Origin: Mizuhopecten yessoensis
Lineage: Eukaryota
Direction: 5' to 3'
DNA: 64,000 bases
Assembly (NCBI RefSeq): GCF_002113885.1
Contig: NW_018405922.1
Span: 218,477 to 282,476, forward strand
In this document: positions 1 through 64,000 of the stretch, piece by piece
How the letters are laid out: each line of letters begins with the position of its first letter
Position numbering within the stretch: position 1 is the stretch's first letter
The notes under the pieces: generated by a model
Databases searched by the model: none
Told to the model about the DNA's origin: nothing
What the model saw: only the letters and a program-made list of their open reading frames with translations
Translations under genes and position numbers: made by a program

Positions 1-458
1 ATAAAAAAAATAGTGACTTTTCGATACTTTGTGTGGTACCCCCTTTATATTTCAAATCCATACAATACAACTCACTATGTTAGCATTATTACACACAATA
101 TACCGACATCCAGAGTACCTGCATGTATACTCAATGTATATATGTTTATATACACACGTGCACGCATATCCATACACAATGTGTCACACACGTTCAGTCA
201 ATTAAACTAAAACGTATCAATGTGTCCGTGACACGGACGTGTTAACATACGGGTACTTTGTGAATATATAGATTACATGATTCAATATATATCATAGTAT
301 TGGCTGCACTTAGGTAAAATAATATTGACCGTCCTTATAGGTATACTTATATTGACCTGTTAAAACAACTGCATGACGTCACGTCAACAATGCAGTGTGT
401 CAACGTTTCATTGGGTATATGTCAGGGTCAACAGGGTAAGGAGAAACAAATACCATAT

Positions 459-669
459 ACTGAATACACCCATGTGGGATAAATAGAATCTTTCACCCCC
501 TTGAGTTGAGACGGATAATCTCAACACTTGAGGAAAGATTCTCAATTTGGCAAACACTAGTCAAGCCTCCTTTTTGGCAATTTGAGAATATTCCTCCTTA
601 GGTTGAAATTTTCCTACCTGACCCCAGAGTGGTGGACGATTCTATCAATCCCACATGGGGGTACTCAGT
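459..669. mobile_element. Degenerate fold-back (palindromic) element
   Basis: actgaatacacccatgtgggat..atagaatc pairs with gattctat..atcccacatgggggtactcagt; inner arms pair imperfectly. Confidence 0.5.
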
Positions 670-1162
670 GTCTTGTACTATTATGACGTCACTTAAGCAT
701 TAAACTGATTTCAGATGCGGTCCATATGCAATATGAATGTCCACTGCATAACAGGAAAATGACCTTGACTGCGTTTTGTTTTACATTTCCCTGTAATGCA
801 GTGGACATTTGCCCTGAAATTCTTGCATGGATCTTTACATTTGAGATATACCTACGGTATACCATACCTTTGCTGATCTTTCCAATAGTGTCATAAATTC
901 TGTTAGCTTTATCTAGAACTTTTGTTATATTTAATGATACATTGTCCTGTCCTGTTTTACCACAATTTTGGTTAAGGAATTGGAGAAAAAATTCAGTCAA
1001 TATGTAGATATGTGGGATATAGATAGCCTACCCTCGGGTTCAGAATTAGGTGTAATAAGCTCGGCCAGCCTTGGCTCTGGCCCAAATTCGACACCGTCGG
1101 AAAGAATATCCATAACCCACTTACCTATATGTAATGGACTCTGTTACTAACCGCTACCCACC

Positions 1163-1345
1163 TATTACGTCTTTGCGTATTGAGTTATCTTCTCTTGTGA
1201 GCAGGTATTTTAAAATTGTTACGTTATTAGTTTGTGTGAGAAAATTACGTCGTTTTCTCAAAAACTGATGACGTTACTCTCACAAACAAATGACGTAACA
1301 ATCAATACCTGCTCACAAGAGCAGATAACTCTGCAAGACGGAATA
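1163..1345. mobile_element. Palindromic MITE family A, copy 1
   Basis: Long TIR tattccgtctttgcgtattgcagagttatcttctc..., shared with copies at 1975, 29739 and 42397. Confidence 0.8.
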
Positions 1346-1687
1346 TCGGCAAGGGCTGTGGCTGCTATTTACTTATAATCAAGTCATTAAGTTTGTGTAA
1401 TAAATTGAATTATTGTGACACCATTTTACACCATATTTTACAAATTATATATAAGCAAGATTAGCACTCTCAAACACTATGAAGTATCAAAATATATAAT
1501 TTTATTCGTTTGAATGGAATGAATTAGGATGAAATTGTTTTCTCCGATACCGGAGTGACGTCACGGGGTGAGCAGTGTTTCGGGTGGATATACATGTGGA
1601 GCTCGTGCGGGTGGTCATTCAGCGATACCACGTACACGGGTACCGGTACACACACCGGTATACCCGTACACTGATATAGTTTCTGGT

Positions 1688-2164
1688 TTAAAGATATTAT
1701 ACAAAGATGAAGTATAATTTTATTTTTTGAAAGGGAGAACGCGGAGTAGATATTTGAGAAATGGTTATTTGTGATGTGTGGTTTTGTAGTTGGTGAAAGT
1801 GAGTTATTGTGTAATAAACTAACGCGCTTGGTCGAGCCCGTTGCACTTTATTAATGTTTTGTCTTATTTGTTAAAGTGACGTATTAACGGAACAACGTTT
1901 TGGTCGGAGAAGACAATTTGATGACGTCGGTTATCATATTAAGAGTAAGGTTCAGTAAACCTAATGAGAGAGAGTATTCCGTCTTTGGGTATTGCAGAGT
2001 TATCTTCTCCTGTGAACAGGTATTGATTGTTACGTCATTGGTTTGTGTGAGAAAATTACGTCGTGTTCTCAAAAATTGATGACGTTACTCTTCTCAAATA
2101 TTTACTCCGCGTCCTCCCTTCCCAAAAATCAAATTATAATTCATCTTTGTAAAATAATCTTTAA
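1688..2164. mobile_element. Inverted-repeat-bounded segment (arms about 73 bp) enclosing a partial MITE A (1975-2091)
   Basis: 1688-1760 is an imperfect reverse complement of 2091-2164. Confidence 0.6.
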
Positions 2165-5100
2165 GTCATCCTAAATTTCAACCCCATTTGATTGAAACAT
2201 CTTTATTGCATTTATTATACAAAATATCAGCCCCAAGGCTTCGATTAAAATCCGAACGTATCTTATATCATTCACTCGTTTGATTTTATTGAACTTAGCA
2301 CATTAGCAATTAAAATGACATATAGTCTAATGACGTCGGGCATCATATCAACAAACCCCCTGAGGGTAAGTTATATTCGAAGATGCCAATACAAAATCGG
2401 AAACGATATACGTCATTTGAACGAATTGAACTTAGCACATTAGCTTTTTAAGTGGTAAATAGCGCAAGGTTAGCGTAGTCAATAATAAGGCACTAAGGCC
2501 TGATGTCTCCACAACAAAGATTATCGAATTTATATTGTGTCAGTATCCTTTGAAACCAAACGGGGAAAAATGTACAATTCCCTTTCTATATATTCAAACA
2601 GATTATAAATAGGAATACCAAAGCTAATTAAACTAGATCGATACTTAAACCTTAGAGGATGCGTTATTCCATTAAATTCTGTGACATTATGAATGCGCTA
2701 AACATGTTATAAATATTGAACCTGGAAAGTGTTATAATGCATATAACTTCTCTAGCTTTTTTTATAACAACACAAATGTTACAACAGGATACTGTATATA
2801 AAGTTTATATATAAGTAACAGTCACAAGACCATTGGTTCCGGTGAAATACATGACGAGGTCATTTCACTACGATTTTTGTGCGTTCCCATAGCAACGTTC
2901 ATCTTGTCATCATCTCCACAAAACAAACACGTGTCTGCTGTCCATGTTACATTTTTTATTCTCTTTTTCACACTGGGGTTTTCCCGGAAGTGCTTACTCA
3001 ACGGGTGTACAAACTAATATTCCACAAGAGAACCCGGATGGCAGGCAGTTATTCCGGAATTGCTACTATATGTTATTTGTATAACATTTATTTCATTTTT
3101 ATTTCATGATATCACCAGTAGAAGCCAAATACACAAAATTGTTTTGCGGCTGGTGTGCCTCTCCACAGCTAGAAAAAGAGAAAATAAGCAACGCATGACC
3201 TTAGTACAATGTATATATAAGAATGTAAGATACCATGTCATTTCATAGAATTTATTCTGGCAGCAGAAGAGATTGTTAAGAAACCGGTTAGCTATCTTTA
3301 TGAAGTCCTCAGCCTTAATTTCTTATTATTGACTATGAAGTCCTCACTATAAAACATAATAATAACTTATGTACAAGTTCAATATATCCTAATTACTTAT
3401 GTGAATTACGATATTTAATTGGGCTTTTGAATATTACTTATCAAGGGGTTTGAATTAAGGGTGACTTTGAGTGAGGTTCTTTTAGGGGCTTGCTGAACCT
3501 TCATCAATGTTGTAGAACGTCAGCCGACTGGGTACTGATAATTTAAAAGTCTAACGATTGTTTTTATTCACATAGTCGTTGGTGTGTAGAAACAAATCAT
3601 GCTATGCTATGTATAGAACCGCAATGCCACGCCTAGAAATCTAAAATAGTTTTACATGGTCAAATGTCTAACACTGATACACTAGGAAACAATAACGTAC
3701 ACTCCCTGGGTGATGTTCTAGCCACCTTCAATGTTCAGAGTTAAGTGCCTAAACACATCTTTATCTCATATCCGGTCATGTAAGATAACGCTTGCCGTGT
3801 AAGATTGCCATGCTTGCTGAGTCTATCTTACATGTGCGTGACGTCACAATGGCTCAACAATGACGTGACGTCACGAATTTGGAAAACACCGATGCCGCAA
3901 TGCGGAAAAGGCAACGTGATGAAATTAAAATTTTACGGTATTTTTACCGTACGCTTTAGGAAGATGAGATTATTTTTTTTCTGCACAAAATCTTTTTGCA
4001 AATATAGGGTATGCTTACTCTCGCTGACGAATTCGTTTTCGTCAAAAAAGCTCAGGGGAAAAATTAATATTTTCAAAATTTAAGCCAGTCCAAACGCTTT
4101 TTTTTTATGGTTTCTGAGCTTATTCTTGTAGTTACAATGAGAGAAAAATACTCGTTCATGCCCAATGGTGAGGGCTAGGGAAATTCGTTCCGCGGGATTT
4201 TCAACTTTGGCAAAACCCTCGCCTAAATCTCGCTGACGAATTTGTTTTCGTCAAAAATGCTCAGGGGAAAAAATGAGTGTAGGGTAGGGGTGCGTAAAGC
4301 GTCATACTGTAGCTATTTCGTCTTTTTATAATTGCAAAAATGTCCGATAGTGAAACACTGAAACTCTAACTCTCCTTTTTTCCGTTATTGTCACATAAAG
4401 GTCTTCATAAATCAAAGTCTTCATAAATCAAACCTTATGATAGAGGGAAACGGTAAATATTAGCAGACTCTTTTCGAAATCCAGCAATGCAATATTTAAG
4501 GTGTAAGGCGTGACTCATCGGGCACCTATTTATCTTCCCGTCCGTAGGACTGTTTGGAGGGGGTGTGAGAAAGTATATAGAAACTTATTGTAATCAAATG
4601 GTGTAACTTGTTAGTAGTGATTGGTTTCTAAGATGGATTTTGGGACATGGTTTATGTAGGTTTATACAATCCTGTCCTATCGGTACCTGTGATAGGCATG
4701 GCGTTTTCAGAAAGGGAGGAAGGCTACGGTGAATATAATGCAATTCCCAGAAGCGAAAAAAGGTAAATATTGTGATGTTATGGACAATGAAATCATTTCT
4801 TCCCATTGTTTATCTAATTCAAACCTGTGAAATAAATTTCTACTCTATCGTTTTACAATATACATATCATCTCCTTTATCCGAGTAAGTATTACAGTCTG
4901 ATGATCTCGTTGATATGAGGGATACTAACCACTTTATTAAACAGTCACTTAGACTGAGGAGGGTGGGTTTACTTGCTTCACGATAATGCACCAGATATTA
5001 GATAAATGTAGGAAAGTAGGTCTACATCACATTTAGACTGAATTTATTCCTAATATTATTGGTTGCGTTACTTTGTATTGATACGTACTCTACAATCTAC

Positions 5101-5235
5101 TTACCTTGTGTACAGTGTACGTACACAACCTTCTATAAGGAATTATGATGTTTAGTTTAGATCTAAGCTGAAAGGGCGTAGAACAGACAGTACGGGTTTG
5201 GAAAGATTAGAAAGCTTAGAACGTTGTGATGTGTC

Positions 5236-5447
5236 GTACTGTATACCGGGAACTTGTCGCCACAGTTTAACTTTCGCTCTTTTCGCCTTTCCTGATGAGG
5301 GCGAATTTATCATTACACTGAACTTTAATCAACAACAAAATAGACATAGTAATTAAATACAAAGATCAGGGGCGAAATTGAAACTAATACGGATTTTTCA
5401 GGCGAAGGGCGAAAGTTTTACGTGGTGAAAATTCCTTAGTATACAGT
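5236..5447. mobile_element. Short-TIR MITE (TA-CTGTA...TACAG ends, Tc1/mariner-like); relatives at 10473-10585 and 49458-49651
   Basis: tactgtataccggg...cttagtatacagt termini and internal tttcgcc/ggcgaaa inverted motifs. Confidence 0.55.
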
Positions 5448-5499
5448 GAAAACCTTGTCTCTCTAGATATTTGGGTCAATGAAAAGGAGCAATGCTACG

Positions 5500-6860
5500 T
5501 TTAATAGAGAGAATGTTAGGGGGTGCAGAGGAAATGAATTGATAGAGAAAATGTTAGCGAGTGTAGAGGAAATGAATTGATAGAATGCATAGCAGCGAAA
5601 GTAGAAGGAAAGAGAATGGTAGAGAGAATAAAAACGATTATGGAAGAAAAGAGAATGATAGACAGAATGGAAGCGACTGTGGAAGGAAGGGAATTGAGAG
5701 AGATTGGTAGCTGGGAGCGAGTGTTAAAGTAAAGGGATTGAAAGAGTGAATGGGAGCGAGTTGCGAAGGTATGGAATTTACAGAGAGAATGGGAGCGAGA
5801 GTAGAATGAGACAGATTGATAGAAGGAACGGGGTTGGGTGTTAAAGGAGTGGAATCGATAGAAGAATGGAAGCGAGTGTAGAAGGAGAGGAATTGATAGA
5901 GGGAAAGGGAGCGAGTGTTTAGGGAGAGGGAATATAGAGAAAATTGGAGCAAGTGTAGAAGTTAAGGGATTGTTAGAGAAAATGTGAGCGTGTGCGGAAG
6001 GAATGGACTGATAGAGGGAATGGGAGCGAGTGTTTAGGGAGAGGAATTGATAGAGGGAATGGGAGCGAGCGTAGAAAGAGAGGAATTGATAGAGGGGATA
6101 GGAGCGAGTGTAGCAGGAGGGGAATTGATAGAGGGGATGGGAGCGAGTTTAGAAGGAGAGGAATTGATAGAGGGAAGGGGAGCGAGTGTAGAAGGAGGGG
6201 AATTGATAGAGTGGATGGGAGCGAGTGTAGCCGGAGAGGAATAGAAAGAGAGGATGGCAGCGAGTGTCGAAGGATAGGGGATGATAGAGGGAACGGGATC
6301 GAGTGTAGAAGGAGAGGAATTGATAGAGGGAATGGGAGCGAGTGTAGAAGGAGAGGAATTGATAGAGGGAAGGGGAGCGAGTGTAAAAGGAGGGGAATTG
6401 ATAGAGGGGATGGGAGCGAGTGTAGCAGGAGGGGAATAGAAAGAGAGGATGGCAGCGAGTGTTGAAGGATAGGGGATGATAGAGGGAATGGGAGCGAGTG
6501 TAGAAGGAGAGGAATTGATAGAGGGAATGGGAGCGAGTGTAGAAGAAGAGGAATTGATAGAGGGAATGGGAGCGAGTGTAGAAGGAGGGGAATTGATAGA
6601 GGGGATGGGAGCAAGTGTAGAAGGAGAGGAATTGATAGAGGGGATGGGAGCGAGTGTAGAAGGAGGGGAATAGAAAGAGAGGATGGCAGCGAGTGTCGAA
6701 GGATAGGGGATGATAGAGGGAATGGGAGCGAGTGTTGAAGGAGAGGAATTGATAGAGGGAATGGGAGCGAGTGTAGAAGGAGAGGAATTGTTAGAGAAAA
6801 TGTGAGCGTGTGCGGAAAGAAAGGGGCTGAGAGAGGGAAAAGGACTGATAGAGGGAAAGG
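5500..6860 (+). repeat. Purine-rich 39-bp minisatellite, about 35 units, degenerate at the 5' end
   Basis: Unit GATAGAGGGAATGGGAGCGAGTGTAGAAGGAGAGGAATT; explains all 13-aa repeat ORFs here. Confidence 0.95.
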
Positions 6861-6957
6861 GATTGGCTGGATTGGTTAGCCATCGTTTCAATGCTCTTGC
6901 CCGACCCCATACATTAGACCAAGGAGATGTAATGTTGTAATTTTCAATAACATGAGC

Positions 6958-7121
6958 TTGCTATTATTTTTATGTTTTTTAGTTTTATTAAGAGAGAAAA
7001 GGAGAATGTTATTTCTATGTTTTTTAGTGTTATTAAGAGAGAAAAGGAGAATGTTATTTCTATGGTTTTTAGTGTTAATAAGAGAGAAGAGGAGAATGCT
7101 ATTTCTATGGTTTTTAGTGTC
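6958..7121 (+). repeat. 45-bp tandem repeat, about 3.5 copies
   Basis: ATGTTATTTCTATGTTTTTTAGTGTTATTAAGAGAGAAAAGGAGA repeated. Confidence 0.9.
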
Positions 7122-7166
7122 GCTAAAACAAACCTACCACTACTCTACATCCTGCGGTGGTCAGAT

Positions 7167-7280
7167 GGTCGGATGGTGCAGTGGGTAGCGCACTTGCCTT
7201 TTACCAAGGTTTTCTCCGGGTAAGAACCCCGCGCACTAACATCCGGCCAACAAAAGTTATTAATATAACTTGAAATAAGA
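7167..7280 (+). mobile_element. Internally deleted tRNA-derived SINE
   Basis: ggtcggatggtgcagtgggtagcgcacttgcc A-box head; related to the - strand element at 59520-59645. Confidence 0.5.
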
Positions 7281-7303
7281 CCCTGTGGTGTTCGGATTTA
7301 ACA

Positions 7304-7389
7304 CATCCTCGATATCCAGGAGTTACGCTATGGTATATTTCAGGGGTGCAGTGTGCGAAAGTGAGCGTAAGCCCTGGATATCGAGGATG
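7304..7389. mobile_element. Small hairpin / MITE remnant
   Basis: Perfect 17-bp inverted repeat catcctcgatatccagg / cctggatatcgaggatg, extended by ttacgct/agcgtaa. Confidence 0.6.
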
Positions 7390-8829
7390 GGATTTAACAA
7401 TGCATTGTTTCAATTTATCACTTACAAGCATGAAGGAGACTCCAGACCTCCTGGAATCTCTGTTTGTGAGTTAAACTATTTCAAGAGCAGATTTGTGCTA
7501 TATACATCAAAATAAATTAGTGTGTATTCTAATAGATTATATTAACAACAATAAGTAGTTCGATGACATTTGTTCTATTTTTCTATTTATCCTGAATTCC
7601 CGTGATACTGTATGACAAGAATATCGGATAAATTTATCAACACATTCTAATGGGAGATTTGTATGAATTAATAACGAAACACAAATATGGGAGTTAAAAA
7701 TTCAGAATCCCCTTATTCCTTACTATGAACATTTGTTTATTAATCATTTTGTTGTATTCTATTGTTTGTTTATATTTCATTTTATTTTATATTTTTTCAA
7801 TTCTTTTTAATACTATTCTATATTTATCTTGTATAATATCAATAATTTCGCATTTAGAGCTATTCAGTCTTTCAAGCATATTCTAGATGCTGGTTGATAT
7901 GTAAGAATTCTATAAATGTCACGTTACAATGTCCCGTAATGGTCCTAAACAGATCTAAAATGAAATGAATACGTATTGATGGGATACAACAAATTGACAT
8001 TGGTAATATTCCGACCTCTACTCCATAATTTTTTAAGAAATGAACCTCTACTCGCACCTTCACGTGTCCGCTGATCTAATTGCTTATGCAACGCCATCTT
8101 GTAACGCCGTCGCCTACTATGACGTCATTTGTCTATATTTAGAACCCCCGCGCCCCCATATCAATCCTGCTCTCCCAAATAATGATATCCCAACTACATA
8201 TGTACCACTACCTCCGGCTGTTTATATTCAGATGGAGAAGTTAACCCTATACCGAGGTCTGCTTCATGAGTACGGAACAAGTTACCGACCTCTACCTTTT
8301 TTGTTTGGTGCTAATATGCGATTTCGTACAAACTGTTATAATTATAGTCGTAGAATCTGTTCAGCGCTGATGGTGGCTGTGGAAACGACATTGTAGGATC
8401 TGATAATTATCGAAGTTGTCGTCTATAATACTAGTTCCCTATTATTTGTGTTGAACATGTGACTGAATGTGCATGGCCACCATATCTATACGACAACCGT
8501 TCCTTTGCAGTAAGGTTAAACACGGTTTCAGGGCCATGGTTTTCCAATACCGAGGTACACCTAGCCACACAGGTCATCGTCCTCATGTTGAATACCACTT
8601 AAGGACATCTGGAGCTCCCAAGAGTTCTGGTCCGATTCTAACAGGTGTCAGAAAAAGAAAGACATGTCTAAGAGGAATACTTTTAAACCCACTATGGTCA
8701 TGCATTTTTCTCCGTGAGTTCCCTCTTCCGTTGCCGGCGAAGTAATACAATACACTCTTAACAAATTATGCATTTGTTTATAATGCAAATGTCGGCAAGT
8801 TCGGATTATCACAATTTTCAATTATTTAT

Positions 8830-9075
8830 AATTTTTGTGGAGTTTTTCTCCAGATCCACAACAATATATATGTTTATCACTCATCGGCATTTCCTCTTGA
8901 CATGAACGTTTTTGTGGCGCTTTCCAATTTGCCATTACATCGTTTGGATTGTGGTGAGCTAGTTAAATGTTCACACGTAACAGTATCTTCATATATGGTA
9001 AACTTTGATGGACCAAACAGTTAGCTATTATCCACAATTTCTTTAACGATAACCCATGTCTCACTAGACAGAGGA
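8830..9075 (-). mobile_element. Highly degenerate Ty3/Gypsy integrase relic
   Basis: Minus-strand fragments LVRHGL, HLTSSPQSKRCNGKLESATKT and ILLWIWRKTP occur in the order of the integrase motifs FARHG, TSSP..PQSNG.AE..V.T and LL..RNTP, with frameshifts. Confidence 0.5.
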
Positions 9076-12000
9076 TTCCATTTAAGTCTTCACGAAATAA
9101 TTCCAAAATCCTCTACATTTATCAGGAAATCTCTCTGGTGAAGGGCGAATACGTCCCGTCTGACCTACTGTTAAGGTATAGTTTTGACCTCATGGTTACT
9201 TAACGATTCTTTATGCTGATTAACTGAGTAGCAGGTTCTTTTTCATTATTACATATTTTTTTTCGATCTATAGTTTACAAATTTACATAGAGTTATATCT
9301 GCAGTACGTCACACACAACAAAATAACATAATATTGCACAACACAATTACAGATACATACAATATTACATTTTTGAAAAGTGAAACTTTTTAAAAGAATC
9401 GCATTTTTCTCGCATGGGCAGTTTTTATATATTTTACTAACTTTCTTACTTATTATCAAACCGAAGCATTTCTATCAATATACATTTATATTTTATAGTT
9501 TCCGAAACAATTGCTCGCAAATCGAGATCTTCAGACCACTCGCTCTCCCAAAACTTTCGATTCGATCCCCAGCGGTGGCGGAAAAAAAGAGAGTGATGTG
9601 TGACAGGGTTAGCTGTTATCCCTCCGATGGCACGATGGTTTTCCCCCGTGGGATTACTCCACCACGAAAAACACCAATTGTTCCCTAAGCGGCATCATTA
9701 TAAAAGCTCTGCAGATCGTATGTAGATTATTCATATTATTATTGCACTCTTCGATTCAGGTCAATATTTTGATAACGTCCCTTTTGCTCTTCAAAAAACC
9801 CATTCATATTTACTGATATATGCATGTTCGAGCTTCCGATATGTTTAATCTCCTGGATACTGGAACAATCATTCGATCCATGTTGATGCACGCCATATAG
9901 TTGTCAATATTCACTGGGACTTACTACCGCTGTATTCACAGTCACCGAAGATTGCACGAAACTTAATACCCAGCAAATATTGATACCAAGAAAAAGAAAT
10001 CTCCTTAAATATGTATTTATATTGAGATACTAAGGATAAACAACGATTCGTTATCGTATTTTACTTTATTGTGATAAATCCCGGCACCCGAATACAAAGT
10101 ACCCTTATGACTTCAAAATGTTTACTCGGGAAAGTTAAACAAACATGTAATGCATGAAAGCGATTAAATATATAAATCAAGACACATCACATCAAATAAT
10201 TAGGGTAATTCTGTCAGTATCATAGCTACAGATGTGAGAAATTGTGCGAGTTTTTATTAGATGTAATATCACAATGTATATAACGATATTTATTACATTT
10301 GATTAGGCTGGCCTGCAAAAATTTATAAATATATCGGGAAATATTTTTTCTATTATATTTTTTTAATCTATTTATTCACGGTATATCAGGAAACTGTCGC
10401 CAAGTCAAATATCCGCCTGTCAATTGTAAAATTCATATTCGCCGAGAGTTGATATAGTCCTTCAAATGTATTACTGTATCGGGTATGCTTTCTATTTATA
10501 TTCGCTGTCATGACAAATTTTCACCCACAATAGGTTAAAAAGGTGCGACAGTTTTTCTGCTGCGAAAATATCTCGGTATACAGTATTTGTTTTCATTTTA
10601 AATTTTTTATTTATCTATTTTGAGTGCTGAATGTAATTTACTTTATGCTGTTTTTAAATCATTATAAAATATTCAATATCCCCCACAACATCAACATAAA
10701 AATCACCTCAATGTCGGGAATTGAAGCGCACGTGTGTATGGAGACATCCAACATGATACGTCACGAGATTAATTTGTAATTTTTATTTTATTTTTGTACT
10801 TAACACATATTTTTATTTCCCCCAGCCAAATATTATATATATATACTGATAAGTTATTATGTCATTATTATGTATTAATATCAATAATTATAGTAGAAAT
10901 GTCTTAGATCATCCTTAATAAAATACAGAAAAAAGAATTAAAGTTAAATAATACATTCTGATCATGTAGAGTTTATTAATAATGACAGGTTATCAGACAA
11001 AAATTGCAACTTTACTTGTGAGATAGGTTTCGAATTATTAGTTTTTATAACTTCCTTAAGTTGCTTGGACTTTAAAAATAAATGCGGTCGTGTAATATTT
11101 ATATATATATATTTCTATAAACTATATATTAGTACCGCGACCGTGATTTTCCAATTTTTCAGAAAACGAAATTTATAATTTCATCATTTAAGATACAAGA
11201 TGGTAGACTCTGCTTGTGGATGTCTTAACCCCAATGTTTGTCGTAACCTTGATGGCCATCATTTCCTTTTTGAGGTTCATAGTATACTGAAATCATTATT
11301 AATAAGTAATTAACCAGCACTCCTCAAATGCTTATTTTTAATCTTATATTTTATATAATCACGGGCTTTTATGCAACCCCACCCCGCCCATCTGTCTGAA
11401 AAGTACAATTATAGTTAAAACAAATTTGAATTAACACATTTGGTCCCTGGCATAGTTCATGGCATGATGTATGTATACCAGATTATATTCTGCAATCACT
11501 TGTGAGTGCGTTACGTTATTTTTTCATTCAAATAATTTACAACTGCATCAACTACTGACATATAACTATTAATGTAGTTATGTGATGTTGGTACTTTTGA
11601 TTCTTTGAAAGGAGAGTCACTATTCCTGTTTGTTTTGGGTGTCTCCTTGCGTCCTAATTTCGTTTTCTGGCCGACATTGAAATTCAGCCGCGTCCTTGTC
11701 CGATCAGCTACGGCATATCATTTTCAATTTTACGTGTCATAACCTGTGCTTACTTCTTCATTTTAGTTATATCCAATGAAACAGTTTTAAGTTTAAACTC
11801 TCATGGTGCAAACAACAATATGAAATGGAAACGTTTGAGTACATTACGTACAAGAGATAGTGTCTCCTGTGTTGTCCATGTGACCCCCGCTGTTATTCTA
11901 TCCCTTTTCCATTTCCATTCATCAGTTTAGCTTTTGCGGTTTTGGAGACATAAGTGCATGTCAACTTCCTAAACCAGGCTGTTACCGTTAATTTGATTGG

Positions 12001-13090
12001 ATGTCAGTGAGCCAATGTCAACCGTTGATACAAAACATATCGTTTCATCCATTTTCTGCACCGAAAATGTTTGTAACTGGTTTCCTGTCTACACGCTGAA
12101 CAAAATGGTAAATACTATTTTTATTCACTAATGAGTTTCTCTCACTTCGCTGCATATCTTCCTAAATTAACCCATTTCCCCCCACTACATTAACACGCAT
12201 ATATAGCGTGATGTCTGCTTGATAAATCGTTTTACTCCCCACAATATGATATACCGATATGAAAACAGGAAAGTTTTCAAAATGTAACCACAATGAGATA
12301 AAGCCGATTAACAGTAGTTATATATATCGACAGCATTCTAAAACTGGACGTCATGGCATTCTTGTATGAAACTTAATATAGCTATAATTCTCTATATATG
12401 TCTCGATATTTGCATTTTGCGTTATGTATCGTATTTATTGGATCAGTGCGAACCCCTTTATCTGCGGTTTAAATAATGACTGTAGCTTTGTACATCTTCG
12501 TGAAAACGATTTTGTCATGAGTCCAGTCCGTCAGTGTGATCAGAGTAGGAAGGACCTGGTTATCAGCATACAAACGTTGTTATGTGTGCTATACCGAGGC
12601 CATTAACATCTACTATAGGGGCTACCAGGTGTATTCTAGAAGGATTGGCCATGTCAGTACGAAACTCTAAACCGCAAAATATTCATCTCCATACAAAGCA
12701 AATAAAGGGTACGAGTATTCACGCCTGGTGATTCGGAAACGTTGGATATGTAGGGATAGAAATGCCAAGTAAAATGTAGTTCTAGAAAGTTTACTTAAAA
12801 TTGATGAAAATCCTATTAAACTGTTATATTTCAGTTAAAGAACCTCAGTATCTCGAAACAGATGCTTGCAATTTAGGGTAACCTGTTTAATAAATGCATT
12901 GCTATACATTTTATAACATAAATATTGTGCTTAGAAATTCAAACCGAATTTGTAATAAGAACAACAGAAACGACTTTTTTTACAGAAATATGAAAGCATT
13001 TTATTATCATATTTGATTAAAAAAAACCAGGTCGGATAATAGTTATAGATATACTTACATGTTTATTAAGAAATATCGTTGATTTTTACA

Positions 13091-13342
13091 GTTATATATA
13101 ATTATTATATAAAACTATTGATACATGCATAAGTCCCAGATAGAGTATTGGTATAAATAGTGTTGCCTTATATTATAAACGCAAAATTCAGATTTGAATA
13201 TTAACCATTATATTTTACTATACAATGGTTAATATTCAAATCTGAATTTTGTGTTTATAATATAAGGCAACACTATTTATACCAATACTCTATCTGGGAC
13301 TTATGCATGTATCAATAGTTTTATATAATAATTATATATAAC
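13091..13342. repeat. Near-perfect palindrome: 119-bp arms, 14-nt spacer, 1 mismatch
   Basis: 13091-13209 is the reverse complement of 13224-13342 except aaacgcaaaa vs ttttgtgttt. Confidence 0.95.
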
Positions 13343-15284
13343 AATATTATTACAGAAACAGTTTGACTAACATATATATAAAAATGTATGTTTGTCTTTA
13401 TTAGTATATAAATTAAATCTTTGGAAAAGAAACCATAATAAACACTAGATACATATAGATAAGACATATTTTATTTTATATAAGTGATATAGATTTTCAT
13501 GTGTTTTGATTACTGCAAAATAGACACCATTATAAAATTACAGAATCAAGTTGGTATAACATGATGTATGAAACTGTTCTTTATTTATTTACAGACACAT
13601 TTTAAATTGTCTATTCTATTTCTTATTTTGTTGAGATAAAATGAGCAAGTTGCTCCCAAAAATTGAACATATACAGGTACATGACACTATACTATAGGGA
13701 TAAGCTTTCCATTAATGTTTTATAAATTAAATATAAAAAATTGATAACGTGATACATACAAATATTTATGCTGCGTACGATAGGTATAGTCGCGAACATA
13801 TCAATACAATTTTTTCCATTTTTTGATTAGCATACAACATGTTTCCATCTGTTTAAGTAAAGATAAATACAATTTCGAGACTGTTCTACAATGCCTCATG
13901 TGAGTTGTAGAGTCATTTTTCGTTTGTTTGTTTACCGTACACTGAAGTGTTTCCAAATGTTACAGTAAATATTTTCAAGGTAAATACAATTTTCGAGAGA
14001 TATGCTTCGTATGATTTGTAAAGTCGAGAATATATAAATATGTTTTTTTATTTGTTTGGTTAGCATACACTGTTTATGTATACAAATTGTTTAGAAAAAT
14101 ATCTGTAGCATAAATCATAATCGTCGTTTAGATCCAGGGTATGAGGTATCGAATATTAACATTTTGTTTTAACTCCGTTTCTTTTGGAATTAAGGTAACT
14201 TTTGTTTTGTTTTCGGATCTCCTACGTTACAGTTCTGTTTCTGTATTGGTTTTGAGCTCCAATCTTATTATTGTGTGGTCATTTTGTAATTTATCTTTTC
14301 TAATTTGACTATTTTTATCTCCCCCACTATAGCACTTTGATTAGCATTGAAATCAGAAAGTAGTATAAACAATCTACCGTAACCTCTGTGAATTGCGTAT
14401 CGAACAAGGTTGTCTGTGTCACATGTACACTTGTTTTACCGCGTTAGTACCTGGTAACAAGAACCCTTTATCTGATTTTGTATCACTATCGGGATACTTT
14501 ATACAAAGGAGAGGATTTTGAACGAATATTGATATAAGAACACTATCTAGTGAACCTAGCTAAAATATCCTTTTAATATAATGAGAATCAAACATCCAGC
14601 TGTTCAAAAATAATTTGTACTGGATGCCCACGTGGAGGTCTTTGAATACGTAGCGTCTCGTACCAACCATGATGAGAAGACCATTATATAGATTAGATTG
14701 CCATTTGTTCAGCTGGCCAGAAAAGTACAAAAATATATTCCCTTACCGGGCATCTGGTTTTCAGCTTTATCTAAATGGTAAGAGAAGAAGAGTAATACTT
14801 TTGATTTGATAAATAACGATTGACCATACATTACATAGTATACAATTGGTGGTGCTGTACATCGAACGTTTTCTCCTCAATGTAGATCCCAAACCGCTTT
14901 GCAGAAACCCTGCATATATCGCCTTTATCACTTCGATATAGGATGCAAAAGCATATTTCCTCTCCTTTAAGAAAGGCTATATGTTCTTGCTGTGCTGTGC
15001 ACTTGTTCCTTGTTTATTTTGTCGTAGTAGAAACCTTTATATAAAGATTGTGCTCTTTTATACCTTTTTTGATCCATATTTTTTCGCGTTTATCCTTGTC
15101 TTATTGCCCAGGATGCTCGGGATTTTTAGTGGTTACACACGTAACGATACATTTATCAATAGTATAGTTAGATATATCTTTCAACAAATATGTTTATGAA
15201 CTGATCACACAACCATTAAAAAAATAATCAACCAAACAATCAATTAATAAACCCATGTTTGTAAACTGATCAAGAAGCTGATAC

Positions 15285-15358
15285 ATCAACTGATATACCC
15301 ATCAACTGATATACCAATCAACTGATATACCCATCAACTGATATACCAATCAACTGAT
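15285..15358 (+). repeat. 16-bp tandem repeat ATCAACTGATATACC(C/A), about 4.5 copies
   Basis: Directly visible; final base alternates C/A. Confidence 0.85.
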
Positions 15359-18300
15359 CAATGAAGAAAAGTAATCCGTTAAGCAATACATCAATCAATC
15401 GATCAAAGAATTAATCAACAAACTAAAATTAACAACCATCTCATTACTTTCCGGATCGTTGGTGATACCAATAATGATGAATATTACCTAATTGTCTTAA
15501 TAAATCTTGCCCCGCTTGTATAAAACATCTGAACACTTGAGACTTCTGCAAGTCCAAGAGTTCCCATAGACAATACATTGCTTGCAGTTTTCCTCAACTT
15601 TGAGATGTTTTATACAAGTGTCCCTAAAGACGTAAATACTTATTATATATGATGACATGGTTCTGTGAATGTGATCATGGTTAATGTCAGGTATAGCATG
15701 ATTCTGAAATTATATTGTGTTATAGTGCTAATCCAAAACTTATTTAAGAGATTAACAGTACAATTAATAATTTAACGTTATACTCATGCGTGCAGGGATA
15801 TACCTTTACACTATGTATCTAGTGCCATTTAATACCAGAACATGGTGCGATAAGTTGACGTTCCATTTGTTCACGGTAAGACCAGTTAGAACATGCTAAT
15901 ACTGTACATGACAAATCCCCAATCGGCAAAAAATACTGCTAGAGGGGCAGAATTTGAAATATGTAGGAGTGGTAGATGAAACCGAAACACACGTGAGCCG
16001 GTCAAATAAGTAGGATTCATTGTTAAAGATAACCACAAGTATATATAACATTACAAAAAGTATGTGTACTATGTATTTATGGTCCATAGCATTTAATGTG
16101 CAGACAAGTATTCCAATGTCTTTCTTGATTCATCAAAAGAGAATATTTAACCAAATAAATAGTGATAAGGAAAGAAAGCATGCTATCACATATTACAAAG
16201 GGTATTATTACTTAATTTATTGGTATACATTCTTTCCTTAGATCTTTTTTGTATGCTTTCTCTTTGAAGTACTAAAGTCTGATGCATGCACGTACTTAGC
16301 TCATATATAATGGCATGTTCTCGACGCCCTGCTCAAATGTTATTTACGATGTGGTTGTATTTATTCGTGTGCATAACAATAATTTTGTATCAAATGTCAA
16401 CGATAACATCTTGTAATCATTGGCTTATCGTAAACAATGCATGGCTAAGTGTCGGATATATTGTACTTGGATATGAATACATGTTCAATCACATTGCACA
16501 TATTAAAAAGGCTCTTTGTCTTCACTATTTAGTTTAAACAAAGTATTGGATTTTTCAAAATTACTGATTCTTTTTTATTTATTATTTATTATATTTTCCA
16601 TTTTTTTTATGACATAAACATATATATATACACTATACACTATACATGGACGTCTAGAATCGCCTTTAAATAATGTACATACTGTTCAAAATATTCTATC
16701 AAGTATACATGTATATTAACAAATAAATATACATTCACATTTTTGATATAAAAACAAATTTCGTGATATTCCTGTCCGTACTCGATTCTAATTTTTATTG
16801 TGTTACAATCTAGTTCTGATTTCCGGTTAGAGTCACGATGGTGAACAGACTTACGGATTAATTTGAAGGGTTTGTTCAATTCGGAAACATAAACTGTTTT
16901 TGTTAATCTGTCTGATTAGATATTTGATTTTACCGAGATGATTGCAATGTTTACCTTATTCAGCAGCAATCCTTTACAACTGGCAGACTACATGTTTATG
17001 TGTTGTCAGAACACGAAGTGAGTAAGTACATTTGTATGTAGAAAACTCTGGTTAACCGTAGATTCCTTTTGTTTCCGGTTATTATTTCCACAACAGAAAT
17101 ATATAATTTATTTATAAACGGTGCTTTGTCAAGGAAGGTGAATTGAAAAAGGAGTAAATTTAAACGTTCTTATTCATGGATGATTTTCCGACAAACAAAC
17201 AATTGAAATATTAATTGTTTCTTATTGATAATATATAATCTAGGTTTGAATAATGAAAATGATTTTAAATCCAAAAAATTATGTTGGACTGATCTATTAA
17301 TTTTTTAGGAAAACAGTACTAATTGAAATATCAGAATCCAATTGTATCAATTTTTATTAGCGAAATAAAACATGTCGTCAAATTCATATTTTTATGCTCA
17401 ACATCTGAAGAATATTCTGTTTTTAATTATTATGAAAAATTCGTAAATTCATTATCTACCTTAAAATTGAACTTCTCTAACCCAGCTTGATACCACCTAG
17501 TCAACTTCATTAAACATGATAACAACATTTTCAAACTTTCATATATTGAACTTCATTTATATTTGATACGTTCAATCTAGGTTGATTTTAAGCCAGCCAT
17601 TATGGCTACAGTTTATTTGTCAAAACTATCAAATTGGTTTTCAGACTAAATTACAGCATTGCAAACGCAACATCTTAATTATGGTAGAAAATCCAAAATT
17701 CATTCTTGTTATATTTCATACACATCAGTGGACCTCAAACACAACATTGACTCGAAAAAACCCATTAATAGATTATTCTCAAAATTTCTATCTAGCGTTT
17801 GCATATATTCTTAATTCATTGTTTTTTATTCCATTTCCCCTATGTTTGTTTTTCTAGCCTTACATTTATTAATTCAAATTGACAATGATTAATTGTATTA
17901 TTTTTATTTCCTACTTTTGTGTGTACAGTTAACGTATGATATTAATGTACGTCTTGGTACCAGTTGGTTTTCCCCGCAAAGAATACCGCAAAATCTCAGG
18001 GCCGTTCATTCTCTATACTCTGCTCTTTATTTAAAGAATGTCATCAGAAATACTACGACCATCTTGATATATCATTATATACAATTATTTCATTCTAATC
18101 TTTTTTTGTAAATCTCGTATATTGAACTAATATCTGAAAGTTATACTCTATATTTATGTATTCGGGGTATGAAATATGTTAACTTGGTTTCGATATTTTC
18201 TTTATTTTTGTTATTATGTTTGTTGTTTTGTGCTTGTTGTTTATTCAGTTATGACATGTTTTTGTGGTTAGATTTCTGTAATGACTTAAGTCAAGTGAAG

Positions 18301-21300
18301 TATAAAATGTTACCGTTTAAGTGCTATTAGTTTTGCATGTATTTGCGGATGGTATTTGCGAGATTGATGTATACTTGTTTTCTGTTATATAGTATACTTG
18401 ACCCTGCTTTCGTTGAGAGACTCATATTATTGATGTGGCGATTCAGTGTATTTTGATTAGTTGATGTTTGCAAGGACTGAGGTGGGTCGATCATCGAAGA
18501 CTTAATAAGTTAGAGCGTTCGTCTAAACTTGGAAAGTCCTTGGTCCGATTTTTCTGCAGGTCTAATTCTTGTGTTTTCATTTGAAACATTTGGGTAAGAT
18601 GTACTTTTATTTTATACAGTATCCTTGTGGAGAGTTTGTCATTGTTGATGCTCTGCTGTTGTGGTATAGTTTTTGGTGGTTTTGTGTTTCTTGTACACTT
18701 GCGACCTTCATTATATATATAATTGTTATTGTATGGTATTTATGTCACCAGAGTACGGTGTTTGTATATGATAACAAGGTATGGCATTTGAAATAGCTGA
18801 TCCAGTACTATTCAGAATGAGTTGTAGATACTGTAATCATGTATTTTAGTTTGGTGTGGATGTTTTGGTCGAATAGTTTCTCCTTGTGTATATGGTTATG
18901 TGTAGTATATAATGACTTTTCTGTTATTGAATTTTGCGTGATACCTCTATCGTATATATGTTATGCATTGCCCTGATATATCTGATAATTGATAATTTAC
19001 ATGAACGTATTTGTGTACTCGATTATATATAAATTATCACATAATATTCTAAATAGCTGAAAATTTGACATAACGTGAGATTTTACATTACTTATAAATA
19101 ACACTGCCTAAACAGTCTATGATGTTATTCATTTAAAGATGTCATTTTTATTACATTATATGATATAACCCATATTACATGATTTATAAAAGGAAATAAA
19201 TTATTTGATACTTAAATCACGAAAATGTTTGGCAACATTTAAGAATATCATGAACATCCTTTGTGAGTCATATAGGTTATGGGCATAAAACGGAATCAGG
19301 ACATTGGTCCCCGCACTAGGTTACTATCAAGGCCTTTGGTGTTTAACGCTTAGTATACTTGACAAATATTTTAAATATATCTAAACTGCATCTTTATTTC
19401 ATGCATAAGTTTATATCATACATTCAGAGGATAATTGAAATGCTTTCACACTCGCATGTATTGATAAATTATCCGTTTTGTTAAAATTATACAATACCTC
19501 AAACATTTGAACTGGTCATTGAGTTGGCTAGGAATTTAAAAATCTGAGTCTAGTGGTTAGTTGTGAGTCATATGTAACACTCCGACACATGATAGCATAA
19601 CTGCGATGATCTCAGTCGCTAAAATTAGAATTTTGGAAAAAACATTATTCCAGAAATGTTTAACACAATTATTCAGTTAAAATAACTAAAATGTTTGGTG
19701 ATAAAAACTGTTAAGAAGAAGCGGCCTACTATATAGGTAAGGTACCAATATGTATCGTTTTGAGTTCAAAACATATATCGGTTAGATTATAAAAAAACCT
19801 TTCTATAAAGTTTTACTGTAATTTAAGTAAGTTATTGGATAAACGAGGAAACGTAAATAAATACTACTGCGACATAAATATACCATTCATCCACTAATTT
19901 GTGTTTACGATTGAAAACCAAATAGTTTCCTACACCCATTAGCCTAATATAGATGCTATTAGTCTTCGTGGTTGCGGTGGTTCCATTCACGACACCGTTC
20001 ATCAGAATAGATATACACAAAGCTCTACTTTATAGTATATTATGTTTATTTATGTTGTAACAGACCAATGCCTGCGAGAAAAACTTGATATCAGCTTAAA
20101 TTTGTCAATAGCAAATTTAAGGTGAGGACTCATGCATGGTGCTGACATTTTGTAAAATAATAGTGAAGGTTATGCAGTTATTTTTTATAAACCAATGTGT
20201 TCATAGCTGCTATAAATATTAACCTTTAAAAAGTATATTGTTACTATCATGATTTATTTTAAAAGGACAAGATTAAGACTAATTTACTTTATCATATGGA
20301 CTTGGAATGTACATATGTTGATGACGACGGTCAACCACCCTTTCCCCCTTTGCTTAACAGTTTCTGCCATTTACATTTAGAAGGTTTATGCATAACTATG
20401 AATTTTAGTCTAGGACAATGTTCGTTACATGTAACGTCAAACAATAAATATCCTCTTTAAATTATGGATATTTCGCAAGTCAGACGTTTGTTAATTGACT
20501 GCTATAGACTGGTATGTGTAACTTTTCACACAATCATTAATAACATGGATAAAGAATTCACTGTCACATTTCAACCAACAGTTTGTTATTTTGTATCTTT
20601 GTAGAATGTGAAAAAGTAGTTTATACTCCTTGTTGAGTATAAAATGCGACTGACCAAATGTTACCAATGGCTTAAAAGGTCAGTTTTTAAAGAGGATTCA
20701 CAGCTGAATTCAACCATTGTCTTTAAAGGTCACGAGTTAAACTCGAATAGATCCAATCACATTGTGTCATACAACCTTCAGCAAAACAAACCATATAGGC
20801 CAACAAATTAACACAAGGCATGTGTTCGAAATACAGCAAAATAACTGTTGAGGGAATGTCAAATTGAATTTAATCCTTTGTTCCCTTTTATTACTTTTGA
20901 ATATCGTCAGTCGGTTCAGGGTAAGCACTTACTTGCTGATACTGTAGTTACTTTTACCCTATACTACAACATACGTTAGGACCGATATGTTTGGCGGTAG
21001 TAAAGCAATTTTCACGCTCTCTTGATTGTGCATTGACTTTCATTTATTTTTGTGTTTCTGTGTGTATCGACGGAAATGTCATCTGCTATCATGTAATTCT
21101 GTTGGTAGATATATGTAACCAGTTGAGGTGAAATATTACTGTGAGGTAGCTGTTATTTTTTTCAGTGCGAGGCAATGTCACATAGCATTTCAGTGATCAA
21201 TCAAATAACCCCTTCATCTTGTGACCTTTACAGTATCACAGTCTAAAATAATAATGTTTAAAGCTTGTATTAAACATATTTTCTTTACCAAAATTCAGAA

Positions 21301-23430
21301 TTATCTATAAATGTGTGCTGCGCAAAAAATATTCTTAGCATTTTATTTATATATCTTTTTGTATTTTATACCTTTCTTTTAATAGTTATTATTATTTTCA
21401 AATAAAGAGGAATTATTTACGAATGTCTTGCTTACTAACGTTATACCGTAATTTCAACAAGAGTTCAACCTGAATATACCAATAAGGCGGCGTTGAACTA
21501 ACATGTGTAGTATGCTACCAAAAACCGCACGCTAGTCGTACATTTCCAATATATGTAGGGTGCCGTAACTTATATAGCGCTACTCGTTTAAGCTGTAAGT
21601 AACGTAGATATACTGGCTAATATTGGTTAATATTAGTTTATCTGCTTACAAATCTGGCTATTTAACCGTTATGCAGTATAGAAATCAGTAGAAATAACTT
21701 CATTCCTTATATTTTGAAGGACATTTGCGATTTTGTATGCATTTAAGTTAAACCGCAATTAATTTGGTTATCATTTCTAACAATAAGATCTACTTTGAAC
21801 CGGTTTTAATTTTCGTAACATTGATAGTGTTTTGATACGTTTGCTGTACAGAGCTTAAACGAAGCACACATATATGTTATATTGAGGTCTTTGTCACCAG
21901 CTTTATAGTTCACCAAGAGTGATTTAAACAGGCATTAATATATGTATACAATTCATAAAATACTAATTGTACAAAATAACACAAAGTATTTTTTTTACTT
22001 CATAACAATGAAAAAAGAAAGGTATACTCTATAACACCAAATAAATATTATACTTTATTACACCAAACTATTTCTATATTTAATATCAACAATTAATTTT
22101 ATACCATATAACTCAAAATAGCCTTTGTACTATATTTCAGTAAATTATAATTACACTTGTTACCACTAATTAAATATTTAACTATAAAACACCAAATAAT
22201 TGACTAGGCTATAAAACAAGTAATTACTATGAAACACTAATTGATTGCTCTTTCTATAAAAACGATAATTATTAGCAATGATATACAAATACCAATCATA
22301 TCGGAATATCAAACAATTATTCTGTACTATCAATCACCACGCGATTATAACACTATATTATATTCAATAAAAGCAATACTTTATAGCCAAAAACCATTAC
22401 TGTACGAAATAACGGAGCATAATTGCTTGATTTCACATTGTCATTTCTCGGAAACAAATACTTAAAGTATTAACAATGTTTCTGACAAACTGTTTTCCAT
22501 TGCTGCCTCATGCGTAGCTATGCCGTCAAATACTTGAAGTCTTACTAATTAAACACAGGAATTACAACGAGATTCACGGTTTGATTAATATCACCCACGA
22601 TGATATTACCCAAGCGTTGAAATAATATAGCAAGGCTATTTATTTGACAAAACCATTTATCATAACAAGTCAATGCTAATTGTCACTTGTCATGATTATC
22701 TAGAAAATATTGTAATTGAAGGGCAGTAGTTTTAGAACGCTTAATCAACGAAAAATACTATCAATGAACTTCATTTGCTAAAAATATAATTACTTTTTTT
22801 AAATAATGTATTCAATCTTTTCATATTAAATAGTCACATATTGTTTTCATTAATATTTGACCTCCATGGATTCATCAAAGTTTGAACATGAACTTTGCTT
22901 TTCTGCTTCGTAAAACGATTTGTTTGCCTGGGTAACTTTTTAAAACTTATCTCCTCTGTATAACTATTTTATCGATGATAAAAACGTCTTCGTTATAAAT
23001 ATATGACCAGCAATATTAACAGTATGCTAAAATATATTTATATTTCAATCACATGCCAAACGCCCTGAATCAGTTATGTGTTTTAATAACACAGAAACAA
23101 AACGTAATGTTATGTGTTTGTATTTTAAGTTTTCATCCTAATCAAATTTTAGTAATTTTTTAATACAAATGAAGAGAACAGTGTTTGATCACTTTGTAAC
23201 CTAGGTCATGTTCACGGTCAAAGTGCGAGTTAATCTGCGCGTGAATAAAAATACACCATGTAACCTTGAAACAGTCTTCTTGCTGATTACCTTGTCGCTT
23301 TCTTCGATGAATGTGTTTAGAGGTAAGTGTAAAGATTTGCAAACTTAGACTTATTATGATTATTATTAACGTTTATATTTAAAAACAAATCACATACAGT
23401 GGAAAATAGCACGTATACTAACTAGTAAAT

Positions 23431-23494
23431 ACAGGAACGAACAAACACTCAGTTACAGCACACAGGAACGAACAAACACTCAGTTACAGCACAC
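23431..23494 (+). repeat. Two-copy tandem duplication of about 31 bp
   Basis: acaggaacgaacaaacactcagttacagcac twice. Confidence 0.85.
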
Positions 23495-26400
23495 AGCAAC
23501 TCCTTATTATATTTAAAAAAAATAACGATCATTTTTGTATTATTGGTCTAACAGTTACATCATTAACTTCCAAACATGTTATTTTTTAGCTATAGAGCGT
23601 TATAACTATGATTCTATTGGTATAGCATGTTTTCATTCTATCAGTATTGGGAGCGGCAGGAATAACGGGAAATCGTTTTGTACGGATACCTTTCAGTTTA
23701 TTTTGGTGTATTATATCCTTCTTTGTTGACGTTTCTATTTGCCGTATTTGATCCCTATCCACATTTTTCATTTTTTTCGCACCAAATTGTCACATTTATA
23801 TAAGACATCATAAACCAATACTAACATAAAGCATACTTGATCCTCATTCAAATTGATATATAAATATTTATATATCTCTTTTGATGGTCTTTCTTTTCTT
23901 TAACGTTCCGGGAACGAATTTCGACTTCGGTAGAAATGTTAGCAACTTTGTTACTGGTTCGACTCTGTCGTTGGGGTGACCTCATATATTATTGGGATAT
24001 GTTAATTCAGTTTACAGGTGTTACGACACTTCGGGACGTCGGTAATGTTACTTAACTACAGTGTATCCTACCGTCAAGAGAGCATTACTTCCATTACAAT
24101 TCATTTTGTATCAACAACAAAATTTTATGATCGTCGATTTACCATTTTCACAAATATGGAGGACAATGCTAGCTATGTGATTTATTTTAGTTCTTTTGTG
24201 ACATTTCGGCATCGCTGATTAACATATTTTAATAAAAAAAAACACAAATGTCAAATGCATCGAATATAAGTTAAAATAGTACCCCAACGCTTTGACATCG
24301 TAACAACATAATGACAACCAATATGGTATTATTTGAAAGTTTTTTTTATCGAATGTATAAAATTGGTGAGTAAAGCATCCATGTACGAATACAACTTCAC
24401 GTTTCAAAGTAAGTTAACAGTGTTAATTATATCCATATGTCATAGTTCCATATATTGTTATAAAGCAAACTTACTAAAGTACTTTAAATGTTACAATTCC
24501 AACAATGGAGTGTAACCCGGACACGGCTGACGTAAAGTATGAAGTCATACTTGTCGTAAGATATGGTAATATACAGACATTACGTTCCTATGTACAGATG
24601 GTTTGTCAGTGCACTCAATATCCTTGAGCAAGATCTACGATGTAGGTTGTGATAAAGCGGTATTTACGAACCTCAAATTATCATTATTATAATTTGTAAA
24701 GAGAGTTTTTCCCTCAGTTAAATACCTTGTATTACGCTGTATAATCCGTTAAATGATGCGCGTGCAATGCAAGCCATCTGCTCCTATATCGATCGGTGTG
24801 TAGACGTGTCAAATCGATATCTAGTCACAATTTACACATCGTAGCTTAAGGTCGATTATATATCGGCATGCAGATATAACTGTGGAAATTAAAATGAATC
24901 ATCGAATATCATTACAGTCGAGAACGCGAATCGCAAAACCTCGTGTTGAAATGTATGAAAAGTAAGAACCATTTACGATTTAGTACGTGTGATTAAAAAG
25001 TCGAGTTCGTCAACGTTAAACAAGATAATGCCTTGGACCCCCTCTATATCACCTAAATAGGAGACTTAGATTTGTTTTTCTTATTCTTTAATGTATTTTA
25101 AATATATATTTTTTTATCAAATTTGATCTGGTACAAGCTTTATCAGGCTCAGATTATTCGTGACTGTAAACCCCCCTCTGATTTGAGGAAATCATCATAT
25201 AGTTGAAATCAGGTACAGGTGACTGTCAAGATTTCTCGGGTTTCTTTTTCTTTTGATCGATGCTTCCTCTGTTCGTTTTTGTTGTTTTTCTCTGTCGACA
25301 TCGGGTTCTGGGCCCGTATTCCCGAAACCGTTCCCATGCTCAAGCTTAATTTCTTGTTCGGGTTAAAAAAATAATAATTTAACTTTTTGTCAATGATATC
25401 GAAACTTATTTTGTTGTTTTCTCTAGTAGTTAGAGATGAAATCCTTTGAAGTGATTCGTTCGAAGTTCAACCCTTTAGCTTCGATTGGTATACCTGTTAG
25501 TTTGAGCACAAAAGCCATGCTTGAGCATGGAATCTGTTAAAAATAATCTGTTTTATTTTTGGGGTGGTCACTTCATACCAGATTGATTGTATCGATCAGT
25601 TCTATGGTGGCTCGACATACAACCGATTTCCCCTATTTCTCGATACCAAAAAATATGAACTAAATGTTTTACTTTCAGTTATAATCAGTAATATTATACG
25701 AAAGTAAACTTAGCCACGCTTCTGTTTTTTCAATGTCTTTTAAAGAAGGATGGGTTTAATATCATTATTCCTTTGTTAATAAAATGCAAGTCACTGTGAC
25801 ATGGTTCGTAGTGATTACGTCGATCACAAACAGGCACACATCGGGACTCTTGACTAGTTCAAATTAAACGGGACATGCATTTGTCAAACTTATGGAATAA
25901 TCCATTCATTTATTTCAAAAGTTTACATAGAAATCTAAAGTTTACTGATCTTTAAGAGAGGTGTTTACTCTGTGTGTTTGGTGAATGGAATGCTTATAAT
26001 TTCTCCTGAAGTCTGGTCGATATGTCCATTTGTTAGAATGATTAATGTAGGTAACACACATAAAGTTGCATCTTCAAATTTGATAAAAGATACATGGTAC
26101 CAAAATTGTAATAACAGAAGCCCCATTTAGCAATTCTGACTTTCTAGATCTCATCAGCGATACCAGGGGCTAAAATGGTGGATATGTAAATTTGCCTTAA
26201 GTAATGGTGAAACAGAAGGGGAGGTGCGAAACAGATAAGTTGCTATAATAATGCATTTGGGACTTGTGCTATTGCATAAAGCAGATACAAAGCTTGTAAG
26301 AATTGATTATAACTGACATTTAATTTATGAAGTGGATATCCACTGTATAAATAAAAATTCAAAATAGTCGTTTAAATATTCAATATTTTCACCATTTTAT

Positions 26401-26732
26401 TTCTTTGTTTTCATTATTAGAGTTAAAATTTCAGTCTCATAATGTTTCTTGGCGAATGAAGGGTTATGTCATCGAGCAGGTCAAATGACCGCGAAAATAT
26501 TTTGTTGAATATTAATACGTATTCGCACTGTTACACACAGGGCATGGGTCTACGATCAGTCATCCGAGATATAAAGAAATGTATGTTTCTACACGAGATT
26601 GAAATATAACTCTCCAAGTGCAGCTAGTATGATGAATAAACAATTAACTGATACTCTATACTTAGTCTGTTTGTCTTTGCGTGTTCGCAAGTCTCTCGGT
26701 ACAAGAAACGGAGTGTAAATAATACCCGATCG

Positions 26733-26955
26733 CGGAAGCCTATCTGCACGACAATTCTATTGGCTATTGGTTTGTATCGAGGGCACTGATTGGTTGTGTA
26801 TTGTTTAAAATATCCGGTCTAGATAAAGTATAATGGTCCCATTCATGAATTGGACTTGACAGCGTTTGAAAGCATTATAATCGTTATCCATGCAATCAAA
26901 TAAGTATTATGTATAGAGTAATCGTACTCGGACTAACTGGTTCAGGTATAAATAC
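26733..26955 (+). promoter_or_regulatory. Candidate upstream promoter and non-coding first exon of the ETS gene
   Basis: Three inverted CCAAT boxes (ATTGG at 26759, 26766, 26789), ETS cores CGGAAG (26733) and TATCCGGT (26811), possible donor TTCAG|gtataa at 26945. The exon at 29082 starts with 5' UTR, so a non-coding upstream exon is expected. Confidence 0.3.
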
Positions 26956-27129
26956 AAGTCGTTTTAAACGGTTTAATTATTGTATCCCTTTGACGAGGTA
27001 TACAAGCGGACACTTCGGATATTATTGTGTTTAAATTAACAGCGTTCTAAATATTTGGATTATCAGAAATGACAGTGTAATATTTTATATACTACACCGT
27101 GCTTATTTACACATCGCCTGGATTTATTT

Positions 27130-28345
27130 AGGTAATAATCGTTTTCCAATATTTCCATAGGCAATAAGCGTTATCAAGATCTAAAACTAAAATACGGGTT
27201 GTGCAAGACTTAATTGATGAGTGTTCTCTGCGATTAATAGAACCTATAAGCGTTCTTCATAATTGAAATATGAATTAAGTGCTATATATGATTAATATAG
27301 GAAATACGAATTTTTACGTATTATATGAGTAATGCAGACTTTGACGGTAGGTATGAAAAAGAATATTCTAGTGGCGACACATCTTCTCTTCTCCAGGCTT
27401 TGTGAAATTAGTGTTTGTTTTATATTTCTCACCTAGGCATTTAGCATAATAAGCGTTGTTCAAGATTAGCAGAGGTAATAAGCGTTCGTCAAGAGTTTAT
27501 TTATATGTACGAAATGTAAATGGCAATTTTCACGATATAAAGTAAGCATTCTTCAGGATTTAACAAAGGTGGTAAGCGTTTTTCAGGATTTTACATTAGA
27601 ATAATTGTTTTGGTTTAATTTTTGTTTAACGTCCTATTAACAGTTTATTTAAAGACGTGCCTCCATGTGTGTAAAGTATGCGTGCTTGCGTGTGTGTGTG
27701 CAGGAAACGGTATGGTGGTGTGCTTGCCTCCTTGTGATAGCGCGGATCTGATACCGACTTTGTAGTGCTATCTCACTGAAATACCATGCCGTAGGCACCC
27801 AGCACAGCATTCCGCCCGGTTACATTATACTGACAACGGATGAACCAGTTGTTGCCATTCCCCTTAATGCTGAACGTACAGCAGGGAATAACAACTACCA
27901 TTTTTTAGGACTTTGGTATGTCCCGGCTTGGAAACAGAACCCATTGCCTTCCTCACCTAGGCGAACGCTCATTATTAAGGCCAAAAGTCAGGAAATAAAA
28001 GGTAGTTAGAAGTAGAAAGCAAGATTAAGATCCCATAAATTGCAATGGGTGCAGCAGATTCATTTTGGTCACTTTTGTGTCCCCAAATAGAGGACACCAA
28101 AGCAAATCCTCAATTCTGTAGAGGGTTCACATTAGTCGCCGCCTATGATACATGCAGTGGGAAACAGCAGGTGTATTGTTTTCCTGATTCCCCTCCTGCA
28201 GGGGTTGCATTAAGCATTCTTCAGGAATTACATTAGTAAAAAGCGTTCTTCAGGATTTCCATTGGAAATAAGTGTTTTCCAGGTAATACGCTTTCTGAAG
28301 TATTTACACAGGTTTTGAGCTTTGAGTGTTTACATAAACAATAAG
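27130..28345 (+). repeat. Degenerate ~30-bp satellite (ggtaataagcgttcttcaggatttacat) split by a SINE
   Basis: Recurrent aataagcgtt/taagcattcttcagga units at 27130-27610 and 28207-28345. Confidence 0.6.
27610..28205 (-). mobile_element. Composite SINE family B, full-length copy
   Basis: Reverse complement runs from cccctgcagg through the central aatggtagttg / tcagtataatg core to the ctgttaataggacgttaaac tail. Confidence 0.8.
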
Positions 28346-29102
28346 AGTTAAACGTCCCCTATGATAAAACTTCATCCTCTTTTGTGTCGTTTCTAAAGTC
28401 AACTTCCTTTTTATTACGCTGTGCATATGCTAAGTTTAGCGATAAAAATGTTTTCGCTCCGAACCCCCCCCCCCCGCTAAATTGAACAAAGTGTAATGAA
28501 CAAAGTGTAAATTATAAGTGATTGTCAAATATTGTGGTCAACTTGTCATTAAGCTACATAAAAACCGTGCGACTGAAACTGTCTGGTGAAGTTTAACTAG
28601 GGACTTTATGCAAAATACTTACCCTTCCTGAACACCTTGTCTTATCCTCCTTGTACTTGGTCTTTTACACGGATTGCGAATTAAATTTTTTTTTTTCACA
28701 TTTTGCCCTAGTTTTGCGATTTTTATTTCGAGCTTTGGATTTTTCGACACTTCGGTATTGTCCTGTTCTTGTCTTATCTTTATTATATAATTGTATTGAT
28801 TCAGCGTTTGTTATGAGTAATTCTGAGTAAATTATTTTGAAAGGCAACATATATATTGGGATTGACGCATAATTTGATGATCCGAACTCTGCATTGATTT
28901 CTCGTGAATTAATTTAACTATTGTGTGTATTCAAAGTGCTAGGATAGGTTATGCATTTCGATACTGTATCATAAAGCCATTAACGTTTTATACACGACAT
29001 TATATATTCATAACAGACACTATATTTAACCATATGATTTCTCTTCAATAATTATCCTTCCTTTGTCTTTGCTTGTCATAGATTTGACTGGATAACAACG
29101 AT

Positions 29103-41775: not shown

Positions 41776-42045
41776 TGTGTTACTGCTGTATAATACTTAT
41801 TGTGATGTGTTACTGCTGTATAATACTTATTGTGATGTGTTACTGCTGTATAATACTTATTGTGATGTGTTACTGCTGTATAATACTTATTGTGATGTGT
41901 TACTGCTGTATAATACTTATTGTGATGTGTTACTGCTGTATAATACTTATTGTGATGTGTTACTGCTGTATAATACTTATTGTGATGTGTTACTGCTGTA
42001 TAATACTTATTGTGATGTGTTACTGCTGTATAATACTTATTGTGA
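41776..42045 (+). repeat. 30-bp tandem repeat, 9 identical copies, within a degenerate array (about 41690-42255)
   Basis: TGTGTTACTGCTGTATAATACTTATTGTGA x9. Confidence 0.97.
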
Positions 42046-42396
42046 TGTATCAGTGGTGTATAATACCATTTTTTCACATCAGTCCTGTGTTATATTGTGA
42101 CAAATGAGTGCACTACTATATTGGTTTGGTACATCAGTGTTGTATAATACTTATTGTGATGTATCAGTGGTGTATAATACCAATTTTTTCACATCAGTCC
42201 TGTGTTATACTTGTGACAAACCAGTGCACTACTATATTGGTTTGGTACATCAGCGTCAGAGCTTAGTGTAAGGTGCAGGCGGTCACTTATCCAACTATTG
42301 ACCACGCTCGACGTTGCCTACCTAGTGAGCGGGTCCCCGGGTTATACCGCATCACTGGAAAAGATAGTTTGCAAGTAAAGCAGTATTTCCCCCTCA

Positions 42397-42572
42397 TATT
42401 CCGTCTTTGCGTATTGCAGAGTTATCTTCTCTTGTGAGCATGTATTGATTGTTACGTCATTGGTTTGTGAATGTAACGTCAACAATTTTTGAGAAAACGA
42501 CGTTATTTTCTCACACAAACCAATGACGTAACAATCAATACCAGCTCACAGGAGAAGATAACTATGCAATAC
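42397..42572. mobile_element. Palindromic MITE family A copy
   Basis: Same TIRs as the 29739 copy; right end truncated. Confidence 0.8.
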
Positions 42573-45500
42573 CGCAGCTGTTACACTTAGTGTACTAATA
42601 GTGACACGTTGGTACTGTAATCTATACAGGATTACCTTTCAGCAATAGTAGTTACTACCGTGTTGGTGGCACTGATGTATTGTGTTATTTAATATTGTTT
42701 CCTTTTATGACACAAACGTTACAAAAACCGATGTGGTTACAATGGATAGGGCACCGTTTACTACCGCTGTTTGATATAAGGGAGATAAATCTTGTATGTT
42801 CTGTACGAAACCAGTTTTGTGGCTACTTGGCAAAGGATTGACCTTTAACATTCCAACATATCACTATAATAGATATCCTGTTGACGTCATTACCTGTTGA
42901 TTCGGTCTGGTTTAAACATGCCATTTCTGCGCAAATCCCATGTCACCTATACACTTGTTTGAGATTAAACGGGAGAAATCTTTAAGCAACACATTTTCAA
43001 CAAAATATTTCTTATGGTTATTTCAGTCTGCATAGACGTTGGTAAGCCAATCAACAAAAATGTTTACTTGCTGTTTTTATCATTTTAATTAGGCTATGTC
43101 TGTTCTATATCTATTCAATGCTTTTCAAAAACTTTGTAGATAACAGCATTTGAAAAATGTTAGTTTATTTTACATGTAAATGTTATACATTTACTTGATA
43201 TGTTATAAAGCATACGATAACATTCCACAGTGAGACTTTATCACTATAAATCAGTTTCACATACGATCTCGTTGACGTAGTGTTCTGTAGAAGACAAGTG
43301 TGTTTGTATGGTGTTGTTTACGATGTAACATTTACACGTTTTCAATGAAATCAATAGCTATTATGAATGACATTGCATATCATATACTGCAAACGTGGAC
43401 ATTTTGGAGGTGTGGAAATATTCCCGTTTTCCGCGTGGAGTTAATTAAAGCACGCGAATATAGGTTTAAAGATTACGTATTATAGATTTTAGAAAGTGAA
43501 AAAAAAATCAGAAAGCGAATAAAAATATATAGATTTCAGTAAGAAAATAAATATTAAAATATTATACATATGGTAAATATGTAGAATACATTTATTTCAT
43601 AACCATTTTCAACGCGAAATTGTTCCCACCGCAATCAGTTTGATAAGTCTTCAAGCGAATATTACCACACGCGAGAAATTCCACTTTTTCAGTATATACC
43701 AGAATCACTGTGTCAAATTAATTACACATTGTACTGTGGATTCATGATGATGTTATTATGTTTGTTCAGAATTAAAATATTTTAAAATAAACACTGTGCT
43801 TTTGTTTGATTGTGCTTCACGTCTTATTAACATAGAGTTACAATTATATGATGAAGTGCCCCCTGTATGAAATTTGAAATGAATACATCATAATCCAATA
43901 TGCTCCAAAATCAAATATGTCGAGAATCCCATAGAAATCGGTCAGCGCAATGCAGAGACATACATGTTATATTTTTATACACTGTATAAAAATCAAAACT
44001 GTATTTTTTTTAAAGAAAATTGTACAAATGATTTTGCTCTGAACATTATGCTATTTTATGCTTTTATACACTGTTCACTTGTCCTTATACTACTAATAAG
44101 CATGATCGTAAATTCCGGTGAATGAGACGTTTGTTTGACAGTAACGTCACAAGTTCAACTACTGAAGCAGCCACCATGGAAAGATTAGACCAGAGCGAGA
44201 ATGGATATAGATTGCCAGATTGCGAATGAACATGAGCTTTTAGGAAGCAGATCATGTTTAAAATGGCGTCATGTAAATGGCATCCAGGAATATCAAATTT
44301 GTCAGAACTGTCAGACAATGTGTTGAATGGAAACTAAAGGTAAGGTTTGCGCTCTTCCTGAATTTTTATCATTATAATAATGTAGTAATGTGTCATATTT
44401 ATTTGTTCATTTGGGGAACCTCTATCATTTCATGGCATTTTAAAGAAAATCGTCCGTCCCGTTTTTATGAAAGAACAGTTCAAGATCTTTGGTTGTTTTA
44501 TCACAATGTACTTATTTAACTAATTTTAACGAAAAAAATATATAATATTTGAACTATTTTTTTTAAGAAAATTGTACAAATGATTATGATCTAAACATAA
44601 TCGATAAAATTTGCTTGAAAAGTTAAGAAAATATCACGAAAACACAAGATTTTAACATTTCATTGCCAAAATAGAGACGTTGCCATGGCAACAAAACGAT
44701 GAAAATGTCCAACGATTCAAGAAAAATTGAGAACTCATAGATTTTAATATTTCCGTTATATTAAAATAAAAATAAATCATATGTCCCGGATCTCGTTTTC
44801 ATGGAAACGTATTCCATGTATAATGAAGTCGGCAAACATCGGCCAACATCGGGAAACTTCGTAATGTTGGAATTCCCCCTAATCTTGACGTCATTTTCGG
44901 TATGAGTTACCGCCCGTTGGGGAAACCCCGATTGTAAACCAAATGGCGACTATTGGTTATTTGCGCGGCCGTTTAAAGAAAATCTCGTCAAAATAAGGTA
45001 TATCAGGGGCGGGTCCCGGTGAGGGCGTAATGGAAGCTAGGTAGACATTCAGAACGTCCTTGGTGGAAAGATTGGTATCAGTTCGTTTCGTCCTAAATAC
45101 CGTTCGCCATGGGTCGTTCCGCACCAAGTTGTTTCGCCTTAAAAATGATTTTAGGGTGAAGTGTTTTGTCCTGTTTAGTTGTGTATGGCTAATTTGATAT
45201 GATTTGAAGTTTTTCTATGTCTCCCTTACCATTTTTTTGCAATAAGACTTGTTAGATTTCTACGTGGTTGACCAAAATCGACAAAACACACGCGGGCTAC
45301 AATATCATAATTTTTCGAAATTTACATAGAAAGATATTGATGTATTCATATATTTGTATTGTTAGATGATGTATCAAGACAATCATTGTACTTTGAGCAC
45401 ATTACTTTGGATTATTTGATGTCAAGACAACTTACTGAGACACTTCAACTATCGAAAATGGACAAAATTGATCAAACCTGAGGGGAGGGGGTGTCGTAAC

Positions 45501-47869
45501 TAGACATTTTTTTCCAAATTCAGAGGGTAAAAATTTGATTTATTACGTTTTTTGAATTGTTAAGAGATTTTGCAAGAAAATGAATTTGGTTTTTCATTTA
45601 TATCTGATATAATTTGTTGTACAAATATTTTTTTCTACCATTTACCATGAAAAATGAAGTACAAACAATTGAATTTTACGGCAATATTGAATATGACTAA
45701 ATGCAATTTTTATTTTTTGGTATTTCTGGAAAGAGTTATTTTTTCATATTTGTATCCTGCAATGTTTGACCAATTTGTATAAAAGTAAATGGTTTGCAAA
45801 AAGTGAATAAAATCATAACTGTCTGCATATATAATTTTTAGGATTTTTTCATTTTATTGGACTTTGAACAGAAAGCGGCCCAGTGGAGTGCACTTATAAA
45901 AAGCATTAAAACTGGGAAAATATGCGGTAAAAGTTCATAAAAATTTGGGAAATACAAATATATTTATTTTTCATTCCAAAAAAATGTGTATTATAGGTGT
46001 GGTCTTCTATTGTTGGCTCATCAACCGGTGACTTACCAATGGATTGCTTTCAATTGTTTTAGAAAAGGTTTTTAAGTTGACATTTTCCTTTTTTAGATGT
46101 TGACATTTTGCAGACGATCGACGATCAGTATCAGAATGTTTGCAAATTATGTTTGCAACAACACCGTAACTTTCGCTTATTTCAAACGCTCAAATGGATC
46201 GGAGAATTTCACGACTTAAACTCGAGTTATCTCCCTGTGACCGCAAACCTAACCTTGATTGACGACTCTGAAGAGGGTAGCACAGACTGGTAGCACTGCA
46301 TGGCCATTTTCTGAGCACTTAAACTAGACATTTGCCGTATAAACAAACTAAAGGGACTTATAAGCAGTTCACTCTATTTTTTTGACAAACAATGCTAATG
46401 CTTTGATTTTGACTAGAACGTCAGTCTTCAATCACTTGGTTTATTCCACAATGAGAAGTTATTCGATACCGGCGCCATTTTGTGACCATTTTGTGACCAG
46501 TTCTGCATACAGTTGTACAACAACGGTCCACAGATACGGAAATATTTTACTACAAAATGTATACAAAACTATCCAAACTTAACGTCTGCTTTATTTTCAC
46601 GACAATAAAATATTTTGCATATTTTAAATATCTAATCTTACCAAGCGTATAATCACATTTTGATGACAATTTGCCTTCCTTAGGCTAGGTCAAAGAATAA
46701 ACAATAAAATGCCGACAAATAGTTATACATATGATATTTTGCAGCACTTATATACCGTATTTAATTATATTTATCTTGAAAATGTAATTGAATTATTAAC
46801 TTGTTCTTCCTATAAATAAGTTCATATAAGTAACATCTTTGGTTCAATTAAAAAACCCATCTCAACTCCTTCAGCGTGATTAGGTGTGAAATTTGTATAT
46901 TATTATTTCCTTTATTTCCTCCAGAAAATACACAAAACGGCTTGTTCTCGATTTCCCCACTTTTTAAGAAAACAAGGAATGATATTAGAAGGATTATAGC
47001 CTGTTTCTGGGTAGTATTGGCAATATTAACCTGTATTTCACTGTGTTTTCCCCTGTGTAGAATTGTTCCATGTAAAGTTTTATAGCTAAAGGCTGATAAT
47101 GTAAGATATCAAATGAGATATAAACCAGGATTATGATAAGCAGATGACCTGATACGTAAACTCGATAAGCTGACGATGACGTCCTGGTTTGAGGGATGGC
47201 CGTGCCGCTGATAAAATTCTAACTACGCATTGGAAAACCTTGTATCTGACATTACTATAACTTTGATAAATCACTTCTGAAAAAAGAAAACCACACCCTG
47301 CAGATATTCACCACAAATATATATATATAAAAAAAACCCAAAAAAACCCACAGTGTTCTAAGTGTAAAATGTAAAGGAAATGTTTGCACAGAGACCATTG
47401 ACAAAGAACATGGATGATAAGTTCAGGTGTTCCGGGAGGGCCTTCGACGACGAATCCAAGTAATAGTATCGGGATAATTCGCAACAACGTCACAAGGCGC
47501 ACTAACGAGAATAAGTTAAAACGTCAATACACAAATGGATAATATTCCAACATTATAATAATAGCGACCATTAAGCTTGCGTATAGTTTTAATCAATTTT
47601 TACCATCACTCGTACAGGACATATTTATACCAAACATTGATTACTAGTTTCCTTATATGTAGAATGAAAAGAGTAACAATTGATAACGAGATTTATTTAT
47701 TTGAGAAGTCAGACGTGGAACTCGACGTGGCAAACCAGGACACACTACAGTACTACGGAGTCCTTTGTGTACTGAACTTTCGCAGAACGCCGTCGTTAAA
47801 GACCAAAGACACTCCTGTATCTCTTGTTATCTTTGGTGAAGCGCGCTGACTACTATTCCTATTTTTCTC

Positions 47870-47873
47870 ATGG
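47870..47873 (+). CDS. Exon 1 coding part (ATG G) of the LU-IgGFc gene
   Basis: ctcATGG|gttagt donor; phase 1 joins the signal-peptide exon to give MGAYTIF... Confidence 0.5.
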
Positions 47874-48252
47874 GTTAGTATGCTTTATAATATCATCATA
47901 TTTAACGTATGTTAAGTGTTTTAAGAGTTTTATCATCAAAGATTTACTACTTACTTATGCTCTACATATCTAACCATATTGTGTTCACTTATCGTTTAAT
48001 ATATATCAATCAATAATGACTCGTTTTTTCAATGAACGTAAATATACCGATCCGTGTTTACAATTATGATGTGAGTTCGAATATTCAGTCTTAATCATCA
48101 AAACTCCGTAAGTCGTGCACCAGAATGTGCCCTTACGAGTATGTCAAACTTTAATTGCTGTTCAGATCTGATAAGCATACACACATCTGATAAAATCTTC
48201 AATGTAAATGTATTGTGATATATGAAGTATATGATAAAATATCATTGTTCAG

Positions 48253-48303
48253 GTGCTTACACTATTTTCGTCACCTTCCTGGTCTTCCTGGTTATAATTC
48301 AAT
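48253..48303 (+). CDS. Exon 2, signal peptide core (GAYTIFVTFLVFLVIIQ)
   Basis: Acceptor cattgttcag, donor |gtaagt, phase 1-1; hydrophobic stretch continues into YITA-LRC. Confidence 0.7.
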
Positions 48304-48506
48304 GTAAGTAGACTTTCCGTTATCATTTCACAATGTTTCACAGTACCATTAATGTCAGATATTTCAAGACCCTTGTGTTTATCGTCCTTTGCTTACTTCA
48401 ATGCGTCTTTTTTGTTGGTCCCCGTTATAAAGCTTGTCGATATCGTCCATCTTACAGTACGTACGTCACACCAGTCATAATGTTTGTACTACATATCAGA
48501 TGTTCA

Positions 48507-49095
48507 CCCCTGCAGGTAAAGGACAGAAAAAAGAATACACCTGCGGTTACCAACTACATGTAGCTTAAGAGGTGACTTATGCGAGGATCCACCTGCATAA
48601 TTGGGGATTGGCTTTTGTGCCCTCCACTAGGGGACACGAATGTGACCAAAATAATCTGCTGCACCATTTGCAATAATTGGGATCTTTATATTTCTTTCAA
48701 CTTTTAATTTCCTAGCGCCTTCCTTGGCAACACTTCATTTTTGGCTTTGATATTGAGCGTTCGCTCAGGTGAGGAAGGCAATTGGTTCTATCCCCAAAAC
48801 CGGGACATACCAAAGTTCGTTAAATGGTAGTTGCTAGTTCTCTGCTTAACGTGCAGCATTTAGTGGAATGGCAACAACTGGTTCACCCGTTTCAGTATAA
48901 CGCGACAGGATGGAATGTTGTGCTGGGTACCTTCGGTATGGTATTTTAGTGAGATGGAACTATAAAGGCGTCATCAGATCCGCGCTATCACACAAGGAGG
49001 CAAAAACACCAACTCATCCTGTCTCCGGCACACTTATACACATGCATGCATACACAACACACAACGAGACATGTCCTTAAATGTCCTTACCTTAA
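48507..49095 (+). mobile_element. Composite SINE family B copy
   Basis: cccctgcaggt leader, B-box-like ggttctatccc (48784), central core, gtccttaaatg tail. Confidence 0.8.
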
Positions 49096-49694
49096 ACATC
49101 TTTGTCCTGACACCTTCTCCTCTTAACTAATAGGACAATTTTAGCGAAACTGGTTCATCTCGGCTAACAAAACTTGGTATGTAAGTATGTTTTCGCATGG
49201 GGAGGGAGTACAGGAAGTATATCAGTGACCTGTATACTTAAATAAGTGTACAGCTCGGTCAACAAAGAAATAATTACTGGTGGGATACTTTGGAATGCTT
49301 TGCAATGCTTTGCATGTGTAAGGCTTTAGCTCAAAGTTCTGTGTTATATAGGAGCGGGGGTATTAGTTAGCATTTGGCTTACAGTTATAGTTTTTTTTTA
49401 TCTTGTGTATCAGTAAAATTTACGTATACATTTTGTATTTATAGTTCCGTGATGTAATACTTTATACCGGGAAATGTTCGCCGCTGTTCAACTTCTGTTT
49501 TTACACCGTAAGTAGGGAAGAATATATAATCGCAGCCAATATAAGTACGCAATATAACGTGTAAAGTAATCGCATAAACGTGATGGGATAAATTAACACG
49601 GGGCTAATTTTGATTTTATCTGTGAAGGACGAAAGTTTCCAGGTATACATTATGTAGACGCGACTGTTCCTACACAGCGATCGGATTAGTTAGG

Positions 49695-50125
49695 GTCGAT
49701 TTGGTTAAGCGTCCCATAAACAGCTCATGTCATCTAAGGACGTGTCGTCATGTAGGTCATATATGCGTGGGTGTTAGAGGCGGTTTATTGGTGTATTTAC
49801 CTTCTTACGATTGCGCGGATCTGTTGCCGCATTTGAGTGCAACCTTGCTTAATTATCAAAACAGTATACATACCGATCACAGTATGCTGGCAAAGGATTT
49901 ACTTGTTGTTGTGCTAAACGTTGATAACTAACGTTTAGAAAGGAATATCATCGAGGGGCTGTGTTCTGCACTTGAACATTACATAAAGCCTTCCCCACTT
50001 AGGCGAACGTTCAACACTGAGGCCAATAGTGCGGCACTGCCAAGCAAGACGGAATGAGTGCAGCACATTTATTTTGGTCGTTAGATGGTTCCCACATAAG
50101 TCGCCTCTTACGATATATGCAGTGA
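49695..50125 (-). mobile_element. Degenerate composite SINE family B copy
   Basis: aagtcgcctcttacga, taggcgaacgttcaac and cgtcccataaacagct are reverse complements of family motifs. Confidence 0.6.
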
Positions 50126-50255
50126 GTAACAGCTGGTCATTCTTTTTTGTATTCTCTGACAATCTGTAGTGTATTGTCCATCGATCAATATTCATTATTA
50201 TAATATTATTTTGTACATTTGCATATGTAAAATCAAATCAAAGGTTCTTTGACAG

Positions 50256-50341
50256 ATATCACCGCCCTACGATGTTTAAGTTGTAATGGTTTCATACAAC
50301 CACATCAGTGTTCTAATATCGAACTCTGCCCTGAAGGAGAC
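50256..50341 (+). CDS. Exon 3, LU-like domain 1a (YITALRCLSCNGFIQPHQCSNIELCPEGD)
   Basis: ttctttgacag acceptor, |gtaagt donor, phase 1-0; LxCxxC start typical of three-finger domains. Confidence 0.85.
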
Positions 50342-50920
50342 GTAAGTAGGCCATTAAATACAGTTATCTTTGTGGGAAAAAACGAGGTTTAATGTCAAAT
50401 ATTAACAAAAAGGTTACGGAGACCACGAAGGGACATATGAATACATTTACTAATCCGTGTGTACGAGTTACCAACCCGTGCGCATGACATTCCAATACAT
50501 GTATACGAATTACTAATCCGTATGCACGAGTTATCTTATCTCTTATCGTGGCTCTGTAATTATAGTTGAGATTTAAATAGTGTGTTCGGTAATATATCAG
50601 AGAAAAGGTCACAAATGGTCATTTTAAAATAGGATTTACGTAGAAAAATCGAATTGTACACGTATAACTGCCTGTAGTTGTTTCCGTGAGTTAGGTCTTT
50701 AAAACAACTTATTCTCTATGACGGTGATATTTATTAACAATTAATCACCCTAGGAGCATTTTGCATAGGGTGTCTTTAATGAAGTAAGGACATCGGATTT
50801 ACGGGGGTCTTGTCCGTAACCTCAATTTAAAAACAAACAAGAAAAATATCTGTATATGAACCAAGTCATATTTAAATCAGTTAAAATTCATAGATGTAAG
50901 AATATGCGTTTTATATCCAG

Positions 50921-50992
50921 GTATGCATAACTGAGTCCTACCGAAGCGAGAATGGTGAAACCATGTTTTACGTTGGGTGTGCGTCTGCAAAG
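50921..50992 (+). CDS. Exon 4, LU-like domain 1b (VCITESYRSENGETMFYVGCASAK)
   Basis: ttttatatccag acceptor, AAG|gtataa donor, phase 0-0. Confidence 0.85.
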
Positions 50993-51242
50993 GTATAAAT
51001 AACCGTAAATATGGTGACTTTTAATAGGATGGTTCATAACCTATCCAAGCGGATGAATCATGTTCTATGAGTAACACATTTAACATCATCAGGTAAATAT
51101 CGCTTCATTAATATGAAACTAAATCACTTTTTGCGCGGTCTTGTTGATTTGTGACAGAACGCCATAAAAAGTACAGCACTTTTCCCCTTAGACCCGCTCA
51201 CTTGTTCAGCAATGCTGAGCGTATCCAGTGGCTGGCTGGATG

Positions 51243-51823
51243 TCCCTGCAGGTGGGGCGTAAGAATTGTACCTGCTGCCCCCATTGCATGATTGTAAAAG
51301 GCGACTTAATTTGTGATCTTATCTTTTCTCTTTATTCTAAACAACTTTCTTCTTCCTAATGTCTTCCTTGACAATGCCTCACTTTTGGCCTTCCATAAAT
51401 GACCATAGCTGTTGGTAGGACGTTAAACAATACTAAATAAAACCGTTAGTTTAGTGTTCGCCCCTTTGAGGAAGGTTTTGGGTTATGTTCCCTGGCTGAA
51501 ACATACCGGAGTCTGTAAAAATGGTAGTTTTTACTCCTGCTTAGCGCTGATCAATTTAGGAGTGAGACGACTGGTTCATCCGTTTTCAGTATAATGTGAC
51601 CGGGTGGGGTGTCCTGCTGGGTGTCTTTGGCAGTATGTTTCAGTGCGGTAGCACTATAAAGTCGGCATCAGTTCCGCGCTATCACAAGGAGACAAACACT
51701 AACATATCGCAGCGTTCCAAAACACACACACATACACTTCACGCATGCATCTTGCACATAAGGGAGGCCGTCCTTAAATGACCATAGCGGTTGATAGGAC
51801 TTTAAACTGAACCAACTAAACCA
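51243..51823 (+). mobile_element. Composite SINE family B copy with a 16-bp target-site duplication
   Basis: TSD agtggctgg(c/a)tggatg at 51227-51242 and 51824-51839. Confidence 0.88.
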
Positions 51824-52113
51824 AGTGGCTGGATGGATGGCCGCCTGTACGTTAGTAATGGATGCAGTGTCGTGACTATGTAGTACCATGTAACTATGTA
51901 AGGCCAGTTCCCGGTGGTTAGGGAAGGTGCATTGGTTTTCCTATCAAATGCCTGTAAAATCCTTTTAATTTAAATCAATTCGATGATGAATTTGAGATCT
52001 TTTGCTTTTTAATATTTTGTAGTTTATATGATGTATTTCATGTTTAATATTAAACGTTTTACTTGAACACTCATATATAAATCATTAAGGTTTTTTTTTA
52101 TTTGTTCATCAAG

Positions 52114-52249
52114 AGATGTGCATTGACCAGCGGTCATAAACGCTTCGCTGACATCCTTCGGACAGATAACATCGGAACTCCTCCGCATCGTATATGTACT
52201 GAGTGCTGCCACAGTGACCTTTGTAATTCTGCGGGTTGTCGAATGGGCG
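52114..52249 (+). CDS. Exon 5, LU-like domain 1c (RCALTSGHKRFADILRTDNIGTPPHRICTECCHSDLCNSAGCRMG)
   Basis: T-rich tract and aag acceptor, G|gttagt donor, phase 0-1; CCxxDLCN motif. Confidence 0.85.
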
Positions 52250-52809
52250 GTTAGTCAAAATTTGGTACAGACATTAGCTAGGGCCCCTTCCACGTATCCG
52301 GTTCAACTGATCTGTCTGTTTTTAAATGTTCCTTTTTCGGGTATAAATCCTGGCGGACCTGCAACTGTTTATTCAGGCCTTGCAAGAACAGCATCTGATT
52401 TCTTGGTCCGAACAATTTTGTTCTTCAACTAACAACTCTTGTCCAACTGGTTCAATCGTTGCATCGCGATAACCGAATGCAGCTTAGGGAGAGCCGTTAT
52501 ATGGGCGAAATTCCATACTGTGATTTTGTCGCTTGGTTATAAATTGTGCATTATGGACATGAAGACCTACATTGTTATAGTCTGGTTTGTAGTACTTAGA
52601 CGATTACTCCTATTGTGGTACAGAAGCTTTATATCAGTGCTAATATTGGTTTGCATTTATCACCTGCGATAAGAAGCGACCGCATCAAATCAGACTTATA
52701 AGAAAATTAAGTTTATATCTACGTTCATGGGACCAAACTCTATTAAACGAACGAACGAAGCGCTTTAATCCTTTTTAATTACGTGTTATATTCGTCCATC
52801 TTTAAATAG

Positions 52810-52904
52810 GATTTCCAACACAAAGAGGACCGGTATGTTTAGATTGTCCACAATCACGTGACCTTGCTGATTGTGATGCCATCTCCATTTGTCAACAAAG
52901 CGAG
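52810..52904 (+). CDS. Exon 6, LU-like domain 2a (GFPTQRGPVCLDCPQSRDLADCDAISICQQSE)
   Basis: tttaaatag acceptor, GAG|gtaagg donor, phase 1-0; same Cys spacing as exon 3. Confidence 0.85.
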
Positions 52905-53160
52905 GTAAGGATATTGATTCCAATCAATTATAGTGGTACAAATAAAACAGGAAAATACGGAAGTGTCATCAAAACTACACTTCCAGTAGAAAATTGATAA
53001 AATATGGTCAAAATATGAACAAAGGAAAGATTAACATTGATACCAATGAAAAGGAAGCAAAAGGAGAAACAAATGAGGTGTTCCAGAAGTGAAAGAGTAT
53101 TATGTAACATATCACATGTTCAATATACAAGAAGTCAAATAACCATGGTCCAATGGGAGA

Positions 53161-53378
53161 GGCCTGCTGGGTGTTTTCGGCAGTATGTTTCAGTGCGGTA
53201 GCACTATAAAGTCGGCATCAGTTCCGCTTTATAACAAGGAGACAAACACTAACATATCGCAGCCTCCCGAAACACACACGCATACACTACTCGCATGCAT
53301 CTTGCACACAGGGAGGCCCTCCTTAAATGACCCTAGTTGTTGATAGGACGTTAAACATTACTGAACCATACCAAACCT
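53161..53378 (+). mobile_element. 5'-truncated SINE family B copy with an 8-bp TSD
   Basis: Near-identical to 51612-51810; atgggaga at 53153 and 53379. Confidence 0.85.
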
Positions 53379-53500
53379 ATGGGAGATCAACCAAAACCAA
53401 ACAGCAGGAAGAACTCCCCGATATAGAGCTGTCAAACCAGTTGTTATTAGTGCAATGGCAACCAATGATATGCCTGTCAATTTTAAATATTTTATTTAAG

Positions 53501-53569
53501 GTATGTTACGTTGAGGAAATGTTTGAGTTCGGCGATATATTCTACAAAACAAGCTGCCTACCGAATACA
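53501..53569 (+). CDS. Exon 7, LU-like domain 2b (VCYVEEMFEFGDIFYKTSCLPNT)
   Basis: tttatttaag acceptor, |gtgagt donor, phase 0-0; parallels exon 4. Confidence 0.85.
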
Positions 53570-53844
53570 GTGAGTGCCATTATATTTACGAAATGGTTGT
53601 TTGTATAGATTACATATATGTCTCCTAAGTGTACTTTACAACATAACTTCAGTTCATAAAGTAATTGTTGTTGATAATGAACAAACAGCTCCAGTTTTTT
53701 TTATTCCTTATTGTACTTTTCAGAGATGATTGCATTCGCGCGTTTGTAAAGCCTCTCGTATCATGTCTAGGTTTTGTTGAAGCAGCATAAACAATAGAGT
53801 AACATTCTTTAAGGTTTGTTCTTTACTGTTTGATGAAGGACCAG

Positions 53845-53947
53845 CGATGTGTTCCTCCTACATATAACCCGGTGGAGGTTGGCAAGCGGTCACATCAACT
53901 TGGAACCTGCTTCTCCTGCTGCCCATATGACCTCTGTAACAGCAAAT
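53845..53947 (+). CDS. Exon 8, LU-like domain 2c (RCVPPTYNPVEVGKRSHQLGTCFSCCPYDLCNSK)
   Basis: CCxxDLCN motif, phase 0-1. Acceptor either cag 53844 or aag 53838 (both in frame); donor gtaaaa is weak. Confidence 0.75.
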
Positions 53948-54417
53948 GTAAAATGATAATTGCTTTTTAATGACAATATTATTAATGTAGCTACCCATAT
54001 ATGTTAAACAAACAAACATCAGATTCATTGTTCAAACATATTCTAATTATCAATATCAATCAAAGGAAATTGGTTCAAGTTCTTACATTTTATTATCCTC
54101 TCAAACACATTGAATACGGTTCGACAAAATGGGAAATTTATCATAAGTTTTATTCCATTTGTAGTAGTGATTCCATCAAGTAAATATCAGTGACATCATT
54201 CTCACTTCATCCTTGTTCAAATTATCGGTTGATATATATTTAGAAAATTACTTACTAAGATATCGGTAAAAATCCCAGGAATTAAGCATGGTCGGTGTCC
54301 TTTATATAATTTTTGTTTTCTTCAGTTAATGCGAAGCCAAAATAAGAAATAATATCATATCTATATATTTATATTAATTCGACCAGAGTCGTATCTTTAA
54401 CATTTACATTTTACCAG

Positions 54418-54498
54418 GTAATTCTTTCTCATCGTCCGTGCTAACAACGATACCGGCAACAACTCCGACTCCAAAAACCCAGGCTCCCATAACTAACA
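54418..54498 (+). CDS. Exon 9, Ser/Thr/Pro linker (CNSFSSSVLTTIPATTPTPKTQAPITN)
   Basis: catttacattttaccag acceptor, A|gtaaat donor, phase 1-1; mucin-like composition. Confidence 0.75.
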
Positions 54499-55070
54499 GT
54501 AAATATACAAATAAATGTATTTGTTTCATGAATAATTCCACATTTTTGATTCTCATATTATCTATTTGCTGAAGAAAAAAGGTTCAATAGAGTAAACGTT
54601 TATATATGAATATATATATCATTAACCAATATATGGTTTAAAGTGTCTTGTTTAAAATAAGAGAATGGCAATCGAATGTATGAAAAGTCGTCTCAATATT
54701 GTCTAATATTTCAAAGAGTGGCATTCTTTCAGTCTTTTCCTTTCTATTTTTTCGCTCTTCGAACTCGCATCCGCAAAGAAGCCTTCATCTATGAATAATG
54801 AAAATAATGTGTTTGCAATGATGATTTCAAAAGCAGTTTTGGAGAATATGTTTGAATCCAACTTGATGTCAAATATAATTACTGTTGTCTTCCAAAAATG
54901 CTTCTTCTAATTAAGTAAAATGTGAAATTTTTGTAACATAAGGATGTAAGATCGTCAATGTCTGCTTTATATCATTTCTATCATACTTTGTAATTTGTTT
55001 GACATTCATAAACTAGTTTTCGACATACACTCTGTCATGAAATACATCCTTTTGTATTTTTTTTTGACAG

Positions 55071-56314
55071 GTTTCAAAGGAAAATCGTTTTTCTTGATGT
55101 TCATTAGAAATCATGAATATGTCTACATTGCACAACACCTAAGTGTAAACGTAACATTCTTAGCTACTCATGCTAATATAGAAGTGATCACACGATATAA
55201 CGCAACATCACAACCTGTTTCTGGTCCAGCAAAATATATTGAAATAGACGCAAACATGACCATGCGAGAAAACGGCAAAACAAGCAAAGGGCTCATTCTG
55301 ACGTCTGACACACTAATGTCTGTCACTGCATTTAACAGTCTTGCAGGTGGAACAGCGGATGGATACCTTGCCTTACCTATGGAGAGTCTTGGTGTCTTCT
55401 ATATCGTGGGGACATTCAGACCTAATACAAAGAGTTATAGCATCTATGGAACTTCATTTGCTGTAGGAGCGCCGTACGACAACACATTGATCAATATCAC
55501 ACTCAGTACATCAGGTGTGACTGTTCCTGGCCAATATCACAAGGTGGGAGATAAAATCACCGTCATACTGGACAAATTGGACACGTTCTATATAGAAACA
55601 ACAACGAGTTACCAGGACCTGACAGGCACGCGTATCGTTAGCGATAAGCCAGTAGCGGTCGTGTCCGGTAATGTCTGTTCTAACAGAGAAGGGTGTAACC
55701 ATCTCATTGAGTATCTACCTCCCGTGTCAAAATGGGGTTCCAGGTTCATTGTACCACCTTTTATGAGAAGTACCAGTGGTATTATCAGGATTGTCTCGTC
55801 GGTAAACAATACGAGTGTTGTTGTCGCTTCTAAAACCTCGATTAAAACATATACTATATCAACCTTCATTAATATAGATACAGATCCAACTCAACCGTAC
55901 CGCATTTCTAGTGAAAGACCTGTTCTTGTCCTACTATTTTTGAATGTAATCAAAGTTGGAATGTCAATTATTCCGTCAATAAACCAGTTTTCCAATGAAC
56001 CCGTGCTGGTTTCGCCTCCTCAAGTTTCCTACTTCCAAAACACTCCATTCGAAAACTTTATCGTTGTCAGTATCCGGACAAGCGACCAGTCCGGCTTACA
56101 GCTTCTCTCCACTAAAGGGACGGACTTGACTCGCATTGGATCAGTGACATTTCCTGGCATTGACGGCGAGATGTTTAGCTTCATATCTGTCAACTGCAAC
56201 AACAAACAAACATGTTCTGTTCAACATAGCGACAACAACGTGGTGTTCAGTGTTATAACATATGGGTTTACAAGGGCTGAAACGTATGCATATCCTGCAA
56301 ATCTCAGTTTGTAA
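55071..56314 (+). CDS. Exon 10, IgGFc-binding protein N-terminal-type domain
   Basis: GKSFFLMF, KGLILTSD, DGYLALPMESLG, DLTGTRIVSDKPVAVVSGN, HLIEYLPPVSKWG and YGFTRAETYAYPA match the FCGBP N-terminal (IgGFc_binding) family pattern; strong acceptor ttttttttgacag. Confidence 0.92.
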
Positions 56315-57399
56315 CCTCGATCGTAAAAATTAAATAATTTTCAGACAATTTATCGTGTATAATTATCTTTTTCGATAACTGAAGTAACCATGATACAGAG
56401 AAGATAGTGCAGTGATAACGGTGAGGAATTATGTTTATCGATACAGTTGTTCAGTAGATATTAGTCTTAAACGCCTCGAAAATACCTCAATCGATATAGA
56501 ACCAATCTGAAGCTAAGTTTTTCTTTAGTATTAAATCTCGCTTTTGTCGTTTTCATGGGGTAATTAATTGAGTTCGGCTACAAACAAATAATGTCTTTTG
56601 GTCTCTAATAACTACCAACGTAAGATCCAATCCATTTATTTTAATTATACCATTTGTAAATACCTTGAACTTTTGCAAATCTATCATTTGGCATTTGATA
56701 TACCGGAGTGGAAGTCTACGTGTAAACGGGACGTTTGATATAGATCTGTATTACATGTCCGTTGTCATGAACCATTTCGGCAATTAATCACCCCGAATAA
56801 AACATTTGCATAGCCCAAAATCGTAAATAAATATTTTAAATAAAATATTATCCCATTTATCACCTTTGGACCTTTATCATTTTATCCAGCTTCAGCATTA
56901 TCTTCACGCTTCAGGTTTCCAGGTATATTAAACTTTTGGTCATTGTTCGCACACACACAGTGTCATTGGTCAACGATGCGGCCAATGTAAGTTCTGACTT
57001 CGGCTTACGGTAGTCAAATGGCCTATTGCTTTCAAATATTAGTTATGACCTATTATAGTTTTCATTTGTTTCTGTGTTTTTTCTGTCTCTCGATAAAGGA
57101 GCGGATTACTTTAATAATTTTACAACCTCATATTGGTCTACACTTTCTTGCCCCATATATCAATTTTAAGTATTTCGTATCCTACAAACATACGTTTTAA
57201 AGGACCCGGTGTCATTTGGGAAGTTACCGTTTATATTACCTCTTTGATCCATACAATTGTATAATTGTTTTATTAATTTGTGCAACTTGAGTAGAAATTT
57301 AAATATATGTACAGGTTATTCAGTATTACAATGCAACCTTTGATGTAAATAATTAAGTCCACAATTCATAGAATCCTGAGTGATTAGGTACAAAGGTTC

Positions 57400-57725
57400 G
57401 TTAGTTTGTTTGTGTTTTACGTCCTATTAACAGCTATGGCTATTTATGAACGTGCCAGGTTTTGTCAGTGGAGTGCCTAGAGGTTACAAAAACTTCAAAC
57501 GAGTACCCTTGGTAGATCGAGAATTATTTCAAGAGGTATGCTTCCACAATTTAGCGTTGTCTATAAACAGCTATCTGATCGACCTTCTCCTGTATTATAC
57601 TGACACGGGCTAACCATTGATCACAGTCACCTATATAAAGTTGACCGTCAAACAAAAGACAGTAAGTACAAAAGTTAACGACTTTTGTTTGTCTCAGTAA
57701 GGGGACAGAATCCCCAATCGTCTTC
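57400..57725 (-). mobile_element. Degenerate SINE family B-related copy
   Basis: tttacgtcctattaacagcta tail, attatactgaca core, ggggacagaatccc. Confidence 0.55.
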
Positions 57726-58389
57726 GCTTGTCCACATTATGAGGATACGACGTTTCACCTTGTGTTCTTATAACTTTCACACAGATGATACATTCAAACC
57801 GCTAGTGTAAAGAGGTTTTAAAAAGATTTTTTTATATTCTTTGTAAAGCTTCAAATATAAATTTTGCAATCAGACAATCGTTCTTGTTGAGGTTCAGCAA
57901 CAAATAAATATATACTTGGATCATTACAGACATTAATCAAAATATAAATAATTAACGCTATAGAAAACATTTGGAAACAATTGTCTACAATACGATAAGT
58001 GTGATATTTGTTTTAATTTTTTTAAACGATTCTTCTGTTTGAACAGAAGGTTGTTGTTTTAATTAATCTCGAACCCTTAAGAAAGATTTATAATATGATA
58101 TTTGACTCAATGCAACCGTGCAGCTATATCATAATTTTGATCCAAGTTTTTGGTGTGATATTTATATTTCAAAATTCTGAACACGTGTACTGTTGCGTAT
58201 TTCTGAGCGAACATCAGCTATATAGCTAGTCATGACAATTATAACAAAAATTGACAACTCTGAGGCAGTAAAGATACTCATATAATATAATGTATAAGAA
58301 AAGGATAGTAAGTGAAAACCACAGTTCTAAAATATGCAATTCGACCCATAATGAATATATTTTAATAAGAGCGTAGCTCTCGGGCGCCG

Positions 58390-58506
58390 AAGGCAACGTG
58401 TAGCAAGGGGAAGCAACTCTGTTTACGCACGCATGTGTTACCATTGATAAGAGCCGCACACATGCGTGCGTAAACAGATTTGCTTCCCCTTGCTACATGT
58501 TGCCTT
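58390..58506. repeat. Inverted repeat: 49-bp arms, 19-nt loop, 2 mismatches
   Basis: 58390-58438 pairs with 58458-58506. Confidence 0.9.
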
Positions 58507-59519
58507 AAATATTTTTCGTCCGGAAGTAGACGTCCAGTTGTGAAACCGGAATTGTATCTTTGAAGCAAAGACAATTGTGTTTCAACCAATACATGAACAT
58601 CTTCATAAAGTGAAAACAATCTTCATTTTTTATTACTTGTTTATTCAAATAAAAAACTAATACACATTCTAAATGAAAAAAGTCTATCACATAAAATGTG
58701 ATACTAACAGGCATGAAACTTCGTTCAGAGATTATCATACTATGACGTCACAAGCACGTCACACTCTATCGGCCTTCGTCGGTTATTTCCGGAAGGATGA
58801 CAAATAACCGGAAACTCTTTGAACTGATGTTCGGTGCATTTATCTCTTTGTTGGTGCTTCATGACTTTTTTTATTTCATTTTTTTCACAGGCACAAAAAG
58901 TAAAAATGTGGATATTTTCTGAAGATCCTTTTTGTCATCGACCAGGTCATGTTAGTATGTAAACCGGTAGACGTTTACATTTTGTTTTTATCATCAGCTT
59001 TTAATTTCAATTTGTTGAGAATATGAACGAGATTATTAACATTTGTGAAAGTCTGGTTATAGTCTTTACGTAATGTATGCATTACTGCATGTATGGCAAA
59101 TCAACTATAATTTTCCAGACAACCAACCCGAGCTCAAAGCCCTTTTATAGCAACGTATTACTTTTTCACAACGCGTGCAAATTTATAACTAATTACAGAC
59201 AGAAACTGTTTAATTTTCTTTTGCATCATTACCTGTTTAACCTCGGTGATAGTTACACAATTTGAAATTCAATCCACTGTTTCATGGTGGAACAGGAATT
59301 GAGACTAAATATCGATATAACGACAATCTCAGTTACATGAAAGTATTACAATGTTGTTATTTTTTTATTTATTTATTAACTGGCATATCTTTACATTTAC
59401 TTTTACTAGTCGTCAAATATGTAATCAGCACTTTTTTTCAATAGCAATGACCAATAAGTTTTTTTTCCAAACTGAACTCAATCATTCTTTTTGTGCCTTT
59501 ACGGAAGCACGCAGTGGAT

Positions 59520-59645
59520 TTAATTCTTAATGTAGGAGTGAGCTGGAGTATCAGGTGAAAACCCGCATGGTCTGGAAGGTTATCGGGATTGAATCCGGCC
59601 ATCTAGGTGAAGACGAGCGCACTATCCACTGCGCCACCCGACCCA
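59520..59645 (-). mobile_element. tRNA-derived SINE
   Basis: Reverse complement ggtcgggtggcgcagtggatagtgcgctcg...ggattcaatccc (A and B boxes), followed by a gggttttcacctgatactccagc body. Confidence 0.65.
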
Positions 59646-60820
59646 TCATATACGTTACACACAAGAACAAATACCTACTTAAGCTTTGAGTGGAAGAAAA
59701 TGGCGGCATTGATGCAAACATTATATAGTGAATACATTTATATCAATCATAAATGTTACAAAAAGATTATATACGGGAGACCCCTGATAATTTTGTTATT
59801 GAGATAATATTTACAACTTTATGGATCTTAGCAGTTTAGTTGGCTGGGCATTCACACGAAAGGCTAGAAAGAAAATCATGATCTCGCTTCTAGTTATGCG
59901 AATTTTCTGTCAACGGAATTGCAACTTTTTACGGTCAAACGTGTAACACACTGACAGCTTCAAATGATACACATAATAGCCAAGACAAGCACTCATTACC
60001 ATATTGCTGTACGATACTTGCCCAGGTCTCCCCTATTGTTATGTCGGTCTTAATCTCATTAGAGCGTGTTTTATTGTCATTTCTCGACTTGACGACTTAA
60101 CATAAAGTGTATCTTATCTGAAAATCTCATTCTGAAAGCAGTATTCTGAATCGAAATATAAGAGACCAACAAAAGCTACGCCCTTTTAAGGCTTTGATTT
60201 TTCATATTAACAGGATGCTCAGAAATAGAGACATTTCCCACTGATATGTTTTACTCTAAAGCTAAATAGGCACGCGTTATGTTTCCAGCGTGCTGAACAT
60301 GTCCGAGCATATGTTTATCATTGAAGCCATGTGTAGACATACTGTTTAATAGTATGGAAACTTTATTAACATACATGCCTGGAAAAATCTCTCGCTCTCC
60401 CCCGAAGACGTATTTATACAAAGTACATGAATTGCCAAAGTTTGTCACAATAATACCAAAAGCGGAGAAATGGCGCAAACATCAAAGAAATAAATCGAAT
60501 GTTGTAATATCAAAGGTTAGGACGTTACCTAGTTTCAGATTAGTTTTAATACAATGGAAAAGTATTGTTTTGTGTATGTAAACAAGTAATTTTGAACCTA
60601 ACGACTACAAAGTATGCCTAATATACTCAAAATAAATCATCGTTTTTTCCAAGAAGATACTTTCACAATGAAGTGTTTTAAGCTATTCACCGAATAAATA
60701 CAATGATGTGTGTTAAAAATAGTTCAAGTGGAAGCTAGTTTGTGAAAAAAATCTACAGAAGCATTTCCATAAAATCATATGTAAAACCCGTAAGGGTTTC
60801 GGTTTCTTAAATTTCCATAG

Positions 60821-62895
60821 CCTAAGTAGTAAGTCGTGATTATATTTACATTCAATATTAACATATGTCAGATTAATTAAAAGTTTCATTTATTTTTTTT
60901 ATATTGGTTTGGTACATCAGTGTTGTATACTACTTATTGTGGTGTATCAGTGGTGTATAATACCTATTTTTACACATCAGTCCAGTGTTATACTTGTGAC
61001 AAATCAGTGCACTTCAATATTGGTTTGGTACATCAGTGTTGTGTAATACTTTTTTTGACAAATCTGTGCTTTGTGTAAGGTGCAGGCGGTCACTTATCCA
61101 ACTATTGACCATGCTCGACGTTGCTTACCTAGTGAGCGGGTCCCCGGGTTATACCGCATCACTAGAAAAGCTAGCTAGACTTTATCACTATAACTCAGTT
61201 TCACATACGATCTCGTTGACGTAGTGTTCTGTAGAAGACAAGTGTGTTTGTATAGTGTTGTTTACGATGTAACATTTACACGTTTACAATGAAATCAATA
61301 GTTATTAGGAATAACATTGCATATCATATGCTGCAAACGTGGACATTTTGAAGGTGTGGAAATATTCACGTTTTCCGCGTGGATTTAATTAAAGCACGCG
61401 AATATAGGTTTAAAGAATACGTATTATAGATTTCAGAAAGTGAAAAATATTTCAGAAAGCTAATATAAATATAGAGATTTCAGAGAAGTCTTCAAGCGAA
61501 TATTACCACACGCGAGAAATTCCACTTTTTCAGTATATAACAGAATCACTGTGTCAAATTTATTACACATTGTACTGTGGATTCATGATGATGTTATTAT
61601 GTTTGTTCAGAAATAAAAGATTTTAAAATAAACACTGTTATTTTGTTTGTTTGTGCTTCACGTCTTATTAACATAGAATTATAATCATAGGATGAATTGC
61701 CCCCTGCACGAAATTTGAAATGAATACTTCATAATCTAATATGCTCCAAAATCAAATATGTCGGAAATCCCATAGAAATAGGTCAGCGCAATGCAGAGAC
61801 ATAAATTTGTAAATTTTATGCTTTTATACACTGTTCACATGTCCTTATATTACTAATAAGGATTGATCGTAAATTCCGGTGAATGAGACGTTTGTTTGCC
61901 AGTTACGTCACAAGTTCAACTACTGTAGCAGCCACCATGGAAAGATTAGACGAGAGCGAGAATGGATATAGATTGCCAGATTGCGAATGAACATGAGCTT
62001 TGAGAAAGCAGACCATATTTAAAATGGCATCATGTAAATGGCATCCAGGAATATCAAATTTCTCAGAACTGTCAGACAATGTGTTGAATGGAAACTAAAG
62101 GTAAGGTTTGCGCTCTTCCTCGATTTTTATCATTATAATAATGTAGTAATGTGTCATATTTATTTGTTCATTGGGGGAACCTCTATCATTTCATGGAATA
62201 TTTAAGAAAATCACCAGTACCCTTTTTTTCATGGTAAATGGTAGAAAAAAATATTTTTACAACAAATTATATCAGAAGATATTTTGGTTGTTTTATCATA
62301 ATGTATTTATTTAAATATTTTTAATGAAAAAAATATGTAAGCATCAAAACTATTTTTTTTTAAGAAAATTGTACAAATGATTTTGATCTAAACAATATCT
62401 ATAAAATTTGCTTGAAAAGTTAAGAAAAAATCACGAAAACACAAGATTTGAACATTTCATTGCCAAAATAGAGACGTTGCCATGGCAAAAAAACGATGAA
62501 AATGTCCTGTTTCCAGGTCCAACGATTCAAGAAATATTGAGAACTCATAGATTTTAATATTTCCATTATATTAAAATTCAAAAAAAAAAATATGTCCCCG
62601 ATCTCGTTTCCATGGAAACGGATGCTATATTGACCCCTCTTAAGGTATTCCATGTATAATGAAGTCGGCAAACATCTGGAAACTTCGTAATGTGGGAATT
62701 CTCCCTAATCATGACGTCATTTTCGGTATGAGTTACCGCGGCTTGTTCTCGTTTCCCCCACTTTTTAAAATAACATGGGGGGGGGGGGGGGGGGGGGGGG
62801 AGGGGAAGAATGTTGTTAGAAGGATTATAGTCTGTTTCTAAGTAGTATGGGAAGTATATATTTACCTGTGTTTTTAACTGTGTTTTTACCTGTGG
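60821..62895 (+). repeat. Segmental duplication, copy 2 (short form)
   Basis: Same blocks in the same order and orientation, with the intervening segments absent. Confidence 0.85.
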
Positions 62896-63605
62896 TAAAC
62901 CCTTCTATCTAAGGTGGTGTTTTATCATATTTAATTTAATAATACATTATATAAGATGTTTTTTAGATTTGTAATGACAAGTGTTAAAATTTAAATTATT
63001 TAAATACTAATCATATATATAGATATAAATATATATATTCAGTATTAGATATATCCATTTTGTAGTCCTTGTGCTGCTGATATGATAAGATGAATATTAT
63101 ATTAATATAAATAGTTATTAAATAATCTTTATTATTGTAACATTTAATAAGATGCCTACATTACCTTGTACAAAATGGAAGAATGTAATGTGTGACTAAG
63201 AGTGTGGTGTTTAACAGTTAATTAATCAAAATTCCTAGATGTTATTAGTATCTTATAACTATCATTACGTGATAAGATGTTCGTCGATGGTATGTTGTAC
63301 ACGGGCGAGACGAGTTCTTAAAGGATGGAATCACGTGTTCAGCCTGCTCACCCATGAATGTAGAGGAAAGCAGGTCGAAGAGATCGCGCCAGCCGTCAAC
63401 TCCAAACGGAACAGGATCATCAACTTCCGGTTGTCCACCGTCACGTCGGGCTAGATACGCTGTTGGCCAGGATAGGCAAGGTTCTCATGCGGGTTGTGAT
63501 GAGGAACAGACCTACGCCAAAGCTGTTTCCGCATAGGGCTCTATATACGAGAGTGTTAAGTCATGTGCAAAGCTTCATGGTAAATTATCTCCTATGTACG
63601 ACTTA

Positions 63606-64000
63606 CAGGTCGGATTATTACAAGGAGAATCTTTATCTCCATGTTTTCTTTATTTGTCAACGACATGGAATCCGAATTGATTAAGTCAAATTGCTAAAGT
63701 TATCACTTGCAATTACTTAATTTGTTTTTAATTATGTATGCCGATGACACGGTATTTTTTTCTGAGGATGTAGTTGACCTACAAAATATGTTGGATTTTT
63801 TAATCACTTATTCTCAACGTTGGAATTTATCTGTAAATGTAGACAAAACAAAAATAGTTGTTTTTAGGAAAAGTAAACGATTGTATCCAAACGAGCAGTG
63901 GACTTTTGATGGTAAAGCTATAGAAGTGGTAGATCAATTTTGCTATTTAGGTTTGGTTTTTAATTATAATGGTAAATTTACCATTGCATTGAATAAAATT
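63606..64000 (+). mobile_element. 5'-truncated non-LTR retrotransposon (LINE) reverse-transcriptase relic, running off the window
   Basis: VGLLQGESLSP / frameshift / FSLFVNDM...C*...LIMYADDTVFFS...WNLSVNVDKTKIVVF...FCYLG; YADD at 63737-63748; one frameshift and one stop. Confidence 0.9.

What the first reader, a model, noticed from the sequence alone, without database searches (positions are those of the whole stretch)
47870..56314. Hidden 10-exon gene: tandem 12-Cys three-finger-like domains fused to an IgGFc-binding N-terminal domain
Seen: nine small exons upstream of the single long ORF splice in frame into a 646-aa protein with a signal peptide, two Cys-rich domains, a Thr/Pro stalk and an FCGBP-N-type domain. 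It has no transmembrane segment, GPI-type tail or VWD domain. Known: LU (Ly6/uPAR) domains are usually stand-alone or GPI-anchored, and vertebrate FCGBP-N precedes VWD-C8-TIL arrays. Inference: an exon-shuffled, secreted mucosal, immune or extracellular-matrix protein with an uncharacterised architecture. I cannot tell whether homologues are already annotated as uncharacterised proteins.
Basis: partly seen in the sequence, partly recalled or inferred. Interest (0 to 1): 0.8.

Follow-up and report, generated by a model that had tools for sequence, protein, structure and literature searches.

The report
Scallop secreted LU-LU-FCGBP-N gene
This is a real, transcribed 10-exon scallop gene for a secreted protein with two three-finger (Ly6/uPAR) domains and an "IgGFc-binding N-terminal" domain; public annotation breaks it at this locus, but it belongs to a large bivalve family that joins the same three-finger pair to many recognition domains.

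Summary
The window is Mizuhopecten yessoensis scaffold NEDP02002595.1. Spliced cDNA contigs from three runs show all seven junctions from 50341>50921 to 54498>55071, and one 2066-nt contig is long enough to span the CDS. The last exon is a full-length PF17517 (IgGFc_binding) match. The two 12-Cys domains are Ly6/uPAR three-finger domains by Pfam, by PDB profile hits (SLURP-1, PSCA, GPIHBP1) and by an AlphaFold model (pLDDT 87; Z 9.9 to GPIHBP1, 8.6 to the TGF-beta receptor II ectodomain).

Both public models at this locus are faulty: one truncated, one a chimera with a downstream tandem paralogue. Intact models with the same architecture already exist as "IgGFc-binding protein-like" or "uncharacterized" in Pecten, Ylistrum, Mytilus, Ostrea, Crassostrea and Tegillarca.

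The LU pair is a bivalve-wide module: 447 cluster representatives, with every named protein sampled being from a bivalve. It is joined to fibrinogen-related, C-type lectin, C1q, EGF, TSP1, Ig or FCGBP-N domains.

The likely role is a secreted recognition or bridging protein; this is inferred, not shown. Other first-stage notes in this scan flag LU fusions elsewhere in the same genome. Interest is moderate.

The parts
47870..47873 (+). Coding end of exon 1: start codon plus one base (ATGG), donor gttagt. The 5' UTR lies upstream and its extent is not determined.
   Evidence: Database model P0018 starts its CDS here (L001 coordinate = window - 37869). Paralogue P0004's locus has the same ATGG|gtcagtatgct junction. 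Homologues begin MG... Not covered by the laid reads.
48253..48303 (+). Exon 2: hydrophobic signal-peptide core. An alternative in-frame ATG at 48222 would apply if intron 1 is retained.
   Evidence: tblastn of P0018 residues 2-18 is 100% identical. A hydrophobic window lies at the N-terminus.
50256..50341 (+). Exon 3: start of LU domain 1 (LRCLSC... motif), entered in phase 1.
   Evidence: Junction 50341>50921 seen in X1, X4 and X5. Phases.
50921..50992 (+). Exon 4: middle of LU domain 1.
   Evidence: Junctions on both sides in cDNA contigs.
52114..52249 (+). Exon 5: end of LU domain 1 (CCHSDLCN...C), leaves in phase 1.
   Evidence: Junctions. UPAR_LY6 hit of 38 bits on P0018 residues 22-111, which are identical to these exons.
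52810..52904 (+). Exon 6: start of LU domain 2.
   Evidence: Junctions.
53501..53569 (+). Exon 7: middle of LU domain 2.
   Evidence: Junctions.
53839..53947 (+). Exon 8: end of LU domain 2 (conserved G-K/R-R loop, CCPYDLCN), leaves in phase 1.
   Evidence: Junctions. The family profile hits SLURP-1 and PSCA over this domain. The model matches the TGF-beta RII ectodomain at Z 8.6.
54418..54498 (+). Exon 9: 81-nt phase 1-1 exon that completes the last Cys of LU domain 2 and encodes a short Ser/Thr/Pro linker.
   Evidence: Junctions 53947>54418 and 54498>55071 in X1, X4 and X5. Composition.
55071..56314 (+). Exon 10: FCGBP-N (PF17517) all-beta domain, with the stop codon at 56312-56314.
   Evidence: Pfam E 1.9e-42, 146 bits, profile positions 1-297 of 297. 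AF2 pLDDT 87.9, pTM 0.91. cDNA contigs are contiguous across the exon as far as the laid stretch reaches (56199), and the coordinates of the X4 contig imply it runs on to about 56340, past the stop. Homologues end with the same YAYPANLxL tail.
48890..48992 (.). SINE-like repeat copy in intron 2. It is not part of the gene product.
   Evidence: Repeat family D1.
51584..51763 (.). SINE-like repeat copy in intron 4.
   Evidence: Families D1 and D2. Very high depth from elsewhere in the RNA runs, with many mismatches.
53134..53313 (.). SINE-like repeat copy in intron 6.
   Evidence: Families D1 and D2. Repeat-derived depth.

Best explanation
An intact, transcribed Mizuhopecten yessoensis gene encodes a secreted, unanchored modular glycoprotein. 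Its order is signal peptide, two 12-Cys Ly6/uPAR three-finger domains, a short Ser/Thr/Pro linker, and a C-terminal all-beta FCGBP-N (PF17517) domain.

It belongs to a bivalve-wide family. In that family a conserved tandem LU module, usually N-terminal, has been joined by exon shuffling to many different extracellular recognition or adhesion domains.

Inferred mechanism: a soluble bridging or recognition factor. The C-terminal domain sits in the slot that fibrinogen-related, C-type lectin, C1q or SUEL-lectin domains occupy in sister proteins, so it would bind a target such as a glycan, a microbial surface or a mucus polymer. The LU pair would supply a common protein-protein function, such as docking to a host cell-surface partner or self-association.

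Shown here: the gene structure, its transcription, the domain identities and folds, and the family's distribution. Inferred only: secretion, the binding roles and the immune or mucosal context.
For: Gene and transcript: canonical splice sites, an open frame, and seven junctions in spliced contigs from three runs.

Domains: PF17517 at 146 bits. UPAR_LY6 at 38 bits on P0018, which is identical to exons 2-6. PDB-profile hits to SLURP-1, PSCA, LYPD1, LYPD6 and GPIHBP1. The AF2 LU model has pLDDT 86.9 and three-finger matches for both domains.

No TM segment or GPI-like tail.

Family: the LU-pair profile finds 447 cluster representatives at E<=1e-3. Among the top 111, the partner domains are Fibrinogen_C 20, Lectin_C 13, EGF 10, IgGFc_binding 9, MIB_HERC2 6, Ig 4, TSP1 4, C1q 2 and SUEL 1.

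Shuffling: all modules are bounded by phase-1 introns. Pectinid FCGBP-N and CTLD proteins share one LU clade (SH-aLRT 99), and the FCGBP-N label needs at least 5 changes on well-supported branches. Heterodont clams carry the two domain types in reverse order.
Against: There are no binding, localisation or tissue data. The runs that hold the transcript are coded, so the tissue is unknown, and one polyA run (X20) shows no expression.

The function of PF17517 is unknown even in human FCGBP, and its IgG binding was not reproducible (PMC8267560, PMC11796319). It has no solved relative by sequence and only weak sub-domain fold matches.

LU domains elsewhere act as receptor modulators or toxins, so the LU pair could be the effector rather than an adaptor.

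Signal-peptide and GPI predictions were not run with dedicated tools. The two 5'-most junctions lack direct read support.
Confidence: 0.55

Rival explanations
1. A structural mucus or extracellular-matrix component, analogous to FCGBP in mucus, rather than a recognition factor. The Thr/Pro stalk would be O-glycosylated and the protein would be built into secreted gels, byssus or adhesive, or shell matrix.
For: Oyster relatives with long stalks are named mucin-like (P0048). Paralogues P0004 and P0005 have longer Ser/Thr/Pro stalks and a ShK-like domain. "IgGFc-binding protein" appears in bivalve settlement and shell proteome papers, although those proteins may be the VWD type.
Against: This gene's linker is only about 25 residues. 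It has no VWD, C8, TIL or CTCK polymerising domains. Its sister proteins carry lectin-type heads.
Confidence: 0.2
2. The LU pair is the active part. It would be a secreted Lynx/SLURP-like or receptor-ectodomain-like ligand or decoy that modulates a receptor such as a nicotinic receptor or a TGF-beta-family ligand. The FCGBP-N domain would be a carrier or localiser.
For: Profile hits to SLURP-1, PSCA and LYPD1. Domain 2's best fold match is the TGF-beta RII ectodomain at Z 8.6. A G-K/R-R motif is conserved in a flexible finger loop.
Against: The same LU pair is attached to more than ten unrelated extracellular domains, which fits a generic adaptor better than a specific ligand. Fold similarity does not show function.
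Confidence: 0.15
3. A non-functional or decaying duplicate in a tandem pair, transcribed but not making a useful protein.
For: The downstream tandem paralogue carries an in-frame stop in its last exon in this assembly. Both copies are mis-modelled in public annotation.
Against: This copy has an intact 648-codon frame. All 24 LU cysteines and the conserved FCGBP-N motifs are kept. It is correctly spliced in three runs.
Confidence: 0.05

Closest known systems
Pecten maximus and M. yessoensis "IgGFc-binding protein-like" RefSeq models (P0010 649 aa, P0005 715 aa, P0004 719 aa) and Ylistrum balloti LOC132552935 (P0006)
   Same: The same order of signal peptide, LU, LU, stalk and FCGBP-N. 56-64% identity over the last exon and 56-61% over the LU pair, with matching exon boundaries.
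   Different: They are automatic predictions only, with no experimental study found. P0004 and P0005 carry an extra ShK-like domain and a longer stalk. No intact model was found for this locus: the only 100%-identical hit is the 432-aa P0001, and the locus holds only P0001 and the chimeric P0018.
Mollusc LU fusion proteins (LU+C1q, LU+FReD, LU+Ig, LU+MAM) described in PMC13719153 (Acta Naturae 2026)
   Same: Secreted mollusc proteins that join three-finger LU domains to recognition domains. My family scan recovers Fibrinogen_C, C1q and Ig partners.
   Different: That paper's text does not mention FCGBP-N or C-type lectin partners. It also does not describe the conserved 12+12-Cys tandem as one module spread across bivalves.
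Human FCGBP (N1 domain followed by VWD-C8-TIL arrays)
   Same: It shares the PF17517 N-terminal domain.
   Different: The scallop protein has no VWD, C8 or TIL, and PF17517 is C-terminal here. The database name is misleading: the human N-terminal construct did not bind IgG, and mouse FCGBP lacks the domain (PMC8267560, PMC11796319).
Multi-LU vertebrate proteins (uPAR, C4.4A, TEX101, CD177) and single-LU GPIHBP1, CD59 and SLURP-1
   Same: The three-finger fold, the C-terminal CCxxxxCN motif and tandem LU arrangement.
   Different: Those proteins are GPI-anchored or stand-alone. This one is unanchored, has 12 rather than 8-10 Cys per domain, and is fused to a large non-LU domain.
Collectins, ficolins and C1q (a common N-terminal stalk plus a variable recognition head)
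   Same: Only the logic: a shared N-terminal module combined with lectin-type heads (FReD, CTLD, C1q).
   Different: There is no collagen or coiled-coil region. Whether the LU pair oligomerises or docks to a receptor is unknown. This is an analogy, not homology.

Membership tests
Ly6/uPAR (LU) three-finger domain | A match to the family profile above the curated threshold | tested here: met
   UPAR_LY6 scores 38 bits (cut-off 24.8) over profile positions 2-82 on P0018 residues 22-111, which are identical to window exons 3-5. Domain 2 alone is sub-threshold in Pfam (Toxin_TOLIP 18.8 against 21.2). However, the family profile hits SLURP-1 (3.9e-5) and PSCA (5.9e-5) over domain 2.
Ly6/uPAR (LU) three-finger domain | Cysteine framework with an N-terminal LxCxxC and a C-terminal CCxxxxCN | tested here: met
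   Both domains show it (exon translations). All 24 Cys are invariant in 10 pectinid proteins. There are 12 Cys per domain, one pair more than the usual 10.
Ly6/uPAR (LU) three-finger domain | Three-finger beta fold | tested here: met
   AF2 model of P0018:21-210 with a 115-row alignment, pLDDT 86.9. Domain 1 matches GPIHBP1 at Z 9.9, rmsd 2.5 A, 74 residues. Domain 2 matches the TGF-beta RII ectodomain at Z 8.6, 80 residues. It is a predicted model of a proxy whose second domain is about 90% identical to this gene.
IgGFc_binding / FCGBP-N domain (PF17517) | A full-length profile match above threshold | tested here: met
   E 1.9e-42, 146 bits against a cut-off of 25.6, profile positions 1-297 of 297, residues 96-398 of the last exon.
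IgGFc_binding / FCGBP-N domain (PF17517) | Binding of IgG Fc, as the name implies | not testable with these tools
   The name is historical. The human N-terminal construct did not bind IgG (PMC8267560). From general knowledge, scallops have no IgG.
FCGBP / gel-forming mucin-like proteins | Repeated VWD-C8-TIL assemblies | tested here: not met
   There is no VWD, C8 or TIL hit in the last exon or in any full-length homologue. It is therefore not an FCGBP orthologue despite the database name.
Bivalve tandem-LU fusion family (defined here) | A 12+12-Cys LU pair matching profile A1 end to end, joined to another extracellular domain | tested here: met
   P0018 scores 317 bits over profile positions 1-190. 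115 proteins match end to end: the pair is N-terminal in 97, C-terminal in 14 and elsewhere in 4.

The most novel reading that the evidence does not exclude
The 12+12-Cys LU pair is a bivalve-specific universal adaptor. It would couple many unrelated soluble recognition heads (FReD, C-type lectin, C1q, SUEL lectin, FCGBP-N) to one common receptor or oligomeric scaffold. That would make it functionally equivalent to the collagen stalk of collectins, ficolins and C1q, and an unrecognised organising principle of bivalve humoral immunity. FCGBP-N would then be a new class of recognition head.
Probability: 0.2. Interest if true: 0.7.

Novelty: new variant of a known kind. Interest (0 to 1): 0.42.

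Why it matters
It corrects a locus that public annotation splits into a truncated model and a chimera with the neighbouring paralogue.

It shows that the LU-LU-FCGBP-N architecture is real at the RNA level and conserved across pteriomorph bivalves, and that the two domain types occur in reverse order in heterodont clams.

It places the gene in a family of several hundred clusters in which one tandem LU module is recombined with classical invertebrate pattern-recognition domains. That gives two testable handles. One is on the unknown function of PF17517, whose "IgG Fc binding" name is not supported. The other is on what LU domains do in molluscs.

The general idea of mollusc LU fusions was published in 2026, and intact homologue models are already in RefSeq, so this is an extension rather than a discovery of a new kind.

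Tried and rejected
- Foldseek of the FCGBP-N model against PDB gave only meaningless multi-Ig or macroglobulin alignments (TM <= 0.18).
- VIA-align wide gave only sub-domain matches: TM1070 at Z 10 for residues 1-105, and MG or cupin-like sandwiches at Z 6-7. A sequence profile against PDB found nothing at E <= 1. No functional analogue could be named.
- The raw polyA run X20 covered only the intronic SINEs and no exon, so I obtained no strand, level or transcript ends.
- A paper search for LOC110450349 found nothing. The searches for scallop IgGFc-binding protein and for Ly6/uPAR with FREP returned only generic transcriptome or unrelated papers.
- I first modelled the start at ATG 48222 (657 aa).
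- I joined it only inside local scripts, to check the frame and compute composition.
- Searches used the last exon by reference and database proteins as proxies. P0018 is identical over exons 2-6 and about 90% identical over exons 7-8.
- A pseudogene or artefact reading is rejected because of the intact frame and the spliced transcripts.


Full report
**Source and context.** The last exon is 100% identical to a GenBank protein of Mizuhopecten yessoensis (P0001). The window overlaps scaffold NEDP02002595.1 base for base (26,131 of 26,131 positions; L001 coordinate = window - 37869). An ETS-family gene lies upstream. A tandem paralogue lies about 21.7 kb downstream, beyond the window's end.

**Checking the observation: the exon model.** Reading the sequence and testing boundaries in a script gives these coding exons: 48253-48303, 50256-50341, 50921-50992, 52114-52249, 52810-52904, 53501-53569, 53839-53947, 54418-54498 and 55071-56314. 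All have AG acceptors, GT donors and compatible phases, and there is no internal stop.

**The 5' end.** It has two possible readings.
- An in-frame ATG at 48222 gives 657 aa.

- The database model P0018 starts its CDS exactly at window 47870.
- Pectinid homologues begin with MG.
- The 61%-identical paralogue P0004 has the same ATGG|gtcagtatgct junction at its start.

**RNA evidence.**
- Contigs of three runs (X1, X4, X5; two studies) show all seven junctions with GT..AG ends at exactly the predicted positions, including 54498>55071.
- A single 2066-nt X4 contig carries the junctions. By its coordinates it extends about 148 nt upstream of 50256 and to about 56340, so it can span the 1947-nt CDS.
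- These runs are labelled RNA only by a guess. However, precise intron removal shows the contigs are cDNA-derived.
- Their share of sampled words, 0.24-0.32, also matches the exonic fraction of the stretch.
- A raw polyA run (X20) covered only intronic SINE copies, so expression is not ubiquitous.

**Public annotation at this locus.**
- P0001 (432 aa) is the long ORF from an internal Met plus a 3' tail spliced from a donor at about 56284. The only window match to that tail is 80% identical, at 63314-63451. Homologue C-termini and the contiguous cDNA contig argue for the stop at 56312-56314 instead.
- P0018 (275 aa, LOC110450349) spans 29 kb. It joins exons 1-6 of this gene to the later exons of the downstream paralogue.
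- That paralogue has an in-frame stop in its last exon in this assembly, and P0003 is the remainder of it.
- The intact model of this locus was not found in the searched protein collection, so in that sense the gene is hidden.

**Domains: FCGBP-N.**
- The last exon matches PF17517 (IgGFc_binding) end to end (146 bits). There is no VWD, C8 or TIL in it or in any full-length homologue.
- An AlphaFold model of the exon with 15 aligned sequences has pLDDT 87.9 and pTM 0.91. It is all-beta and made of several sandwich-like sub-domains.
- It has no solved relative by sequence and only sub-domain fold matches.
- The literature says the N1 domain's role in human FCGBP is unknown, that it is absent from mouse FCGBP and occurs in gliding bacteria, and that an N-terminal construct did not bind IgG (PMC11796319, PMC8267560). 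The name says nothing about function here.

**Domains: the LU pair.**
- The spliced protein may not be submitted to search tools. I therefore used P0018, which is identical over exons 2-6 and about 90% identical over exons 7-8, together with homologues.
- UPAR_LY6 scores 38 bits on domain 1.
- A 115-sequence family profile hits SLURP-1 and PSCA over domain 2, and LYPD1, LYPD6 and GPIHBP1 over domain 1.
- The AF2 model (pLDDT 86.9) returns only LU or three-finger proteins in Foldseek's top 50.
- VIA-align gives Z 9.9 to GPIHBP1 for residues 1-97, and Z 8.2-8.6 to the TGF-beta RII ectodomain for residues 100-190.
- Each domain has 12 Cys, all invariant among pectinids. The second refutation criterion, not a three-finger fold, is therefore not met.

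**Other features.** A hydropathy scan shows one N-terminal hydrophobic segment and no C-terminal hydrophobic tail. One internal hydrophobic window lies in a confidently modelled beta strand of FCGBP-N. There are 7 N-glycosylation sequons and a linker rich in Ser, Thr and Pro.

**Relatives with the same architecture.** A word search with the last exon finds intact models named "IgGFc-binding protein-like" or "uncharacterized" in Pecten maximus (649 and 715 aa, both flagged PF00021+PF17517), Ylistrum balloti (640 aa) and a second M. yessoensis locus (719 aa).

**Relatives of the LU pair.**
- Searching with the LU pair alone finds pectinid proteins in which the same pair (55-57% identity) precedes a C-type lectin domain instead.
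- A profile of the LU pair against 1.84 billion representatives gives 447 hits at E<=1e-3 and 264 at E<=1e-10.
- All 28 sampled clusters that carry a name, taken from the top to the bottom of the list, are from bivalves: Pectinidae, Mytilidae, Ostreidae, Arcidae, Veneridae, Mactridae and Dreissenidae.
- Pfam on the top 111 shows these partner domains: Fibrinogen_C 20, Lectin_C 13, EGF 10, IgGFc_binding 9, MIB_HERC2 6, Ig 4, TSP1 4, C1q 2, SUEL lectin 1 and CUB/Sushi 1.
- The pair is N-terminal in 97 of 115 end-to-end matches and C-terminal in 14.
- LU pair followed by FCGBP-N also occurs in Mytilus, Ostrea, Crassostrea virginica and Tegillarca. In Ruditapes and Mercenaria the FCGBP-N domain comes first and the LU pair last.

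**Exon shuffling.**
- Each LU domain is three exons entered and left in phase 1. The linker exon is 81 nt and phase 1-1, and the FCGBP-N exon is entered in phase 1. This is the classic arrangement for shuffled extracellular modules.
- In a maximum-likelihood tree of the LU pair, the pectinid FCGBP-N and C-type-lectin proteins fall intermingled in one clade (SH-aLRT 99).
- The FCGBP-N label needs at least five changes on well-supported branches. C-terminal domains have therefore been exchanged repeatedly, including recently within scallops.
- The alignment is short and many deep nodes are unresolved, so the exact number of events is uncertain.

**How it most likely works.**
- Shown: a spliced mRNA and a modular ORF with two three-finger domains and an FCGBP-N domain.
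- Inferred: secretion without an anchor.
- Inferred from family context: FCGBP-N sits where sister proteins carry lectin-type recognition heads, so it probably binds an extracellular target. The conserved LU pair then provides a shared protein-protein function, either receptor docking or self-association.
- I put about 0.55 on this secreted recognition or bridging reading. The rivals are a structural mucus or matrix role, an LU-driven ligand or decoy role, and a decaying duplicate.

**Comparison with the literature, and novelty.** A 2026 survey (PMC13719153) reports mollusc LU+C1q, LU+FReD, LU+Ig and LU+MAM proteins as new architectures. Its text mentions neither FCGBP-N nor C-type lectin partners. 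Two other first-stage notes in this scan flag LU fusions elsewhere in the same genome, one LU-LU-TSP1-FReD and one CUB-LU, which fits the family picture. The finding is therefore a new variant of a recently described kind and a needed correction of this locus. It is not a categorically new system.

**Limits.**
- Tissue, protein-level evidence and binding partners are unknown.
- The first two introns lack direct read support.
- SignalP and GPI predictors were not available.
- The LU model is of a proxy protein.
- Taxonomy was sampled (31 of 447 clusters), not exhaustive.

Noticed in passing
L001:32071-40067 (window-equivalent about 69940-77940, beyond the window's end): A tandem paralogue with the same exon structure lies 21.7 kb downstream. 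In this assembly its last exon has an in-frame stop after ...ITRYNAT (L001 38979-38981). The public models P0018 (front part) and P0003 (rest) are pieces of it.
   Followed up: partly
window 47870-56314 and 63314-63451: Both public models of this locus are faulty. P0001 starts at an internal Met and splices from about 56284 to a 3' tail, whose only window match is 80% identical at 63314-63451. P0018 is a chimera of this gene's exons 1-6 with the paralogue's later exons.
   Followed up: yes
window 48890-48992, 51584-51763, 53134-53313: Three copies of a SINE-like element lie in introns 2, 4 and 6 (61-90% alike). They attract very deep, mismatched coverage from RNA runs, including the polyA run that shows no exon coverage.
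   Followed up: partly
L002:22973-26630 (paralogue P0004 locus): Paralogues P0004 and P0005 have four extra exons between the LU pair and FCGBP-N. These encode a ShK-like 6-Cys domain (Pfam ShK E 0.012, sub-threshold) and a longer Ser/Thr/Pro stalk, so the stalk is the variable part of the subfamily.
   Followed up: partly
P0089, P0111, P0130, P0138, P0146 (Ruditapes and Mercenaria proteins): In heterodont clams the two domain types occur in reverse order, FCGBP-N first and the LU pair last. One of these proteins is 1282 aa and is named CUB and sushi domain-containing.
   Followed up: partly
window 53839-53947 (LU domain 2, third finger): A G-K/R-R motif is invariant in pectinids and is the majority residue across the 115-sequence family. 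It sits in a loop of low model confidence (pLDDT about 56). The KR in domain 1 that another first-stage note pointed to is not conserved. It could be a convertase site or a contact loop.
   Followed up: partly
window 55071-56314 (alignment A2): A few FCGBP-N positions are invariant or nearly so from bacteria to scallop: the DLTG motif, a Gly 14 residues on, a Glu in the NHLxEYLPP segment, and a Tyr near the C-terminus. This hints at a conserved functional site in a domain of unknown function.
   Followed up: no
window about 37870-39341 (L001:1-1472): The 3' part of an ETS-domain gene lies upstream on the + strand. Other first-stage notes concern its intron.
   Followed up: no

Follow-up and report, generated by a model that had tools for sequence, protein, structure and literature searches.

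A likely prohormone-type cleavage and amidation site within finger III of a scallop LU-domain protein

The 64,000-nucleotide stretch of the scallop Mizuhopecten yessoensis analyzed here (contig NW_018405922.1; hereafter, the window) contains two cysteine-rich repeats, each with a Lys-Arg pair in the loop between its seventh and eighth cysteines, which raises the question of whether these loops are processing sites and, if so, in which of the two domains. A first-pass annotation had suggested that each domain may be nicked at this pair into a disulfide-linked two-chain form.

Gene structure and fold

The repeats, at 50256..54425, are only part of a gene on the forward (+) strand with 10 exons and 648 codons, running from the ATG at 47870 to the end of the IgGFc_binding domain at 56314 and encoding, in order, a signal-like peptide, two LU domains, a Ser/Thr linker, and an IgGFc_binding domain. 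Spliced contigs show all nine introns of this LU-IgGFc_binding gene. Exon 1 (47785..47873), mostly 5′ UTR with the ATG at 47870-47872, was placed by one contig, X3, in which the piece 47785-47872 is connected by a GT..AG joint to 48253, in agreement with the MGAY start of a twin protein, P0026; a first exon at 44327-44339 was rejected because it lies within a repeated block and transcripts put the first exon at 47873. Exon 2 (48253..48303) encodes a hydrophobic segment judged by eye to be signal-peptide-like. Domain 1 is spread over exon 3 (50256..50341; Cys1-4, with a weak PF00021 match, E 0.025), exon 4 (50921..50992; Cys5-6, finger II), and exon 5 (52114..52249; Cys7-12, including the finger-III loop). 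Domain 2 begins in exon 6 (52810..52904; inter-domain linker and Cys1-4) and continues through exon 7 (53501..53569; Cys5-6) and exon 8 (53839..53947; Cys7-11, the finger-III loop, and the first base of the Cys12 codon) into exon 9 (54418..54498), which holds the rest of that codon and a Ser/Thr/Pro-rich linker. Exon 10 (55071..56314) encodes PF17517 (IgGFc_binding; E 1.9e-42 in a Pfam scan of single exons) and the stop codon, and contains all seven N-glycosylation sequons. The N-terminus is hydrophobic by eye and is modeled in P0026 as a helix (3-16), a hydrophobic window was found there in 85 of 99 relatives having an N-terminal domain (by residue window), and the encoded protein is likely secreted. 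In about one-fifth of each of four raw RNA runs, reads fell almost only on intronic repeats, with zero last-exon depth and zero coding-intron joints, and none of the holders listed was recorded as RNA.

Translation of the spliced exons confirmed 12 cysteines per repeat, at residues 25, 28, 37, 43, 49, 67, 73, 99, 102, 103, 108, and 113 in repeat 1 (exons 3-5) and 126, 129, 138, 144, 150, 167, 175, 195, 198, 199, 204, and 208 in repeat 2 (exons 6-9; the last codon is split by an intron). Both repeats contain the ten-Cys LU framework ending in CCxxxxCN. Alignments to SLURP-1, PSCA, and Lypd1 had E-values of only 0.23-2.8; twin P0026, scanned as a whole protein rather than as single exons like the window gene, matched PF00021 in two stretches (38 bits against a curated cut-off of 24.8, E 2.4e-9), and 40 of the 75 rows of family alignment A2 (73 distinct proteins) matched at E ≤ 0.01. 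An AF2 model of P0026 (mean pLDDT 78) aligned to GPIHBP1 with Z 9.4 and rmsd 2.2 over 75 residues and to CD59 with Z 7.8; VIA-align rows 1-39 were all LU, three-finger, or TGF-beta-receptor ectodomain chains, and the best Foldseek matches were uPAR, C4.4A, and TEX101. Going by this model, the domain fold is LU, i.e., three-finger beta; a conotoxin two-finger fold (available part of PMC12236594) was set aside once the LU fold was found. The finger-III loops are modeled at block pLDDT 54-61, compared with 90 or more for most core blocks. Of 289 knots (5 of 294 were dropped), 270 have both C8 and C12, 16 have neither, and three have just one of them; a sixth disulfide is likely C8-C12, in addition to the C1-C5, C2-C3, C4-C6, C7-C9, and C10-C11 bonds expected by LU homology.

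The window domains resemble the Ly6/uPAR family (PF00021) in fold, in the CCxxxxCN knot, and in the Pfam match of the twin, but differ in the likely C8-C12 disulfide, the long dibasic finger-III loop, and the IgGFc_binding partner. The two cysteines beyond the usual ten, pointed out in the first-pass annotation, are present in both repeats but are not unprecedented: human Lypd6, Lypd6b, and Lynx2 (Lypd1) have twelve cysteines in six disulfides, one cysteine likewise lying three residues before the CC pair, according to the available part of PMC7582953. In that source the extra cysteine of the Lypd6 type pairs inside loop III (Cys61-Cys72, Cys66-Cys75), whereas the window domains have no cysteine between Cys7 and Cys8 and carry the twelfth, the likely partner, after CN. 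The aligned Lynx2 loop has no dibasic site.

The finger-III site of domain 2 and its family

In domain 2, G186-K187-R188 (53881..53889) follows YNPVEV in the Cys7-Cys8 loop and is a predicted convertase and amidation site. G[KR]R is present in 14 of 14 scallop proteins having domain 2, and [GD][KR]R in all eight matching exons of the scallop's own genome (the window's own exon counted), with synonymous and Lys/Arg codon changes; one own-genome paralogue reads D-K-R and has lost the amidation Gly. At the family's non-loop residue frequencies, the chance of G[KR]R in a 19-residue loop is 0.55%. The domain-2 Gly-Lys-Arg likely lets hormone-processing enzymes cut the domain into two disulfide-tethered chains.

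To place this site in its family, 229 twelve-Cys domains from 138 of 150 cluster representatives (50% clustering) were compared with 1000 within-loop shuffles that kept composition. [KR]R was found in 127 of 229 finger-III loops (shuffles 45 ± 5), although the domain counts are not independent, since the motif label is inherited on a 227-domain tree (about 28-30 changes); six other inter-Cys segments each had it in 0-12 of 229 domains. G[KR]R was found in 78 of 229 loops (shuffles 4.2), two dibasic sites within one loop in 35 (shuffles 3.1), and the dibasic order KR:RK:KK was 120:14:11; none of the 1000 shuffles reached the observed [KR]R, G[KR]R, KR:RK, or paired-site counts. Gly directly precedes 84 of the 127 [KR]R sites (loop background 7.7%), and the residue before that Gly, which would be the amidated one, is I/F/V/L in 69 of 84 (background 22%). 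The site is followed by Pro in 0 of 127 cases and by I/V/L/M in eight. (G)-[KR]R in an exposed loop, with KR over RK and no Pro after, matches convertase and amidation preferences, and the family's sequence-level convertase/amidation signature is strong. The 102 domains without a dibasic pair include 13 with hydrophobic-G-R and 31 with R-S. Non-Cys core identity among carriers has a median of 18%, and the named carriers (20 looked up) are bivalves plus abalone, specifically oysters, mussels, Dreissena, Mya, Ruditapes, Potamilus, and Haliotis. Genome matches included nine to the convertase P-domain and 33 to copper monooxygenase, the latter at the level of the enzyme family. Neither window loop contains the furin motif RX[KR]R, and the family is not enriched in it (6 versus 3.3 in shuffles); furin processing is thus not supported, and regulated-pathway enzymes would have to be present in the cells that express the protein.

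Gly is absent before 43 of the 127 basic sites, and many loops have another site close to Cys8 (38 of the 78 with G[KR]R; 8 of 14 scallop domain-2 loops), as might be seen if the loop were cut after KR with the amide absent or unimportant. On this view a convertase, or else a trypsin-like protease outside the cell, would simply nick the loop at the dibasic pair or excise a spacer, loosening the domain or preparing the C-terminal domain for reductive release. We consider this unlikely: selection strongly favors both the Gly and the hydrophobic residue preceding it, neither of which a plain nick requires, and the excess of KR over RK and KK is unlike trypsin-like specificity. Site frequency is also unlinked to cargo length (54 of 87 proteins with long C-terminal cargo, 21 of 33 with a short tail), which argues against cargo release as the site's purpose. 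Reductive release has been proposed for fragments of FCGBP, which shares PF17517 and is secreted cleaved, with single disulfides holding the fragments (available part of PMC8267560); FCGBP, however, cleaves itself at GDPH in its vWD domains. The window protein has no vWD domains or GDPH repeats, its last exon consisting of PF17517 and then the stop codon; there is no room for vWD beyond PF17517, and the IgGFc-binding database name is therefore a domain label only.

Three-finger proteins often bear binding motifs on finger III, and the motif might never be cut, hydrophobic-G-[KR]R instead serving an intact secreted recognition protein as a finger-III binding epitope or bait for anionic glycans, a receptor, or a protease. 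The exposed, flexible finger III of the model and the recognition modules among the partner domains (fibrinogen C in 15 and C-type lectin in 11 of the 75 alignment rows) are consistent with such a role. It is nevertheless quite improbable, as across the family the site lies anywhere from 3 to 20 residues beyond Cys7 and the stretch that follows it spans 2 to 54, and the KR/RK asymmetry, the lack of Pro after the site, and the paired sites suit processing better than charge display.

Processing of folded, Cys-rich precursors has parallels. The newt SPF is built of two three-finger domains, and proinsulin-type precursors, which are Cys-rich and secreted, are cut internally at dibasic sites, with paired sites flanking the C-peptide. 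In the available part of PMC4776240, the newt sodefrin precursor/SPF is likewise secreted and cut at Lys-Arg, with fragments recovered, but its sites are of frameshift origin, lie in the C-terminal part, and occur in Cynops only, unlike a conserved finger-III site. The Sepia SP-alpha/SP-beta pheromone precursors have dibasic cuts and amidated products (available part of PMC3484142), and share with proinsulin and the LU family loops paired sites around a variable spacer; however, proinsulin and Sepia SP sequences are unrelated to the LU family, and the latter, peptides without the LU Cys pattern in that part of the source, were rejected as homologues and retained as an analogy only.

The dibasic pair of domain 1

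The Lys-Arg pair lies between Cys7 and Cys8 in both repeats (GHKRF and VGKRS by translation), so that the loop is the same, as first annotated, but the place within it differs. In repeat 1 the pair is K80-R81 (H-KR-F; 52138..52143), and the proposed amidation signal does not extend to it: the sequence reads G-H-K-R, with no Gly directly before KR. Conservation of KR in homologues, a check set beforehand, was found for repeat 2 but not for repeat 1, where only 2 of 13 scallop relatives have a dibasic pair in the loop, namely the tandem twin (97% identical) and one with RR elsewhere in the loop. At the KR position itself, the nearest non-twin paralogue has H-Y-R-F and others have N-glycosylation sequons (H-N-S-S, H-N-H-T). 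The position resembling the family hydrophobic-G-[KR]R motif is instead I-G-T-P (52171-52182), and I/V/N-G-K/T-x is found at a constant distance to Cys8 in all 11 of the scallop domain-1 loops examined; I-G-T (52171..52179) is possibly a decayed remnant of the family site. The domain-1 KR is a recent, lineage-restricted change and probably lies outside the mechanism, though cutting there may occur.

A shared, selected switch in which both domains of the window protein are nicked would fit the KR in both loops, the frequency of [KR]R in domain-1-type loops of the wider family (62 of 134; shuffles 22), and its presence in both of the first two domains in 27 of 84 multi-domain proteins. It is very unlikely, given that the domain-1 site is missing in 11 of 13 scallop relatives, with Y-R in the nearest paralogue, and occupies others' sequon position without Gly. 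Because the repeat-1 site is not conserved, nicking of each domain is unsupported for the window protein; a finger-III nick yielding a disulfide-linked two-chain form is a well-supported prediction for domain 2 and the family.

By these comparisons chance does explain the repeat-1 KR, as [KR]R is expected in 10% of 25-residue loops given the residue frequencies of the family outside its loops. For domain 2 and the wider family, chance or artefact is already contradicted and scarcely credible: finger-III loops are rich in Arg and Ser and the query profile itself included G[KR]R, but composition-preserving shuffles never matched the observed counts, 133 of 138 representatives stayed above the listing cut with a masked-loop profile, G[KR]R showed no ranking bias by score halves (36/69 versus 35/69), and domain-1-type loops had 30 G[KR]R against 1.8 in shuffles.

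Predicted maturation and significance

We consider it probable that domain 2 undergoes cleavage and amidation in finger III, giving two chains joined by one disulfide. The protein would enter the secretory pathway and form its LU disulfides, the sixth (C8-C12) included; a PC1/PC2-type convertase would then cleave after R188, KR would be trimmed off, and Gly186 would be converted to give ...YNPVEV-amide. An 18.1 kDa N-chain (residues 23-185) and a 50.2 kDa C-chain (189-648, unglycosylated mass) would be held together by Cys175-Cys198 and the beta-sheet. Such a maturation step would likely open finger III and expose the amidated tip on the scaffold; that reduction would also free the C-terminal domain would be incidental. 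Three-finger domains are generally viewed as single-chain scaffolds, and a convertase and amidation site inside finger III in bivalves and abalone would, if true, be a new maturation or switch mode for the fold and would tie the neuropeptide-processing machinery to many uncharacterized, probably mucosal or immune, mollusc proteins.

More tentatively, there might be an old, large mollusc “pro-three-finger” family processed like prohormones, with finger III opened and often a spacer removed, in which the LU scaffold is a tethered amidated receptor ligand aimed by fused lectin, C1q, fibrinogen, or IgGFc-binding modules. Molluscan LU domains fused to C1q, fibrinogen, Ig, and MAM domains have been described (PMC13719153), in a main text with no occurrence of “cleav”, “dibasic”, “furin”, “amid”, or “IgGFc”. 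No report of a dibasic site in mollusc LU domains turned up in searches of the open-access literature, and in-text search of PMC10140915, PMC7333891, PMC8398477, and PMC6425005 found no mention of Ly6, uPAR, or three-finger proteins. One neuropeptide screen discarded proteins with a folded Pfam domain (PMC6425005), and such filters could, if the proposal is true, have missed a pro-three-finger family.

Gene model and tandem copy

The studied region belongs to a spliced eukaryotic gene of the forward strand, whose 10 exons with AG/GT borders (ATG at 47870) join into a 648-codon open reading frame. GT..AG joints for all nine introns were present in contigs, each joint in one to four runs (four runs of three studies, run type guessed as RNA), and a single 741-base contig, its listed pieces free of extra letters, joins 52111 to 55292. 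Since the window gene and its tandem copy share just 83% identity in the last exon, this transcript comes from the window's copy; the upstream exons are 98–100% identical to the twin and are thus not assignable to one copy on their own. The database model of the gene, P0001, omits both LU (three-finger) domains and adds an unrelated C-terminal piece (window about 63350–63450), whereas transcripts back the 10-exon model, with its stop at 56314. The protein opens with a hydrophobic leader, followed by two Cys domains and a Ser/Thr/Pro linker, and closes with PF17517 (E = 1.9e-42). The last exon matches at 100% identity a protein that its sources name Mizuhopecten yessoensis IgGFc-binding protein.

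The tandem copy lies about 21.7 kb downstream (G000:C2595, a contig of the same genome, about 285700–296400; loci L013 and L014). Its identity to the window gene is 97% over 8.3 kb, introns included, and drops to 80–84% from the linker onward. Its IgGFc exon contains an in-frame stop near C2595:295324, and in databases it is split into a pair of proteins, P0026 (275 aa) and probably P0003. A duplicated block, 84–94% identical, is found upstream of both copies (window 43233–44913 and 61177–62739), and an ETS-domain exon lies upstream of the gene (38598–39338, forward strand; PF00178, E = 8.6e-35). Intronic interspersed repeats (48822–49004, 51150–51940, 52330–52390, and 53163–53356) have relatives at about 27610–28205 and 36081–36598, and attract nearly all RNA reads over the gene.

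Fold and disulfides of the twelve-Cys domains

The 12 cysteines in the pattern described by the first-pass annotation, with KR between Cys7 and Cys8 (the finger-III loop), were confirmed in both domains: K80-R81 in repeat 1 (52138–52143; G-H-K-R-F) and G186-K187-R188 in repeat 2 (53881–53889; V-G-K-R-S). Its G-KR amidation signal applies to repeat 2, where Gly adjoins KR, but not to repeat 1, where it does not (G-H-K-R). A third dibasic pair, K71-R72, is divided between two exons at the junction immediately ahead of domain 1's Cys7 (50990–52116); its Arg is conserved among scallop relatives, its Lys is not, and the pair is probably structural.

The near-identical twin P0026 matched PF00021 above the cut-off. 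An AF2 model of it, built from a 75-row alignment, had a mean pLDDT of 78, with values >90 in most core blocks and 54–61 in the finger-III loops. The model aligned with GPIHBP1 (Z 9.4, rmsd 2.2, 75 residues), as well as CD59, Lypd6b, PSCA, and Lynx2; Foldseek ranked uPAR, C4.4A, and TEX101 at the top, and the Atlas placed P0026 near LU clusters of molluscs with a feature score of 0.89, which is no more than a lead. Homology to Lypd6 (PMC7582953) predicts disulfides C1-C5, C2-C3, C4-C6, C7-C9, and C10-C11. The two extra cysteines were both present in 270 of 289 knots (294 minus five that were truncated or in leaders), both absent in 16, and single in three, a co-occurrence that points to C8-C12 as the sixth bond; Lypd6 and Lynx2 also have six bonds, but the sixth lies within loop III. 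Given C8-C12 and the other LU bonds, a finger-III cut in domain 2 would leave Cys175-Cys198 as the sole covalent link.

The dibasic site in scallops and across molluscs

Conservation of KR in homologues, the proposed check, held for domain 2 and failed for domain 1. Domain 2 carried G[KR]R in all 14 scallop proteins, eight with a second dibasic pair before Cys8, and all eight matching exons of the own genome encoded [GD][KR]R with varied codons; YNPVE[VI] ahead of the site was largely conserved, and residues after it were variable. In domain 1, a dibasic pair occurred in 2 of 13 scallop relatives (the twin, and an RR at another loop position), the AAA (Lys) codon of this gene corresponds to TAT (Tyr) in its closest other paralogue, and other paralogues have Asn sequons at that position, so the repeat-1 KR is recent; its chance probability is about 10%. 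Near Cys8, I/V/N-G-K/T-x is present in all 11 scallop domain-1 loops and may represent a site that has decayed. The pairing of the two KRs is half coincidence, but sequence statistics give the idea of a finger-III cut good support, both in domain 2 and in the mollusc family. A paralogue cluster lies at contig G000:C5376, about 450000–700600 (L005–L008, L019–L023); in L023 a stop replaces a knot Cys, and in L020 D-K-R stands in place of G-K-R.

A profile search returned 408 representatives at E ≤ 0.001, and the analysis covered the best 150 of these. Under a strict pattern, 229 domains in 138 proteins could be parsed (65 of 294 knots unparsed), with [KR]R in finger III of 127, against 0–12 in each other segment; under a looser one, the count was 137 of 251. 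The observed counts exceeded those of within-loop shuffles for [KR]R (127 against 45), G[KR]R (78 against 4.2), and loops with two sites (35 against 3.1), KR outnumbered RK 120 to 14, and RX[KR]R was not enriched over shuffles in finger III of the 229 domains. With the loop masked in the profile, 133 of 138 remained above the listing cut without trend by score. The motif is a real feature. Ten-Cys variants retained the site in 10 of 16; the tree requires about 28–30 label changes and carriers share a median identity of 18% outside Cys, indicating a site that is inherited but long-lived. Seventeen of 20 representatives looked up were named, from scallop, oysters, mussels, Dreissena, Mya, Ruditapes, Potamilus, and Haliotis.

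Proposed processing of domain 2

Such a site pattern is the one favoured by convertase cleavage when carboxypeptidase trimming and amidation come after it. We consider it fairly probable that a convertase would cut after R188, with trimming and amidation of Val185, to give 18.1 and 50.2 kDa chains joined by one disulfide (signal cut placed by eye). Matches to the convertase P-domain and to copper monooxygenases are present in the genome. Among family relatives in the best 150 of 408, the site accompanied short tails (21 of 33) just as often as long ones (54 of 87), which makes finger-III remodelling a more likely purpose than cargo shedding.

A nick that leaves no functional amide is unlikely; Gly precedes 84 of the 127 sites, itself preceded by I/F/V/L in 69 of 84. 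Slightly less likely still is a binding motif that stays uncut; none of the 127 sites in the best 150 is directly followed by Pro. That both domains are cut by design is improbable given the recent repeat-1 KR, and chance is scarcely credible beside the shuffles. For the favoured cut and amidation in domain 2, analogies come from the newt sodefrin precursor, Sepia SP precursors, and FCGBP. In the same 150, N-glycosylation sequons occurred in 64 of 134 domain-1-type and 5 of 86 domain-2-type finger-III loops, and the domain types may exchange glycosylation for cleavage.

PMC13719153 describes LU proteins of molluscs whose partner domains are C1q, fibrinogen, Ig, and MAM; its main text mentions neither cleavage nor amidation. 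A search of the open literature, at the level of main texts, yielded no report of a dibasic finger-III motif. A mollusc neuropeptide survey (PMC6425005) removed any protein in which a known folded domain was present, a filter that could conceal such a family.
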